From a phage, in the NCBI GenBank assembly GCA_033286805.1, contig GCA_033286805.1_4727.1: 64,000 nt of DNA, one strand, 5' to 3'. Positions 1 to 64,000 of this stretch are shown piece after piece. The position numbers and the translations under genes are program-made. The first letter of the stretch is position 1. Each line of letters begins with the position of its first letter. The notes under the pieces were generated by a model. The model ran no database searches. It was not told where the DNA came from and saw only the letters and a program-made list of their open reading frames with translations.

Positions 1-1
1 T

Positions 2-1006
2 ATTAAGCTGCAGTTCAATCCACCGTCAAATGAACGTGTCGCAATTATGCATGAACGTATTGCACGCGATAAAATCCTGGGTGGACGTGATAGTACCGGT
101 TTCCTGTTTTCGGCAACCTCGATTATCACCATGAAGCACGCAATCGAATTAGCATTAGAATGCTGCTACATGGCCAACGTACCGAACCTGGATATCCAGC
201 GTTTGAAAGACATTATTCCGGTTACCGATGTTCCAGCACTGTTGTTGAACGTGCTGGTAACCATGTATCCGTACGGATATCCTTACGTACAGACCTGCTA
301 TCAGAATCCAGAAACCTGCGACTATCGTGTTGAAGATACCGTAAGCTTTGCGAAGCTCTATCAAGTTGACAACAGTGCGATTACCAAACGTATGCGACAG
401 ATCATGACCGAAGGTCCGGTCATGACCGATGAACTTTTGCGTGAGTATGCAAACGAACTGGGTGAAACAAACTCCCGTACGCTGGATCTGTCCGACAACG
501 GTTCTGTTATCATTGAACTTGAAGTACCGAAGATCTCACGACAAATCGCCATGGGCGAGCGCTGGTTAAGCGATACCCTGGAAGATCTGCGTGATATTCT
601 ATCGCGTCCGTCAATGACCGAAGAAGAGCGCGATCGTGTTATTCGTGAACGTCAGTTCTATAGCTGGATGCGTCAGTATGATGCATGGATCAAATCGATG
701 CATGTGTCAGTAAACGGCACCATGCGTCGTGTAAGCGATGCGGATACAGCAACGGTATTAGCGCAGCTGTCTCGTGATAGTGATCTTCGTGAACGCTATA
801 TCGATGGGTTGATGCAATTCATCGGTGATTCGACGATTGCGCTCGCAGCAATGCCTGCCTGGAAATGTCCGAAATGTAATGCCGATATTGCTGACAATCT
901 GCGTGACCAGAAATACTACGATCTGATTGCTTTGGATGTACCCCAGCTTTTTTTTACCCTAAACTCCGTCCAATCTCTTCAGGAGGGGATGGACGCGGTA
1001 TTCTAA
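2..1006 (+). CDS. hypothetical protein, 5' end truncated by window edge
   Basis: ORF 47..1006 has no in-frame stop upstream back to position 2, so the gene starts outside the window. No motif recognised. Confidence 0.5.
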   Translation: MKLQFNPPSNERVAIMHERIARDKILGGRDSTGFLFSATSIITMKHAIELALECCYMANVPNLDIQRLKDIIPVTDVPALLLNVLVTMYPYGYPYVQTCYQNPETCDYRVEDTVSFAKLYQVDNSAITKRMRQIMTEGPVMTDELLREYANELGETNSRTLDLSDNGSVIIELEVPKISRQIAMGERWLSDTLEDLRDILSRPSMTEEERDRVIRERQFYSWMRQYDAWIKSMHVSVNGTMRRVSDADTATVLAQLSRDSDLRERYIDGLMQFIGDSTIALAAMPAWKCPKCNADIADNLRDQKYYDLIALDVPQLFFTLNSVQSLQEGMDAVF

Positions 1007-1068
1007 TCGATCCGCGATACGGGTTACATGACGGACAACTTGTTCGTAATGATGGAAAAATCTGGGAA

Positions 1069-1428
1069 TTGCTGTTAGCGCGTAAAGGCGATGGTGGCAT
1101 GAAATTGAACATCGAAATGGGTATTGCGTACGATACCATGTTTGGTTTGTACGATCGGGTTAACGACTGGACGCCGTTGAAATGGGTGGCTCAGCACCCC
1201 GCTGAAGATCCCTGGGACAGATTAGGGATTAAACCCTTAATCGAGGATTATGTCCGATTCGGTATTAAAGAGTTCATGACGCTGGATGCGTTTTTAAAAG
1301 CACCGTATCCTTACGCGCAAACGGTACTCAAAATCGCACAAGACGAACTGCGGAAACGTAGTGCGGTACTGGACGACGATGAGGACAAGTTACGACGAGA
1401 AGAAGAACGTTTACGAAACGGAAAATAA
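1069..1428 (+). CDS. hypothetical protein
   Basis: 119-aa ORF; start may be the internal ATG near 1099. No motif recognised. Confidence 0.4.
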   Translation: MLLARKGDGGMKLNIEMGIAYDTMFGLYDRVNDWTPLKWVAQHPAEDPWDRLGIKPLIEDYVRFGIKEFMTLDAFLKAPYPYAQTVLKIAQDELRKRSAVLDDDEDKLRREEERLRNGK

Positions 1429-1429
1429 A

Positions 1430-1939
1430 ATGGCAAGATTTACCAGTTTGATTGGATTGGACATTTGGGAAACACCGGCTGACGTTCGGGTTATTCCTGT
1501 CAACACCGTCGGTGTGATGGGACGTGGTCTTGCCAAGCAGGCAGCCGATCGTGTGCCCGGTCTTCTTGAAGCGTACCGTAAGCAATGTCAAGATGGGTTT
1601 AAGGTGGGCGAAGTCGTGTCATATCAGCATGGCGAGAACGATCAGCTCACTTACGTGTTGTTTCCATCAAAATCGGATTGGCGTGAAAGAACACGACGCG
1701 AGTATATCGTTAACGGTTTACTGGCGTTAAAAGCATGGTTATTGGAGCTTCAGTTCGAAAGAGATGGCTTCTCATACCACCGTCCGGCTGAACCGTTGAT
1801 TGTCGCAATTCCTCCGGTTGGTTCTGGTTGCGGTAATATCGGTTACGGACAATCCGAAACAATCCAGCCTCAGTGGGTACGCGCACAAATCAAACAGTAT
1901 CTTGCCACCGTGCCGAACGTTCATTTCTACTTGTTCTAA
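1430..1939 (+). CDS. macro-domain-like protein (putative ADP-ribose binding/processing)
   Basis: ATG at 1430 follows the upstream stop at 1426-1428. N-terminal VNTVGVMGRGLAKQ glycine-rich loop resembles macro/TARG1-type ADP-ribose-binding motif. By-eye call only. Confidence 0.45.
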   Translation: MARFTSLIGLDIWETPADVRVIPVNTVGVMGRGLAKQAADRVPGLLEAYRKQCQDGFKVGEVVSYQHGENDQLTYVLFPSKSDWRERTRREYIVNGLLALKAWLLELQFERDGFSYHRPAEPLIVAIPPVGSGCGNIGYGQSETIQPQWVRAQIKQYLATVPNVHFYLF

Positions 1940-1955
1940 CGCAACGGTAACATAA

Positions 1956-1987
1956 CCCTCTCCCAACCCAGCAGGGAAGGGAGAGGG
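1956..1987. terminator. GC-rich nested stem-loop between convergent genes
   Basis: CCCTCTCCC / GGGAGAGGG arms around loop AACCCAGCAGGGAA; lies between plus gene end 1939 and minus gene end 2005; TTATG follows on minus strand. Confidence 0.45.
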
Positions 1988-2004
1988 CTTATGCTGTTAT
2001 GCTA

Positions 2005-2379
2005 TTAATGTTCGTTCCAGATGGCATCTTCCGGTGGAACAATAGGATCTTTCTTCGGCATTGATGGCACTTCATGACGATGTTTACGGAACTGCCTATC
2101 AATAACCTCACGAAGCCGGTACGCGTCAACCCATGTTGATTTATTGAACAGCTCCAATGTCACAGTTAATCGTGTTCTTGACATTGAATAGCTTTTCTTT
2201 GCAATCAAATTGGGATAATTCAGTTGAGCGAACCACGCACGTATTTGTGCTTCGGTAAAAGCGATGCTGTAATAACTAAGTTTACCGTCATTAAAATCGT
2301 GCGCGTGGGTGTAGCGTCCAGCGTAACGCCAGACAAGATGCACATTCAGATCGATCCATGGTGGGGTGGTATCAGCCAT
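2005..2379 (-). CDS. hypothetical protein
   Basis: 124-aa ORF, first gene of the long minus-strand run. Confidence 0.45.
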   Translation of the reverse strand: MADTTPPWIDLNVHLVWRYAGRYTHAHDFNDGKLSYYSIAFTEAQIRAWFAQLNYPNLIAKKSYSMSRTRLTVTLELFNKSTWVDAYRLREVIDRQFRKHRHEVPSMPKKDPIVPPEDAIWNEH

Positions 2380-2388
2380 GTGTTACCC

Positions 2389-2958
2389 TCAACGATTCTT
2401 CATCACTTTACCCAGGCTTTCGATATTATCCCAAAAGCGATTTTTACTTGGCGCATCGCCAACGATAACCGACATCAAATCGCGACGTTCGCGACTGATG
2501 ATGCCCTGTGATTTCCAGATCACCATCGTCCAGCAAGCTGCCAGAACGAACAGATGGTTAATGCTCGGTTTGGTTTGCGCGATGAACGCAAGCCATGCCC
2601 AGATACCGGTGTATACTATCGTCACTAAAAAGAGCGAGATTGTTGCAACGACAACAACGAAGTTTTGGACAGCGGGTTGATTAGCGTTATCATGAATAGC
2701 GGTAAGATCAGGAAGGTTACCTTCAACTGAACTCGTTTCATCGATTTCCAATTCTTCGATTTCTTTTCGTGTGTCGGGAGCTAATCCGGCATCATCAAGA
2801 TGCTTTTTTAACCGCTGTATACTTAATCGTTGACCGACAGGAATGTTGATGTTGTCGTAACTATTAAGCGCATCAACCAGGGAGCGTCCATCAACGAGAA
2901 CCAAGCTCGCGGTACCCATCGTTTGCGGTTTTATTTTGTAAAGGTCTTTTACTTTCAT
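2389..2958 (-). CDS. hypothetical membrane protein
   Basis: 189-aa ORF with hydrophobic C-terminal segments (VVVVATISLFLVTIVYTGIWAWLAFIA, LFVLAACWTMVIW). Confidence 0.45.
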   Translation of the reverse strand: MKVKDLYKIKPQTMGTASLVLVDGRSLVDALNSYDNINIPVGQRLSIQRLKKHLDDAGLAPDTRKEIEELEIDETSSVEGNLPDLTAIHDNANQPAVQNFVVVVATISLFLVTIVYTGIWAWLAFIAQTKPSINHLFVLAACWTMVIWKSQGIISRERRDLMSVIVGDAPSKNRFWDNIESLGKVMKNR

Positions 2959-2979
2959 GTAGACACCACCTCCAACGTG

Positions 2980-5592
2980 TTAAGCGTCCGGCGTAAAATC
3001 AAAAGGAATGTCCGTACGAATGATATCGTAACGTTTTCCTAGGAAATAAAACTCTTCGGGAACCTGACCAGGAATAATGCTATCGCCGATGAACTGCGGA
3101 TACGCCCAGATGTACTGAGTGAGTCCTTCGAACATATCCAGGTTATTTGCATGGTTACCCATGATACGTTTCCAGAGTTCGCGTTTATACGGTGTTTTAA
3201 CATCGAATCCATAAAGCGGTGCAAGATCTTCACCAGGAACAAATCCCAGGTAATAATGGATCTGACTAACCGGGAAACCAAGCGTATCTCGCGGAATGGT
3301 GATCGCTTGCTCTGCCTTGGTGACATGCGTCTCAATAATCCAGTCGTAGCACTCCGAATAGAACCGGTCGAATTTCTCTGGGTTATACCACGCTTTGGGA
3401 AGATTGAGTTTCTCCGTGAACGCGTTCGACATGATCGTCGGCAAGAACGGAAGAACACCGGTTTTGATCTGCGTGTATTTCGATTTTACCCGATTAACCA
3501 AATTCCAGCAACTGTATCCTAACTGTTCGTTACAAAACTCAACGTAGAGATCGTAGTCACCACCGGATAATGGGTTGTTAATATCACCGATGTCTGCGGC
3601 ATATTTGTTGGGATATCGGTTATTGAAAGCCAGTTTGGTTTGGTAATCGTAGATACACGGTTTGTTGTTCGCTGTATTGATCCACCACCAGGGTTCACCT
3701 ACTTGCACACAAATGTCCTGGACATGGGGGTAGATGATATCAGCAAACGCGGTTAACACATCCCCTAACCACGCCATCGCCTGTTGGTTACATGGAGACA
3801 GCAACCAGGACGGTGGTGTGTATCCGGTTGCTGCGATGTTTCCTTCCCAATCCTGCTGCGCCCACTCGAACGGGCAGGCTGTACTCATCAATTCGTAACT
3901 TAAACTGATGGTGACAGAGAAATGGTGTTTTGCGGCGTATGCAGCGAAAGCTTCATGCCATGCGATACAGGGTGGATTTAATACATCCGTGGTGTTCACC
4001 AGTAACTTACCTGCACTTGGCGTCCAGACAGTATCGTAGAAATGCGACATTCCAACATAGTGCACTAATTCATCCTGATATCCAGCATAAACCAGGTTTT
4101 CAAATACACGCTCTGGCGTGATGTTGTAATGGTCATCATAAGCGGTTATCGCACGAAGTTCGTGTGGCGTACAATGATGGCGATTAACCGTCATTTCCTG
4201 ATACACCCCATCGATAGGAAGAATCTCGAGGGTTAAACCAAGATCGATCGGTGTTTCCAGATAGGTCGTTTCTGTAGCACCTTCTTTATAATGTCGAGAA
4301 CTCATGCTGAACATCAACGACGTTACCGATTCGAGTTCGATAGGCTCGTCAGCATAGAACCCCGCCATTGCGTCATTGAAATCGATCGTTACGATTGCGC
4401 TTCTACCGTCTTCAGAGACATCGGTGGCGTATCGGGTTAATGAGATATACTGACGGCTATCGTCTTTGTGTACGACGGTTAAAACCGGCGGGTTTTCGGT
4501 ATCTGCAAAGTTACGCTGATCGCCAGTAAACGTGATCTTCGCTTTAAAGATCAAACCGAATAACGACGTCATGGGATCATACGCAATACAACCGTGATCC
4601 AGCGTATCCGTTGTCCGCCATTCTATCCCGACCAACCCGTTAGCGGTATGGCATCGCATATACGCATTAAGGACCATGTCTTCACTGACAACCGCGAAGT
4701 TCTCTGTTGACTGACCGTTGATAATCCAATACATCGGTTGCCAGAGGTTACGCGTACCTTTTGCGTAGCGGTAGGTTGGCGCGCCTTTAGGGTTGCCGTT
4801 ATTAAGATGGAATACAGCAGTACCTTGATAATGGTCGTTCGTATTAATCGGAACACTGTAAGCATCACCGAGATCCGTACGTTCCACCTTCTTGACTGTT
4901 GCGTTTTCAAATAACCCACGCAGCGCGGGTAAACCGATATCATCAGGCGCGTTTTCTCGACGAATCGCATCCGCGATGCGGTGGGCTAGGGCGGGGTAAA
5001 TGGTCTCACCCTGTTGTAGGTTTGCAAGACCTACAAAGCGATCGGGAGCGATGCCAGCAATCAATAACTCAACATCACCCTTCGTTCTATCGTCATTAAG
5101 ATATTTCAGTCCGGTAAGGTCAAGATGCTGAATAAGCGACAACAGGTTGTATTTACGGTTTTCAACAGTTAGTACAAGATCGCCTGCCCAAACCAAACTT
5201 CCCTCATCCGCTGTTACTTTAACGGATTGTCGGCCTGTGGTAGACGTTGTTGTCGTTTTATTTAATTGTCCTTGTAGGAAGTCGGTTGCGAGGTCAAAGG
5301 CAATACCGTAACGGTCAGCGACCGCTTGCATGATTTCACGTAACTGGGTATCTTCTTCAATGATAATCTTGACAGGTATTCCCAAGAACGCTTTAGCGAG
5401 GTCTCGTTTAACCAACGAGACGAATACGGATTTGTAGTATCGGCTTCCATCTTTCCCTTTAAAAAGAATGGAGGTTGTTTCGGGTGCCGATAGAACACGT
5501 GCAAATACAACATCGTCGGAAGTAAGAGAAAGTCCGTTTTTCTCGTTGACCAATCTTAGTATTTCATTTTGCGCGGTTTCATGTAACTTCAT
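2980..5592 (-). CDS. putative tail fiber/tailspike-like protein (shared N-terminal module, paralog A)
   Basis: 870 aa; N-terminal ~150 aa (KRDLAKAFLGIPVKI ... ADRYGIAFD) shared with ORFs at 11326, 15669 and 52039; large divergent C-terminus; sits beside the tail fiber genes. Confidence 0.55.
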   Translation of the reverse strand: MKLHETAQNEILRLVNEKNGLSLTSDDVVFARVLSAPETTSILFKGKDGSRYYKSVFVSLVKRDLAKAFLGIPVKIIIEEDTQLREIMQAVADRYGIAFDLATDFLQGQLNKTTTTSTTGRQSVKVTADEGSLVWAGDLVLTVENRKYNLLSLIQHLDLTGLKYLNDDRTKGDVELLIAGIAPDRFVGLANLQQGETIYPALAHRIADAIRRENAPDDIGLPALRGLFENATVKKVERTDLGDAYSVPINTNDHYQGTAVFHLNNGNPKGAPTYRYAKGTRNLWQPMYWIINGQSTENFAVVSEDMVLNAYMRCHTANGLVGIEWRTTDTLDHGCIAYDPMTSLFGLIFKAKITFTGDQRNFADTENPPVLTVVHKDDSRQYISLTRYATDVSEDGRSAIVTIDFNDAMAGFYADEPIELESVTSLMFSMSSRHYKEGATETTYLETPIDLGLTLEILPIDGVYQEMTVNRHHCTPHELRAITAYDDHYNITPERVFENLVYAGYQDELVHYVGMSHFYDTVWTPSAGKLLVNTTDVLNPPCIAWHEAFAAYAAKHHFSVTISLSYELMSTACPFEWAQQDWEGNIAATGYTPPSWLLSPCNQQAMAWLGDVLTAFADIIYPHVQDICVQVGEPWWWINTANNKPCIYDYQTKLAFNNRYPNKYAADIGDINNPLSGGDYDLYVEFCNEQLGYSCWNLVNRVKSKYTQIKTGVLPFLPTIMSNAFTEKLNLPKAWYNPEKFDRFYSECYDWIIETHVTKAEQAITIPRDTLGFPVSQIHYYLGFVPGEDLAPLYGFDVKTPYKRELWKRIMGNHANNLDMFEGLTQYIWAYPQFIGDSIIPGQVPEEFYFLGKRYDIIRTDIPFDFTPDA

Positions 5593-5614
5593 TAAAAACC
5601 TCAGCCCTTTAGAA

Positions 5615-6256
5615 TTAAATGTACTGCTTACCGCCCACGAAGGAAGTTAACCAGTTCCCGCTGACGAGTTGTGATACCCAGCCTGGAACGGCTCTACCAT
5701 TCTGGCTCATGATGTTACCACACCAACCAGGGAATCCGGGACGGATGTAATAGAAAGTTAAATTGTAGAGATGGCAATTCCATACCGCAACGTTATGTTT
5801 ACCAGAAACCGCTTTAAAGACAAACGCGACAGGTAACGGAGACGATAACAATTCGGTCACAGGGACGGCTGACCAGTTCGCATTCGCGTTCCATGGCTGC
5901 CAGGTATGGCTACGCGAGTCACCGTTAACGTTACCGTTGCTACCGCGTCCGCCCGCGTTCCACCATAGCGACGGACTCATGTTCTTAAGTGAGGTAAATT
6001 GCTGTGGTGGAATATTCGGAATGATAACAGGGTTGGTACCTTGTCCGTGTTTCTTTTCTTTTGCGTTCACATACCCGCTTATCGATTCCAGGTATTTGGT
6101 ACCAGGATAATTGTTCTGGACTTGTGTCGCAATATCACGAACGTCGAACGTCCAGCAGATCATGGTGTTGTAGTAAGCGTCGGTGTTATCGTGCCATGAG
6201 TTACCATCTTGTAAACGTGCGCCGCTATTCGGTGTTTTATCTGTGCTTATAGCCAT
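5615..6256 (-). CDS. hypothetical protein
   Basis: 213-aa ORF, Trp/Asn/Gly-rich; no motif recognised. Confidence 0.5.
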   Translation of the reverse strand: MAISTDKTPNSGARLQDGNSWHDNTDAYYNTMICWTFDVRDIATQVQNNYPGTKYLESISGYVNAKEKKHGQGTNPVIIPNIPPQQFTSLKNMSPSLWWNAGGRGSNGNVNGDSRSHTWQPWNANANWSAVPVTELLSSPLPVAFVFKAVSGKHNVAVWNCHLYNLTFYYIRPGFPGWCGNIMSQNGRAVPGWVSQLVSGNWLTSFVGGKQYI

Positions 6257-6438
6257 GGTGTTGTCCTATACGTTGGTGGTTGAGGTGGCGGATATCGGAT
6301 GCGTGTTGTCGTCAGGTAATACATACAGAAACGCCCACTGATAAAACAGTAGCTTCTTTTAAATGGAATTTAGATATCGCGTATTTCTACCTCGTTTCTA
6401 TTCTCAAAAAGGAAATTTCATACGATGACGCCATAGCA

Positions 6439-6468
6439 GCTCCTCCTTCCCTGACGGGTTGGAGGAGC
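6439..6468. terminator. GC-rich stem-loop
   Basis: GCTCCTCC / GGAGGAGC arms; loop TTCCCTGACGGGTT is the reverse complement of the loop of the hairpin at 41502; immediately after the stop of gene 6477..6983. Confidence 0.35.
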
Positions 6469-6476
6469 ATACTTAA

Positions 6477-6983
6477 TTACTTACTGATAACCTCAACGGA
6501 GTTGGGATCAGCGATCAATGCACGGTCGGTAGAACAATTGAAGAAGACCGTACCAACACCATCACCGTTCGAGTTCAGGGTTGAACTTGCGTAAGACAGG
6601 GTTGGTTTATTCATGCGGTAGAAGCGTTCGCTGGTTGCGGTATTGAACCCCAGGTCAACGTAGTCTTTCACCGTGGTATACAACTGGGTGGACTCGAAAA
6701 CGGTTACCGGAGAGTCGACGGTAAATTGACTGCCTTCGTCCACAACCAGAACTTTATCGTTCCAGATTTCAGTGGTTGAGAACTTCGGTTTCCAATGTTC
6801 GAATTCCTGGGTTGCACCCCAGCAAGAATACACAGCGAGATTGCTGTTCTTCTCGACAGGTTTCAACCCCACCAGTTGTGTCAGGTCTTTATCCAGGTTC
6901 GGTAAACCTTCCAGCGTAGCACACCCACCCAGAGAAAGCACCATTAGCATACCAAGAACGATCGCGCAAAGTTTCTTTGTCAT
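6477..6983 (-). CDS. putative lipoprotein
   Basis: N-terminus MTKKLCAIVLGMLMVLSLGGC has a signal peptide and lipobox-like LGGC; 168 aa. Confidence 0.5.
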   Translation of the reverse strand: MTKKLCAIVLGMLMVLSLGGCATLEGLPNLDKDLTQLVGLKPVEKNSNLAVYSCWGATQEFEHWKPKFSTTEIWNDKVLVVDEGSQFTVDSPVTVFESTQLYTTVKDYVDLGFNTATSERFYRMNKPTLSYASSTLNSNGDGVGTVFFNCSTDRALIADPNSVEVISK

Positions 6984-7024
6984 CGGATTTCCTCATGTGT
7001 TAACGGGAGTGATTTCCATAGTAA

Positions 7025-7441
7025 TTACACAGTTGTAGGAAATTCCGGCCAATCGATATTTGGTGCAGCATCGGTATCGACAGCAGTCACCGCATCAGTG
7101 TAATCCAAAACAGCATTAAGTCGGGTCGTTTCTTCCTGAGTCAGTTTTCGCCCAGCCCGTAATTTTAACTGAATAAGATCGATGGAAGCCAGCGCAGAAT
7201 CAATCAAAGATTGTTTTATCTGTTCTGCCTCGGCGACGAGATCTTCGTGTTGCCGCTCGGGTTCCGGAGGTGCGGTAAACTCACCATTTGAGTATGACCA
7301 ACCTATTCCAGGTGACACAGCCTCCTTATCGTCGATATGAACCAACTGCTGATTGTCGAATATATCGAGCTCTGCTTCACCGTCGTAAACAATCGTGTTT
7401 ACTACCACCCCATTTTCAATAACAGCGTATGATGTACTCAT
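7025..7441 (-). CDS. tail fiber assembly chaperone (Tfa-like)
   Basis: Start taken at internal MSTSYAVIENG (ATG ~7441), abutting the fiber gene stop. C-terminal region (LIQLKLRAGRKLTQEETTRLNAVLDYTDAVTAVD ... IDWPEFP) resembles lambda/P2-type Tfa proteins. Confidence 0.6.
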   Translation of the reverse strand: MSTSYAVIENGVVVNTIVYDGEAELDIFDNQQLVHIDDKEAVSPGIGWSYSNGEFTAPPEPERQHEDLVAEAEQIKQSLIDSALASIDLIQLKLRAGRKLTQEETTRLNAVLDYTDAVTAVDTDAAPNIDWPEFPTTV

Positions 7442-10400
7442 TACATAAACTCCTCGATGATGCAAATCCCATTAGCACCACGCCCACCAGGCTTAGCGGT
7501 TCCTGAGTAAGAGTTATCGTAAGCACCGCCACCACCCGAACCAGGCGCGAGGCCGTTATGGGCGGTGCCAACACCAGCGCGACCGCCACCGCCCCAATAT
7601 GACGCACCCCCACATCCACCGACGGCAAGAGTACCGGCTTGTCCATCGTTACCGTCTCCGCCCGGAATGCGTATATCCCCGGTAGTAGGTACGCCCCCAT
7701 AGCCACCGCCAGTGTTTGTGACAGTTGTTTTTCCTGCGCCTTGCCCGCCGGGAGCAGTTAGCAGGGATGCAAATTTACTATCCCCACCCCCGTTCCCAGA
7801 CGTCGCCCCAGAGCCACCGGAACCACCAGAACCAATTACAACAGAATAACTAGCAGCTGTTACCGTTATAACCGAAATTACTGTTCCGCCAGCGCCTCCC
7901 CCAGCGCCAAAAAACGTTTCGCTGTTGGAATAAGCCTGACAGCCACCGCCGCCACCGCCGCCACCGGTTATTGTTACTCTAATCCGTTTTGTTCCTTGTG
8001 TTGGGGTGTACGTCCCTGACGATGTGAAAACACGCATGTTCAGTAAACGTCCGACATATCCGCTAGAATCGGCTAAACCAAGATCTTTAGCTGCTAACGT
8101 GATATTAGCTGTACCGTCAAACGGTTTACCGTTAATCGTGCGCGCGGTCTGCAACTTCGTCGCCGTTGCTGCGTTTCCTGATGTGTTCTGGTTCCCCGCA
8201 GCGTTAACACCCGGCAGATTGATGTTCGCACTACCGTCGAAAGATACCCCACCAATGGTGCGGGCTGTTTTCAGTTTTGTCGCCGTGGCAGCATTACCGG
8301 TTGTGTCTTGGTTACCGGTGGTGTTTACCCCAGGCAGGTTGATATTTGCCGTTCCGTTAAATGAAACACCGCCAATCGTCCTTGCTGTTTGAAGCCTCGT
8401 CGCGGTAGCGGCGTTACCCGTCGTGTTCTGGTTTCCGGTTGTGTTCACACCAGGGATACTATCTTTCGAGGTGTAGATCTGTGCCCATTCTGACCAGTTC
8501 GAATCGGCCGCATCACGACGTGAACGTAGGTAAGCTGGAGCGTATGCACCTGAGGTACCTGACCACCCAATGAGGATTTCACCTTCACCGACCGATGAAG
8601 CCCCTTTAAGATGAATGACGTTACCATAAGCGGTGGGATACCCGTTATTGTACGCTTCATACATCTGGATGCCCGCATTGCTGCCCTGAGCCGTGTTAGC
8701 TAATGCCGTAACACGACCTTTGGAGGCGAGAGCGGTAATACTGAAGCTAATATCCTTAGTACCGTCAAAGGCGACCCCATTAATCTTCCGTGCTGTTTGG
8801 AGTTTCGTGGCGGTAGCCGCATTACCAGAGGTACTCTGATTACCTGCTTTGTTCACGCCAGGCAAATCAATGTTGGCTGTTCCATCAAAGGACACGCCCC
8901 CTATGGTTCTCGCTGTCTGGAGTTTTGTTGCTGAGCCAGCGTTTCCGGAAGTGCTTTGATTACCTGCCGCGTTGACACCTGGTAGGTTAATGCTAGCAGA
9001 GCCATCAAAAGAAACTCCACCGATCGTGATTGGTGTTTTCAATTTCGTGGCTGTCGCAGCATTACCCGTCGTATTCTGATTGCCAGCCGCATTAACGCCT
9101 GGTAATGCGATATCGGTCGTACCATCGAACGCGACACCACCGATTTTACGGGCAGTCTGTAGCTTGGTCGCTGTAGCCGCGTTGCCGCTGGTATTTTGCG
9201 TGCCCGCTTTATTTACGCCTGGTAAATCAATGTTCGCAGTACCATCAAAAGAAACACCCCCGATGGTTCTCGCGGTCTCAAGTTTGGTTGCGCTTCCTGC
9301 GTTTCCGCTGGTGTCTTGGTTTCCCGCTGCATCAACACCCGGTAGACTGATGCTGGCCGAACCATCGAAACTCACACCACCGATCGTAACAGCGGTTTTC
9401 AATTTCGTAGCGGTTGCAGCGTTCCCCGTGGTATTTTGGTTACCTGTCGCATTCACACCCGGTAATGCAATATCCGCTGTTCCGTCAAAGGCAACGCCAC
9501 CGATTCTACGTGCAGTTTGTAGCTTGGTTGCACTAGCAGCGTTACCGCTGGTATTCTGGGTGCCAGCTTTGTTAACACCAGGGAGATCGATGTTAGCAGA
9601 ACCATCGAAGCTAACGCCACCTATCGTTCTTGCAGTAGCAAGTTTAGCTGCTGTAGCAGCGGCGTTACCGACTTTTAACCATTCGCCCCATGGACCATCC
9701 TGGCCGTTCCATGATGCCGTTAAACTACGTACGTAAATATTGCCGGTACATACAGTGTAACGTTGCGTTCCACCGAATTGCCCGGTTGGGAGCACTTCAA
9801 TGTAACCTGCGGCATTTGCTTCAGGGAAATTGTGGGCGACGTCCGCGTTCGTTGATACTGGTTTAGACCAAATACCCACAGACGCTTCAACCGGACCGTA
9901 CGTATTCAGATTTGCGTCGGTGGGAAGTTGTCCTCGAAAACGCTGGAATTGTGTTGCCGATAACCCCAACGTTGTTTGCATGCTTTCAATGCTGGATTGC
10001 TGAAGTAACGTCCGTGCTGTCGACGTAATCACGGTAAGCGCAACTTTATTAACACCGGTGAAATACGGGAGTTTGTCTGCTGATGTCGCTAAACCTGAAA
10101 AGGCGGTCAGTAATGCGTTAAGGGGCTGCTTCCCAGCTAACGCATTTGTTACCGTCGTTGCGAAATTAGGATCACTTCCTATAGCTCGAGCCAGCTTATT
10201 AAGCGTATTTAGCGTCGCTGGTGACGAGTCGATCAGCGCCGTGATCGCACGCATCACAAATTCCGTGTTGGCTATCTGTCGACTGCTATTGTTAACTGCT
10301 GCGGTGGGCGCTGCTGGCGTACCAGTGAATACAGGGCTATTAAGATCCGCCTTGAGGGCGATGAGACGTTTAAGCGCTTCAACATCAACTTTCAGGTTTT

Positions 10401-11319
10401 CCCATCCGATGAGAGAACCACCACTGTTGGTATGATAACGGTTGTACCAGAAGTCACCGTTAACGCCAAAAAAGAATATACATTTCTCTTCGTTTTGTGG
10501 ACCGGAACTATTTCGTGATGAGTCGATATATTTGATTTCAATAAGACCGCTAAACACCACTCCTGGGATTATATTGTTGTCTCCAGCTGATTGTGATACT
10601 TGGTACATCCCCGGGGTTGCAGCTTTAACCCACGTTAAGAATTCTGTTACTCCAGCGTTACCGCTGAAACGCTTAACGTCGGTAAGTATCGCCCCATAAC
10701 CGAACATACCGGGTAAAGCAACTCGCCCATCGGTACGGTCACGAATATCTGTTGCAACAACAGGCAATTGTTTACGAACGGCATTAACCGCTTTAGGCGT
10801 GGCCGATTTTGTCTCGTCGTCGCTATCGGTTTCATTACTTAGAATAGTTAAACCGCGTGTAGTAGTAGTTGCATCAGGAAGAAATGCGTTATCCAACACC
10901 TTAAGCTGTACTGCACTCGTATTACTAACAACGACATGCACTTGACAGTTAAGAACGCTGGTTGCGCCTTCGGCAGGCGTAGGCTTATATCTTTCTGGTG
11001 CACTGCAGACGGCAATCAGAACACCTTGGTCGTCATACAGACCGATCTCACGTACCCAGAACCCACCTTGACCAGCAGGAATAATACCCTCAACGATAAT
11101 CCTAGTTGTGCTATCACCATCCGCATGGATATTAGAAACTTCCCCACGATAAACTTCGTGAACAAGCGCTGTTTGGCTGGCGGTAGGGGTTGGGATCGAG
11201 CCGTTACCATCACCAACGGCAAAGTGTGTGATTTTTAGTTTCTCACCGTCGGGAAGTAACGCAGCGGTGATACGTTCTGCTCCTTTATCGGTAACTACCG
11301 TTATATATGCTGTACTCAT
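7441..11319 (-). CDS. long tail fiber protein
   Basis: 1292 aa. N-terminal tail-fiber/collar-like domain (PTPTASQTALVHEVYRGE); eleven 39-aa tandem repeats; C-terminal polyglycine-rich region (GGGGGGGG ... GGGAGG). Confidence 0.75.
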   Translation of the reverse strand: MSTAYITVVTDKGAERITAALLPDGEKLKITHFAVGDGNGSIPTPTASQTALVHEVYRGEVSNIHADGDSTTRIIVEGIIPAGQGGFWVREIGLYDDQGVLIAVCSAPERYKPTPAEGATSVLNCQVHVVVSNTSAVQLKVLDNAFLPDATTTTRGLTILSNETDSDDETKSATPKAVNAVRKQLPVVATDIRDRTDGRVALPGMFGYGAILTDVKRFSGNAGVTEFLTWVKAATPGMYQVSQSAGDNNIIPGVVFSGLIEIKYIDSSRNSSGPQNEEKCIFFFGVNGDFWYNRYHTNSGGSLIGWENLKVDVEALKRLIALKADLNSPVFTGTPAAPTAAVNNSSRQIANTEFVMRAITALIDSSPATLNTLNKLARAIGSDPNFATTVTNALAGKQPLNALLTAFSGLATSADKLPYFTGVNKVALTVITSTARTLLQQSSIESMQTTLGLSATQFQRFRGQLPTDANLNTYGPVEASVGIWSKPVSTNADVAHNFPEANAAGYIEVLPTGQFGGTQRYTVCTGNIYVRSLTASWNGQDGPWGEWLKVGNAAATAAKLATARTIGGVSFDGSANIDLPGVNKAGTQNTSGNAASATKLQTARRIGGVAFDGTADIALPGVNATGNQNTTGNAATATKLKTAVTIGGVSFDGSASISLPGVDAAGNQDTSGNAGSATKLETARTIGGVSFDGTANIDLPGVNKAGTQNTSGNAATATKLQTARKIGGVAFDGTTDIALPGVNAAGNQNTTGNAATATKLKTPITIGGVSFDGSASINLPGVNAAGNQSTSGNAGSATKLQTARTIGGVSFDGTANIDLPGVNKAGNQSTSGNAATATKLQTARKINGVAFDGTKDISFSITALASKGRVTALANTAQGSNAGIQMYEAYNNGYPTAYGNVIHLKGASSVGEGEILIGWSGTSGAYAPAYLRSRRDAADSNWSEWAQIYTSKDSIPGVNTTGNQNTTGNAATATRLQTARTIGGVSFNGTANINLPGVNTTGNQDTTGNAATATKLKTARTIGGVSFDGSANINLPGVNAAGNQNTSGNAATATKLQTARTINGKPFDGTANITLAAKDLGLADSSGYVGRLLNMRVFTSSGTYTPTQGTKRIRVTITGGGGGGGGCQAYSNSETFFGAGGGAGGTVISVITVTAASYSVVIGSGGSGGSGATSGNGGGDSKFASLLTAPGGQGAGKTTVTNTGGGYGGVPTTGDIRIPGGDGNDGQAGTLAVGGCGGASYWGGGGRAGVGTAHNGLAPGSGGGGAYDNSYSGTAKPGGRGANGICIIEEFM
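8095..8454 (-). repeat. second block of the same 117-bp coding repeat, ~3 copies
   Basis: Fiber residues ~956-1075 repeat the same 39-aa unit after an intervening non-repeat domain. Confidence 0.6.
8740..9663 (-). repeat. in-frame tandem coding repeats, ~8 x 117 bp, inside the tail fiber gene
   Basis: Repeated unit encodes IGGVSFDGSANIDLPGVNKAGTQNTSGNAATATKLQTAR. The same periodicity produces spurious antisense ORFs at 9080..9736. Confidence 0.7.
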
Positions 11320-11325
11320 GGTGTT

Positions 11326-11853
11326 TTATCCTGGATAAATAGTGATGATATCACCAATGACGGTTGTGGCACCGGCGTAAAGATGAGCCGGAGATACATC
11401 ATGTTGGTTTGTCACAGTAAGATCCAATCGACCACGCCAAACCATGGAGGTATTCGCGATGGGGATAGAAATCTTTTTGGATATATCGTCACGAAAATCA
11501 ATAACAGTGGCAAGGGTAACCGCATCAAAATCAACATCGGGATCAAAGACGAACCCGTATTGATCTGAAATCGCCCGAATAATGGCATGTATAGTTGTTG
11601 TCTCAACAGACTCTAAAACGATTTTTACCGGTATTCCTAAAAATGCCTTCGCGATATCGCGTCGGGCGTAAACGATAAAGCATTCACCGCACCACTTTGT
11701 TCCTTCATTTGCTGTGACGATCACTTTTGCCCTGTTAGCACCAGAACTCCCATCCAAGGTTAATGTAAGATCGGAGTTGCTGAACACGCTACCGTTACGT
11801 TGGTTTATCAACGTAATCAGTTCGTCTTTCCATGGTGGGTAAAGTGAACGCAT
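11326..11853 (-). CDS. short paralog carrying only the shared N-terminal fiber/spike module (paralog B)
   Basis: Start set at MRSLYPPWKDEL (ATG verified at 11851-11853) by alignment with the other three paralogs; contains ARRDIAKAFLGIPVKI ... SDQYGFVFD. Confidence 0.5.
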   Translation of the reverse strand: MRSLYPPWKDELITLINQRNGSVFSNSDLTLTLDGSSGANRAKVIVTANEGTKWCGECFIVYARRDIAKAFLGIPVKIVLESVETTTIHAIIRAISDQYGFVFDPDVDFDAVTLATVIDFRDDISKKISIPIANTSMVWRGRLDLTVTNQHDVSPAHLYAGATTVIGDIITIYPG

Positions 11854-11966
11854 AAGCGCACCCTCCTCCAACAATCAAATTAAGATATATAACTCCTCGA
11901 AACCAAAGTGCGATTCGAGGTAAGCGTAAACAGTCCAGACGACCGCATAAAATTCCGCGCATATTA

Positions 11967-11998
11967 CCCCTCTACCCCGACAAAGCGAGATAGAGGGG
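11967..11998. terminator. GC-rich stem-loop
   Basis: CCCCTCTA / TAGAGGGG inverted repeat in the intergenic region downstream of gene 12059..15655. Confidence 0.4.
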
Positions 11999-12036
11999 AG
12001 GTTAATACGATTATGCTATTGCACTCCAAAGTTCAT

Positions 12037-12053
12037 GGGGCGGTAACCGCCCC
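12037..12053. terminator. short perfect palindrome hairpin
   Basis: GGGGCGG-TAA-CCGCCCC immediately after the stop of gene 12059..15655. Confidence 0.45.
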
Positions 12054-12058
12054 ATCGG

Positions 12059-15000
12059 TTAAATTGTCGGTTTTACATCACGTAATAAGGCAATATAATA
12101 GCCTAATCCTCGGAGGATCTCCCCACTCCAGAAACCAAAATACATTCCGTCTCTGCCGAGATTAGCGCTATCTGGTGCGGGACTCCACCCACCGTTCATT
12201 ACGTCATCAACGGTGTAGCGGTTGATGTAGTTCTCAACGATTTCGTTATACGCATTAACAGCAACAGAATAGCCTTTATCGTTGGGATGTCCGTACAACA
12301 TTGCTAACGACGCACCAGCCAACCATAATCCTGCCATGTGACCAGTAAAGTCATTAGGGATAAAAGCAGGGGGTTTATCCATCGGAAAATCCGTAGGAGA
12401 TTGATAGGCGTTTTCCTGTTGATACGTAAACAAGAAATCAATCCAATGACTGATGTAAGTGGTTAATTTCTCAGGGACGGCTAAACCACGATCAAGCAGT
12501 CCAGCATAAAGCCGCACCGCTGAAAAGAAAGCCCTCGGCTGATAACCAGACCATGCTGTCTGATCGCCGAAATGGTACATCGTAAAATCATTAACTTTTG
12601 ATCCGCTTGGCGCATCCCAACGATCCCACACGTACGCACTTGCCCCTGGCCCTAAAACCCCGAATTTCTGATAATACCACTGCTGCGAGTCATACCAGAA
12701 ATTCACAACATTCTGAATCATGAGGTCACGTCGTTCAGCCGATACGTCCATATCCAGGAAGACCCATGGATGTTGGTAGCCGGGATAAGGCTGACCACGC
12801 CAACTGTCGAACGTCGGTGCGTTAGGGATATAGTTGTTAGAGAACGGAATAATACCCGGAGTATAAGGCAATGGATCCAGACGTTGGTTGACAATCGTAC
12901 AATCGCCAACACGTAATGTTCCCTCCGCCTCAAAGGTTGCTTTTAACGTAAACAGCATGGTATATCCGTCATCCGTGGTGTAAGTTGACGGTGGATTGTT
13001 GATAGCGTAAAGCTTAAATACCCCTTCAGCGATATCGCTGTCATCAGGCAAGAACAGAATTTCAGTTGAGCCATCACCCCACACAGGTGCAGAAGGTTTA
13101 GGGTCAGTGTCAACATGGTTCGGTTGATACCCTGAGAGCGTCCACCCATTCGCCGAAAGCGTCAATGTATTTCTTGCTGTGGTGGCCGGTAGCATATACC
13201 ACCATCGCCAACCATTTGCATCTTCTACACGAACGTTGTAGTCAATCGACGCGAAATAACTGACCTGCCTTACGATCTGTTTTGCGGTTGGATTGAATTC
13301 AAATTGCCCGCCTGCCGCAGTAAGCTGCGCTTTTAGGAACAACCCATCCCAGGAATCTTCCACCGCTTCGCTGAATTCTGTTGTAATTGCGACATCGTCT
13401 TTCCAGCCGACTTTATCAGCCGATATCAACACAGAACCTGTAACAGCATCGCCGGTTGGCGTTGAAGCTTCATCAACCGCATCAGCAGGAATCAACGAGC
13501 CTATTTTGAAATCCCATTCTTTCGGCTCAGCACTGGAAGGTAATACCAGCTTGTATGTTTTGGCTTTCGCTTCGGTTTTGTCCAAAGAAAGCGATAATGA
13601 GATCTCAACCGGAATTGCAATACCTGCCGTATCCTTACCTCCGCAGGTTACACGAAGAATTGAATTACGATTGACACGGAACGGAATGGCCTGCTGTTCA
13701 AGATAAATTTGTGCTGAAGATGCTTGAATCACGATCCAGCCATCGGTATCACGTGTGATTGTGAACGGTGCTTTCGATGGGTACGTATACGTGTAAGCGA
13801 TACCGTCGGTGTCGTAACGATCGGTTCCTTTTACTTGACGGAAGAACTTATCGTTGGCGTCAATACGGGTATATTCTTCAATCGTAAACAAAGATGCCTT
13901 GTACGCTTTCTGATAACGCTCCTGCTGCGTTAAACGATATAAGGTGTAGGCTGCTTCACAAAACCATTGTTCGGCGTCTGACGCGTTTCCCATGTAGTCT
14001 CTGGTGACCGGCACCTGGATCGGTCGGTTATGCTGACACTCGTTCGTTTTGATGAGGTATCCGCCATATTCAACAGGAACACGCGGTGCCCATGCAACCA
14101 AGTAAGAACCGCTGACGGATTTATCTTTGAGTACGATGGTACCTACCTCATCGTCAGTACACGCTTCAAGATCGTCTCCGTCAGCACTTACGTAACGTTT
14201 TGTGCGTAACGCAACTTTCTCGATAGGGAACACCGTACCCTTTGTATCCCAGTCAATCGTCCCATCATCATTGGTTTTGAACACATCGGCGTTCAAATTC
14301 TGCCAGCCGAGTTTACCCTCATAGACCTGAACAACAAGATCCATGTATTCCCCGAACGTTGGTGCCCCATGTGTTATTTTTCCAATACCGTTGGTGAATG
14401 TAACCGCTGTGTCATGGAAACCGCCATGTGTTGGGTAATCGTCTTTTGCAAGAGGATAATGGGCCAACACAGGTTGTTTACCATTAACAATCCAGTTAGC
14501 GATCCAGCGTGTCGGTGTATCCGGTGGTTCAAGGCCTGCATAGAACGCTTTTATATACGCATCGAACGATGTCTCTGCTAATGTGAGATAATGCGCTTTA
14601 AGCTTGGTGTCATCCGTTGTATGACTGAATATACCCGCACCCAGAATTAACAACGACTGTCCTTCTGTTGTTGCGTCACCATCCGGTTGTGCTTCTTGTC
14701 GTGTTGCTGCAATGAAATGACGGTTGTTTACCATGACCCCGCTTTCATTTAACACGTAATGATCGGTTTCTGGGTCGGTAAACGTTCCTGTGTTTCGGGT
14801 TAAGAATCTTGCATGGCCATAACCAACGAAATTAACCGGCGACGCTGTAATCACCCATTTACCGATAAGTTGAGCAACATCATTATAACGCTCGGATGCG
14901 GTGATTTGTTTCACGTACCAGTCTTTATGGTTAAATGTCCAAAGCAGGAAGTAATAAGTTGTATCGATTTCCATCACTGGGAACGTCGGCGTTAACGGCT

Positions 15001-15655
15001 CCAGCATTAAGTAGTTGCTCCAGTCAATCTGTCCGCCAACAACCGATGGGGTAATCTCTAATAACTGACACCATTCATAACGGTCCGGTACACTACTGTA
15101 CGTTGTTGGTAAAGGTAACTTGTATACGCCAGTACGATTCAGATCGAACGCTTTTCTAGCCGATCCTAAATCAACATAAATACTCGACGATGTGCTTGCA
15201 TCAGATGCCTCCAAAGCACCTAACGTTGACCGATACATTGAGATGAACAACGTATCTTTCCAGTAAGGGTTATCCTTGATTGGTTCTAAAGCGATTTGTG
15301 CGGAGATGCTGTTCTGTGTCCCTAACTGGTATGTTGCATTTAAAGATTCTTCTGTGAAATAACTTTCTGCAATCGTCAGATGGAACTGCTCGTTCAATAA
15401 CGCGAGTGCGGCGCGGCCAGTAACATCCTCGTTACCGGTTTCTTTTTTCACGATCGCGCCGAACGGAAACAGTGTCGCGAATGACCGTTTTGGTTTATTA
15501 ACCGTAACCGTCCCTGTGTAATTTCCAACACCGTCAAGTTTTTGACTATCGCCAACAGCAGTGACTGCGATACCATCAGCCGGGATATTTGTTTTATTTA
15601 GCACATTGAGTTGGTCAACCAGATCCTGCTTATCGTCAGGTAAGAATGTCGCCAT
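12059..15655 (-). CDS. large hypothetical protein, probably structural
   Basis: 1198-aa ORF between fiber/spike paralogs; no catalytic motif recognised. Structural role inferred from context only. Confidence 0.55.
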   Translation of the reverse strand: MATFLPDDKQDLVDQLNVLNKTNIPADGIAVTAVGDSQKLDGVGNYTGTVTVNKPKRSFATLFPFGAIVKKETGNEDVTGRAALALLNEQFHLTIAESYFTEESLNATYQLGTQNSISAQIALEPIKDNPYWKDTLFISMYRSTLGALEASDASTSSSIYVDLGSARKAFDLNRTGVYKLPLPTTYSSVPDRYEWCQLLEITPSVVGGQIDWSNYLMLEPLTPTFPVMEIDTTYYFLLWTFNHKDWYVKQITASERYNDVAQLIGKWVITASPVNFVGYGHARFLTRNTGTFTDPETDHYVLNESGVMVNNRHFIAATRQEAQPDGDATTEGQSLLILGAGIFSHTTDDTKLKAHYLTLAETSFDAYIKAFYAGLEPPDTPTRWIANWIVNGKQPVLAHYPLAKDDYPTHGGFHDTAVTFTNGIGKITHGAPTFGEYMDLVVQVYEGKLGWQNLNADVFKTNDDGTIDWDTKGTVFPIEKVALRTKRYVSADGDDLEACTDDEVGTIVLKDKSVSGSYLVAWAPRVPVEYGGYLIKTNECQHNRPIQVPVTRDYMGNASDAEQWFCEAAYTLYRLTQQERYQKAYKASLFTIEEYTRIDANDKFFRQVKGTDRYDTDGIAYTYTYPSKAPFTITRDTDGWIVIQASSAQIYLEQQAIPFRVNRNSILRVTCGGKDTAGIAIPVEISLSLSLDKTEAKAKTYKLVLPSSAEPKEWDFKIGSLIPADAVDEASTPTGDAVTGSVLISADKVGWKDDVAITTEFSEAVEDSWDGLFLKAQLTAAGGQFEFNPTAKQIVRQVSYFASIDYNVRVEDANGWRWWYMLPATTARNTLTLSANGWTLSGYQPNHVDTDPKPSAPVWGDGSTEILFLPDDSDIAEGVFKLYAINNPPSTYTTDDGYTMLFTLKATFEAEGTLRVGDCTIVNQRLDPLPYTPGIIPFSNNYIPNAPTFDSWRGQPYPGYQHPWVFLDMDVSAERRDLMIQNVVNFWYDSQQWYYQKFGVLGPGASAYVWDRWDAPSGSKVNDFTMYHFGDQTAWSGYQPRAFFSAVRLYAGLLDRGLAVPEKLTTYISHWIDFLFTYQQENAYQSPTDFPMDKPPAFIPNDFTGHMAGLWLAGASLAMLYGHPNDKGYSVAVNAYNEIVENYINRYTVDDVMNGGWSPAPDSANLGRDGMYFGFWSGEILRGLGYYIALLRDVKPTI

Positions 15656-15668
15656 TATTTACTCCACC

Positions 15669-16499
15669 TTAATCGTAACTAAAATAAAGTTTGCTGCTGA
15701 CGCCGCTATCGGAATGAGGTTTTAATACCAGAACAGAGCTTCCGAACGACGGAAGTATTGGAACATCTAAATCGTTCGCATCGGCAACTTTTCCATTATA
15801 AACGACATTGGCTGTTGTGATGAGTTCCCAAGCTAAGGTATAACTCATTGAAATCAGCGACGAGGCTAAACGGAATGCGTTGTATCCTTCTGGAGTATCT
15901 CCAACCGACATCGAACGTATCGCATCTTGCGGTGGTAAATTTAGCTTGATGCCGTAGGTGCTGAATGTGTGGAAATCCCCTTGTTTACTATCTTCTGGAT
16001 AATACGAGGTTAGCGGTTCTCGCACCGTAATCAGTTCGCTAATATCGGTACTTACATCTTTTCGTGCGAGGAATTGAAACGTACCGTGCCATGATGCCGA
16101 TGCGTCAGAACGAACGGGAACAGATATGGTTTTCTCGCCGCTTTCAAATTTAACCTGTGATGCTAACGCTGAAGAATCAAAGATCGTTAAATCGATCTTC
16201 AACCCATATTTCTTAAACAGCTGCGTTAAGCAGTCTGCTATCGTCGTCTTATCAGCAACGACAATAAAAGGTTGGTGTTTGATAAAGAGCTTATTAATGT
16301 CTCGACGTTGAAGATAAACCTGTACGGGGTCTTCGACGTAGTAAACCGATTGTGGTGCGGGGGCTATAGAAAGGCGTAACCGACCCGATGCACCATACCA
16401 GGCTGGCGTTAACGTAACGTCTGACAGGGACAACGGATGCTGGAGATAGGCGTTTATTTTAGATAACACTTCCTCCTGCCATGATGCTTCAGGATACAT
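15669..16499 (-). CDS. paralog with shared N-terminal fiber/spike module (paralog D)
   Basis: 276 aa; LQRRDINKLF ... FKKYGLKIDLTIFD ... ISVPVRSDASASWHG aligns with the module in 2980, 11326 and 52039. Confidence 0.5.
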   Translation of the reverse strand: MYPEASWQEEVLSKINAYLQHPLSLSDVTLTPAWYGASGRLRLSIAPAPQSVYYVEDPVQVYLQRRDINKLFIKHQPFIVVADKTTIADCLTQLFKKYGLKIDLTIFDSSALASQVKFESGEKTISVPVRSDASASWHGTFQFLARKDVSTDISELITVREPLTSYYPEDSKQGDFHTFSTYGIKLNLPPQDAIRSMSVGDTPEGYNAFRLASSLISMSYTLAWELITTANVVYNGKVADANDLDVPILPSFGSSVLVLKPHSDSGVSSKLYFSYD

Positions 16500-16556
16500 G
16501 CTGACCTCATAGATGATCGTTGATAGGAAAGAGACCTAATTCATACCATGGGAACC

Positions 16557-16614
16557 TCAAAAAAAAAAACGAAAAATAGGGAAACGGTGTTCATCCTTTT
16601 TAGGGATGAACACC
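16557..16614 (-). terminator. rho-independent terminator
   Basis: 12-bp stem CGGTGTTCATCC / GGATGAACACCG, followed on the minus strand by a long U tract (complement of the A run at 16557-16569); just downstream of gene 16636..17211. Confidence 0.7.
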
Positions 16615-16635
16615 GCGTACCGTTATATCGAACGA

Positions 16636-17211
16636 TTAGTAAGGAATCAGATCGTTAAGCTTTTCTTCTTCAACGACAAAGAAGTTGTTCTGGTCGTCTA
16701 AATCTGTTAACAGGACTTGTCCGACAGTAAAGCAGGTGCCGCCCTTCTTAGGTATCCATACCGGCTCATTCGTTACCTTATCGGGATACCATTTGAAACG
16801 ATTGGTATCCAAGAAGAACGCTGCTTTGTTCGCTTTATCGGTTGAACGATAGCTAACCAACGCAGGCCACTCAATCCAGGTGTTTGTGCATGGTACATGT
16901 AAAGGATACCATGCGCGCCAGCGTTTGCCTGGGTTGCTAGGATCAACCCAATACTCGGCAGTCAATACAGCATCTTTATAATGTTTCTGCATTAACATTT
17001 CGAGCACAAGCTCATTACCTTTTGATGCATCTAAAGTCACTTCCGTCATATAAAGAGATTTAGGTAACTCAGACTGTTTTGCGGGTGTTACAACACCGGT
17101 AACCAACGGTCTGCTCGGTTTACGTTTCTGTTCTTTCCGACGTGTGTAAAAGAATAGTCCGACAGATACAGCAACAAGTACAATAAACAACACTACCTTA
17201 ATCCAATTCAT
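16636..17211 (-). CDS. hypothetical membrane-anchored protein
   Basis: N-terminal hydrophobic helix MNWIKVVLFIVLVAVSVGLFFY then basic stretch; 191 aa. Confidence 0.5.
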   Translation of the reverse strand: MNWIKVVLFIVLVAVSVGLFFYTRRKEQKRKPSRPLVTGVVTPAKQSELPKSLYMTEVTLDASKGNELVLEMLMQKHYKDAVLTAEYWVDPSNPGKRWRAWYPLHVPCTNTWIEWPALVSYRSTDKANKAAFFLDTNRFKWYPDKVTNEPVWIPKKGGTCFTVGQVLLTDLDDQNNFFVVEEEKLNDLIPY

Positions 17212-17948
17212 TCGTCAATGTCTCCTTCTGCAAACAGGGTCAATTTGATTTCGGGATCATAGAACATGGTGATCACACCATCTCGCTCTGCTGAACGCTG
17301 TGCTGTCCATATTAACTGTTCATCCCGAATATCAAACTTATACCGTTCGTCGCTAACCACCGCTTCCGCATCGACATAGTGATAAATGCCACCTTCAGGA
17401 TTCTCAATCCAACCACGTACCATCAGACGGTCTTTCTGCTTACGTGTGAAGAATCTATACGGATCTTCGCAGGTTTGCCAAACGTCACCGCTCTCGCTTA
17501 CCAGTTCGTCATACACCTTCGAAAGCTCGTCAGGCACTGGAATCAAAATGTTATCCTGATAGCCTGACCAGAAACGACGTACGTCTTGTAATAGATCGTC
17601 GCTTTGTAGTTTAACCACATGCGTGTGATTCGCAAAATCAGTTTTTGATTCGCTGAACCAAAACGCTTTTTCGTTCCCTACAACGACATCGATTCGATCA
17701 TGTTGAACACAAACCCACCCATAAATCCATCCGTAACCATCAACGTTATATAACGTTGTTTGGTAACTGACAATATCGATATCATCAAACGATGCTAATA
17801 AAGCTTTAGCCGCTAGAAGCGGGGAGAAGTTTTTCGATTGCGATGCTTTACGGATGTCTTCTTTGATGAGTAATTTACCGTGAATTGGATGTTCAATAAC
17901 AAAACCACAGGAGAGCATGATGCTTCCTTGATAACGTGCTTCTTGCAT
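17208..17948 (-). CDS. hypothetical protein
   Basis: 246-aa ORF; 4-bp overlap with the downstream gene. Confidence 0.5.
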   Translation of the reverse strand: MQEARYQGSIMLSCGFVIEHPIHGKLLIKEDIRKASQSKNFSPLLAAKALLASFDDIDIVSYQTTLYNVDGYGWIYGWVCVQHDRIDVVVGNEKAFWFSESKTDFANHTHVVKLQSDDLLQDVRRFWSGYQDNILIPVPDELSKVYDELVSESGDVWQTCEDPYRFFTRKQKDRLMVRGWIENPEGGIYHYVDAEAVVSDERYKFDIRDEQLIWTAQRSAERDGVITMFYDPEIKLTLFAEGDIDE

Positions 17949-18122
17949 TTCTATTCCTCAAATAAAGATTGTCTTTTAACGCGACATGATTACAAGTACA
18001 CAGGTTACTGGATTTCTGTAAAAGTTAATTTTCGTAAACTAAAAGAAAATGTATCCGTGTTTCTTGGTTCTTCCCCTCCACAGCCTCAGGAAGAGAAGAA
18101 CCGTTTGCTAAGTTGTTATGTA

Positions 18123-18380
18123 TTAAAATGCATTGATTGGACTGCTCAACGCTTTATCGCGGATTTGAATCGCCGCCAGCATTGCTTTCTGGTACGAATC
18201 GTAAGCATCAACAGAAACCGTCATATCAACCAATTTCTCTAATACGGATTCAGCCGCTTTTACACGAACGCGGAACTTGGTGATTGCGTTATCTTTGTTA
18301 CGATAAACCGTGATGTGGTGCAGCGGTTGAACGTTAGTTTTATTGGTTTTAACGGATTTAGTTGCTTTGATCGTTTTCAT
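18123..18380 (-). CDS. hypothetical small basic protein
   Basis: 85-aa ORF; imperfect hairpin downstream (~18060-18110). Confidence 0.4.
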   Translation of the reverse strand: MKTIKATKSVKTNKTNVQPLHHITVYRNKDNAITKFRVRVKAAESVLEKLVDMTVSVDAYDSYQKAMLAAIQIRDKALSSPINAF

Positions 18381-18434
18381 GATGATTTCCTTCTTTATTA
18401 GGATGATTACATTTAGTCAGTTTAACAGCATAAA

Positions 18435-18459
18435 CCCTTCCCGCCTTACGCAGGAAGGG
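18435..18459 (-). terminator. stem-loop terminator
   Basis: CCCTTCC / GGAAGGG stem followed on the minus strand by UUUAUGCUGUU; downstream of gene 18474..18971. Confidence 0.5.
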
Positions 18460-18473
18460 CATACGGATTTGTT

Positions 18474-18971
18474 TTACGTGTGTCGTCGTTTACCAAAGAA
18501 AATGTGGCTGTCTACCACGGTGATATTGGTAGCATGTTTTCTGAAATGTTTAGGGCGAAGATGTTTCGCGTTAAAGAATACGGCTCCTCGTGTTGGGTCG
18601 GCTTTATGGTAAGCCGCAATGTCAGTATAACGTAATGTTGCGACCTCTCGTGCTATTGCTCTTGCTCGCTCAAAAGCAGCATGATCGCGTATGACAATAC
18701 GCCTTTGTTTTGTCCAGGGGAATTGACCTCTTTGCAGTACGACGTCTCTGACGTTCGTAGGGAATCGGTAGTCCATAGATCGATTATGTATTAAAAACGC
18801 CACGGAGTATTGCCCTTTTACAGATTCGCCTCTGGCTTCCATATACACCGCACATGCGACGATCTCTTTCCGGCAATCGATTCTAGGCCCTGCGTTCACT
18901 GATGCTTGACTGAACGGTGTAATAAGCAGCATAACAAGCCCTAAAATCAACGTGTGTAAAATACCTTGCAT
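18474..18971 (-). CDS. SleB-like cell wall hydrolase with signal peptide (candidate endolysin)
   Basis: N-terminal signal sequence MQGILHTLILGLVMLLITPFSQA; motif ACAVYMEARGESVKGQYSVAFLIHNR resembles the SleB/Hydrolase_2 family. Confidence 0.6.
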   Translation of the reverse strand: MQGILHTLILGLVMLLITPFSQASVNAGPRIDCRKEIVACAVYMEARGESVKGQYSVAFLIHNRSMDYRFPTNVRDVVLQRGQFPWTKQRRIVIRDHAAFERARAIAREVATLRYTDIAAYHKADPTRGAVFFNAKHLRPKHFRKHATNITVVDSHIFFGKRRHT

Positions 18972-19223
18972 CTTAATAACCTCACGATAAGGTGCTGTCC
19001 ACTGGCGTCTTGATAACGCATCCCGTCATCGGGTTGTTCTATTCAGCGGGCAGCAGGTTAGCGTCAGATGTTTGCCCGACATCCACGACAGAAATAAACG
19101 GTACTGAAAATACGGTCTCCTCTGGTTTGGCAATAAACATAACGTTGGATAACAGAACCCATTTCCCGCATCCAACGCGGTAAAGGTGTACATCGTTTGA
19201 ATTCATATAGTTTCTCAAAGATG

Positions 19224-19544
19224 TTAACCTCTACCGTCGAGCCATAGGTTGTATTTATCCCGAATGTACGGATCACGATAAATACGTCGATAGACTTGAT
19301 GCGGTATAAACTTGCAATGTACGAGTTCGTCGCTTAATTTATGCCGTCGCTCCATACCGTTGTGAATACGACGTATCTCCCGGATATTAAAGGTTGTTTT
19401 ATTCAAGAGAATAGACATAATGGCGGATCGATGATCCAGATTAAAGATCGCCATCACGCTTCGTATCTCGCGTAAAACAACTTCTCTATCGACAAGGATG
19501 CGATTAGTTAACTTAAGATTCTCCGTGATACCCATAACCTTCAT
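19224..19544 (-). CDS. hypothetical protein
   Basis: ORF 19224..19628; start probably at an internal Met because the upstream ORF overlaps. Confidence 0.3.
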   Translation of the reverse strand: MKVMGITENLKLTNRILVDREVVLREIRSVMAIFNLDHRSAIMSILLNKTTFNIREIRRIHNGMERRHKLSDELVHCKFIPHQVYRRIYRDPYIRDKYNLWLDGRG

Positions 19545-19884
19545 CCTCGACACGTCGACACATCGGTAAAAATAAACACCAGCTTGTTGCACTGAGGATC
19601 GCCGTTGCGATGATATTTGCGATATCACTCAATCGAGCATCGGCTTGCCACATAACAAGCATGAAAAGAACGTACGCGAACCCATACACGACAAACCGTC
19701 TGATGTTACGCGTCGACCACGTACAAATATACAAAAGGGGAAGCTGCCCTATAACACAAACGATGGTTCGGATAACGTAATAAACGCGTTCCGTCGTTGT
19801 TTCAAAATCGATATTCGTTGCAGAAATCCCAATCATTATAAAAGTGAAAATGAAATAGATTTTTGCGTATGTCTTTAAACTCAT
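19513..19884 (-). CDS. hypothetical membrane protein
   Basis: 123 aa with several hydrophobic segments (IYFIFTFIMIGISA; VYGFAYVLFMLVMW). Confidence 0.45.
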   Translation of the reverse strand: MSLKTYAKIYFIFTFIMIGISATNIDFETTTERVYYVIRTIVCVIGQLPLLYICTWSTRNIRRFVVYGFAYVLFMLVMWQADARLSDIANIIATAILSATSWCLFLPMCRRVEDEGYGYHGES

Positions 19885-19900
19885 GGCTTTTCCCGATCGT

Positions 19901-20098
19901 TTATTTGTGTTTTCCTACATTCCTCAACAAGGTAACGATAACGAATACCGCTATCATCAAGAAGACGAACCATAACCCTACGTTAATTCGGGCAGCAGGT
20001 TCATCGACCATGAAGAACATCATCCCACAAAACCCAATGACCATCCATGCTAGAACCATCCCCGTTAATCCCCGTAGTAGCATATGTCCCATCATGAA
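19901..20098 (-). CDS. hypothetical small membrane protein
   Basis: ORF 19901..20134; start probably at internal MMGHM. Hydrophobic (LAWMVIGFCGMMFFMV; LWFVFLMIAVFVIVTLL). Confidence 0.35.
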   Translation of the reverse strand, partial: FMMGHMLLRGLTGMVLAWMVIGFCGMMFFMVDEPAARINVGLWFVFLMIAVFVIVTLLRNVGKHK

Positions 20099-20268
20099 CT
20101 CCTTCTTACTTTTTCTGATAAAGCGATGATTCAAATTTTAGAAACACCGCTAACGCGAATGCGAGTAATAACGCACGTACCCACATACCTCCTTGACAAC
20201 TGTTGTACAACATAAAGACCAGAGCAATGCCGCCCATATGTAGGCGGCACTTATCGAACAATGTTGGT

Positions 20269-20496
20269 TTATACATAAGAGATTAAACGTTGAATGATTT
20301 TTACTTTGCCTTTACCTGGACCTTTCTTGCGGCGATTCAACAGTCGGATACTGTTTCCAGTTACGGTGTCGCCATCATAATCAGCCCGGAACTGTGATAA
20401 AAAAGCAGGCTGTATCGGATCGACACCAGGATTGCTGTGGAAAGGATTGAGACTTAAAAGAGGGTTAGCTGGAATCATCGTATTGTCCTTACTCAA
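20269..20496 (-). CDS. small protein with KKGPGKGK basic motif
   Basis: 75-aa ORF; C-terminal RRKKGPGKGKVK matches the motif seen in three tandem small ORFs at 37615-38182. Confidence 0.35.
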   Translation of the reverse strand: MSKDNTMIPANPLLSLNPFHSNPGVDPIQPAFLSQFRADYDGDTVTGNSIRLLNRRKKGPGKGKVKIIQRLISYV

Positions 20497-20847
20497 TTAT
20501 TTACCCAGATAGAGATATTCACCGCCCTGAACAACACCGGTTGCAGGATCAACAAGTATACGAACCCGCGCGTAGGTCTTGAAAGAGGGGTTGAAAACTT
20601 CGAAGTCTGCCACTTTCAATTTCACGCTGGGGTTGGTAGGGTTCTTAACTCCGGGAAGTTCTTTCGGGGTACCGAAATCAACACCGCATTCTTCAAGGTC
20701 TGCTGGCGTCATGCTCTCCATGGCCATGTAGATTGCTTTCGCTTTATCGTAAACTTCTGGGCTATCCAGCAATCCAGCCTGCGCTGAACCGACAACACTA
20801 CCGAACAGAATAGCAACAGCAACAAACAATTTAGTTAACGTTTTCAT
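20497..20847 (-). CDS. hypothetical secreted protein
   Basis: Signal peptide MKTLTKLFVAVAILFGSVVGSAQA; 116 aa. Confidence 0.5.
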   Translation of the reverse strand: MKTLTKLFVAVAILFGSVVGSAQAGLLDSPEVYDKAKAIYMAMESMTPADLEECGVDFGTPKELPGVKNPTNPSVKLKVADFEVFNPSFKTYARVRILVDPATGVVQGGEYLYLGK

Positions 20848-20883
20848 GATATTTTCCTCGAAAGTAAAATGTTACAATACTTA

Positions 20884-21306
20884 TTAACGTACGGCCGCCA
20901 CACTGTTAGCGCATGCCTGAATATCATCGGTATTTACGATGATGGTTTCGTTAAACGCACGAATACGCGCACGACGTGCTTCTTTAAGGCTGGCGATTGC
21001 GCTAGCAGCTTGATCTGTATTCGCAAGGCTAATAACCGGGATCAAACGCATGTCAGGACTGCAGATATTCAATGCTTGGTATACACGTCCATTGATTCCT
21101 ACGGTATCAGACATCGGATAGTGCGCACGGCATTGAAATTGACCCATGACAACAAGCGAACGATCGGAGATACCAATCTGATAACGACCGTCTTCGCTGT
21201 AGGCGTAGCAGTTATTCCCACGAGCCATCCAGTTAGCCTGTGCTTGCGTGCTAACAAAAGCCAGGGTGGTGACGATAGCGAATACGATATTTTTGAACAG
21301 TTTCAT
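20884..21306 (-). CDS. hypothetical secreted protein
   Basis: Signal peptide MKLFKNIVFAIVTTLAFVSTQAQA; 140 aa with several Cys; ATG verified at 21304-21306. Confidence 0.5.
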   Translation of the reverse strand: MKLFKNIVFAIVTTLAFVSTQAQANWMARGNNCYAYSEDGRYQIGISDRSLVVMGQFQCRAHYPMSDTVGINGRVYQALNICSPDMRLIPVISLANTDQAASAIASLKEARRARIRAFNETIIVNTDDIQACANSVAAVR

Positions 21307-21341
21307 GATAAAGATCCTTATTGAAATAAAATCGGTATAAA

Positions 21342-21361
21342 GGCCCCCATTTAGGGGGACC
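21342..21361 (-). terminator. stem-loop terminator
   Basis: CCCCC / GGGGG stem followed on the minus strand by UUUAUACCGAUUUUAUUU. Confidence 0.5.
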
Positions 21362-21364
21362 TGA

Positions 21365-21682
21365 TTAGTTTGCGCGTAAGAAATGACCCAGAACCGTTAC
21401 GATTGGAAACAGCCCTGTAACAGTATCATCGCCCGAAAACATCATCATTGTTCCGTTAACGGTGATGAAACGGATGTCGGTTGCGGACCCATCGATAGCG
21501 ACAAAACGCATCGAGTTCGGTGGAAGGTCCTCAACCACTTCCACGAGATACTCGCGATTATCAAAGGCTTCTTTAACACGACGCATGAAACGAATCAGTG
21601 TTCCTTCCGCGTCGGCTTCCAAATGACCTAAGATATCGCGATTATTACGAATAGCAAATACAGCCATTTTAAACATACACAT
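21365..21682 (-). CDS. hypothetical protein
   Basis: 105-aa ORF. Confidence 0.45.
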   Translation of the reverse strand: MCMFKMAVFAIRNNRDILGHLEADAEGTLIRFMRRVKEAFDNREYLVEVVEDLPPNSMRFVAIDGSATDIRFITVNGTMMMFSGDDTVTGLFPIVTVLGHFLRAN

Positions 21683-21747
21683 CTTGACATCCTTTTATAT
21701 TGGATTGATTGCTAATAATTCAAGGTGAAGCTGATTACTGTATTGCT

Positions 21748-21772
21748 TCACCTAGGTAATATAGCCGTGAAA
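21748..21772. promoter_or_regulatory. conserved 25-bp intergenic motif, copy 1
   Basis: CACCTAGGTAATATAGCCGTGAAA, near-identical to the motif at 49690-49714; 66-90 nt upstream of minus gene start 21682; adjacent to hairpin GGTGAAGC..GCTTCACC. Confidence 0.3.
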
Positions 21773-21790
21773 ATTAATGTATTAACCTAT

Positions 21791-22747
21791 TCACGCTTTT
21801 GCTGAGTAGGGTTGGATCTCATTAATTCGTTTAACCACAACCTCAGGGAAAAGTTTGAGTATCTCATCAGGTGGTATCGCACCTTCTGTCCAACGATAAC
21901 GTTCAACCATCTCGATGCGTGGACTCCCTCCGACGTCAGCGATACGAAAGATGCAGGCGATGCCTAAATCGAAGCATACGCTGTAAATATCTTCCGTACC
22001 TCCTTTATCTGCAAGTATTTTCGCAAAATGCTCGTTATCAGGAAGAATGGCTAAATTACGGATACACCAAACATTATTCCCCATTTCTTCAAGTTTTGGG
22101 TAGGTTAAAGTGTGCCCGTATTGTGTTAACCATCGATGATTTTCGAGGTAGAAGTCCTTATCTCCGGGTCGATAACTCCGTAACACCGCCGTGTAGAAGA
22201 GATTGGGCATATCGAGCAGTTCTTGAATCGTTGGACCCGTATGCTCCCAGAGACAGATTTGTTTACGGTCTATATCGTAATCTGTGACGTTACTCACCTC
22301 CCAACTTATCGTAAGTTCATCGGCAACATGCCAACCTAAAGCCTGTTCACCACCAAGCAGATTAACAATGGCTGTTATTTCATACTTGTCAAATACGCCT
22401 AAATTACGCGGCGGCTGCATCGTACGTAATGGCTCCCACAGCACACTGTAATCATAGAGCAAATGGCGACATAAACTTTTTGTTAGAGGTGTCTGTTCAG
22501 TGAACAGTGGAAGAATCACCGTATCCAATAACGGGCGTAACGGATGACCATTCGGTGGTAACGGGGCAGCCAGCCGACCTCCTTCTTTGGGGTAATCGAA
22601 ACCAAACCCGTAACGCTCCGAAATGAGTGCAATCAGCACTTTTGCTACGCGGTTACGTAGCATGCGATGGATGTCATCACTGTAACTGAATTTCGGTTTA
22701 TTACCGCAAACGAAGGTGAAGTATCTGGGCGTTAGCGCAGCCATCAT
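21791..22747 (-). CDS. hypothetical protein
   Basis: 318-aa ORF. Confidence 0.5.
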   Translation of the reverse strand: MMAALTPRYFTFVCGNKPKFSYSDDIHRMLRNRVAKVLIALISERYGFGFDYPKEGGRLAAPLPPNGHPLRPLLDTVILPLFTEQTPLTKSLCRHLLYDYSVLWEPLRTMQPPRNLGVFDKYEITAIVNLLGGEQALGWHVADELTISWEVSNVTDYDIDRKQICLWEHTGPTIQELLDMPNLFYTAVLRSYRPGDKDFYLENHRWLTQYGHTLTYPKLEEMGNNVWCIRNLAILPDNEHFAKILADKGGTEDIYSVCFDLGIACIFRIADVGGSPRIEMVERYRWTEGAIPPDEILKLFPEVVVKRINEIQPYSAKA

Positions 22748-22754
22748 CTTTCCC

Positions 22755-23201
22755 TCAATCTAAATAGTACGTGATGGATAGGTCTTTTCCATCGAATACG
22801 ATATCCGTGCAATCGTGGATCGTCGGTAATACCATTTTTGCTGCTATTGGGACGTATGCCTGCAGTTCCATGAAGTTATTCATGCGGAACGCACGACGTA
22901 CCATCAGCGGTGTTAGTGTAAACGTTACGCTGACGTTACCGCTTGGGAGCAGGTGCATTATCGCATGCCCGTGATCGCACCAGCAATGGTTTTCGATCCA
23001 TCCGGTGTAAATCAGAATATCTTTATCTTCGTCGTAATAAGCAATGCCGGTCTGCTTTAAGTGGCTGGTAAATCGAGAGGCTTGCTCGTAGCCTGCACGC
23101 AACATTCGAGCAACCAGTCGAGTATTGTTGGCGATTCGATTCTGTTCGTTGGTTTTTGTGGTTTTGAAAATTTCGATACGTTCTGCTTTTGTAATTTGCA
23201 T
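22755..23201 (-). CDS. hypothetical protein
   Basis: 148-aa ORF. Confidence 0.5.
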   Translation of the reverse strand: MQITKAERIEIFKTTKTNEQNRIANNTRLVARMLRAGYEQASRFTSHLKQTGIAYYDEDKDILIYTGWIENHCWCDHGHAIMHLLPSGNVSVTFTLTPLMVRRAFRMNNFMELQAYVPIAAKMVLPTIHDCTDIVFDGKDLSITYYLD

Positions 23202-23283
23202 GATTACTGTCCTTTTGAAATATGTTTAGATAAGGAGGATTTACCGGGTATTAAAAAGTTATTTGGTATGTAATGTTTTTTTT

Positions 23284-23883
23284 TTACTTAGGTTCCAGTA
23301 TTGGTCCGAACAACCAGAATGTCAGACGCTGGTAAACCTGTTCGATGACTGCGGCTTCTGTTTGCTCTTCTAGCGCTTTCCCTTTCTTATGTTGTATTTC
23401 TGGCGGGATGTCGCCGTTGTAAACATACCCTGCTGAGAAGTCCCACGCCAGCCGTTTACCGAAAGTAGGTAAGAACACCTCTTCGAATCGGAACGCTTTC
23501 GAATTCCAATGAAGCAGCTGATCGGATTCAACATGTAAAGCTTTATTACGTTTGCTTGGCATGTTTCCGAAGTACTGAACGATAGCTGATTTCATAACCC
23601 GATCTGCGAAGTCTTTGGCTTCGACCTCATCGAGGGGAGGCAGACGATGCGATAGATTCAGCTTGCGTTGTTCAACATCTATCTTACGCATCGCTTTAAT
23701 CAAATCACCAGGAACGATTTTACCCTTATGGCCTTCCTGTCGGTGTATGAAACACCCCTGGAATAGCACGCAAAGTTCTTGAGGTGCTGTACTTTCCATT
23801 CGTCCGTAAGCAACGATCACCGAACGACGACGATCAATAACTTCGCGGATAAACCGCGGCTCAGTAATACTCACCACTGTCAT
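23284..23883 (-). CDS. hypothetical protein
   Basis: 199-aa ORF. Confidence 0.5.
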   Translation of the reverse strand: MTVVSITEPRFIREVIDRRRSVIVAYGRMESTAPQELCVLFQGCFIHRQEGHKGKIVPGDLIKAMRKIDVEQRKLNLSHRLPPLDEVEAKDFADRVMKSAIVQYFGNMPSKRNKALHVESDQLLHWNSKAFRFEEVFLPTFGKRLAWDFSAGYVYNGDIPPEIQHKKGKALEEQTEAAVIEQVYQRLTFWLFGPILEPK

Positions 23884-23927
23884 TTAAAGCCCTCTTTATC
23901 TTTTTCCATTTCTCTTTACATAACCAC

Positions 23928-24653
23928 TTAAGACGTTGCCATCTTATCTTCCAGAGACTTCTTCGGTAAACCATGGATAACTCCTTCCGGGGTTAAGAAC
24001 ACACAGTCTGGATTCTGCGTTCGCGAACGGTCTTCTGGGCTGTTCAACGAGAACAGCAACGCAGAAATACCTTTTGTCCGATTTAACGTTGCGACGATCA
24101 CATCAAGCTGCCGTAGCGCATCCGATACCGTTCGATGAGGAACGATTCGCGACTGTTTGAAGCTGGCTAACCGCCAAGTCTCGAACAAACAACGCAGTTT
24201 AAACACGTCGGACGGAATAGCTGTAGATCCCTGTTCGATAACCTCAACCCGATCAGCTTCAGGATAACCTACAGCAACCGCACTAAAGTGTCTTACCCCA
24301 TTATGAAAATCATTGATAGACGCTTCGGCGTATTTACATACCGTACCAGAAACGACCATCACTTTTGCTAAACCGCGATAATTGATCGTTAACGGAATAC
24401 GAAATACACGTAAAGCATGTTCCGGATTTAATGAGACGTCATTCACTTTCGCAGATACCAGCGCACCTCGTTCATATCGAGCTTTGAACGGCAGCCCATT
24501 ATAAACGGGGTTGATTACAACGCCCCCTGGGGAGGCGTTAGCGTTAAGATGAGTGTTAAGCCAATCGGATACTTCCTGCCTGCTGGTTACGATTAACATA
24601 AAACGGTCCTCCATTTCTTTTCCTTCATTCATGGCGCATATCTTCCAAATCAT
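23928..24653 (-). CDS. hypothetical protein
   Basis: 241-aa ORF; 29-bp overlap with the upstream gene. Confidence 0.5.
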   Translation of the reverse strand: MIWKICAMNEGKEMEDRFMLIVTSRQEVSDWLNTHLNANASPGGVVINPVYNGLPFKARYERGALVSAKVNDVSLNPEHALRVFRIPLTINYRGLAKVMVVSGTVCKYAEASINDFHNGVRHFSAVAVGYPEADRVEVIEQGSTAIPSDVFKLRCLFETWRLASFKQSRIVPHRTVSDALRQLDVIVATLNRTKGISALLFSLNSPEDRSRTQNPDCVFLTPEGVIHGLPKKSLEDKMATS

Positions 24654-25275
24654 CCTTTTGTTTTGTAAATTCTGATTGCTTGCGATAAACCTCCCATGAG
24701 TCGTATATACCGTAAAAGTTCAAATGGCGTGCATTTAAGTTCACAGTAAATTCTTCCACAGAGGCAAAATCCGAACGAAGCATCGAATGGAAGGTGTCAT
24801 CTCCAGTGCAGCCTCCGTATCCTTCACCCTGATAGACCAAAAGCTGGTGAGGTTGGATACGTGCGGCAACCAATGCAGCTTGTGGTTCGTCGTAAGGTGG
24901 CCATGACAGTAGAATAACGTCGTACTGTGAAAGATCGATGTTTGTGTAGTCGGCTTGCTGAATGTCCTCGATAAACGGGTGGGGATGTAATTCCGTATCG
25001 TAAGCGGTAATGTCCTCAACACCAAGTTTACGCAACACATAGGTCAGGTAACCTGTCCCACAACCCAGGTCAGCAACACGTCGCCCGTAACAGATGTTCG
25101 CTAACTGGAGTGCGGTATCCATGGTTAACAACGACCATCCAACGTGCTGGGTATATTCTTCACGGACAATCCATTGTTGATGGTGCGTCATCGGTTCTAA
25201 GATAGCAGCAAGCTGCTGGTACGGCAACGGCATTTTGGTTTCGCCTTGCGTGAGTAATGCGATAACATCGTTCAT
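24625..25275 (-). CDS. SAM-dependent methyltransferase-like protein
   Basis: Motif I VADLGCGTGY and SWPPY (D/N/S-PP-Y/F-like amino-methyltransferase motif). Start set at MNDVIALL (ATG 25273-25275) because the longer ORF runs into the upstream hairpin; an in-frame ATG inside TTATG at ~25296 is an alternative. Confidence 0.5.
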   Translation of the reverse strand: MNDVIALLTQGETKMPLPYQQLAAILEPMTHHQQWIVREEYTQHVGWSLLTMDTALQLANICYGRRVADLGCGTGYLTYVLRKLGVEDITAYDTELHPHPFIEDIQQADYTNIDLSQYDVILLSWPPYDEPQAALVAARIQPHQLLVYQGEGYGGCTGDDTFHSMLRSDFASVEEFTVNLNARHLNFYGIYDSWEVYRKQSEFTKQKDDLEDMRHE

Positions 25276-25298
25276 TTTGTTTCCTTTTATCGGCATAA

Positions 25299-25319
25299 GC
25301 CCTCCCATGTCGGGAGGGT
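25299..25319 (-). terminator. stem-loop
   Basis: GCCCTCCC / GGGAGGGT stem with TTATGCC following on the minus strand; between genes 25324..25752 and 24625..25275. Confidence 0.45.
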
Positions 25320-25323
25320 ACGA

Positions 25324-25752
25324 TTATTCATTTTCAATAACTTTAAGATTCGGTGTACCGAGCGTTTTCTTCACCAACGCCTCAGCGACGCGTTTCTCGA
25401 TGAAATCGGTCGCATTGCTTCCGTCTATCGTACGCATATCACCACGGAAATTGTTGAAGACCATAAACAAGTCACAACCGTCGATAGGTATCGCAAGATC
25501 ATAACTGACTTGTGATGCGGTGAAATGGACACCCACGACAACGGCGGGAACGAATTTAACCGCTGTGTTATCTCCTTCTTCTCCGGTTCCGAACGGAAGC
25601 TCAACACGATCACCGATAGAGAACTGTGAGACATCATTAATCGCGTGAGTTAGTGCGATTCGTTGCATGTCGGCGATCTTTTCCTTATTCGCGTCGCAAG
25701 GTAGGTCCAAGACTTCTTCCAACGTGAAGAATTTACGATCGAACCAGCTCAT
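25324..25752 (-). CDS. hypothetical protein
   Basis: 142-aa ORF. Confidence 0.45.
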   Translation of the reverse strand: MSWFDRKFFTLEEVLDLPCDANKEKIADMQRIALTHAINDVSQFSIGDRVELPFGTGEEGDNTAVKFVPAVVVGVHFTASQVSYDLAIPIDGCDLFMVFNNFRGDMRTIDGSNATDFIEKRVAEALVKKTLGTPNLKVIENE

Positions 25753-25753
25753 G

Positions 25754-26287
25754 TTAAGCTCCTTTGTGTTTTACGGACGATGTTAACCAGGACGATCTTA
25801 CCGTGAAACCCTCAGACTCGTAGAACGCCTGGGCTTCAGCGTTATCAGCACGAACATCCAGACCAATAGAATGCCCGCCGCATCGGTAAGCGATGTTGCG
25901 CGCTTCATTCATCAAGGCATGACCGATCCCACGTCCGCGATATTCGGGTTTTACAATAATCGATGTAACGTCATGAATGCCCATATGGCTCTCTGTATTC
26001 ACTTCCAAGAGGCCTACCGGTATCGAAGCGATAGCATCGATCATAACGACCAACATTGCAGTATCTGGTAAACGCTTTTCTAATTCTAAAGCATCGTACT
26101 CGCGTTTTAAATCGGGGATATTCTCAAACATAAACGTGGTAGCCCATGCCTCTGATTCTACATCGTCGAGAATACGGTACAGCTCACGAATCTGTCGTTT
26201 ATGTGGGTAAAGGTGTGGATCGGCAGCCGTTGAGGCGATAACGCAATAGAACTGTCGTTCATTAATAACTACTGTTTTGATGCTCAT
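25754..26287 (-). CDS. GNAT-family N-acetyltransferase
   Basis: Acetyl-CoA binding motif VKPEYRGRGIGHALMNEA and C-terminal AQAFYESEGF. Confidence 0.6.
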   Translation of the reverse strand: MSIKTVVINERQFYCVIASTAADPHLYPHKRQIRELYRILDDVESEAWATTFMFENIPDLKREYDALELEKRLPDTAMLVVMIDAIASIPVGLLEVNTESHMGIHDVTSIIVKPEYRGRGIGHALMNEARNIAYRCGGHSIGLDVRADNAEAQAFYESEGFTVRSSWLTSSVKHKGA

Positions 26288-26790
26288 GCTAAAATTCCCT
26301 CATTACCTAACAGTCGATTACGATGACGTCGGTACATTTGACAAAGTGTTGTGATTTGATAATGTTTGTTGTAACGTACCTCGATACGTTTTTGCACCTC
26401 TTTCCATGGAAGTTTATCGTATTGCCGATAACGATGGATTTCATTTAACATACGAAGACGAGTAGGATCGGTGTTCTTTATCGTCGTGAGCTTCACACGT
26501 TGATATCCACGCTGTAGTCCTGATTCGGAATACGTGACGTCAAACTCATCTTGAATGATGGTAATGATCTCCCGCCACCGACGGTTCTCGCCGTCACGTA
26601 AATGGACAACCCGCGATAAGATATCGTTCCGATTACGATGACTCAGTTTAATGTTAAGCATTGAAGCAATCGCGCTAATTGCTCTCTGACTCCGTCCTAA
26701 CGCTTCACCTATTTCTTTCGATGTCATGACGCCCGCGTTTCGGCGTATGAATGCGATTTCGGTTGTTGTGTATTCTTTACCTGCTGCCAT
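26284..26790 (-). CDS. Myb/SANT-like HTH protein, tandem paralog 1 of 6
   Basis: Modules YTTTEIAFIRRNAGVMTSKEIGEALGRSQRAISAI and WREIITIIQDEFDVTY shared with the five upstream ORFs; ATG verified at 26788-26790. Confidence 0.5.
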   Translation of the reverse strand: MAAGKEYTTTEIAFIRRNAGVMTSKEIGEALGRSQRAISAIASMLNIKLSHRNRNDILSRVVHLRDGENRRWREIITIIQDEFDVTYSESGLQRGYQRVKLTTIKNTDPTRLRMLNEIHRYRQYDKLPWKEVQKRIEVRYNKHYQITTLCQMYRRHRNRLLGNEGILA

Positions 26791-27254
26791 TTCTTACCAC
26801 GTGTGTTATAATAGTAACGCTGACAAAGATGTGTGTGACGGTACTCCCGTTTGAACTCGACGCTGATAATGCGAGCAACTTCTCTCCAGTTAACTCCTTC
26901 ATGCCGAAGTGCTGTAATACGGTCTGAAATTTTGCACCATTCATCTGGGTCGTATCGTCGTAGCTTGAGTCGTCGTATTACGGAGGCGACACTCGCTCTC
27001 GATCGGCCAAGATGATTTGACAGTTGTTTAACCGAGTATCTGTGGATATTGTCGCGAATATAGGAAATCTCGTTGTTCGTATATGCCTCATTGGTTCTCG
27101 ACGAAGGGAACAGCATATACAACTTATTCTTAATCGCGCTTTCTGTGCGTTGAAATACAATAGCCAGATCACTAACCGGTGGTCTGGGTATCTGATCCGC
27201 GTAACTCTCGAGGCGTGAGAGTTCCTCATCTGTCCAGCGACGGTATTTGCGCAT
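26724..27254 (-). CDS. Myb/SANT-like HTH protein, tandem paralog 2 of 6
   Basis: Start set at MRKYRRWTDEELSRL (ATG 27252-27254, preceded by AAAGGAG). Modules YTNNEISYIRDN..SVKQLSNHLGRS and WREVARIISVEF. Confidence 0.5.
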   Translation of the reverse strand: MRKYRRWTDEELSRLESYADQIPRPPVSDLAIVFQRTESAIKNKLYMLFPSSRTNEAYTNNEISYIRDNIHRYSVKQLSNHLGRSRASVASVIRRLKLRRYDPDEWCKISDRITALRHEGVNWREVARIISVEFKREYRHTHLCQRYYYNTRGKKWQQVKNTQQPKSHSYAETRAS

Positions 27255-27729
27255 AGGCAACTCCTTTGTTTTTCGTGTAGTAACACCAACGTTGATACAA
27301 CGCATGTTTATTCGTTGTAATCCCAAATTTAACAACAACGTCGTATGTGATAACATTCCAATTTTGGGTAACGTTAAGTCGTTCCGCGATAAACGCGATA
27401 ATCGCTTCCCGTTCTTGCTTGGTGAGCGCACGACGAATTCCATTAAGCCGTATAAACTGACGAACCGAGTCATACGAACGGTTTAAATCGTACGCAATCT
27501 CACGCAGCGATTTTTGTTTGATTACGGACTTGATGTACGCGCGTTCTTCTTCCGTATAAGGTCGATGCTTTTGGCGTTGACGTATTCCCAAACGTCCCAG
27601 ACGCGCGTCGATGCTGGCGCGTGTTCGTCCTGTCCGTTGTGCGATTTCATCAATCGTCATCGATGTGTTTAAGTACAGATGCGTGACGTCTTTCAGCTCG
27701 TCGTCACGCCATGGTTGAGATCGTCCCAT
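27226..27729 (-). CDS. Myb/SANT-like HTH protein, tandem paralog 3 of 6
   Basis: PWRDDELKDVTHLY; YTEEERAYIKSVIKQKSLREIAYDLNRS; WNVITYDVVVKF. ATG verified at 27727-27729. Confidence 0.5.
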   Translation of the reverse strand: MGRSQPWRDDELKDVTHLYLNTSMTIDEIAQRTGRTRASIDARLGRLGIRQRQKHRPYTEEERAYIKSVIKQKSLREIAYDLNRSYDSVRQFIRLNGIRRALTKQEREAIIAFIAERLNVTQNWNVITYDVVVKFGITTNKHALYQRWCYYTKNKGVAYAQIPSLDR

Positions 27730-28207
27730 CTTGTATCCCTCTTTTCTTTCTATGATGCCACCAACGCTGATAGACAGCCTGCTTCGTACGTGTTATACCG
27801 AAATGCGCATTAACCCGTTCAGCAATGTGGTGCCAATCCTGTGTTTCTTCCAACAATGTATCAACGAAGGCTACGAAGATCTTAGTATCAGCCTCGCTTA
27901 ACCGCTTGAAACCATGACGGTGTGCTATCGTTCTAATACTGTTTGGATCCCTGTTTAAATCGCGTGCGAGTTGTTTGTAACTTTTGTGTTTGCAGTGTGC
28001 TCTGATATATTCCAACTCATCGACACTGAAACGTTTATGCGGTTTACGACGTTCAACATTTAAGTATATCAACCTCGATTTAATTGCACCGTACGTTGTT
28101 TCCATGATTTCTGCGATTTCACGGATTTTTAATTTCGGGTGACGATAGTACAATTCCAGCAACTGTTCATCATCCTTACGATTCCATCGTCGTACTGGAG
28201 GTTTCAC
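27704..28207 (-). CDS. Myb/SANT-like HTH protein, tandem paralog 4 of 6
   Basis: RRWNRKDDEQLLELYY; FSVDELEYIRAH..SYKQLARDLNRD; WHHIAERVNAHF. First codon at 28207 appears to be GTG, so the start is uncertain. Confidence 0.45.
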   Translation of the reverse strand: MKPPVRRWNRKDDEQLLELYYRHPKLKIREIAEIMETTYGAIKSRLIYLNVERRKPHKRFSVDELEYIRAHCKHKSYKQLARDLNRDPNSIRTIAHRHGFKRLSEADTKIFVAFVDTLLEETQDWHHIAERVNAHFGITRTKQAVYQRWWHHRKKRGIQDGTISTMA

Positions 28208-28220
28208 AACGAGATTTCTC

Positions 28221-28688
28221 CTATTCTGCGCGTTTTAATGCTTGAGTGTAGTAGAGGCTATGAACACCGCTTAACGTGTAATGGGTGTTAAATTCGTTAT
28301 TGATGATATTCCGTATTCTCTCCCAGGTGTTATTCTCTTTTCTAAGGGTGTGTATTCGATAATAAATCATCTCTCGACGTTGCGCTTTGCATGCAACAAT
28401 ACCGTAACGGTAGCAGAGTTTAGCGATTGCATCCACGCTACGATTGAACATCACTGCGGCTTCTTTTACGCTATGCGTCTTAAGATAATCAGCTAACATC
28501 ACGCGTTCTTCGAAACAGCAATAGCGGTGACGCGACGTGAGTTTCCAACGCTTGCGATTACGGTTAATTCGACCTTGAACAGAGCCTTCTGTTCGGTCAA
28601 GCCGTGCCGCAATCTCTTGCATCGGGATACCGTTTCGGTACAGAGTAATCAATATCGCGTCTTCTTCGGGTGTCCAGTCCTTGACCAT
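28221..28688 (-). CDS. Myb/SANT-like HTH protein, tandem paralog 5 of 6
   Basis: DWTPEEDAILITLYRNG; CFEERVMLADYLKTHSVKEAAVMFNRS; WERIRNIINNEF. ATG verified at 28686-28688. Confidence 0.5.
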   Translation of the reverse strand: MVKDWTPEEDAILITLYRNGIPMQEIAARLDRTEGSVQGRINRNRKRWKLTSRHRYCCFEERVMLADYLKTHSVKEAAVMFNRSVDAIAKLCYRYGIVACKAQRREMIYYRIHTLRKENNTWERIRNIINNEFNTHYTLSGVHSLYYTQALKRAE

Positions 28689-28700
28689 AGTGCCACCCCA

Positions 28701-31391
<2,691 letters not shown>

Positions 31392-31471
31392 AAAATTGTC
31401 AAAATGTACATCAGCATAACGCCCGTGCCCGCCCGCGATGGGAGGGACACAGGCAATACGCTTTTATTTCA

Positions 31472-32104
31472 TCAAGACTTCACAACACATTCGACTTCGT
31501 CGTTCATATAAGCTTCGTATAACGACAGCACTTCCTTCATTTTAATTTCAGGTAGCGCGACGGAACGAATCGCTTTCAGGATATTCCGTGTTTGATGGTG
31601 TTTAACCTTCGCTTCACGTAGTTTACAGAATTGACGGATGCAGGTATTAACCTTACCCCCTTCCGCACGTTCGAGGGCGACATGCAGTTTCAGGTCCAGT
31701 AATACTTCCGTGAGTTCCTGGGTGGCAGGATCGTTACGAATAAGCCGTACTGTACGTTCATCCGGATTCAGCATCTCGAGATACTGAAGCTTGATATGTT
31801 CAGGTACGGGTTTCGTGTTCATCATGATGGCATCAAGCTGTTCCTTAACACCCAACTCATTGAACACGTAACGTTCGATGTTTACGACATGTGCTTTTCC
31901 TGACTCACCATAAACCGCCATCGCACGATAGTCATCAAACAGCACAGCATACAACAAATCCTGTTCCGGTCCGATGGTACCATCGATGAGCTTCGGCGCA
32001 TGCTTCTTTAAGAAGCCATAGCGAACAGCCTCATCCGGCATGAGCGTCCACGCATTAACGGGTTGCTTTACGAGTTCCATGTAACACCTCATCAAGATTA
32101 TCAC
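31472..32104 (-). CDS. hypothetical protein
   Basis: 210-aa ORF; start may be internal MELVKQ. Confidence 0.5.
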   Translation of the reverse strand: MIILMRCYMELVKQPVNAWTLMPDEAVRYGFLKKHAPKLIDGTIGPEQDLLYAVLFDDYRAMAVYGESGKAHVVNIERYVFNELGVKEQLDAIMMNTKPVPEHIKLQYLEMLNPDERTVRLIRNDPATQELTEVLLDLKLHVALERAEGGKVNTCIRQFCKLREAKVKHHQTRNILKAIRSVALPEIKMKEVLSLYEAYMNDEVECVVKS

Positions 32105-32375
32105 TTACACCTGGCGGTACCACGATACCGGTACGAATCACAGCAGCAACTTCCTGCATGCCTTTACCCTTCAACGCATAGGTTTCATATACCTTATTAC
32201 GTCGCGTCGTTAATCCAACAAATTTACATACGACCATGTTGTTTTCTGAAAGGTAGGCGGTGTCGAGTTCACCATGCAACAATTCTTTCTCTTTGGTATC
32301 AATACCCAATAACGCAATTTGATAAGCTGAAAGTTTCCAATAGCGCATGTTATCACCCAAACTGTTAAGAAGCAT
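32055..32375 (-). CDS. hypothetical protein
   Basis: 106-aa ORF overlapping its neighbours; start uncertain. Confidence 0.4.
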   Translation of the reverse strand: MLLNSLGDNMRYWKLSAYQIALLGIDTKEKELLHGELDTAYLSENNMVVCKFVGLTTRRNKVYETYALKGKGMQEVAAVIRTGIVVPPGVSDNLDEVLHGTRKATR

Positions 32376-32781
32376 CCTGTTTAATGTCGATGAGTATTTC
32401 CGTTCGAACCGGATTAGTCAGCACAGCACGCATGCGTTCAAGCATCATTGGGTTATCCGTAACCACCACATCGGCGTAACACAATGGATGACTTTCGAAT
32501 GCTTCGGTGTCACTTACTAACATAACGCCCATCACATTTACGTATTGCGGTATGCGTCCACGGATGCGCTGCCACATGTCTTGAGTAAGGTCTTCGTTTT
32601 CTAATGCAACCACGATGACAGGACTGATATTTACCGGGAAACGCGGATGCGCCGTGCGGCGAAAGGTCACCCAGCTTTCGACGTGGGATAATGCAAGTTC
32701 AAGAGAACAGCACTTTGGAGAAATCTGTATGTTTATTTGCTGAATCAATGAAAGGGGGTTTTGTACAGTCGCTTCAGCCAT
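32365..32781 (-). CDS. hypothetical protein
   Basis: 138-aa ORF. Confidence 0.5.
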   Translation of the reverse strand: MAEATVQNPLSLIQQINIQISPKCCSLELALSHVESWVTFRRTAHPRFPVNISPVIVVALENEDLTQDMWQRIRGRIPQYVNVMGVMLVSDTEAFESHPLCYADVVVTDNPMMLERMRAVLTNPVRTEILIDIKQDAS

Positions 32782-33759
32782 TTACTTTTTCCTGAAAATT
32801 AATGTCGGTAAGCCATTTCTTACAGCATAATACAACACTAAGAGGTTAATCTTGCCTGCGGATACCGTAAGCATTTTACGACGACGTGGTAAACTAACCG
32901 GTACGGTAGATGCCATCGTCGCACTGTTCTTGAACGTTTGGGAATAACGTCGCAGCGATGCTTCACCTAACAATGGAAGGAACAGATCCTCAGTAAGAAT
33001 ATCATCGCAGATATACGTAATCGCAAGTAACGGCGGATTCCACTCGTTCAGGAACTCGAAAATCTCGTTTGCGATACCCAGCGCGTTATTGGGAAGCGGA
33101 ACCTCACGAACGTATTTCTGATTGCCTTTATCCAGCAGGATTCTTGACATACAGTAATCGTGGATTATACCCGAAATATCATCCGCTGTTTCTGCGCTCT
33201 GCATCAACGCCTGTGCTTCTTCCCAGGTCAGTTGACGTTTTGTTTCGTAGTAGGTTGGTTTCAAAACCGCGTAAAAATCGTGGATTAAGCGACCAACGTC
33301 CCCACGGGTTTTCTCTGCCAACGCGATTGCGTACGCTTTCTTCTCCGCATCCGTTAAGATCTGATTACGCCACAACTCGTATTCGTCTAACAGCTCGGTG
33401 TATTTGGCTGTCCATTCAGAGGAAAGATAATAACCAATACTGTCAATCAATGCGTGCGTTAAAACACCCAGACGCTCGCGTCTTGGATCGACCGACGGCT
33501 CATAAACAAAAGGTAGCTTCGGTTTTTCAAAGCCGCTGGCTACAACGGTATCTGAAAAAGCGTTAGCGAAAACACCCATCGGTTTCCACGACGTAAGGAG
33601 ATCCTGATACAGCATCGGATGAACATTATTAATCGCTGTGAGTTTATCATCGAAAAGACTCACGCTTGGATGTTCGGCATTCGCAAGCTCAAAATAAATT
33701 CTTTCGAGCAACGCCTTTACCGCATCGCGTGTCTTATCGATTGGGCCAACAGAAGCCAT
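32782..33759 (-). CDS. hypothetical protein
   Basis: 325-aa ORF abutting the previous gene. Confidence 0.5.
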   Translation of the reverse strand: MASVGPIDKTRDAVKALLERIYFELANAEHPSVSLFDDKLTAINNVHPMLYQDLLTSWKPMGVFANAFSDTVVASGFEKPKLPFVYEPSVDPRRERLGVLTHALIDSIGYYLSSEWTAKYTELLDEYELWRNQILTDAEKKAYAIALAEKTRGDVGRLIHDFYAVLKPTYYETKRQLTWEEAQALMQSAETADDISGIIHDYCMSRILLDKGNQKYVREVPLPNNALGIANEIFEFLNEWNPPLLAITYICDDILTEDLFLPLLGEASLRRYSQTFKNSATMASTVPVSLPRRRKMLTVSAGKINLLVLYYAVRNGLPTLIFRKK

Positions 33760-33773
33760 GTAAATTATCCTCG

Positions 33774-34040
33774 TTAAAAAGTACCCATGATCGATAGGGC
33801 AATATGGTCTTTGTTCGCACGCGCTTGTAACGACATATCAAGACCGCTTTTCTTAATATGCCAGCGTGCCACCAGTTCCGGTTGGTCAACGGAATACAGC
33901 CCTTCTCGATGTTGATTCAACCATTTAGCAATCGGATGCAATTTATCGGGATTGACCACACCCAATTCCAAGCCGCCAGGTGTTAATGGTTTAGAATAAA
34001 AGTCAAGTGCGTTCCGTAAAAAGTCATCCTCGATGCTCAT
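33774..34040 (-). CDS. hypothetical protein
   Basis: 88-aa ORF. Confidence 0.45.
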   Translation of the reverse strand: MSIEDDFLRNALDFYSKPLTPGGLELGVVNPDKLHPIAKWLNQHREGLYSVDQPELVARWHIKKSGLDMSLQARANKDHIALSIMGTF

Positions 34041-34153
34041 CGTAGCATACCTACCATGCCAATTACGGCAAACAGTACGCCGACGGCGCTATACGCAAGC
34101 AGCGCTTTAGCAGCCCAAGATTTTATTTCCGTAAGCTCGTCATTATTCACCAT
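34037..34153 (-). CDS. putative small membrane protein, not in ORF track
   Basis: 38-aa ORF MVNNDELTEIKSWAAKALLAYSAVGVLFAVIGMVGMLR; ATG at 34151-34153 preceded by GAGGTG; its stop overlaps the next start in an ATGA arrangement. Confidence 0.35.
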   Translation of the reverse strand: MVNNDELTEIKSWAAKALLAYSAVGVLFAVIGMVGMLR

Positions 34154-34204
34154 GTTTCACCTCGTTCGGTTGTTGTCTGATCTCATACCTTTACTTAAGC
34201 GTAT

Positions 34205-34225
34205 CCCCCGTCATTAAGACGGGGT
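34205..34225. terminator. stem-loop
   Basis: CCCCGTC / GACGGGG inverted repeat immediately after the stop of gene 34231..34605. Confidence 0.35.
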
Positions 34226-34230
34226 GCTTA

Positions 34231-34605
34231 TCACCAGAGACGATTACCTTCCTCGTCCCACCAAGCAATCGCTTGTGTCGACTCGAATGTGTTAGGGCGT
34301 AATGTCATACCCTTGCGGTCAACGATTAACCGCAACTCGGTACCGAACCATTCAATCGAGATAAACAAACCCTTCCGAATGATTGCTTGATAACCTGATA
34401 GCCGCTCAAAGAGTCGTTGAAAGATCTCATCATGCCCACACGACACTAATGCTTCTGAATAGCGTCGCATCGATTTTGCATCGCTAGGTAAGCGTGTTTT
34501 ACAGTCCCACCATAACACAGCGTACATCAATGCGGCATTACGCAATCGTAACGATTGAACTGGTGTTAGCTGTCGTCCTTCAACATCATCGATAATAACG
34601 TACAT
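34231..34605 (-). CDS. hypothetical protein
   Basis: 124-aa ORF. Confidence 0.5.
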   Translation of the reverse strand: MYVIIDDVEGRQLTPVQSLRLRNAALMYAVLWWDCKTRLPSDAKSMRRYSEALVSCGHDEIFQRLFERLSGYQAIIRKGLFISIEWFGTELRLIVDRKGMTLRPNTFESTQAIAWWDEEGNRLW

Positions 34606-34838
34606 TGCGTCTTATTCCGCGTTTGTTTCCTTAACATGGACACATTCCGCATCGATAGTCACACCGGTAGAACGATGGGTCTCGCTGGTAGAATCAAATC
34701 CGCTGTTGAACAACATGGCGAACGTGTTATTATCCATACGAGCAAAGGTCTCCGCAATACGATCGGGATGAAAATCGGTGCGGTTGATGGTCGATTTCAC
34801 AAAAACTCCTATAAACAATTTAATTATTGGTATTAAGA

Positions 34839-35324
34839 TTAAAGCAGAATCTGCGGACAGCAGCATGATTCGTAACCACCTTCATGTGGTAACGTATTGC
34901 TGGTGTCAGGCCAAACAAGCTGGATACCTGCAACTTTTTTACCATAACGAGCGAAAGCCGATATCGCATACACTTCGTTGAAGGATTCAATATCCTCAAT
35001 TTCGCGCACGTCAAGACGCAAGGTTTCACCCGTACCCTTCAAAGTCAGATTGCCATCGAACGCGCCTAACGGGATGGTCTTTGCCTTCACCATGAAGTTA
35101 CCCAGTTTGTTGATTGCTGAACCAAGGGCAGGGCAGTAACCGGATACGAAGATTTCCGGCATTCCGTGTTCGGTTAGACCAACAGTATACATAAAGCCAG
35201 GCTCGTCGCTTCCCTCATCAGGAGCGACACTGATAATAGCCCATTGCTTTTTCTCGATATATTCTTCGATAAAATCGTCCAGTTTTGAAAAATTGTTTTC
35301 ATTAAGCTTAACTGTGTTACTCAT
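34839..35324 (-). CDS. hypothetical protein (DUF4262-like by eye)
   Basis: 161 aa; motif DEPGFMYTVGLTEHGMPEI recalls the YTVGL signature of DUF4262. By-eye call only. Confidence 0.45.
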   Translation of the reverse strand: MSNTVKLNENNFSKLDDFIEEYIEKKQWAIISVAPDEGSDEPGFMYTVGLTEHGMPEIFVSGYCPALGSAINKLGNFMVKAKTIPLGAFDGNLTLKGTGETLRLDVREIEDIESFNEVYAISAFARYGKKVAGIQLVWPDTSNTLPHEGGYESCCCPQILL

Positions 35325-35610
35325 GTTCTTTATCCTTTAATGCATTTTCTAACCAGCGGACATAACTTTCACGATAAAGGTGAATATGTCTTTTACCGTC
35401 GCGAAAGTTAGGGTCAATAAGATGAATCGCAGCATGGGTTGAAGTCATCGCATGCTGTAAATGTTTTCGTGTTAATCGCCCAAGTTTTACCCAGCGTTGA
35501 ATATACCGTGCGTCTGCCGCTAAACAGGTACGTTCATCGATGAAAGGTACCAATACCTGAACGATACTACCGTAATACACCATCGAACTGTTGAACATCT
35601 GCGTCTCCAT
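35317..35610 (-). CDS. hypothetical protein
   Basis: 97-aa ORF. Confidence 0.45.
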   Translation of the reverse strand: METQMFNSSMVYYGSIVQVLVPFIDERTCLAADARYIQRWVKLGRLTRKHLQHAMTSTHAAIHLIDPNFRDGKRHIHLYRESYVRWLENALKDKEHE

Positions 35611-35628
35611 GCAAATGGATGGGGCGGA

Positions 35629-35937
35629 TTAGTGAAGAATTACTGTTTGCGACCCTTTCTCGTATTCGGTAAGTAACTCGTCGTACCGACGATCGACTGC
35701 CTTGATTGCATTATCGATCTCCGACATATCTGATACAACAGATCGTTTCGCTTCCAGTCGATATACTAACGCATCACGCATACCCTCGGCTGCAGCGAGT
35801 TCGCAAGTTGCTTGATGTTTATTATCCGAAAAGACGAAGAATGGTTTGTTCTCTTCATCAGCCAGGAAGTAGTTACGAATCTCAACCAACCTTTCTTCTG
35901 GAACCAGTTCACAATTGTTTTCGTTCATTTTCATCAT
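35629..35937 (-). CDS. hypothetical protein
   Basis: 102-aa ORF. Confidence 0.45.
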   Translation of the reverse strand: MMKMNENNCELVPEERLVEIRNYFLADEENKPFFVFSDNKHQATCELAAAEGMRDALVYRLEAKRSVVSDMSEIDNAIKAVDRRYDELLTEYEKGSQTVILH

Positions 35938-35942
35938 CTCTC

Positions 35943-36275
35943 TTAAAGTTTTAACGTATTGACGCCGCTTATAAAGGCGTTGATTTCATTGTCGATGTTA
36001 CCGGTTTGCTCGATAATCTTCTCCACCATCAATCTTGGTTTGTTATAAGCAATACTTACAGCATCGGGACCATTCCCATACATGCTCGCCACGTAAATTC
36101 GAAGTTCTTTTAAACGATCAAGTAACAACTGCGCGATTTCCAGAACTTCTTCTGTAGCGGTCTGTACGTTGCATTCGCGTAACTTGTGCTCTAACAGCGA
36201 TGTCGCGGCATCGAGCATGGATGTGTATTTACGATAGTTATAAATATCAATTATAGCTGTCTGATTCATATACAC
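35943..36275 (-). CDS. hypothetical protein
   Basis: 110-aa ORF. Confidence 0.45.
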   Translation of the reverse strand: MYMNQTAIIDIYNYRKYTSMLDAATSLLEHKLRECNVQTATEEVLEIAQLLLDRLKELRIYVASMYGNGPDAVSIAYNKPRLMVEKIIEQTGNIDNEINAFISGVNTLKL

Positions 36276-36280
36276 GTTAT

Positions 36281-36649
36281 TTATTTATCGGGGTCTGGAA
36301 AATAGTAAAATCGCCAATGCAACATAGAGATCGCATTTCTTATTTGATTCGCACGAACACAGCGTCCGAGAAAGGACTTGTAGCAAGAATCGCAATCCAT
36401 GAACAACTCATGGCTCGATTTCATCAGAACCACGATGTCTCTTATATACGAATTGCAGTACTCGATAAACGGGTCTGTATCGTACGTATATTTCCTCGCA
36501 CTACCTATCCCCAACTCTCTATTTAACTCACGACAATTTATCATGAGCTTCACATAACGGATAAGCCGAACGAAGTCACGTAAATTACGATTAAACCAAT
36601 ATCGATACCAAAATGACTGTATACTCCGAACAGTTCTATTTAACTTCAT
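36281..36649 (-). CDS. hypothetical protein
   Basis: 122-aa ORF in a lower-GC stretch. Confidence 0.4.
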   Translation of the reverse strand: MKLNRTVRSIQSFWYRYWFNRNLRDFVRLIRYVKLMINCRELNRELGIGSARKYTYDTDPFIEYCNSYIRDIVVLMKSSHELFMDCDSCYKSFLGRCVRANQIRNAISMLHWRFYYFPDPDK

Positions 36650-37280
36650 TGATACCTTCTATTAGTTGTACAGCAACTTCTTTTTCGGTGCTATAAAAGA
36701 ACTTGCGGTGGAACTGAACAAGAAGCTTTTCGAATTTACATTGAACGATCTTTTTGCGTTCGATATGACCCAGGGAGAGCAAAGCACCCATGCAACGTAC
36801 CGCTTGTTCGAGAACCTGTTTCGCGGTATCGTGATCGTCCGGTAACGGTAAATCTTCCTCGTCATCTTTAGCGATAAGACGTCTAATGATGTTATCGATA
36901 CGTATCTCATCACCGTTAATGAAAGCGCCTTTCTCCCATTCATCAAATCGTTGATGGATTCGACGTTGTAAGTTGGCCCTGTCTTCCGTTAACTCTTTCA
37001 ACTGGCTTTCTAAGTGGGATACGGTACGGCGGTCGGTTTCAGTGAAGTTTTCCGATTCTTTGTACCACCAATCGTTACGCGCTTGTAAGTCATTAATGCG
37101 AGAAATCGTCCGACGACACTCGTTAACAAACGCATCGCCGTTCGATAGCTCCGTACCGAAATAGCATTTGTATTTATAACGCATAACACGGATTAAACGT
37201 TTCGTTAGAAAACCTTGTTTCTCCAGTTTCTTCTTCAGTTGGGTGTATTTCTCTTCTTTTGTTTCCGCGATATCTTTCAT
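36636..37280 (-). CDS. hypothetical protein
   Basis: 214-aa ORF, charged and helical in character. Confidence 0.45.
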   Translation of the reverse strand: MKDIAETKEEKYTQLKKKLEKQGFLTKRLIRVMRYKYKCYFGTELSNGDAFVNECRRTISRINDLQARNDWWYKESENFTETDRRTVSHLESQLKELTEDRANLQRRIHQRFDEWEKGAFINGDEIRIDNIIRRLIAKDDEEDLPLPDDHDTAKQVLEQAVRCMGALLSLGHIERKKIVQCKFEKLLVQFHRKFFYSTEKEVAVQLIEGINEVK

Positions 37281-37627
37281 GCCATATTCTCCGTTATATG
37301 CTTTAAACTGTTACGTATACTTTTCAATCGGTGGTTAAATCCGGAACGATAACATTTCCGTACAACCCTTGGCGCTCGCGCTTTATTCGCCTGATGAAGC
37401 TGTTCATTCACCTGCGACGCTATACGTAAACGCTCTAATAAAGAGCTCAACCGAATGACAACCAACGGTTGTTCTTTCACCTTCTCTAGTTTGAGTAAAG
37501 AGTCAATATGAAACTTTATATCGATAATCTGATTCCTGTTTTTGCGGTACTGATGAATATACCAGCATCGACGAAAATAGGCGATGCTAAGCATAGGGTG
37601 GATCCTCTTCAACGCTATCTCCAACAA
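37277..37627 (-). CDS. hypothetical protein
   Basis: 116-aa basic ORF. Confidence 0.4.
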   Translation of the reverse strand: MLEIALKRIHPMLSIAYFRRCWYIHQYRKNRNQIIDIKFHIDSLLKLEKVKEQPLVVIRLSSLLERLRIASQVNEQLHQANKARAPRVVRKCYRSGFNHRLKSIRNSLKHITENMA

Positions 37628-37812
37628 TACATCGGATTAGGTGATTTATGGCATTTATAAATACCTACTTTCTTCTGTCTACCTTTACCTGGGCCTCGTT
37701 TAACGCGTTTGTTATAAACACGACCCAAATATCGAGTGACGATAGATCGGGATAAATACATCGGATCGATATAATCCAGAGTACCCGCTTCTGTTTCTTC
37801 GAGGCATTGCAT
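37615..37812 (-). CDS. small basic protein with RGPGKGRQKK motif
   Basis: 65 aa; ATG verified at 37810-37812 with GAGGAG upstream. Confidence 0.4.
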   Translation of the reverse strand: MQCLEETEAGTLDYIDPMYLSRSIVTRYLGRVYNKRVKRGPGKGRQKKVGIYKCHKSPNPMYCWR

Positions 37813-37838
37813 GCGTAACTCCTCTTTCCTCTAAGAAG

Positions 37839-38042
37839 TCAATCCAGCATAAGCCACGGCATCGCTTTCGCGATAGAATCCACCGCAGCATTTGCGATCC
37901 TTCGTTCAGTCGTTGGTACCACGTGCGCCACGAACCGTTTCCCTTTATTGCAACCTTTCTTGTGTTTTCCTTTGACCAAACGAACACCAATCATGTCGTT
38001 GATAACATGATTTAGTATGTGGCGCTGTAGAGAATTAATCAT
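37839..38042 (-). CDS. small basic protein with KGKHKKGCNKGKR motif
   Basis: Track ORF begins at a GTG (38045); ATG at 38040-38042 taken as the start. Confidence 0.4.
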   Translation of the reverse strand: MINSLQRHILNHVINDMIGVRLVKGKHKKGCNKGKRFVAHVVPTTERRIANAAVDSIAKAMPWLMLD

Positions 38043-38182
38043 CACTTTTACTCCAGGCAGAGAAGATTCTCGGTTTTAGTTCTATCTGTCCGCATATCCA
38101 GGTGTATCTCCATTTACCTTTACGAGGACCTTTCTTATTTTTAACACCTATCAGAATACGATAGGGGTACGACCAAGTCATT
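38036..38182 (-). CDS. small basic protein with KKGPRKGK motif, not in ORF track
   Basis: 48-aa ORF MTWSYPYRILIGVKNKKGPRKGKWRYTWICGQIELKPRIFSAWSKSDD; ATG at 38180-38182 preceded by AGGAG at 6-nt spacing. Confidence 0.35.
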
Positions 38183-38210
38183 GTAAACTCCTAAATAAAT
38201 CTCAATGTTC

Positions 38211-38471
38211 TTAATGCAGTTGCTTCTTAAAACCTAATTTAAGAAGCGTCATTCTCTTGTCGATGGTATCTAATGCTTCCAGCAAGGATTCACGCTGTTC
38301 TTTCGTAAGCATATCGACGCGTAGACGTTCGTTAATTTCTGCTTTAAGCTGTATAGGAAGGGTTTGTGTAAGTATGCTATCAGCCTCCATCTCGTAACTA
38401 TTTTTCGGTGTGGGTAATGCTTCAGTAACACCGGTGAGATAAAAACCGATAGTGGTTACTCGTTCATCCAT
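38211..38471 (-). CDS. hypothetical protein
   Basis: Track ORF to 38537 begins with a non-ATG codon inside a hairpin; start taken at internal MDERVTT. Coordinates approximate. Confidence 0.4.
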   Translation of the reverse strand: MDERVTTIGFYLTGVTEALPTPKNSYEMEADSILTQTLPIQLKAEINERLRVDMLTKEQRESLLEALDTIDKRMTLLKLGFKKQLH

Positions 38472-38521
38472 TGCTTCTAGCAGTTCAGAACTTACTTCAT
38501 CCACGATAGTTCTCCGTATTA

Positions 38522-38539
38522 GGGTGGGCGTACCCACCC
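38522..38539. terminator. short stem-loop after thyA
   Basis: GGGTGGG-CGTA-CCCACCC palindrome just downstream of the thyA stop (38552). Confidence 0.3.
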
Positions 38540-38551
38540 TCGGTTGTTAAT

Positions 38552-39571
38552 TTACACCGCCACCTTAGCCTTGATAGCGGGGTGTGATTGATATCCGACG
38601 AACACAAAGTCTTCGTAACGGTAATCCGTAATACTTTCCGGTTTACGTACGATTGTTAGCTTCGGTAATGGGTACGGCTCACGGCTGAGCTGCTCTTTAA
38701 CCTGTTCGAAGTGGTTATGATAGATGTGGCAATCTCCACCCGTCCACACGAACTCACCAACGTCCATATTCAGCTGTTGGGCAAGCATATGCGTCAGCAA
38801 CGAATATGAGGCGATGTTGAACGGTGTTCCGAGCAACACGTCCTGTGATCTGGCTAACAGCATACAAGACAAGGCACGTGTTGGTACGTTATGCGCATTC
38901 AACCAAAGTTCCGTTTCACTATGTCGTACATCATCCGTAACCCACTGGGTTCTTAATACGTCGTTGCGTTGAACATAATCAACGCGTTCATCGACTGTGA
39001 GTTCGTGGGTATAGAACTGATAGAAACTGTGGCATGCTGGAAGCGCCATATCGTCTAAATCGCCTACGTTCCACGCGCTAACGATGATCCGTCGAGAATC
39101 AGGATCTTCTTTAAGCTGACGCATCACGTTTGCGATTTGGTCGTGGTGTTTAACATACAAGAGATGTTTGACCATACCGGCGTCAACAACACCGCAATAC
39201 TCATAGCCGCGTTGCATCAACTCACGAGTACGTTCTGTATCGTGCGGGACAACCATTTTGTAGTCGATCCATTCCCGCCATTGTTTGCCGTAAATAGGTC
39301 CTAGATTCCCTTCTTCGTCAGCCCACTCATTCCAGATGCGAACACCGTTATCCTGAAGATAAGCAACGTTTGTATCACCATTAAGAAACCAGAGCAGTTC
39401 GTGGATAACGCTCTTAAGGTGAATCTTCTTGGTGGTTACCAGCGGGAATCCTTTCTTCAAGTCAAAACGCATCTGACGTCCGAATACGGAACGGGTCCCG
39501 GTGCCTGTACGATCAGCTTTATCACGACCATTATCCATGATGTCTTGCAAAAGGTCCAAATACTGTTTCAT
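38552..39571 (-). CDS. thyA: thymidylate synthase
   Basis: 339 aa; near-colinear with bacterial ThyA ([27 protein letters not shown]; [13 protein letters not shown]; catalytic-region [10 protein letters not shown]; [16 protein letters not shown]) plus a ~30-aa internal insertion. ATG verified at 39569-39571. Confidence 0.9.
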
Positions 39572-39771
39572 TTTAATCCTCTAAGTGTTTCAAGTAGTTC
39601 CTGAAATTTATAACGATATTTAGGATCGCTTAACGTGTAGCAGCAACCATGTAACACGTTATACGCGAAATCGGCTTGTAAACCACGAACCTTCGGATCC
39701 AATGATAGATTCAACGGCGCATCATCAAAAATCCACGCCTCAATGTTCTTCTTGGATTCCTTCGTTAACAT
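39568..39771 (-). CDS. hypothetical protein
   Basis: 67-aa ORF; 4-bp overlap with thyA. Confidence 0.4.
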
Positions 39772-39903
39772 CGTTGTTCACCTCGTCGTAAAAGTAAATA
39801 GAGTTTTGTCGAGACGCCCTAATTACTTACAACGTCGGTTCTCCCGGCTTCAGAGAATTCTTAAAATCCGTTAGTTTTGATAGATAGGGTAAGACGGCAT
39901 AAA

Positions 39904-39924
39904 AGCCTCCCATTACGGGAGGCT
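39904..39924 (-). terminator. stem-loop terminator
   Basis: 8-bp stem AGCCTCCC / GGGAGGCT, loop ATTAC, followed on the minus strand by UUUAUGCCGUCUUACCC. Confidence 0.5.
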
Positions 39925-39936
39925 CCATCAATCAAC

Positions 39937-40485
39937 TTACTTCACGAGAACAGCGAATTCGAGAACGTAAATAGTCTCGTCATCCATCGGATTTGTTGTG
40001 GTATAGCCAGCAAATTGATAGCCCATATCCACGATAAACTCGCTAAGTTTATCGATGACTGATACCCCGATACGATCGTCAACAGACAGACGACATTTAC
40101 GGGTTATGTTTTGCCCGCGAGGAACGCCAGCTAACACGGATAGGAAATGTACGATCCGGTTATTGGTTGCGAACTGCTTGAAATCGTCGTAGTGTTTAAG
40201 GTCTTTCATCGCAGACTCTACAGTCATCCGGCGACCAGGTGATACATACTCAGAATAAGAATAAGCTGCAATCGTGCGGCGGTCTTCAGTGAGGTAAGTG
40301 TTCCCATCAGGATGATAACTTTCGATTGTTCCGTCTTCATAGGCGACGGTCACAACAGGTGCGCCGTATTCGTCGCGACCGAAATCAACTTTACATTTGT
40401 CCGAAAGCGGTAGAATCGTACAAGGCTTTGCATTGTTCTCATCAGGGAGATCGTAACCACTCATCATTTTCAAGAACATAGACAT
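39937..40485 (-). CDS. hypothetical protein, tandem paralog
   Basis: 182 aa; shares N-terminal NNAKP and C-terminal IVK-ending regions with gene 40572..41105. Confidence 0.5.
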   Translation of the reverse strand: MSMFLKMMSGYDLPDENNAKPCTILPLSDKCKVDFGRDEYGAPVVTVAYEDGTIESYHPDGNTYLTEDRRTIAAYSYSEYVSPGRRMTVESAMKDLKHYDDFKQFATNNRIVHFLSVLAGVPRGQNITRKCRLSVDDRIGVSVIDKLSEFIVDMGYQFAGYTTTNPMDDETIYVLEFAVLVK

Positions 40486-40537
40486 AATAGAACCTCATGA
40501 TAATAGATAATAGAAATGATAGATAGTACAGCAAAAT

Positions 40538-40561
40538 GAGGGGGTATTATCCCACCCCCTC
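40538..40561 (-). terminator. stem-loop terminator
   Basis: GAGGGGG / CCCCCTC stem followed on the minus strand by a U-rich stretch. Confidence 0.5.
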
Positions 40562-40571
40562 GCAGGGATTA

Positions 40572-41105
40572 CTACTTAACGATCGCGATGATTTTACCGC
40601 CCGCACCGGCGTAATATGCCGTTAAATTACCAGTAAACAACTCTTGTAAAAGACGATTTACGTGACTAACAAAGTTAGGATTGTCTGATTTTACAAACTC
40701 GATGTGACGCGTTTGTTTTATATCACGATCGATTAAGCGTATTTCCAACAACGCACGAATGAGGTTATCGTCAAGTTTACCACTTGCATCCAGCACTTCC
40801 CCATACGTCGTAGCACGGACGTCTGCATACATACGGTCAACATCATCCTTCCCAAAACCACAGGAATAGGCATACGTTGCGATGGTATTACCATTATCCA
40901 TCACGTAAACGTTACCGCCTGGGTAATCGATAAATCGTTGATCCTTATCACCATGAGCGACGAACTCCAGTGTCGGTCTACCTAGTGAATCACGATTGAA
41001 TTCGATAGTTGTCAAACGGTCAGGCACCACATGTAACGTAAACGGTTTTGCATTGTTACGATCGCTAGTATCGCAGTTGCCCATTACTTTTACGATAACA
41101 CTCAT
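40572..41105 (-). CDS. hypothetical protein, tandem paralog
   Basis: 177 aa; paralog of 39937..40485. Confidence 0.5.
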   Translation of the reverse strand: MSVIVKVMGNCDTSDRNNAKPFTLHVVPDRLTTIEFNRDSLGRPTLEFVAHGDKDQRFIDYPGGNVYVMDNGNTIATYAYSCGFGKDDVDRMYADVRATTYGEVLDASGKLDDNLIRALLEIRLIDRDIKQTRHIEFVKSDNPNFVSHVNRLLQELFTGNLTAYYAGAGGKIIAIVK

Positions 41106-41179
41106 GTTTTATTCCTTAGTAGTCCTAGTAGTAGTATTGAGGAATTTCACCTCATTAGATAGTCTATTTTGGTAATGTT

Positions 41180-41479
41180 TTACTGAAACAAGACATTAAA
41201 TTCGACGAGATACCCATCGGATCTATCACCACGATATCTGTTGCAGAAAACACCGAATTTCATCAAAAACACACATAACTCTTCGGCTTTGTATAGCGGA
41301 ATACGATTTTCGTCGAGCAGGGGGCACTTATGGCTAACCCGCTCCGACGAATCAACACAACACAAATAAAGAAGGAACCGAACGATGGCTCGGTTCTTAG
41401 TGAAGCTCTCGAATTCACCTGCGGTTCTGAACTCATCGAGGAGCTTTGTCGTTTTCTTCAATCGTTCACGATCAAGCAT
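41180..41479 (-). CDS. hypothetical protein
   Basis: Track start is a TTG inside the hairpin; ATG at 41477-41479 (MLDRERLKK) preceded by GAGG. Confidence 0.45.
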   Translation of the reverse strand: MLDRERLKKTTKLLDEFRTAGEFESFTKNRAIVRFLLYLCCVDSSERVSHKCPLLDENRIPLYKAEELCVFLMKFGVFCNRYRGDRSDGYLVEFNVLFQ

Positions 41480-41501
41480 GTTAACCTCAATACGAACATA
41501 A

Positions 41502-41533
41502 CCCTCCTCCAACCCGTCAGGGAAGGAGGAGGG
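41502..41533. terminator. GC-rich nested stem-loop
   Basis: CCCTCCTCC / GGAGGAGGG 9-bp stem around loop AACCCGTCAGGGAA; near-copy of the element at 1956..1987; TTATGTT follows on the minus strand. Confidence 0.45.
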
Positions 41534-41542
41534 GATATGCCG

Positions 41543-41857
41543 TTATTCTGTTTTCGGTGTTGAACCGTTCTTCTTGAAGTCGGATTCGTATTTCACGTTA
41601 GAATCGAGAACCTCACGAACGGTTTTATCCGTACAACCACGGGCGATGTATGCATTAAGATCGTCGCGTAATTTACGCATCGTTGTTTTATCCGCATCAG
41701 AAACATCTGACTTGGTAAGACGGAATGCGATTGCATCACGAATTTTATTCAGCGTTGCTGGGTTATTACGCTGCTCTGCAAATACCGCTTTGATGAATGT
41801 ACCGCTATCTTTCGAAGCGATGGCTGCATCAAGAATCTCAATATGCTTTTCAGACAT
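41543..41857 (-). CDS. hypothetical protein
   Basis: 104-aa ORF. Confidence 0.45.
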   Translation of the reverse strand: MSEKHIEILDAAIASKDSGTFIKAVFAEQRNNPATLNKIRDAIAFRLTKSDVSDADKTTMRKLRDDLNAYIARGCTDKTVREVLDSNVKYESDFKKNGSTPKTE

Positions 41858-41908
41858 CTTCTTTCCTTTAATAAACGATCATCGTCATATTCATTGCGCA
41901 GGACGCTA

Positions 41909-43162
41909 TCACTTCGGAAGCTTAGACACCGCCATGCTTCGCGCCATCGCAACGTCATACGCATCCATGATTGCATCACCGATAGCGGTATGACGGATCA
42001 ACGGAATACCCATATCTGGATACTCTTTGGTGCCTAAGATGGATACCGGTTTGTCTTGATATGCGGCAATCATCGAACGAATATCCTGAACCTGGTTATA
42101 ACGGCAGATTGGTTTGAAGCCTGCCTTACGGAACCAATGTTCTAATTGAGGCCAATCTGTTTCACCACGAGCAAGATAATAGAAGGTATCCTTACCGTAG
42201 TAATCAGTAAGCACATCACGAATTGTGTTAACAAACACGTTTACTTCGGTGATGGCTTCTTTATAACCCACCACCTTACAATGTTGAAAACAATAGTCAC
42301 GCGCTTCCTTCGGTGCTTTGGTTTGCCACCATTCTACTGTTGATTCACTGATGCGACCACCGTCAGCGATTTGACCATGAATGTCAGGGAAGATATCTAT
42401 ACGCGGGCCGTTAATAACAGATTCTGGGTTAGCTAGATCGAAGAACACCATACCGATTTCCAGCAGTACCCCGTTCTTTTCCAGACTGAGATTCTCAACA
42501 TCCAGACAAAAAGCGGGCTTCTCTACCGTTGAAAAATCAAAGCGTCCCTCATATCGTGGTGCTAGCTTAGCACCAAGGAACGTCTCTTGGATGAACTGGG
42601 AGAATGTTATATTCTCTGCTACTAAATCAATACCCAATTTACTTAGCAAAGGTATAAGTTCACGGTAGTTCTGCTTAATTAGCAACATTACTTGGTCGTT
42701 GACACAACAACTAATTGAGTAAAAGATATAAAAGATATCTAACGGTTTGTATGGAGCCTCAAAAATATGTTCCTGGAACGATTGGGCCAGCGCTTTATGT
42801 GTTTCCTCACGATGATTCATCAGTCGGTAAATAGCGCAACGCAGATAATGTCGAAGTGTTATCTCGTGAAGATGCGACGTATCTTCTTGAAATAACGTCA
42901 TGAAACCGTGATACGTATAATACTCTCCTCTTTTAATTTCTTCGTGGAGTTCTTTGTTCCCCTTTATTTCTTCTGGTGTTATCGGGTCGATCTGATCATG
43001 GATAATGTTGAGTAGATCGTCGCTGTGTACCTTAAACAGTTTTTCAGCGTCAAGATTAGGTAATGTCGCAATTGCTGCGTACATTAATGTTTCTGCGGGA
43101 TTAAGTTCTTTATTGTCGATTGTGATGGTTAAAGCCATTTTATTATACCTCATCGAAATCAA
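41909..43162 (-). CDS. putative 3'-5' exonuclease-domain protein
   Basis: 417 aa; C-terminal half has DEDDh-like motifs (FCLDVENLSL; IRHTAIGDAIMDAYD); N-terminal half unassigned. Confidence 0.45.
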   Translation of the reverse strand: MISMRYNKMALTITIDNKELNPAETLMYAAIATLPNLDAEKLFKVHSDDLLNIIHDQIDPITPEEIKGNKELHEEIKRGEYYTYHGFMTLFQEDTSHLHEITLRHYLRCAIYRLMNHREETHKALAQSFQEHIFEAPYKPLDIFYIFYSISCCVNDQVMLLIKQNYRELIPLLSKLGIDLVAENITFSQFIQETFLGAKLAPRYEGRFDFSTVEKPAFCLDVENLSLEKNGVLLEIGMVFFDLANPESVINGPRIDIFPDIHGQIADGGRISESTVEWWQTKAPKEARDYCFQHCKVVGYKEAITEVNVFVNTIRDVLTDYYGKDTFYYLARGETDWPQLEHWFRKAGFKPICRYNQVQDIRSMIAAYQDKPVSILGTKEYPDMGIPLIRHTAIGDAIMDAYDVAMARSMAVSKLPK

Positions 43163-43163
43163 A

Positions 43164-43505
43164 TTAGTTCAGTTCTGGTTTATTAGCAGCCAGACCAAGT
43201 CCAGCTAATATCACGTAGTCGTACCAAGTTTTTACTTTTGCTTTCGCTTCATCTAAACTATCTGCGTTGATGTGCTGAAACTCATCGTTGACTGGGAAAG
43301 GTAAATCGCAGTCGTAGCTGGTATAATCCTTCCAACCTTTCCATTCGATAGTTAAAGAACCAAAAACGGTCTCAGCGACAACATGGTTATAGCGACAGTT
43401 TTCACATGGCGTACGCTCTTCCGACCAAACAAGCTCATGCTGCGCTAAAAGTTGTTGTACGACCGATAACGGCTGCTCTTCATTAAGTTCGATACTGTCT
43501 ATCAT
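43164..43505 (-). CDS. hypothetical protein
   Basis: 113-aa ORF. Confidence 0.45.
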   Translation of the reverse strand: MIDSIELNEEQPLSVVQQLLAQHELVWSEERTPCENCRYNHVVAETVFGSLTIEWKGWKDYTSYDCDLPFPVNDEFQHINADSLDEAKAKVKTWYDYVILAGLGLAANKPELN

Positions 43506-44098
43506 CGCATACCCTCCTTTTCCTTATCGTAATCACTGCAAATATTGACAAACGCCGTATTATCAGACAGCCTGCTGACCATCTGACGGATTGCGGCCAA
43601 CGGTTCAAGTTTAGGATTGATTGATTCACCGGTCAACGCGCTTATCGCTCGTGTGATCTCAACCAAATCAACGTTCGGGTCTTTGTCATCAATAATGAGT
43701 AAACTCTTCGCCGGTTTCTGACGACGTTTGATGATCAACAAATACGTGATGAGGTTCTCACGCCAAGCGTCAGAATCCAGATTGCGTATCAGGGTTAACG
43801 CACGACGTTCTTCCGCCCACGATGGTTTCTCACGGATAACAGGCATGTAAGATAATTGCTCAGCAAGCCCTTTCAAGCTGACACGGTTGGTGCCGCCAGG
43901 ATGCTCGCTAATCCGCAACATCTCGGTTAACAGACGGACATAGGCGGCTGTTGTCGAAACACCCCTCAGCGGCAGAAACACATTATGTCCTGGAACCCCA
44001 TCGTGACTCAGCGGTGCGATATACGCCATGAATCGCCGAATATCATCATCGGTCTGTTCTCCAGCAACGAACTTAAACGCTTCACGTAAAACGCTCAC
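43502..44098 (-). CDS. hypothetical protein
   Basis: 198-aa ORF. Confidence 0.45.
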   Translation of the reverse strand: MSVLREAFKFVAGEQTDDDIRRFMAYIAPLSHDGVPGHNVFLPLRGVSTTAAYVRLLTEMLRISEHPGGTNRVSLKGLAEQLSYMPVIREKPSWAEERRALTLIRNLDSDAWRENLITYLLIIKRRQKPAKSLLIIDDKDPNVDLVEITRAISALTGESINPKLEPLAAIRQMVSRLSDNTAFVNICSDYDKEKEGMR

Positions 44099-44384
44099 TA
44101 TGAAGTCTCCTTAATGTTTCTTGCATACGTAGTCTCTCCGGCAGGTACAGACGTTTGTATAGATCAATTAACAGATAACGCATAACAGAAGCGACCACCA
44201 GGTATTCACCTTCAGCTTCCGAATAACGTATCATGTTAATTGGGTAATTCAAATAAGAATAAGAAAAGAGATCATCGTTGGTAAGGTGATGATCTTCAAG
44301 ATACTGACGAAACAATTTTGCTAAGGCATCGTACTCCATTCCGTAGTAACACAACGACACCTGTCTTGCAGATAGTCGTTTCAT
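44082..44384 (-). CDS. hypothetical protein
   Basis: 100-aa ORF. Confidence 0.4.
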   Translation of the reverse strand: MKRLSARQVSLCYYGMEYDALAKLFRQYLEDHHLTNDDLFSYSYLNYPINMIRYSEAEGEYLVVASVMRYLLIDLYKRLYLPERLRMQETLRRLHSERFT

Positions 44385-45223
44385 GCTGGGTTACCTTTTA
44401 GTTTTCCACGTAACATGTCGACAACGCGTGAGGGATCAGAAATAACATTGGCGATAAGATGATCGATAGGTAGGTCGAGAATGATATTCTTCAGCTGGAA
44501 AGCCGTATCTTTACGACGCACGCCGTAGAACACGCCATCTTTAAACACAACCTCGTACGAAATGGGGAGCTGGCTAATAACCGTGTTAGCGTAATCACCC
44601 AACCACATCGACCCCGCCATCAGATGCGCACAAACAGCATGACTAATACGCACATCTTTGTTCTTCCGGTTAACGTCTTTGGTTTTCGACATGGTAACCA
44701 GAAGCTCACCGATCTTACTCAGCATATCGTCGTATACCCCAAAGAACTTAATCAGTTGTCGGGCACCTAACGATATATATGTTTCTCGTGGTAAGACACA
44801 ACACACCTGCGGTAACGTTCCAACACCATAGACACAACTGTGTGGTGATAATGGAAGCAAATCAGCAACCGCGTTCTTGATGTTGTTATACTCAACGATA
44901 TCGTTGAACGGTGAAAGACCTTTCGTAATCGGTTTATCAATCGCCACATCGAACTCCGCGAACGTCCATGCTGCTTTACGCGGTTCCCCTTTCTGGTACG
45001 GTGGAGCCAGTACCGCGACAACACGAAGTCGATGTTCATGGGTATCACGTAGCTTAAGTTGGATACCCTCACCGTCACCCTCACGCACAAGTGAGTAGCG
45101 GCTTGCGCAGTCATCACATACCACCGTTGGTTCGTGTTGACCGTATGCTGCAAGCATCGGTTTACTAAGATCTTTATCACAGTGTTTACAGCGATGATCC
45201 TGTTCCTGATAACTGATTTTCAC
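44381..45223 (-). CDS. hypothetical protein with N-terminal Cys4 zinc-ribbon-like motif
   Basis: CKHCDKD ... CDDC near the N-terminus; 280 aa. Confidence 0.5.
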   Translation of the reverse strand: MKISYQEQDHRCKHCDKDLSKPMLAAYGQHEPTVVCDDCASRYSLVREGDGEGIQLKLRDTHEHRLRVVAVLAPPYQKGEPRKAAWTFAEFDVAIDKPITKGLSPFNDIVEYNNIKNAVADLLPLSPHSCVYGVGTLPQVCCVLPRETYISLGARQLIKFFGVYDDMLSKIGELLVTMSKTKDVNRKNKDVRISHAVCAHLMAGSMWLGDYANTVISQLPISYEVVFKDGVFYGVRRKDTAFQLKNIILDLPIDHLIANVISDPSRVVDMLRGKLKGNPA

Positions 45224-45238
45224 ACCGAGACCCCTTTG

Positions 45239-46195
45239 TTAATGCAAGACACGATCTGCTGGAATTATCGAGGCATTGCTGTCGGACAGATTCGTCGCTT
45301 TACGATCAGGACTGAATCGACGAGCGTTCTCTTCATGGTAGTTGACGGGGTTATCCTGTTTTAACAGTTCCATTGCCTCATCAAACGTTAGTTCCCGAAA
45401 TCCTCTTGGATAGAGGAACAGGGGTTCATCAACATCCAGCCCTTTAACAAACCCGTGTGACAACCAGACGCTACCATCAGCACTGTAAAGAACCGGCTCA
45501 ACGTCATAATCCAAGACGTATTGATACCAGTAATTAAACAGTTGGGCGATCCATCGATTACGTAATAAATAATCGATTACAACCGCACTACGCACGCTGT
45601 GGCACCAGCCGATCTTACCATCAACTTTCTGCAACAACGTACCCTCATTTGCTTGATGAATAACCGCATTAAATAACCACGCGAGATCGGTTGCGAAAAG
45701 TGCGGCTTCTTGAATATCGCTAATGTAACGCACGGGTATCGTCAGATGCGTGCGGTAATGCGACATCGCCTCTTCGTAGTTGTCTCCTTCGATGCAGAGA
45801 GTCCCGTTTGGTGACAGATGTCCCTGATTCAACGACTGACCAATATAAAGATCAGCGATCGCGTTAATATATTCGACGGTGCCCAAGGTTAACTCAGACA
45901 TAAAAGAATCGACATCAACAGCCATCGATGTGCTGGAAACAAACGGATTGGTTGGGCGAGTTGTATTAGAGAAAATAATCGACCAAATCGCTTCGTGTTT
46001 TTCATCCGATGGCATAAACGAAATATGGCGTTCCGCGCTATTATCGACAACAAATACCTTTACGGTTTTCAAGCAGTTAGTACAAACATAGCACGTGTTC
46101 GGCAACGGCATATCCGAAAACATATCGTAACGAATAGATGCCAGCGAAATGTCATGTCCGCAATGAGGGCATGTCGTATCAATAAGCGTTTTCAT
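45239..46195 (-). CDS. hypothetical protein with N-terminal Cys4 zinc-ribbon-like motif
   Basis: CPHCGHD ... CYVCTNC near the N-terminus; 318 aa. Confidence 0.5.
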   Translation of the reverse strand: MKTLIDTTCPHCGHDISLASIRYDMFSDMPLPNTCYVCTNCLKTVKVFVVDNSAERHISFMPSDEKHEAIWSIIFSNTTRPTNPFVSSTSMAVDVDSFMSELTLGTVEYINAIADLYIGQSLNQGHLSPNGTLCIEGDNYEEAMSHYRTHLTIPVRYISDIQEAALFATDLAWLFNAVIHQANEGTLLQKVDGKIGWCHSVRSAVVIDYLLRNRWIAQLFNYWYQYVLDYDVEPVLYSADGSVWLSHGFVKGLDVDEPLFLYPRGFRELTFDEAMELLKQDNPVNYHEENARRFSPDRKATNLSDSNASIIPADRVLH

Positions 46196-46425
46196 TATTG
46201 AATTCCTTTTGATAAGAATAACTGAATATCGGTAAACTGTTCTTCAGGAACATCGTCAGCAGCCGTTAGAACCTTAGAGCCATGTTCATTGAGGTAAGCT
46301 TCCCGTAGACAACGATGACGTCGATTGGCTTCCTGGAACTCAGTGTCCGTCATGTAAACCAGCGTAAACTTCGAACGTTTATTCGGATTGTATCTCTTAT
46401 TACGTTTCTTTGGTTTCTTCGCCAT
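46195..46425 (-). CDS. hypothetical small basic protein
   Basis: Start taken at MAKKPKKRNKRYNPNKR because the longer ORF runs into the upstream hairpin; coordinate approximate. Confidence 0.4.
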   Translation of the reverse strand: MAKKPKKRNKRYNPNKRSKFTLVYMTDTEFQEANRRHRCLREAYLNEHGSKVLTAADDVPEEQFTDIQLFLSKGIQ

Positions 46426-46438
46426 AATAGCCTCGTGA

Positions 46439-46464
46439 AGGTGGATGGATACACCCATCCACCT
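46439..46464. terminator. stem-loop
   Basis: AGGTGGATGG / CCATCCACCT 10-bp stem immediately downstream of gene 46474..46995. Confidence 0.4.
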
Positions 46465-46473
46465 TCCTCCATG

Positions 46474-46995
46474 TTAAAGTGCGTTCAATTCTTCAGGTGT
46501 ACGTACAGTACGCGTGTTGGGATCAACCATTGCTGGCACACCCGCTGGACATTTACGGACATCGATCCGCATCTCCGGTTCGATCGGACGAACGCGATAC
46601 GTTTTGCCATCATCGGTTAACACCGAAATGGTCAACGCTTGGTTCAATTCACTAACGAAGTTCACCAAACGTTGTTGTCCGCCCTTCGACCAGAAGTTAA
46701 GATCGGTTTCTCCATTGAAATAACTGATTCCATCAGCGGTTCCAATCGTGATTTTAACGATACCCGGATAGTCACGAAGAAGAGGTGCCTGATAACCTTC
46801 ATCTTCCGTATCCAGTTTTACCCACACGCCTCCCGTAGACAAACAGTTAACTTCCAAGGCGGTTGGTGCGCTGACTTCCGCCGATGACCAGGTATACATC
46901 GTGCCTAGTTTAGCGTGTCCGGTTTCCAGCTCGCTGTAATCCCAAGCATGTGCTGATGCCGTAACAAATAAAGCCGCAAGAAACAACTTTTTCAT
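46474..46995 (-). CDS. hypothetical secreted protein
   Basis: Signal peptide MKKLFLAALFVTASAHA; 173 aa. Confidence 0.5.
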   Translation of the reverse strand: MKKLFLAALFVTASAHAWDYSELETGHAKLGTMYTWSSAEVSAPTALEVNCLSTGGVWVKLDTEDEGYQAPLLRDYPGIVKITIGTADGISYFNGETDLNFWSKGGQQRLVNFVSELNQALTISVLTDDGKTYRVRPIEPEMRIDVRKCPAGVPAMVDPNTRTVRTPEELNAL

Positions 46996-47050
46996 TCTTT
47001 TCGATTCCTATTAAAAGTGACCGATTTCTGTGGTCGAGATTGCTAATAAA

Positions 47051-47512
47051 TTAATTCCGGTTTTGTTTCCGTATTGCACGGTTACGTTTACGTTCTTGGT
47101 CTTTGACTGTACCAAGAAACTTCTTTAATTCTGACGGTTCGAGTGTACCCTCACGTACCACACCGTTTTGTTCGATATGGTACGACCAATAACCAACTTC
47201 AGCCGTTAAGGATAACGTTGTCGGTTGTTCGTCAGGTAACGATCGGGGTGAGAAAATAAAGAGTAATTCAAAAGGCGTTTCTCGGCTGATGGTGGGACGG
47301 ATACTAACGTCAAGACCCTCCCATCGCTGAGGTTTAAATATTCCTCCAGCAGCAATGATTGTCTCCGAGCGTTGATCTACAAGCTCGGCTAATTCACGAT
47401 CATCGTTGAAATAAATATCGTGAAGAATATCTGTGTCGATAAAAAACCCGCGTTCCAAATCGTGACGAACAATGGAATTCTTCATTCTGCTGCCTTTGTT
47501 GTTTGTTTTCAT
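47051..47512 (-). CDS. hypothetical protein
   Basis: 153-aa ORF with basic C-terminus. Confidence 0.45.
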   Translation of the reverse strand: MKTNNKGSRMKNSIVRHDLERGFFIDTDILHDIYFNDDRELAELVDQRSETIIAAGGIFKPQRWEGLDVSIRPTISRETPFELLFIFSPRSLPDEQPTTLSLTAEVGYWSYHIEQNGVVREGTLEPSELKKFLGTVKDQERKRNRAIRKQNRN

Positions 47513-47561
47513 GTCCTATACGAACACGAAAAACCGTTAATTTTTACCATAACCACATGCG

Positions 47562-47837
47562 TTAAAATTCCACACCGCGACCCGTCATCGACGAAGGAAC
47601 CGCGCGATAATAGAAGTAGATGTAATGGTCACGATGGCTAAAATAGTTTTTGCAAGCATAGAACTCTCCAGATCCAATGAATGATTTAATACGTGTAACT
47701 TGAGGGTGTCGTGCGATTAACGCCTGTATGACGATTTCCATTTGGTGTGCGCTCAAACCAGGTCGAGCTGCAACATGATAATGAAGCTCCCTAAGAAATC
47801 GTTTCCAGGGATCAGGTTGTGTCGATGATCGAGACAT
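47562..47837 (-). CDS. hypothetical protein
   Basis: 91-aa ORF; ATG verified at 47835-47837 with AAGGAG upstream. Confidence 0.4.
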   Translation of the reverse strand: MSRSSTQPDPWKRFLRELHYHVAARPGLSAHQMEIVIQALIARHPQVTRIKSFIGSGEFYACKNYFSHRDHYIYFYYRAVPSSMTGRGVEF

Positions 47838-47874
47838 CTTTATCTCCTTAACGGTTGCTGGTAACGCGGCATAA

Positions 47875-47894
47875 ACCCTCCCCGAAGGGAGGGT
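47875..47894 (-). terminator. stem-loop terminator
   Basis: 8-bp stem ACCCTCCC / GGGAGGGT with CGAA loop; TTATGCC follows on the minus strand. Confidence 0.45.
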
Positions 47895-47903
47895 GATTAA
47901 CGA

Positions 47904-48461
47904 TTACTCCATCCATACTTCTTCGTCGTAATGATTTTCTATCGCATTACGCCAAAAACGCACGGTGTCCAAACTAATCGGCGCATAAAAATGCTGATCA
48001 ACGCCGACATTAAGTCCGTTGGCCTTCGCTAACATACAGCGATGAATATGACCGAATAGATTGAAGTAGCCTGGGTTTCTTTCGCTGGGCTTATGGCATA
48101 GCCAGTAGGATTCGTCATTGCTAATCGGCAACACCAACGGATGTTCATAAACCGCAGCAAACCCCATACCGAGCAATTTATCACGCCATGCTTCAAAGCT
48201 TAATCCTGTTGCTTTGTATGCGTCTTCGTCCCAATTCCCCAATACCAATTGAACCTGGATATCAGAACGAATGGCTTCCACGAACTCGAACTTACCCCAA
48301 TCACCTAAATGCCATAACACACTGTTCTTTGGAAGCTTGTTGATGGCTTTCAGCATATGCTGGTTCATATCGGCGACGCTTGCGAACGGACGGCGTGAAT
48401 ACGTCCATGTACGCTCGCTATCAAAATGGGTATCCGACATAAAGAAGATGGACGGGGTCAT
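47904..48461 (-). CDS. calcineurin-like metallophosphoesterase
   Basis: Ordered motifs FMSDTHFD, LWHLGDWG, LVLGNWDE and FGHIH match the D-x-H / GD / GN-[HW]-D/E / GH-x-H phosphoesterase signature. Confidence 0.65.
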   Translation of the reverse strand: MTPSIFFMSDTHFDSERTWTYSRRPFASVADMNQHMLKAINKLPKNSVLWHLGDWGKFEFVEAIRSDIQVQLVLGNWDEDAYKATGLSFEAWRDKLLGMGFAAVYEHPLVLPISNDESYWLCHKPSERNPGYFNLFGHIHRCMLAKANGLNVGVDQHFYAPISLDTVRFWRNAIENHYDEEVWME

Positions 48462-48940
48462 TGATCTAATTGCTCCAGAAATGCACGACCCGATTTACTT
48501 GCTTTTAAATGCTGTTCTGCGGAAGTAAGCAGAAGATCGGTTGGTGTATATGCAGCGCTACCTTTCCACGCTGTTTTCAGTTTACCCTTTTCGATACTGA
48601 ACTGAATCAGTTGTTGGGTACCGAAGTTAAGCGTGTTCGTCGCGGCGCTAAATACACCACCCATCATGCTGTAACCAAAGACTTTCACGTTTTCCGTGTA
48701 GAAGTCATTGTCGATCAATTTGTTCTGGAGCTCGAGTTGGTCGGACGGCAGCAATCCCCCATCGAAGACGCTTAAAATACCAGCCAGGCGATACATACTC
48801 ACCTTTCCTGAAACGCCCACCACGTAGTTGCCGTACACGGTTTCTTCCAGTTTAGCAACAACGGTGCGATCGTCGGAGGTTTTCATCGAAACCTCAATAC
48901 CATCACCAACTTCTGTTAACGTTAAATCAACGATACTCAT
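48458..48940 (-). CDS. hypothetical protein
   Basis: 160-aa ORF; 4-bp overlap with the downstream gene. Confidence 0.45.
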   Translation of the reverse strand: MSIVDLTLTEVGDGIEVSMKTSDDRTVVAKLEETVYGNYVVGVSGKVSMYRLAGILSVFDGGLLPSDQLELQNKLIDNDFYTENVKVFGYSMMGGVFSAATNTLNFGTQQLIQFSIEKGKLKTAWKGSAAYTPTDLLLTSAEQHLKASKSGRAFLEQLDQ

Positions 48941-48962
48941 TCATTATTCTCCGCTTTCATGT

Positions 48963-49649
48963 TTAACACATGATTTCACCATGTTTCTTTTCAACATACG
49001 TATAAACGTCATCCAAATAAGCAATGAGTTTATCACGATCCGCACAGAGCGATTTAATCATCGCAATCTCTTTCATATAAAGCTGCTGACCTAACGCCGG
49101 ATAGGTAATCCAAGCGTAGCCGTCAGGCGCAAATTTAGAAATAAGATAATCGGCGGTTTCCTGTAATGCGAACTCTTTGCTCATCTGGCCGTAACGATGT
49201 TCGATTGCACGGATACCAAAACGTTCGCTATCGAGACGACCCATATCCGCCAGACGAAGCACCTGAGAAGCAACAGAACTACGTGGACCAGAGTGCGAGG
49301 CACGATGTTCAGCAATAAGTACGCGTATCTCCTCGATGTCTTCCGGTGTGAAAATATCCTGCTCGTTACGAAGCAGGATAACCGATGCACGAATACCACC
49401 GATAAGGTGGTGGTATGTTCTGTTTTCGTGGCAAGCGATATCATGCATAAAAGCAGCGGTTAATAGACGACGACGTTCCGTGGGTCTGATGATCCCAACC
49501 ACATCAGCAAGTTCATTTGCCAGTTCAACAACAGCAAGCACATGTTCTTCTTGATGTGCAAGATCGTTCTTCCGAATATTTTCAATTACTTCAGCGCGAG
49601 TTTCCTGAGATAAGAAATTTAAACAATCCAACGAATATAAAGATTTCAT
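48963..49649 (-). CDS. HD-domain phosphohydrolase
   Basis: His ... His-Asp pattern (HQEEHVLAVVELANEL ... AAFMHDIACHE) typical of the HD superfamily; first gene of the minus-strand run. Confidence 0.55.
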   Translation of the reverse strand: MKSLYSLDCLNFLSQETRAEVIENIRKNDLAHQEEHVLAVVELANELADVVGIIRPTERRRLLTAAFMHDIACHENRTYHHLIGGIRASVILLRNEQDIFTPEDIEEIRVLIAEHRASHSGPRSSVASQVLRLADMGRLDSERFGIRAIEHRYGQMSKEFALQETADYLISKFAPDGYAWITYPALGQQLYMKEIAMIKSLCADRDKLIAYLDDVYTYVEKKHGEIMC

Positions 49650-49689
49650 CGCACGTACCTCTTTGAATCTATTAATAAATTTTCTTTAC

Positions 49690-49714
49690 TCACGTAAGTA
49701 ATATAGCCGTGAAA
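49690..49714. promoter_or_regulatory. conserved 25-bp intergenic motif, copy 2
   Basis: TCACGTAAGTAATATAGCCGTGAAA in the divergent region between minus gene start 49649 and plus gene start 49858; matches 21748..21772. Confidence 0.3.
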
Positions 49715-49793
49715 GGATTTGTGTTGGTCCGTTTCGATGCCCATCGTATTTTATGGATTGTCGAATGACGTCATTTTAAGGGACATCCCCGGC

Positions 49794-49829
49794 CTCCTCC
49801 CCAGGAAAGGTGTGGGGAGGAGTTTTTAT
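49794..49829 (+). terminator. terminator-like hairpin with T tract in the divergent region
   Basis: 9-bp stem CCTCCTCCC / GGGGAGGAG followed by TTTTTAT on the plus strand, ~30 nt upstream of the helicase ATG (49858). Confidence 0.45.
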
Positions 49830-49857
49830 CATACATTCTATTAAATCGAGCGCGATT

Positions 49858-51939
49858 ATGTTGGATAGAATCAATCGTTTAATGAACCGAATAACGGTTA
49901 AAAATCAGAGTAACAATACCGTGCATATCGGGGGTATCGATGCCTGGCGTCTTTCAGATGACATTCAGCGAATATGGGGTACCTCCCGATTTATGAAACA
50001 TATGTTTCGTAATTTCTCTTCTAGTGGACTCAGTCTCCACAATTTTTACCTTCCCGATTTCGTTTATATTCTCGAAACGATCATCGAAGCAAAGAATACC
50101 CGCAGTAATAAACGCATGCTGAAACACCTTATTGAGGTACTGCTGCAGGAAACCTGGTTGCAAAATACCACAATCGAGCAACCTGCAATCCTCGATAAAG
50201 CACGCATGAACAAAATGCTAACGCTCTCCCTGTTCGATTATCAAGATGAGTTTATCGACATCTATAACCGTAACGTACCTAAATATCGACTGAAAGGATA
50301 CGTGTGTGCGATGGGTGCGGGTGCTGGTAAAACAATCACCGCATTGGCTTTAAGCGCCGCAATGAACGTCGACGTATTTGTGGTCTGCTGTCCTAAGAAC
50401 ACCATGCGTTCAGCATGGCAATCCGATGTAAACAAAGCCATCGTTGACCCCGCAACAGAAACCGCATTCTGGTCAGATACAATGCCACCATCACAGCTGC
50501 AGAAAAGCGATAAGTATTATTTTCTGCATTACGAGTCGATGGGTTTATTAAACGATGTAATGATCAAGCATAAACGCACCGCGAAGCGAGTTCTTATTGT
50601 TGTTGACGAAAGCCATAACTTCAACGACAAGAACAGCCAACGTTCCCAACGACTGGTTGATCTCGTACAGACGATGCGTCAGACCATGAATGCTGATGTT
50701 CATGTCTTGTTTATGTCGGGTACGCCTGTTAAACAAATGGGTTCTGAGATGATCCCGTGTTTAGGTTGTATTGACCCAATGTTCCAAGGACAGGTGGTCG
50801 ATAGCTTCAAAGCAATTTACGGTTTAACCAGCAGTCGCGCTAACGATATCCTCAGACATCGTCTTGGGTTCATGATGCATGTCGTACCTAAAGAGGCTTA
50901 TCGTAAAACCCGTCCGGAAGTTCAGGACGTTTACGTGAAGCTCCCTAACGGTAGCGATTATACCATCTCAAGTATCCGCGACGACATGGCGATATTTGTA
51001 CGCGATCGGGCAAAGTATTACAAGGATAACTGGGGGCATTACAGAAAGATTTTTGATGACGCCTTGGACTACTATCGTAAGACTATTCGTACCGATGGTG
51101 AACGTAAAGAGCTATCTCGATACGAATCGATTGTTGCTCGTTTCCAGAAAGGTTACGACCCCGTCAGAGACAAAGAAGATGCGATGTTCTGCAACGCGTT
51201 TGAAAAACGTTCCATCATGCCGGTTCTTCCTTCCGATTTAAGGGTTGCTTTCAAAGACGCCAAGAGCGTCATCAAGTACGTTGGGTTGAAAATTCAGGGT
51301 GAAGCGTTGGCACGTGTTCTAGGTGCAGCCCGCATTCGGTGTCATGTCGACATGGTGGAGTACATCGACTTCGAAGGGTACATCAATAACGCCGAAGCCA
51401 AAGTGTTGATCTTCACGTCGTACGTTCAGGTGGTTGAACGCGTCGACAACATGCTTCGTGATGCGGGTTTCTTACCTGAACCCATTTACGGGAAGACCAA
51501 CAAGAACATCAACCAAATACTTGCTCGTCTACGCGATGATCCTGACAGCGGTCCCGCTATCGCAACATTTGATAGCTTAGCTGAAGGGGTTCCGATGCTG
51601 ATGTGTAATGTCGGCCTTTTCCTGAACAATCCATGGCGTTCATCCGATGAAATCCAAGCCATCAGCCGTCTCGATCGTGTAGGGCAAACGCAGCCCGTTC
51701 GGATTTATCGTTTCATGTTGGATACAGGAAGCGAGGGTAACGTTTCTACACGTAGCCACGAAATCATGGAGTTAAGTCGACAGCTTGTTGAAGAAATCAC
51801 GGGTGTCAAATATGTAGTGAACAAGCAAGACGATGTTAACTTGCAAGAAACGTTGGCGATGGAAGGATACGATCAATACGTTACCGTAAACACCACGGAA
51901 TACGATATTAAACCGCGACCTGCATTCTTGGAATGGTGA
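49858..51939 (+). CDS. SF2-type helicase/ATPase
   Basis: Walker A-like CAMGAGAGKTITAL and DExH-like box VLIVVDESHNF. Start set at ATG 49858 (MLDRINRL); the longer track ORF starts at a GTG inside the hairpin. Confidence 0.55.
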   Translation: MLDRINRLMNRITVKNQSNNTVHIGGIDAWRLSDDIQRIWGTSRFMKHMFRNFSSSGLSLHNFYLPDFVYILETIIEAKNTRSNKRMLKHLIEVLLQETWLQNTTIEQPAILDKARMNKMLTLSLFDYQDEFIDIYNRNVPKYRLKGYVCAMGAGAGKTITALALSAAMNVDVFVVCCPKNTMRSAWQSDVNKAIVDPATETAFWSDTMPPSQLQKSDKYYFLHYESMGLLNDVMIKHKRTAKRVLIVVDESHNFNDKNSQRSQRLVDLVQTMRQTMNADVHVLFMSGTPVKQMGSEMIPCLGCIDPMFQGQVVDSFKAIYGLTSSRANDILRHRLGFMMHVVPKEAYRKTRPEVQDVYVKLPNGSDYTISSIRDDMAIFVRDRAKYYKDNWGHYRKIFDDALDYYRKTIRTDGERKELSRYESIVARFQKGYDPVRDKEDAMFCNAFEKRSIMPVLPSDLRVAFKDAKSVIKYVGLKIQGEALARVLGAARIRCHVDMVEYIDFEGYINNAEAKVLIFTSYVQVVERVDNMLRDAGFLPEPIYGKTNKNINQILARLRDDPDSGPAIATFDSLAEGVPMLMCNVGLFLNNPWRSSDEIQAISRLDRVGQTQPVRIYRFMLDTGSEGNVSTRSHEIMELSRQLVEEITGVKYVVNKQDDVNLQETLAMEGYDQYVTVNTTEYDIKPRPAFLEW

Positions 51940-51946
51940 TTAAGAA

Positions 51947-51970
51947 GCTCTGCCTGACATCAGGCAGAGC
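51947..51970 (+). terminator. rho-independent terminator
   Basis: Perfect 10-bp stem GCTCTGCCTG / CAGGCAGAGC with ACAT loop, followed by TTCATGCTGTATTTGTTG; 8 nt after the helicase stop. Confidence 0.6.
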
Positions 51971-52038
51971 TTCATGCTGTATTTGTTGCAAGATCGTATG
52001 ACGTATATGCGTTGTACTTATTTAATAAGGCAGAATAA

Positions 52039-53490
52039 ATGAAACTTAAACAAAGCTGGAAAGACGAACTTCTCGCGTTAGTAAATAGCAAAAACAGTTT
52101 ACAGCTGACATTAGCCGACGTAAAATTTGAGTTAACTGAACCGGTAAGCGAAGTGCCCGGAACGGTTGTTGTTACGATCAAACCGAACGATGATAGCCGT
52201 TACTTTAACGAGCAGTCTCTGACCTACATTCGTCGAGACATCGCTAAAAACTTCACCGGGATCCCGTTACGGGTTATCGTTAAAAATGATACCGCCGTAA
52301 GGGATATCATCAACACGATCGCTGAACGTTACGGATTGGTATTTGACACAACCGTCGACTTCCTCGAATCCGAACTGAATAAACAAATTACGTTCGAAGA
52401 CACCGGTATTAAAGACATTACGGTTCCGGTTGCAAACACGTCTTATGTTTGGGCTGGTAATCTTCAGTTCAATATCGCTAACGATACGTTGAGCTTGATT
52501 ACGATCATCAAGCAAACCAATCTTACGAATCTGGTTTATCTGGATGGTGTTGAATCTAACACATCGGGTTCGTTACTATTAGCAACGACCTCGGTTATCG
52601 GCGAAAACGGAAATGCCGAAACAACTGAAGGTGTCCTTGACGCCGCGTACTTCCAGAATATCCTGAACGTCATGGTTCGTTATGGTGATATTACCAGCGA
52701 ACAAATGCAACAAGCAATGCAGACAATTAACGGAAGCGAAGACGCTCGTAGAGTAGAGGTGCGGTCATACGGTGACGCCGAATTATTGGTAACCACCAAG
52801 AAAGATTGGGTTATCGGTAGCCTTAAGGGTGCTATGGTTGTTGGTCACGCTTCACCTAAACCAATCCAATACGTTCTTAAAACAAAAGGCGGCACCATTA
52901 TATTGTCATTAGATGGTTGGACAAATGTCAATATCGATTGGGGTGATGGGAATAAGACGACGCAGGACTCCGGCGATAATGAATATCAGCACAATTACGC
53001 GGACACTACAGAACGTACGATCGTCGCTACGGGTACCCCTACCAACGTTGAAGATACAGACGTACAGCAAAGCTTCACCGGTGGTAACATCACTGAAATC
53101 GTTGACTGGAACAACGGATTACCTAAGGCCCCATCATTACTTGCGGCGAACAGTTTAATTAAGGTTCCCGATTATATCCCGGCATACTGGACATCGTTAG
53201 AAGGTATGTTTACGCGATGCAGCGCTATTAACGACGTGAACATCACCAAATGGAACACCCGCAACATTACTTCAATGAAGGACCTCTTCTACGGTTGCGC
53301 TACGTTCAACCAACCGATCGGTTCGTGGGATGTTTCGTCTGTTAAGAATGCAGACAATATGTTGTCTGGGTGCTTCGCGTTCAATCAGGATCTGAGTGGT
53401 TGGACATTCCCGGCAGGCACTTCACACATCAACTACGACGCCATGACCGCCGCATGGCAGGCTGGTTATAAACCACACTTCACCGAGTAA
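52039..53490 (+). CDS. fiber/spike-module paralog C with BspA/DUF285-like C-terminal repeats
   Basis: N-terminal module (RRDIAKNFTGIPLRVI ... AERYGLVFD ... VPVANTSYVWAGNL) shared with 2980, 11326 and 15669. C-terminus has MF..C..FNQ..W[DN]VS repeats typical of DUF285/BspA-type repeats. Confidence 0.6.
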   Translation: MKLKQSWKDELLALVNSKNSLQLTLADVKFELTEPVSEVPGTVVVTIKPNDDSRYFNEQSLTYIRRDIAKNFTGIPLRVIVKNDTAVRDIINTIAERYGLVFDTTVDFLESELNKQITFEDTGIKDITVPVANTSYVWAGNLQFNIANDTLSLITIIKQTNLTNLVYLDGVESNTSGSLLLATTSVIGENGNAETTEGVLDAAYFQNILNVMVRYGDITSEQMQQAMQTINGSEDARRVEVRSYGDAELLVTTKKDWVIGSLKGAMVVGHASPKPIQYVLKTKGGTIILSLDGWTNVNIDWGDGNKTTQDSGDNEYQHNYADTTERTIVATGTPTNVEDTDVQQSFTGGNITEIVDWNNGLPKAPSLLAANSLIKVPDYIPAYWTSLEGMFTRCSAINDVNITKWNTRNITSMKDLFYGCATFNQPIGSWDVSSVKNADNMLSGCFAFNQDLSGWTFPAGTSHINYDAMTAAWQAGYKPHFTE

Positions 53491-53512
53491 AAAAAAAAAA
53501 ATAGATAGCATA

Positions 53513-53547
53513 TCTTCCTCCCTACCCATAACGGGCGGGGAGGAAGG
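53513..53547. terminator. bidirectional terminator between convergent genes
   Basis: A11 run, then nested hairpin CTTCCTCCC / GGGAGGAAG, then TTTATGTCAATTTAATTT; between plus gene end 53490 and minus gene end 53564. Confidence 0.6.
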
Positions 53548-53563
53548 TTTATGTCAATTTAAT

Positions 53564-53902
53564 TTAGAACCAGAGTTCTTTCATGAGGTAAGCTTCCATA
53601 TCGTAGATAAGCCACTCGTCAGGGATTTCTAAAGGATCGTCTTCGGTTAAGGTCAGCATGTGCAGGGCGAACGCACGCTTAATATCGTTCAGCAGTTTTT
53701 CGTCGTCGTAACCTTCTGGTAGTTTACGGTCTACCAGCTGGGTTTGTTTATAGACATCGCGGAATGCTTCAGGGCTGTGTTTGTCCATCGGAAATTGTTC
53801 AGCAGCCTGAACCATAGAAAGCGTCCAGCTTACAACATTGTAACGCTCACCGTTAATTTCACTGAACTGATCATCGATTAAACAGATTTGTTGTACATTC
53901 AT
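53564..53902 (-). CDS. hypothetical protein
   Basis: 112-aa acidic ORF. Confidence 0.45.
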   Translation of the reverse strand: MNVQQICLIDDQFSEINGERYNVVSWTLSMVQAAEQFPMDKHSPEAFRDVYKQTQLVDRKLPEGYDDEKLLNDIKRAFALHMLTLTEDDPLEIPDEWLIYDMEAYLMKELWF

Positions 53903-54792
53903 TCATTTTCTCCATTCTTATCTTGGTCGCAATCACACTCTTCGACGTCTTTCTTACTTAAACGTAAGACGCCGAGTGCGGCATGCTTGAGTTCTTGCAA
54001 CGCGCTTTTCAGCTGACCTTCTTCATCGAAATCAAAATACTTCTCGTTGTAGCTTAACGCTGGAATCATATTTACGAGAGGTTCGATGGCGGGCATCAGC
54101 ATTTCAATGACGACCTTAGGATCAACAAAGCGTTCGAACCCTTCAGGAAGTTTGCTCGCTACAACCTTATCGTTTTTGATGTAGAATTTGTTCTTGAACA
54201 AATCGTCAAGAATAGCATTCTCTTCATCCGTACGTTTTGCGTGAGGACGATCGATCATCTGCACAAACACATCGCTCAACGCTTCAGGCAACGTCGGATT
54301 TTCACGAAGATAAGTTCCGGCTGGAATTTCAATATCGATCTTCGTCCACTCAACAACCTGGTGGTCTCGCGTATAGATGACGTCAACTTCCCATGCCAGG
54401 CCATCAGCGCTTTCTACGGTGTAACGTGTTTTCGCCTGGCCTTCAGGAGCCATGCGTTCGATCGCGTCAAACATCTCGACTGGGATTTCGACTTCGCTTT
54501 CCGTCGCATCACCTGGACCACGATACACCTTCGTGGTCATGATGTATTTCGGCTCTTCGTTATCGATCTGGATCGCACGTGCGCGCACCTGACCTTTCAC
54601 GCCACCAACGGCCGTGTTATCAAACAACCACTGATGTTGCACCATATGTTCGATTTTTGATGCGACTTGACGAAGACGTTCAACACCGTCTTCAGCCAGT
54701 TTACCAAAGAAGACCAGCTCACGTTCCTGCTGTGTCTCACCACTTAACATCATTAAATTGGCGATTTGTTTCACGCCTCTTACTTGTGACAT
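53899..54792 (-). CDS. hypothetical protein
   Basis: 297-aa ORF; 4-bp overlap with the downstream gene. Confidence 0.5.
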   Translation of the reverse strand: MSQVRGVKQIANLMMLSGETQQERELVFFGKLAEDGVERLRQVASKIEHMVQHQWLFDNTAVGGVKGQVRARAIQIDNEEPKYIMTTKVYRGPGDATESEVEIPVEMFDAIERMAPEGQAKTRYTVESADGLAWEVDVIYTRDHQVVEWTKIDIEIPAGTYLRENPTLPEALSDVFVQMIDRPHAKRTDEENAILDDLFKNKFYIKNDKVVASKLPEGFERFVDPKVVIEMLMPAIEPLVNMIPALSYNEKYFDFDEEGQLKSALQELKHAALGVLRLSKKDVEECDCDQDKNGENE

Positions 54793-54860
54793 ACATGCTC
54801 CGGTTATAAGGGCCTACATCGAGGCCCCTCATTGATTTTTGATTCCACCAAACGCTATCG

Positions 54861-57491
54861 TTACAATTCAAAATCTTCATCGATAACACGCTGGGTAAGC
54901 ACTTTGTCGCTGAAGAACTCCACCTTGCGCTGATGGTATTTACGGTGCGCTTCGATAGAAGTACATACCAGATACCAGAACGTTGGCGTCATTCCTTCAA
55001 ACTTCCCTTTCAGCTGACGCAGTCGTCCCAACACCTGAATGTTGCCGGTTCGTGACCCCATCGCTAACGTCATGAACGTCATCACCAAGTCAGGAAGGTC
55101 GATACCGGTACCTGCCGATTTCACGGTTGTAACGCTAATATCGTTATCCAGCAAGACCATGAAATCTTCTTCAGCAGTATAAGGACCGATCTCTAGCTCA
55201 GGAATACGTTCACTGAGATAATGCGACAACGACTTACACATATCAACGGTTGCACAATACACCAGCATCTTCATACCTTCCTGATACTGGTTCATAAAAC
55301 CTTTGATAATAACGGTATAGATGAAGTTAAAGTACGCGAGTTTGAGTTGCTTGTTCTTCATGATAGACTGTTCAAATATCGTGTGCGAATAAGCTCCACC
55401 AAACCCTTTGTATCTGACTTTATCTGTACTGCGTAGTCGATATGTTACCGCATTTACCGCAATGTATTTCTTGTATTCGCCTTTCGCATAACGGGCTTCT
55501 TTCGGATACATCAAATACAGCATCTGTTCGATAAACGGATCATCGGATACCGCTGTTGCCGACAGATAAATGATTTCCGGAATATTGGCGTAACACTTGA
55601 CCTTAAACAAGAAATGCAATGCTTCGTGACACTCGTCATGAATCAGCAAACCTATGCCGGTCTTTTCCCAAAACTCAGCGGGATGGAAGGCATATGGCGC
55701 AACGCAGTTATTCTTCTCGTAGTCCGCAATATAACGTTGGAACATGTTCAAGGAGAACAATGCGATTTTGAAGTCGAGTTCACCCTGTTCAACCAAGGTT
55801 TGAAACTCCAGCATGCTGTAACGAGGAATGTCGGGATGCGGTGGATCCTCCTTAGCGTTCCCGCGTATCTCGATAACATCCCCTGGTTCCATCCCGAAGA
55901 AGTTCAGCAGCGAGCTTCGCCAACCTGGCATATACCGTGGAGAAAGTATAATGCCTGTGCGCACACCCCGTCTAAACACGATTTCCTGCGACATCGCGGT
56001 GTTGTGTGTGACGATAAAGTCTTTCACCACAAACAACGCTGAAGGATCATCGATCGTAATGCAACGTGCATCCGCAACACGGGAAGGTTTGATTGACAGT
56101 ACACGCAGCATACTTTCGAAGTATTGTCCGTCGACAGGACAACGTTCCAGCTTCTTCGGAAGTGTAACGATTTCATGTGGACGTTTATACCGTATCGTAA
56201 CCATGTACGCCAATCGTCCCTTATGTCTTTCCCCCTTGTAGGTGTAATACGGTTGTTTAATACGTAGACGAGCATATCCACCGATCGAACGAACCAAGTA
56301 GATAACGTCATCTGAAAGCTGTTTGCTCGAAGTACAGAAAACAATAGATCCGCCTTTATCTACCGTTCCGTCGGTATCGATAAGACCTGCAAGTATTTCG
56401 CAACGCTGTCTATGCGACGCCATCATGTACTGTTTCGGAACAAACTTCTCCCAGGCTCGTTTACCCATCAACCCCAACTGATCAAGCGCGGATGCTGTCT
56501 CCGACCGCCCACCGTAATTGATTAACGTTGCGGCAGGCGTCTTCGTTACCGCATAGTCGTATTTGTCACGGTACTGTATTTCACAGTCATCAGGAAGACG
56601 ACTTAACACCTTATTCAAGATGAAATCGTCAGGAGTTGTAATGATTGGAGATGTCGTTAAATGACCGTCCCCTAACAGAACACCAAGCACGTACGGATCA
56701 AGCGGTAAATCTGCATCAGGAGTATCCTCAGACTCACAATACGGAATGTAAAGTCGTTTATTGGACAGCTCCAGGATACGAATCATCTCAAGTGTATTGA
56801 TAACCCGCATGGGATAAGGATTGTTTTTGTCCCATCCCCAGTTAGGTCTCATGCACGCCCAGAGATGCTCGCCGCAGGCTTCAACACGACGACCGTCAGC
56901 AAAGACAATCTCATAGAGCTGTTTTGCTTTATGGTCGAAGATATTGGTTACCTTCGTTGGTCGGCCATTAGCAGCCGTGATGGTATCACCTAGCTTCAAA
57001 TCGCCTAATTGACGCCATCCGCCAGGGACTTTTACGAGCGTGGTAAGCGGATTCGCTTTACCAGACCCCGTTTGAGCGGTGTTTAGGCTCATTCTGAAGG
57101 GGGTATCCTTACCCCCGTTCATGTACTCCAGCCATTCTTGTTGATCTTCACGCCACGGAAACTTCCATTTCTTTACGAACTCCACTTCCTTACCTGGTAC
57201 CGGATCGTGATAAACGATTTCCAACCACTCTTTTCGGATTCCTCGAGAGAAGATAAAATCCAAAAACGATTTCAACTGTTCGCGGAGTAAGTATACCTCG
57301 CTATAATCGCTTCTCGCTGCGGCGTAGGTGTTAATGGTATCGGTGACCATTCTCCGTGTACGAGGGTCGCGTCGTTTCCGTAGATGCAAACAACGGTCTC
57401 GAAGGTAATGGCCAATCAAATGGGCAAATCGAAGTCCGTATCCGCTCAGCCTCATGCCATGCGAGAAGACGTCGATACGAGCTAACTTCAT
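54861..57491 (-). CDS. SF2 helicase-like ATPase interrupted by an intein
   Basis: Motif I AQTGSGK is followed by ~352 inserted residues ending HN, then T and the rest of the extein including DExH box LLIHDECHE. ATG at 57489-57491 overlaps the beta-prime stop (ATGA). Confidence 0.65.
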   Translation of the reverse strand: MKLARIDVFSHGMRLSGYGLRFAHLIGHYLRDRCLHLRKRRDPRTRRMVTDTINTYAAARSDYSEVYLLREQLKSFLDFIFSRGIRKEWLEIVYHDPVPGKEVEFVKKWKFPWREDQQEWLEYMNGGKDTPFRMSLNTAQTGSGKANPLTTLVKVPGGWRQLGDLKLGDTITAANGRPTKVTNIFDHKAKQLYEIVFADGRRVEACGEHLWACMRPNWGWDKNNPYPMRVINTLEMIRILELSNKRLYIPYCESEDTPDADLPLDPYVLGVLLGDGHLTTSPIITTPDDFILNKVLSRLPDDCEIQYRDKYDYAVTKTPAATLINYGGRSETASALDQLGLMGKRAWEKFVPKQYMMASHRQRCEILAGLIDTDGTVDKGGSIVFCTSSKQLSDDVIYLVRSIGGYARLRIKQPYYTYKGERHKGRLAYMVTIRYKRPHEIVTLPKKLERCPVDGQYFESMLRVLSIKPSRVADARCITIDDPSALFVVKDFIVTHNTAMSQEIVFRRGVRTGIILSPRYMPGWRSSLLNFFGMEPGDVIEIRGNAKEDPPHPDIPRYSMLEFQTLVEQGELDFKIALFSLNMFQRYIADYEKNNCVAPYAFHPAEFWEKTGIGLLIHDECHEALHFLFKVKCYANIPEIIYLSATAVSDDPFIEQMLYLMYPKEARYAKGEYKKYIAVNAVTYRLRSTDKVRYKGFGGAYSHTIFEQSIMKNKQLKLAYFNFIYTVIIKGFMNQYQEGMKMLVYCATVDMCKSLSHYLSERIPELEIGPYTAEEDFMVLLDNDISVTTVKSAGTGIDLPDLVMTFMTLAMGSRTGNIQVLGRLRQLKGKFEGMTPTFWYLVCTSIEAHRKYHQRKVEFFSDKVLTQRVIDEDFEL
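56001..57056 (-). mobile_element. intein with LAGLIDADG homing-endonuclease domain (in-frame within the helicase)
   Basis: Two LAGLIDADG-type motifs (VLGVLLGDGHL; ILAGLIDTDGTV), Hint-like N-terminal block (LKLGDTITAANG) and C-terminal VTHN followed by Thr. Residues ~146-497 of the host ORF; first intein residue appears to be Ala, so the N-boundary is tentative. Confidence 0.65.
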
Positions 57492-59494
57492 AACGTGATT
57501 ACATCCTCCGGTTTAGGTTCTTTACGCGGTAAAAGCATGTAGTCGATCGGATGATCCGGCTTCATGGTTGGGATATAACTGTTCGGGTTTTGGAACGCAT
57601 CCAGTTGCTCTTGGTGAGCGAACTTCATACTCAAGGAGCGCATGTTCATGTTCTTCTTGAAGGTACTGAAGTATCGTGTTGTTCCCTGTTTCGGCATGCG
57701 ATAATCTTTCGTGTGTGGCGAACGAATCATGCTGGCGTAGAGAATAACGTCGAGATGCGAAAGGTTCATTCGCAGACGCTGGGCACACAGGCGATGCCAA
57801 TAATACAGCACGTTTGCAACTTCTTCCGGTGTTGCTTCGTCTTCCGAGAGGAATCCGGCACTGAAAGAACCTTTCCCGAATTTGAACTCACGTTCGATTT
57901 CTTTTGCGTATTCCATCATGTTTTTGTGGATTAACGGCATCTGGAATAACGTACGTGAATTGTCCCAATGTTTCAAGTCGAAAATCACAATCCCGTCAGA
58001 CGTCACTTCCCAGCTATGGCGTTTAAGATAACGGATAAACGCTTTACTCGGGACGACGGGACGTCCACAGAAATCGAAATTGACTTTGAGCTTACGATAG
58101 CTTTCATCTTTCCTGTCGTAAATCTCCATATCACAAAGCGTCATGTTAAACAGACGTTGCGGTATCAGCGAACTGATTTCTTCCGCTTCGGCTACATCGT
58201 ACAACATGTTCGCAAGACCTAACTTCATCTTAATCAGCACGTGTTTACCTTTCAGCTCACGTGCGAGTTTGATGTCGTTCATGTTCTGGCTGTAGCGAAG
58301 GATATGTTGATATTCCGGCGGGATTGGTGCTGTGGATACCGTTGACGAACCATCGTGGTGTTTGGTGGAAAGAATGTTCTGCGTTACCTGTTGCGAACAG
58401 GTACGCGCTGCGCCATCGCCAACATTATCGGTTAGTGCGAAGTTATGACTTAATTCACCATAACACGTTGTACATACCCCAGCAGGATCGGGATGATGAC
58501 AATAGTTAACGGAGCGCATGCGTACCGTCGTGCCGATCAATTCTTTCATGTGTGGTTGTATAGCTACCAACGAACCGTCATCACGAATAATGAATCGACC
58601 ATGGAAGCCACGCAGGTCGGTCTCATCGCGGATTGGCATCGGGATGGTCTCTTTACTACCACAATCACCAGGATGAAGTCGTTGTACAACCGCTGTCGCT
58701 ATCTGAAGTTCACGACCGAAATATTCAGACTTTTTAATCTGCTCTTTGTTGAACAGCAACGATTTCGCCGCAGAACGACTTTCTTTCAAGCTGTCGGGAA
58801 GAGAGATCAAACCAGCTGCGTATGACCGCATTACTGGATCACGGAATATCTCGGAGTTAATATCAGTCAAGAATCCACGCATCCCAATACACTGTAGCAC
58901 CTGCCCAATCGAAACGTGTTCGGTTCTTACCGCACGTGCAATAGGGTTTGCATGTAACGTTTTATCGGTGCTCAGTACCTTCGTCAGTTTCTTGTATGCG
59001 CTTTCGATACCTTCGCGGGTGGGTTCCGCTTCAGCGATGATTTTCTTAACTTCAGGGTGTACAGTAATCTGATAAAAATCATCCGCACAAATAGTTGTTA
59101 CGTATTCCTCCAACGCATACGTAAAGAAGTTATACACATTGTTAAACATATCGAACAATGCTTTCCAGAGAACCTCGCGATTCTCTTGTGGGTAAGCATA
59201 CATACATTGACGATACGCTGCGCTTTGCAACGCAACCGACGAACCAGCAGTAAACTTGCGTTTATCGACCAGGTTCTCTTTTGTCAACGGTGTCTCAGGA
59301 TACATGCGATGCACAGACCAATGCATGTAACTAAAGAAAATGCGTCGCGCACGTAATTCATGAACGCCATCGTCCATCTCGATATATACACGGTCATTAG
59401 GCTGTGCCCATTCGAACACCTCATCAACCGGCCAGTGCATAAGCTCGCGTGCCCTCACACGACGTTTCGTGGTGGTCGTCTGTGTTGTATTCAT
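57488..59494 (-). CDS. divergent multisubunit RNA polymerase beta-prime subunit fragment (C-terminal portion)
   Basis: RMRSVNYCHHPDPAGVCTTCYGELSHN aligns with E. coli beta-prime [26 protein letters not shown]; the following GDGAARTCSQQVTQNILSTKHHDG aligns with trigger-loop region [24 protein letters not shown]. ATG verified at 59492-59494. Confidence 0.65.
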   Translation of the reverse strand: MNTTQTTTTKRRVRARELMHWPVDEVFEWAQPNDRVYIEMDDGVHELRARRIFFSYMHWSVHRMYPETPLTKENLVDKRKFTAGSSVALQSAAYRQCMYAYPQENREVLWKALFDMFNNVYNFFTYALEEYVTTICADDFYQITVHPEVKKIIAEAEPTREGIESAYKKLTKVLSTDKTLHANPIARAVRTEHVSIGQVLQCIGMRGFLTDINSEIFRDPVMRSYAAGLISLPDSLKESRSAAKSLLFNKEQIKKSEYFGRELQIATAVVQRLHPGDCGSKETIPMPIRDETDLRGFHGRFIIRDDGSLVAIQPHMKELIGTTVRMRSVNYCHHPDPAGVCTTCYGELSHNFALTDNVGDGAARTCSQQVTQNILSTKHHDGSSTVSTAPIPPEYQHILRYSQNMNDIKLARELKGKHVLIKMKLGLANMLYDVAEAEEISSLIPQRLFNMTLCDMEIYDRKDESYRKLKVNFDFCGRPVVPSKAFIRYLKRHSWEVTSDGIVIFDLKHWDNSRTLFQMPLIHKNMMEYAKEIEREFKFGKGSFSAGFLSEDEATPEEVANVLYYWHRLCAQRLRMNLSHLDVILYASMIRSPHTKDYRMPKQGTTRYFSTFKKNMNMRSLSMKFAHQEQLDAFQNPNSYIPTMKPDHPIDYMLLPRKEPKPEDVITL

Positions 59495-59639
59495 TATTGC
59501 TTTCCGATTTAAATGGTTTTATCATACGGTTTACCAAATCCGTTGGACTTTACTATCGTTGTGATAGCATCGGGAATCCCTTCCCTTAGGTTATGTAGGT
59601 GTTAATATATCTCCACTGCTGGCCTTTATGTCGGCAGCA

Positions 59640-60125
59640 TTATCCAGCTTTCTGTTGTAAAGCGTATGGATCCATAGCGTCAGACATATCCGCAAAAACG
59701 GTGAGAATAAACCCCTTTATCTGTCTCACCTCGGTTACACGAAGCCCTTTATCATTGCGATATACGTTTTCTTCACCGACCAACTTTGGTCGAATAACAT
59801 AAACTCCATCAACAAGCGGGAATGTCGGATACGGATAAATACCGATACGAATGATGTTTGGGTGATCGCCTAGAAGGTCACGTCCAAACTTATCGACTCG
59901 ACCATAAATCGCCCCATCCACACCTTCCACTTCAATGAGATCGTTTCGAATATCCTGAAATAGCTGCTCTAACGTGTCGGCGGGGTACGTATATGCGACA
60001 CCTAACGCTGGATCCTCAATGGTTTTGACACTGAATCCGTTAAGCCAAACAATCTGTTCATCCGCCCATGTTTCTTCATATACCGTTAATCCATCGCCGT
60101 ATATGTTGGCGTGTGCTATCTCCAT
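59640..60125 (-). CDS. hypothetical protein
   Basis: 161-aa ORF between the RNAP subunit genes. Confidence 0.45.
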   Translation of the reverse strand: MEIAHANIYGDGLTVYEETWADEQIVWLNGFSVKTIEDPALGVAYTYPADTLEQLFQDIRNDLIEVEGVDGAIYGRVDKFGRDLLGDHPNIIRIGIYPYPTFPLVDGVYVIRPKLVGEENVYRNDKGLRVTEVRQIKGFILTVFADMSDAMDPYALQQKAG

Positions 60126-60239
60126 AATCTCATTTCCTCTTATACGTTAGGATAGATGACATGTTGGATATACGTTGCCTTTGCATATATTGCTTTATTT
60201 CCGTCAGAAATAACGGAAAATAAAAACAACGACATAATT

Positions 60240-60269
60240 CCCTCCCACCTCCACATGGGAGAGGGAGGG
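60240..60269 (-). terminator. rho-independent terminator
   Basis: CCCTCCC / GGGAGGG stem followed on the minus strand by GAAUUAUGUCGUUGUUUUUAUUUUCC; just after the stop of gene 60283..60645. Confidence 0.55.
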
Positions 60270-60282
60270 TTATTCGTGTTTA

Positions 60283-60645
60283 TTATTCTACGCTGTCTTC
60301 TTCCGTATCTTCCTCTTCGGAACCATCGAATGTTTTCATTGTGACGGTGGTATCCCAGTTAGCCGCGTAATCAGCCATCGCTTCACGCAGCGCTTCTTCA
60401 CCAGCATCACCAGCCAGGTCAAGTACAACCAAACCCTGTGCGACGTTTTGAGCAACGGTATCAATAACGGTTGCATCTTCTTCAAAACTACGTACGGGTT
60501 CAATGGTACCTACATCAACAGCGTAGTTCGTGGTTGCTGTAAACACGGCGACTTGTAGCGCATTGCTATCTTCATCATGCAGTGCTGCTTCAATACCGAT
60601 CGGACGAGCCAGTTCTTGTAGTGTTAATTTGCGAATTAAGTTCAT
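60283..60645 (-). CDS. hypothetical acidic protein
   Basis: 120-aa ORF with highly acidic C-terminus (SEEEDTEEDSVE). Confidence 0.45.
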   Translation of the reverse strand: MNLIRKLTLQELARPIGIEAALHDEDSNALQVAVFTATTNYAVDVGTIEPVRSFEEDATVIDTVAQNVAQGLVVLDLAGDAGEEALREAMADYAANWDTTVTMKTFDGSEEEDTEEDSVE

Positions 60646-60677
60646 TATGTTTTCCTCAGGTGAATGTTAGCAATCGT

Positions 60678-61103
60678 TTAAAACTTTAAAACTTTTTCGA
60701 TACGATGGTTGACGAGTTCATTGAACGACTCTTCAGCTTGTTCGATGATTTCATCAACGTCGATATCTAATTGTTGGGGTTGGATAACATGCTCTTTCAT
60801 GGTTTCCAGCCAGTATTCGGCTTTAATCATGACGTTAGCGACGTGTTCGACCTGGCTGCGTATGTCGACGATCTGGCAGTCAGGATTGTTAATATCGATG
60901 ATGTGTCCGTGGTGGTTGATAAAACCTAGCTTATTTGATGCCCTTACCGCATCGCGGGTAAGTTCTTGCAAGATTAAATTATTAACGTAGTTCACTGCTA
61001 CGGAACGATTTTCGTTATCACTCATACCAGGGATCCTCTTTAAGTCATCACATTCTAGTGTTAAGCAGTTAAAATAAACCGTTCCTTTTATCAGCATAAA
61101 CAT
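60678..61103 (-). CDS. hypothetical protein
   Basis: 141-aa ORF; ATG at 61101-61103 directly abuts the upstream hairpin, so the second ATG at ~61097 may be the real start. Confidence 0.45.
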   Translation of the reverse strand: MFMLIKGTVYFNCLTLECDDLKRIPGMSDNENRSVAVNYVNNLILQELTRDAVRASNKLGFINHHGHIIDINNPDCQIVDIRSQVEHVANVMIKAEYWLETMKEHVIQPQQLDIDVDEIIEQAEESFNELVNHRIEKVLKF

Positions 61104-61132
61104 CCTCCTCCCACCACATGGGTAGGAGGAGG
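61104..61132 (-). terminator. stem-loop abutting a start codon
   Basis: CCTCCTCC / GGAGGAGG stem; on the mRNA the 3' arm GGAGGAGG is followed immediately by AUGUUUAUG. Confidence 0.4.
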
Positions 61133-61143
61133 CGTAATATGCA

Positions 61144-61554
61144 TCAGAAAGGAGGACGATCTTTAAATTCTAGCAACGTGTCTTCGAAGCAAGCGATGAG
61201 TTCAGACTGCAATTCGGTACGGCCTTGTTCACCGAAGAGTTCCAGCAACATTAACCCCCGAGCGGTCTTCGTAGCAACCTCTTCGCAGATGCGGAGATCG
61301 CGAACTTCATCATCGCCGACATCTTTACGTAACTGCGCTGCAATGGGCTTAAGATTACCGTTTTCATCGTGTTCGTCACGAAATGCATCATAAGCCGCAT
61401 CGATGTTCGCGATCCGTGTCAACCCTTCAGAATCCCGCCAGTCTCGATATAATCCAAGCAGACGGTTATGATTCTTCGTTTTGACGTTCGGTGCTGGAAG
61501 GTTGCGCAACAGATGTGGTGTAATCATTGCTATCACGCTATCCGAATGATCCAT
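61144..61554 (-). CDS. hypothetical protein
   Basis: 136-aa ORF. Confidence 0.45.
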   Translation of the reverse strand: MDHSDSVIAMITPHLLRNLPAPNVKTKNHNRLLGLYRDWRDSEGLTRIANIDAAYDAFRDEHDENGNLKPIAAQLRKDVGDDEVRDLRICEEVATKTARGLMLLELFGEQGRTELQSELIACFEDTLLEFKDRPPF

Positions 61555-61565
61555 CGTATACCTCG

Positions 61566-63899
61566 TTAGCTTTCGCAGTCATCTGCGTCGATGATTTGTC
61601 CGCCAGCAACGTTCAGTTGATGATACAGAATCCTCAACGCACGGTTGCCGCCAATGGGATACTTCTCGAAGTTGGTCGCAATAGGAATCGCTGACGGTTT
61701 ATCGGTCGCATAGATGCTTTCAGTGATGCTATCCACCTGTTTTGGATTGTTCGCATAATCCATAAAGACGCTTGCGAACCATCCGCCAGCAAAGGCGGTA
61801 ACTTCGCGATGTTCAGATTCACCACAGTAACGAGTTGGTTGCTCTTTACCCGGAGAACTGTATTTATCGCTATTACTGAGTTTCGACGGTAATCCATGCG
61901 CTTGCAGTTTAGGGATGCCCACCGCTGACCAGTCGTTCGCCGTCTTCTCCAACATCATGATGTACGTGTCACCGATCGCAATATCGTTCTTGGTTGTCCG
62001 CCATTGCCCAGAACGTCCACGATACCGTACAGGACCTTTCTTCAACGGGAACTCACGAATCAGATTCTCCATACGTTCTGAACCTGCTGCGATACTGTCC
62101 GTCGGGATATAAACTTCCGTACCGTGGCGCTGTACGTACCGTAAATGATCCCATTTATCCTCATCCGTGATACAGTATTTTTCAACAACCTGTTCCACGA
62201 ACTCAGGACTGACGATATAGTAGTAGCGCATCAGTGTGTTCCAAGCGGTCTCCAGATCGCCTGCATCCATCACCGGTTTCAGTTCACGCATGATCTGATC
62301 ACCAACGCCGTTGATGTACGGTGCGTTAACACGACTTAAACTCATCCTTTTGATTACCGTACTATCGTCGAACATGAAGTCCGCAACGTTACCCCATTGG
62401 TCGACCGGCATTTCATCGTCTTCCATGATGTCGGTTACGACGAATTTATCACCCGCCATACCGGTGAATTTAAACCCGATACCTGGAACGACGTCGTACG
62501 TGTACGTGATGGTCACACGCCAATCATCGAGATTCTCTTTGCGGTAATCGCGAGTCGGTAGCACATGACGTAGCTGTCCGTTGGGATTGCGGATATCAAT
62601 ACCATGTTCAGCATCAGCCAGGTTCAACCACCACATCACCGTTTGATGATGACGTATCGGCGTACCAACGCGTTCACGTTCGTACTTACGAACAGCATCC
62701 TGAATCCGGGTGTAAAGCAAACCGATTGCGTTCTCGTATTTCAGGAATTGACGATACGGAGGACGCATCTTCTCTTCCATCATAATCGCACGCTCGCGGG
62801 CTTGACGTCCAGAACGACGATGTCGATCGCTGACAACATCGATATCCGTTACACGCGCATTCGGTTCCGCGTAAGTGAGGTCATCGTAAACATAATCCAC
62901 GCGCTGAAGATTACACGTCATCATGTCAACAACGCTAAGGATAGGATCGATTTCGCGTGTTGCTGCGAGTAACCCATCCTTACGAATACGCTCACCGTTC
63001 TCGGGTATTGCTTGATATACCTCGTCATCACCGTAGAGATTGATTGGGTATCGCGATTTACCTGACGTGATTGTTCGCTTCTCAATACCGGTACTGGTGA
63101 AATGCTTCAATACACCACGACGGGCAACGCCACCATCTTCAATACACTGATAGAAGCTACCGAAACACACCTTGCAATCGCGACCGTAGCCCCACTCGCG
63201 CGTTTCTTGATTGATCGCTGGGCTTTCCATCAAACGAGAATATCGCGGTACGATCTGGCCTCGACGGAGGGAATGGAACAAGTTGGTTGGTCGAAAACGG
63301 AAACCGTACTGCTGATGCATGATGTGATGCTCAGGCACTTCGAGCAAACGCAGTTCGTGACGGTTACCATCCTCTTGGTTTTCATACAGCACGTAATGCA
63401 TCGTGTTTGTTTTGATGCTGTTTGCTGTATGCCCCGGTTGGAAACGTGGGATGATATCTATGATGCGAGATTCAACTGGAAACTCTACTGACCACGTGTT
63501 CTGTCCGTACTGGTATTCGATCCCCGTCGTCAGTCGGGACGGTTTCGCATCTTTGATAACCAACGCTTGGCTAAGATGTCCACCAAACATCGCAGCGCGC
63601 TGTGCTGAGTTATAATGCAATAGCCCGTTAAGTCCTGTCCCTACGCCAGTATACTCCTGTTTAATGGGAATGATTTTACCTTCAGCGATTGCCTGCTTCA
63701 CAGATTCATAAAGAGGTTTTTCTTTATAATGCATAGGACTTCCTATTATCGAATTGAGGTACGTCATGTCTAACACGCCCCTGAACGACTTTCTTAAGAC
63801 AAACCCCGATGACCTCATCCACGATCTTGATTTCAGGAACGTTGTTGAGATGCATCTGGAATATTTCAAAAATGCCGGACTGGTCTCTACGATAGACAT
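61566..63899 (-). CDS. divergent multisubunit RNA polymerase beta subunit fragment (C-terminal portion)
   Basis: [20 protein letters not shown] aligns with E. coli beta [46 protein letters not shown] with [52 protein letters not shown] with [22 protein letters not shown]. Start could be 63899 or the internal ATG at ~63734. Confidence 0.7.
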   Translation of the reverse strand: [777 protein letters not shown]

Positions 63900-64000
63900 A
63901 CCACCCGAACGCGCCTACGAATTCGATGGTAACTTTTATGGATTGTGTCGTGTTCTGCTCGGTGAGGGCAGTGAACCAATGCACTGGATAACCATGAGAC

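Follow-up and report, generated by a model that had tools for sequence, protein, structure and literature searches.

A predicted mobile intein of class 3 carrying a LAGLIDADG homing endonuclease in the Walker A motif of a jumbo-phage helicase

The locus described here raises the question of what the 352 residues are that separate the Lys and Thr of the Walker A motif of a phage helicase, and whether they can leave the protein and move between genomes. The analysed window is a 64,000-nt stretch of DNA (contig GCA_033286805.1_4727.1) from a Goslar-like jumbo phage. The insertion is an intein combining a Hint domain and a LAGLIDADG domain. It very probably represents a mobile class 3 intein in which a homing endonuclease of the double-motif LAGLIDADG type is embedded, both splicing and DNA cleavage being predictions from the sequence. 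The features of the locus are listed in Table 1.

Table 1. Coordinates of the interrupted helicase gene, its intein and the adjacent upstream gene in the window
Feature	Residues	Coordinates	Strand	Basis
Upstream gene, non-virion RNA polymerase beta-prime (C-terminal half) subunit, phiKZ gp74 homologue		57488..59494	(-)	7ogp_D match
Precursor ORF, intein-interrupted gp75/gp164-type SF2 helicase	876 aa + stop	54861..57491	(-)	Alignment with Goslar gp164
N-extein	aa 1-145	57057..57491	(-)	Alignment with intein-free Goslar gp164 and P0001
N-extein end, first part of Walker A, AQTGSGK		57057-57077	(-)	
Intein (352 aa / 1056 nt)	aa 146-497	56001..57056	(-)	Gap versus Goslar gp164; AF2 model; fold matches
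N-terminal Hint part	intein residues 1-100	56757..57056	(-)	phmmer alignment to MchDnaB1 class 3 intein
Block A, ANPLTTLVKVPGG		within 56757..57056	(-)	N-terminal Hint part
Block B, VEACGEHLWA	His209; Trp211 (B:12)	56865-56867; 56859-56861	(-)	N-terminal Hint part
LAGLIDADG homing-endonuclease domain	intein residues about 101-312	56121..56756	(-)	Pfam LAGLIDADG_3, Hom_end; fold matches
Motif 1, PYVLGVLLGDG	aa 266-276; Asp275	56664-56696; 56667-56669	(-)	
Motif 2, EILAGLIDTDG	aa 365-375; Asp374	56367-56399; 56370-56372	(-)	
C-terminal Hint part	intein residues 313-352	56001..56120	(-)	Alignment to 6rix
Block F, VADARCITIDDPSALF	Cys477 (F:4)	56061-56063	(-)	C-terminal Hint part
Block G, DFIVTHN	Thr495 (G:5), then His496, Asn497	Thr495 56007-56009; Asn497 56001-56003	(-)	C-terminal Hint part
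C-extein	aa 498-876	54864..56000	(-)	Goslar alignment; helicase fold model
Thr498, +1 nucleophile, completes Walker A	first C-extein residue	55998-56000	(-)	
69-nt C-extein block, intein-linked, probable co-conversion tract		55932..56000	(-)	Substitutions versus empty alleles; Fisher test; dS; grouping
DExH box, IHDECHEA	aa 617-624	55620-55643	(-)	C-extein
Motif III, SAT		55548-55568	(-)	C-extein
Motif VI, QVLGRLRQ		55014-55040	(-)	C-extein

Intein boundaries and architecture

A preliminary description of the locus, made from the nucleotide sequence, had read about 352 inserted residues after AQTGSGK, ending in HN before T, and proposed that their excision would restore the helicase motif AQTGSGKT ahead of a DExH box. 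This was borne out when the precursor was aligned with Goslar gp164 (524 aa), which has no intein: there is one clean gap of exactly residues 146-497, and the exteins are 98% identical. The precursor reads ...NTAQTGSGK|ANPLTT...FIVTHN|TAMSQ..., and the inserted segment is likewise missing exactly from the metagenomic allele P0001 and from phiKZ gp75. The spliced product is 98-99.6% identical to the intein-free alleles of Goslar and P0001, which fixes the junctions unambiguously; they cannot be shifted because K145 differs from N497 and A146 from T498. Relative to phage Goslar the intein is the sole insertion in the window, and a tblastn search of the window with the intein found no second copy. 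The same exact 876-aa protein recurs on Logan contig SRR24668568_171.

The AlphaFold (AF2) model of the intein has a pLDDT of 94.6 and a pTM of 0.92, and its top PDB matches in Foldseek are TliVMA, PI-SceI (TMq 0.72) and PI-PfuI. The Hint part of the model matches the MchDnaB1 and MsmDnaB1 inteins with TMt 0.75-0.78, and the whole set of Hint matches, which also includes the gp41-1 and Prp8 inteins, spans TMt 0.5-0.78. In phmmer searches the intein matched solved DnaB and gp41-1 mini-inteins in the PDB (E 9e-8), in agreement with the Hint-type fold suggested earlier. Profile searches divided the two domains: the LAGLIDADG_3 (E 5e-7) and Hom_end (E 1e-4) models of Pfam passed their cut-offs on the isolated intein, as the earlier reading of two LAGLIDADG motifs would predict, whereas the Hint-type profiles Intein_splicing (E 0.03-0.07) and Hom_end_hint gave sub-threshold matches only. 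With the Pfam Hint profiles under their gathering scores, the Hint assignment draws on the sequence matches in the PDB and on the modelled fold.

Host gene

The interrupted gene encodes an XPB-like SF2 helicase orthologous to Goslar gp164 and phiKZ gp75. Motifs I (AQTGSGKT after splicing), II (DECH), III (SAT) and VI (QVLGRLRQ) of a helicase with two RecA-like domains were all found, so that the SF2 host proposed in the preliminary description is upheld. The AF2 model of the helicase (pLDDT 86.9) has its best PDB matches in XPB/Ssl2 of TFIIH and in archaeal XPB (E 5e-14, TMq 0.5-0.59). The NCBIfam XPB model scores far under its cut-off (E 4e-7), so that the likeness to XPB holds at the level of the family and does not amount to orthology. 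The helicase is kept across 290 phage records, throughout phiKZ-like phages.

The product of the gene directly upstream is similar to the non-virion RNA polymerase subunit gp74 of phiKZ (7ogp_D, E 1e-86) and also to the C-terminal half of bacterial beta-prime, as had been supposed. The helicase ATG overlaps the beta-prime TGA as ATGA at 57488-57491, and an overlap of this type between the two genes is also kept in Goslar and phiKZ.

Class assignment and splicing chemistry

Class 3 inteins, known since 2010 and regarded as phage-derived and helicase-associated, carry a Trp-Cys-Thr (WCT) motif, and their initiating nucleophile is the Cys at position 4 of block F; both this background and the definition of the class used here are drawn from three publications (PMC5050341, PMC7664689, PMC4031507). 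The preliminary description had noted Ala as a non-canonical first intein residue, provided that the boundary was right. The boundary is right, and the type can now be named. The intein begins with Ala146, with no Cys or Ser nucleophile at this position, and the WCT triplet is complete, consisting of Trp211, Cys477 and Thr495; His209, His496-Asn497 and the +1 residue Thr498 are all in place. In the phmmer alignment to MchDnaB1 (6rix), Cys477 corresponds to Cys124, His209 to His65, Thr495 to Thr143 and Trp211 to Trp67, residues whose catalytic roles have been described (PMC7664689), and the Thr-His-Asn of block G is aligned with Thr143-His-Asn of 6rix.

The same pattern holds among 48 relatives, in which the Cys at F:4, the Thr at G:5, the block B His and the terminal Asn are present in 48/48, the penultimate His in 46/48 and the Trp at B:12 in 44/48. 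Residue 1 is Ala in 30, Gly in 5, Ser in 3 and Leu and Glu in 2 each, and is never Cys, while position +1 in the family is Thr or Ser and nearly all insertions lie at GxGK|T. Class 1 was considered and rejected, as position 1 at the unambiguous junction is Ala and provides no initiating Cys, Ser or Thr. Class 2, the KlbA type, was rejected likewise, with +1 being Thr, G:6 being His and F:4 being Cys, not Asp.

According to the class 3 scheme, the gene would be translated as an 876-aa precursor with a disrupted P-loop. Cys477, activated by His209 together with Thr495 and Trp211, would attack the Lys145-Ala146 peptide bond, giving a branched thioester at block F, from which the N-extein would be handed to the side chain of Thr498. 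Cyclisation of Asn497 would then release the 352-aa intein, and an O-to-N shift would leave an active helicase of 524 aa in which AQTGSGKT is intact. A mycobacterial class 3 DnaB intein has been reported to be redox- or zinc-sensitive (PMC6195587, PMC7360933), and by analogy the catalytic Cys477 could render helicase maturation sensitive in the same way; this suggestion is independent of the idea of phage interference considered below.

Other accounts of the insertion were weighed against class 3 splicing. A different route, either of class 2, with direct attack of the +1 residue on the N-terminal junction, or with a class 1-like nucleophile near the N-terminus, finds some footing in Ala1, which by itself fits class 2, and in the Ser at residue 1 (SLINSTPV) of 4 out of 14 sister alleles. 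Class 2 inteins, however, are KlbA orthologues with Ala1, Cys+1 and Ser at G:6 (PMC4031507), the WCT triplet is complete here and conserved family-wide, and the free variation at residue 1 (A/G/S/L/E) does not allow it a catalytic role; such a route is very unlikely. It is just as improbable that a non-splicing Hint/endonuclease insertion has inactivated the helicase and made the gene effectively a pseudogene. The disrupted P-loop of the precursor would agree with this, but the 876-codon frame is intact with every splicing residue conserved, the intein-bearing exteins are under strong purifying selection (C-extein dN 0.002 versus dS 0.17 against an empty allele), many independent assemblies have the allele, on contigs of about 237-244 kb, and the helicase itself is conserved throughout phiKZ-like phages. 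As for a native accessory domain of the helicase in place of a mobile element, nothing beyond in-frame continuity speaks for it. The comparison with intein-free homologues called for in the preliminary description was run: the segment is precisely missing in orthologues from Goslar, P0001, phiKZ gp75, RAY and others, and wherever a homologue has an insertion here, the intein blocks are present. Homologous segments also occupy the P-loops of unrelated ATPases, namely PhoH, ClpX, terminases and SNF2 helicases. These insertions and the gap in Goslar gp164 refute a native domain, the chance of which is practically nil.

Endonuclease domain

The fold of the endonuclease domain matches PI-SceI and I-DmoI, with two LAGLIDADG helices, each bearing a catalytic acid at its end, in a single pseudo-dimeric domain. 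The catalytic Asp of motif 1 is present in 48/48 relatives and that of motif 2 in 47/48, both being intact in the window. Between the window and allele L006, dN/dS is about 0.06 for the intein overall and 0.08 for the endonuclease domain, and, as judged from this comparison, both intein domains are shown to be under purifying selection. One full-length allele, P0104, has Gly in place of the motif 1 catalytic Asp (D130G), which indicates that endonuclease decay is already under way in at least some of the population. The first half of the domain contains variable residues, at intein positions 111-201.

Site polymorphism and mobility

Among phages with 97-100% identical exteins the site exists in three states: empty (cluster of 140 sequences), with the 352-aa intein (66) and with a 229-aa intein (158). 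The shorter intein, which has no LAGLIDADG motifs, is thus the commoner one; its central part of about 120 residues gave no BLASTP match to the endonuclease domain of the window, and the Hint parts of the two inteins are only about 60% identical. Agricanvirus shows the same polymorphism, with an intein in Rebecca and none in RAY and Ea35-70.

The 69 nt of C-extein sequence next to the intein differ from every empty allele by 20-22 substitutions, with T505V as the single protein change, and are linked to intein occupancy with Fisher p-values from 3e-9 to 1e-14. In this block dS is saturated, as compared with 0.085 in the rest, and sequences group in it by intein state, while over the remaining 1071 nt they group by phage backbone. 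Over those 1071 nt the window has 18-27 mismatches to empty alleles versus 47-51 to other intein-bearing alleles, which indicates a recent exchange at the site. The same block is common to the 352-aa and 229-aa inteins, and, their Hint parts being so different, one simple invasion event is insufficient to explain it. Exact-pattern scans of viral, metagenome and genome contigs, of low power with 4 intein-linked positives, found no empty allele with the block, and the IMG/VR scan found no intein with an empty-type flank. The intein-bearing alleles P0096 and P0099 read EITF, as empty alleles do.

In a co-infection with an empty-site relative, the released intein endonuclease would cut the site of that relative, and repair templated by the intein-bearing genome would bring in the intein and the adjacent C-extein sequence, which would constitute homing. 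Taken together, the site polymorphism, the 69-nt block and the intein dN/dS of about 0.06 point to recent homing at this site, and the intein is apparently still mobile. Instead of a gain, the block could record the loss of an intein through conversion by an empty allele.

An intein that splices but is resident and immobile, with an endonuclease that is inactive or retargeted and a polymorphism left by old events and ordinary phage recombination, is the most serious competitor of the mobile intein, though an unlikely one. It would account for the excess of the LAGLIDADG-less allele (158 versus 66 cluster members) and for D130G in the catalytic motif of one full-length allele, and a block common to two quite different inteins need not date from a recent invasion. 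Such an inactive endonuclease is difficult to reconcile with the dN/dS of its domain and the two intact catalytic Asp residues of the window, and old events fit poorly with a window backbone so much closer to empty than to intein-bearing alleles.

As to what a mobile intein might do for the phage, PhiPA3 gp210 is summarised in one report (PMC13282480) as an intron-encoded homing endonuclease targeting the RNA polymerase gene of co-infecting phiKZ. By analogy, co-infecting Goslar-like phages might use the intein endonuclease as a weapon of interference against each other, an idea that we regard as rather doubtful. Being made within a helicase that must enter the phage nucleus, a proteinaceous compartment, the endonuclease could gain access to a rival genome by way of the import of that helicase. 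If interference did take place, the variable positions 111-201 and the recoded 69-nt target flank would reflect an arms race over target recognition.

Annotation and significance

Database records name the window protein and its relatives 'hypothetical protein' or 'LAGLIDADG family homing endonuclease', or split them into two separate helicase CDS. In GenBank the helicases of Rebecca, SA002 and Proteus phage 10 are labelled only 'RAD2/SF2 helicase', that of SA002 as two CDS, and none is marked as intein-containing. The poor annotation is probably explained by standard Pfam Hint profiles missing the splicing domain; it can be corrected to one conserved helicase with a class 3 intein. Full-text literature searches found no account of this intein or of any intein in a phiKZ-like helicase.

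Class 3 inteins interrupting the P-loop of phage helicases between Lys and Thr are a textbook case, and knowledge of inteins as such is unchanged. What the locus offers is a natural system of E. coli and Salmonella phages with near-identical backbones, in which the site is empty, filled by the full intein or filled by an endonuclease-less one. With its visible flanking footprint, homing, co-conversion and endonuclease decay become directly measurable in a nucleus-forming phage.

Comparison with known systems

The established class 3 set comprises the inteins of mycobacteriophage Bethlehem DnaB, Mycobacterium smegmatis/chimaera DnaB-1 (6bs8, 6rix) and Deinococcus radiodurans Snf2. Like them, the window intein begins with a non-nucleophilic residue (Ala), carries Trp at B:12, Cys at F:4, Thr at G:5, His-Asn and a Thr/Ser residue at +1, and has a helicase host of phage origin, as described for the class (PMC4031507). 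The solved DnaB-1 inteins differ in being mini-inteins of about 130-145 residues without endonuclease, whereas the window intein has a complete LAGLIDADG domain, and the N-terminal Hint parts share only about 30% identity. The hosts differ too, being DnaB or Snf2 in the class 3 set and an XPB-like SF2 helicase of a jumbo phage here.

The best structural matches are PI-SceI (yeast VMA1), TliVMA/PhoVMA and PI-PfuI (E 1e-18 to 1e-12, TMq up to 0.73), in which a double-motif LAGLIDADG endonuclease is likewise inserted in the Hint domain. Unlike the window intein, these are class 1 inteins (Cys1) of eukaryotic or archaeal hosts, with 12-17% identity and at least 100 residues more. TerL1-a inteins have the identical GxGK|T insertion point and a LAGLIDADG endonuclease, and PHROG terminase families with such inteins match residues 143-502 of the precursor (E 2e-38), but the host protein and the phage group are different. 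PhiPA3 gp210 resembles the present case in that a nucleus-forming jumbo phage encodes a homing endonuclease within or beside its transcription gene cluster, with potential action on a co-infecting relative; it belongs to a group I intron and to another family of endonucleases, and experiments have demonstrated its effect, whereas the element here is an intein of predicted activity.

The closest counterparts are the allelic inteins in the orthologous phiKZ-like helicases of Erwinia phage Rebecca (gp251), Salmonella phage SA002 and Proteus phage 10. Although diverged from the window intein (40-43% identity), they lie in the same gene at the same site (TGKGK|A...THN|T), carry the class 3 residues, and are syntenic with it, directly downstream of two RNA polymerase subunit genes.

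Identification of an intein in the helicase gene

Comparison with an intein-free homologue bears out the preliminary description, which had placed an intein at residues 146-497 of a helicase ORF (Table). In a megablast search of 50,697 phage records, the sole match to the 876-codon gene was Escherichia phage Goslar, being 90% identical in two pieces that cover 60% of the query. At the protein level, the window protein and the 524-aa Goslar gp164 ('DNA helicase') can be aligned over their whole length with 98% identity and a single gap, which corresponds exactly to residues 146-497. The junctions are ...AQTGSGK/ANPLTT... and ...FIVTHN/TAMSQ..., and the boundaries cannot be slid because the flanking residues differ at each of them; excision yields AQTGSGKT, completing motif I in the spliced protein as had been claimed. 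Relative to Goslar 92000-155528, with which it is collinear at ~96% identity, the window has the intein as its only insertion. Goslar genes gp096, gp108 and gp120 (about 500, 390 and 710 bp) are missing from the window, and its tail-fibre gene region is strongly diverged from Goslar and internally repetitive.

Table. Location of the helicase gene, its intein and related features
Feature	Coordinates	Strand	Remarks
Interrupted helicase ORF, 876 codons	window 54861-57491	-	
Inserted DNA	window 56001-57056	-	absent from Goslar gp164
First seven intein codons	window 57036-57056	-	compared with L006, L007, L012, L016-L018
Seven-residue versions			ANPLTTL, SLINSTP, AVRLTTP, ALALHTP, AIPLNTP, AIPLTTP; between otherwise close alleles
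Variable intein region, residues 111-201	window 56454-56726	-	e.g. positions 134-138, 156-164, 177-189
First 69 nt of C-extein	window 55932-56000	-	
C-extein without the 69 nt	window 54864-55931	-	
Upstream beta-prime-like gene, 668 aa	window 57488-59494	-	phiKZ gp74 homologue
229-aa intein at Lys/Thr site	L007:3001-5262, L012:3001-5262, L016-L019		proteins P0003, P0004
Second helicase	window 49810-51939	+	
Sites of missing gp096, gp108, gp120	window about 18030-18060, 23233-23284, 29024		
Tail-fibre gene region	window 8454-10055		
Salmonella phage SA002 orthologue	L003:4558-7148		

The insertion matches Pfam LAGLIDADG_3 and Hom_end above their cut-offs, and both of the reported LAGLIDADG motifs were identified (PYVLGVLLGDG and EILAGLIDTDG). 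The proposed Hint-type signature was upheld, not by Pfam Hint profiles, which stayed below threshold, but by the predicted fold and by phmmer against PDB sequences, which matched the N-terminal 70 intein residues to DnaB-1 mini-inteins of Mycobacterium chimaera and M. smegmatis (6rix, 6riy, 6bs8) and to gp41-1 (E 9e-8 to 2e-5), with a second, weak aligned stretch over the last 27 residues. An AlphaFold model (mean pLDDT 94.6, pTM 0.92) was based on a family alignment of the window intein with 47 relatives from a metagenomic protein collection. In the PDB it comes closest to the bifunctional intein endonucleases TliVMA, PI-SceI (TMq 0.72) and PI-PfuI, and the splicing part superposes on class 3 DnaB inteins (TMt 0.75-0.78). 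The endonuclease is a LAGLIDADG enzyme of the intein-borne PI-SceI type.

Assignment to class 3

The first residue, Ala, had been regarded as non-canonical; the boundary is right, and class 3 explains it. Class 3 inteins, known since 2010 (PMC5050341, PMC4031507, PMC7664689), have no nucleophile at position 1 and carry a Trp-Cys-Thr triplet at B:12, F:4 and G:5; the block F cysteine attacks the N-terminal junction first, forming a branched thioester that is then transferred to the +1 residue (PMC5050341, PMC4031507). Crystal structures of the class 3 intein MchDnaB1 show a protease-like triad made up of Cys124, His65 and Thr143, with Trp67 close by (PMC7664689). The phmmer alignment places His209, Trp211, Cys477 and Thr495 of the window protein exactly on His65, Trp67, Cys124 and Thr143. 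Across the 48 family sequences the Cys, Thr, terminal Asn and block B His are invariant, the block B Trp is found in 44 (Phe in the other four) and the penultimate His in 46. Residue 1 varies freely (Ala 30, Gly 5, Ser 3, Leu 2, Glu 2, Cys 0; six rows gapped) and is therefore not catalytic. A class 2 assignment, which needs Cys+1 and Ser at G:6 (PMC4031507), was rejected, as the +1 residue is Thr and G:6 is His. With the class 3 residues present and the class 2 positions unmatched, all criteria open to sequence analysis place the element in class 3.

Allelic forms and mobility

A search with the spliced protein revealed three forms of the gene in phages with 97-100% identical exteins: an empty 524-aa form (140 sequences), the 876-aa form (66) and a 753-aa form (158). 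In the last, the insertion site of the window intein is occupied by a 229-residue intein, with Hint parts 56-62% identical to those of the window intein and no LAGLIDADG motifs; its central ~120 residues gave no match in a profile search or by BLASTP against the window endonuclease domain. This shorter intein is common among Goslar-like phages, keeps the class 3 residues and shows a dN/dS of 0.11 between two alleles; similar short forms occur in more distant orthologues (P0012, P0013). An identical copy of the window protein is present on a Logan contig. Contigs encoding these alleles measure about 237-249 kb, and many come from assemblies labelled as Salmonella or E. coli isolates. This suggests that Goslar-like jumbo phages frequently travel with clinical or surveillance isolates; their hosts may include Salmonella as well as E. 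coli. Across the three allele clusters (P0001, P0002 and P0003), many source assemblies bear the names of several Salmonella enterica serovars or of E. coli, O157 among them.

Compared with any empty allele, the window shows 20-22 substitutions in the first 69 nt of the C-extein, one of which changes an amino acid; the other 1071 nt of the C-extein region show 18-27 differences from the closest empty alleles. The excess in the first 69 nt holds for each comparison (Fisher p 3e-9 to 1e-14). Synonymous divergence is saturated in this block, versus 0.085 in the rest, and the N-extein side has no comparable cluster. The block groups alleles by intein occupancy, with 2-6 differences among intein-bearing alleles, 0-7 among empty ones including Goslar, and 18-22 between the groups, whereas the rest of the gene groups by backbone. 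This pattern fits co-conversion during homing from a diverged donor, although we infer the direction, because the opposite conversion, with loss of the intein, would produce an identical boundary. No empty allele carrying the block turned up when three collections were scanned by exact pattern, a search of little power. Between the window intein and its sister allele L006, dN/dS is 0.06 for the whole intein and 0.08 for the endonuclease domain; therefore, both activities have been under selection. Together with the three allelic forms, these data are evidence that the intein is, or recently was, mobile.

Divergence from Goslar is ~11% in the C-extein outside the 69-nt block (dS 0.80), against ~4% in the N-extein (dS 0.19) and in the rest of the window; the divergent stretch starts at the intein insertion point. 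Empty alleles L008-L011 have the window's version of this stretch, which makes its start the boundary of an older recombination, coinciding with the intein site.

The 69-nt block is common to the 352-aa and 229-aa inteins, themselves quite different. Hypervariability marks the first seven intein codons, for which six versions were found, one starting with Ser; in these codons the window is nearer to 229-aa alleles than to its sister allele, suggesting that it is a mosaic. Across the 14 alleles compared for the 352-aa intein (P0094-P0107), variable residues cluster in the first half of the endonuclease, while its second half and the Hint parts are almost invariant; in allele P0104 the catalytic Asp of LAGLIDADG motif 1 is replaced by Gly. 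The shared block, the variable codons and the variable endonuclease half do not fit a single simple invasion, and suggest repeated recombination between intein alleles with endonuclease decay beginning, such as the homing-cycle model predicts.

Host helicase and RNA polymerase genes

The spliced protein carries helicase motifs I (AQTGSGKT), II (DECH), III (SAT) and VI (QVLGRLRQ), in agreement with the SF2 helicase with a DExH box proposed earlier. Profile searches gave weak matches, with Pfam ResIII, DEAD and Helicase_C remaining below cut-off and NCBIfam XPB reaching E 4e-7. Among PDB structures, the model of the spliced protein (pLDDT 86.9) most resembles XPB/Ssl2 of TFIIH and archaeal XPB; T4 UvsW and Snf2-type remodellers come next. 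Similar genes occur in 290 phage records; the phiKZ orthologue, gp75, is intein-free and 28% identical over its full length (E 3e-55).

The upstream gene is homologous to phiKZ gp74 (7ogp_D, E 1e-86), a beta-prime-like subunit of the non-virion RNA polymerase; its other matches are to bacterial beta-prime, in the C-terminal half. As had been noticed, the helicase start overlaps the stop of this gene (ATGA); the same coupling is found in Goslar and, with a 17-nt overlap, in phiKZ. The helicase gene is translationally coupled to that of the beta-prime-like subunit, and the gp74-gp75 order is kept from phiKZ to Goslar. Further upstream, a 777-aa gene matches phiKZ gp71-73, the beta-like subunit. 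Within TFIIH, XPB/Ssl2 acts as the translocase by which promoters are opened for RNA polymerase II. It is conceivable that the host helicase serves transcription rather than replication; in a preprint, phiKZ gp75 is treated as a replication helicase (10.1101/2024.03.24.586471).

Comparison with known inteins

Segments resembling the intein were found by tblastn in 872 phage records, the best at 38-44% identity. GenBank already contains allelic inteins, not annotated as such, in the orthologous helicase of other phiKZ-like phages; a full-text search of a literature collection found no description of them. Among Erwinia Agricanvirus phages, Rebecca has an allelic intein with the same site and synteny, while RAY, Ea35-70 and others lack it, which repeats the presence/absence polymorphism of the Goslar-like alleles and adds to the evidence for mobility. 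In Salmonella phage SA002 the intein-containing orthologue is annotated as two CDS ('RAD2/SF2 helicase 1' and '2') because of a frame break at the N-terminal junction (...TLQTGKEKPNH, followed by a stop), which reflects either an error in sequencing or true disruption of the allele. The window also encodes a second, intein-free helicase of SNF2/ResIII type (Goslar gp160; P-loop GAGAGKT), orthologous to PhiPA3 gp233 (35% identity, E 2e-96). The P-loop of gp233 holds an intein related to the window intein, so the same intein family occupies two different helicase genes within phiKZ-like phages.

The main value of these data lies in better annotation and in a tractable three-allele system in nucleus-forming phages. 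Nearly all relatives of the intein are inserted at GxGK/T of a P-loop, in hosts including PhoH, ClpX, SF2 helicases, terminases and nucleases. The Lys/Thr position is the 'classic' P-loop insertion (PMC5050341), and class 3 inteins are considered monophyletic, phage-born and spread among helicases (PMC4031507); the window intein therefore represents the standard configuration of its class.
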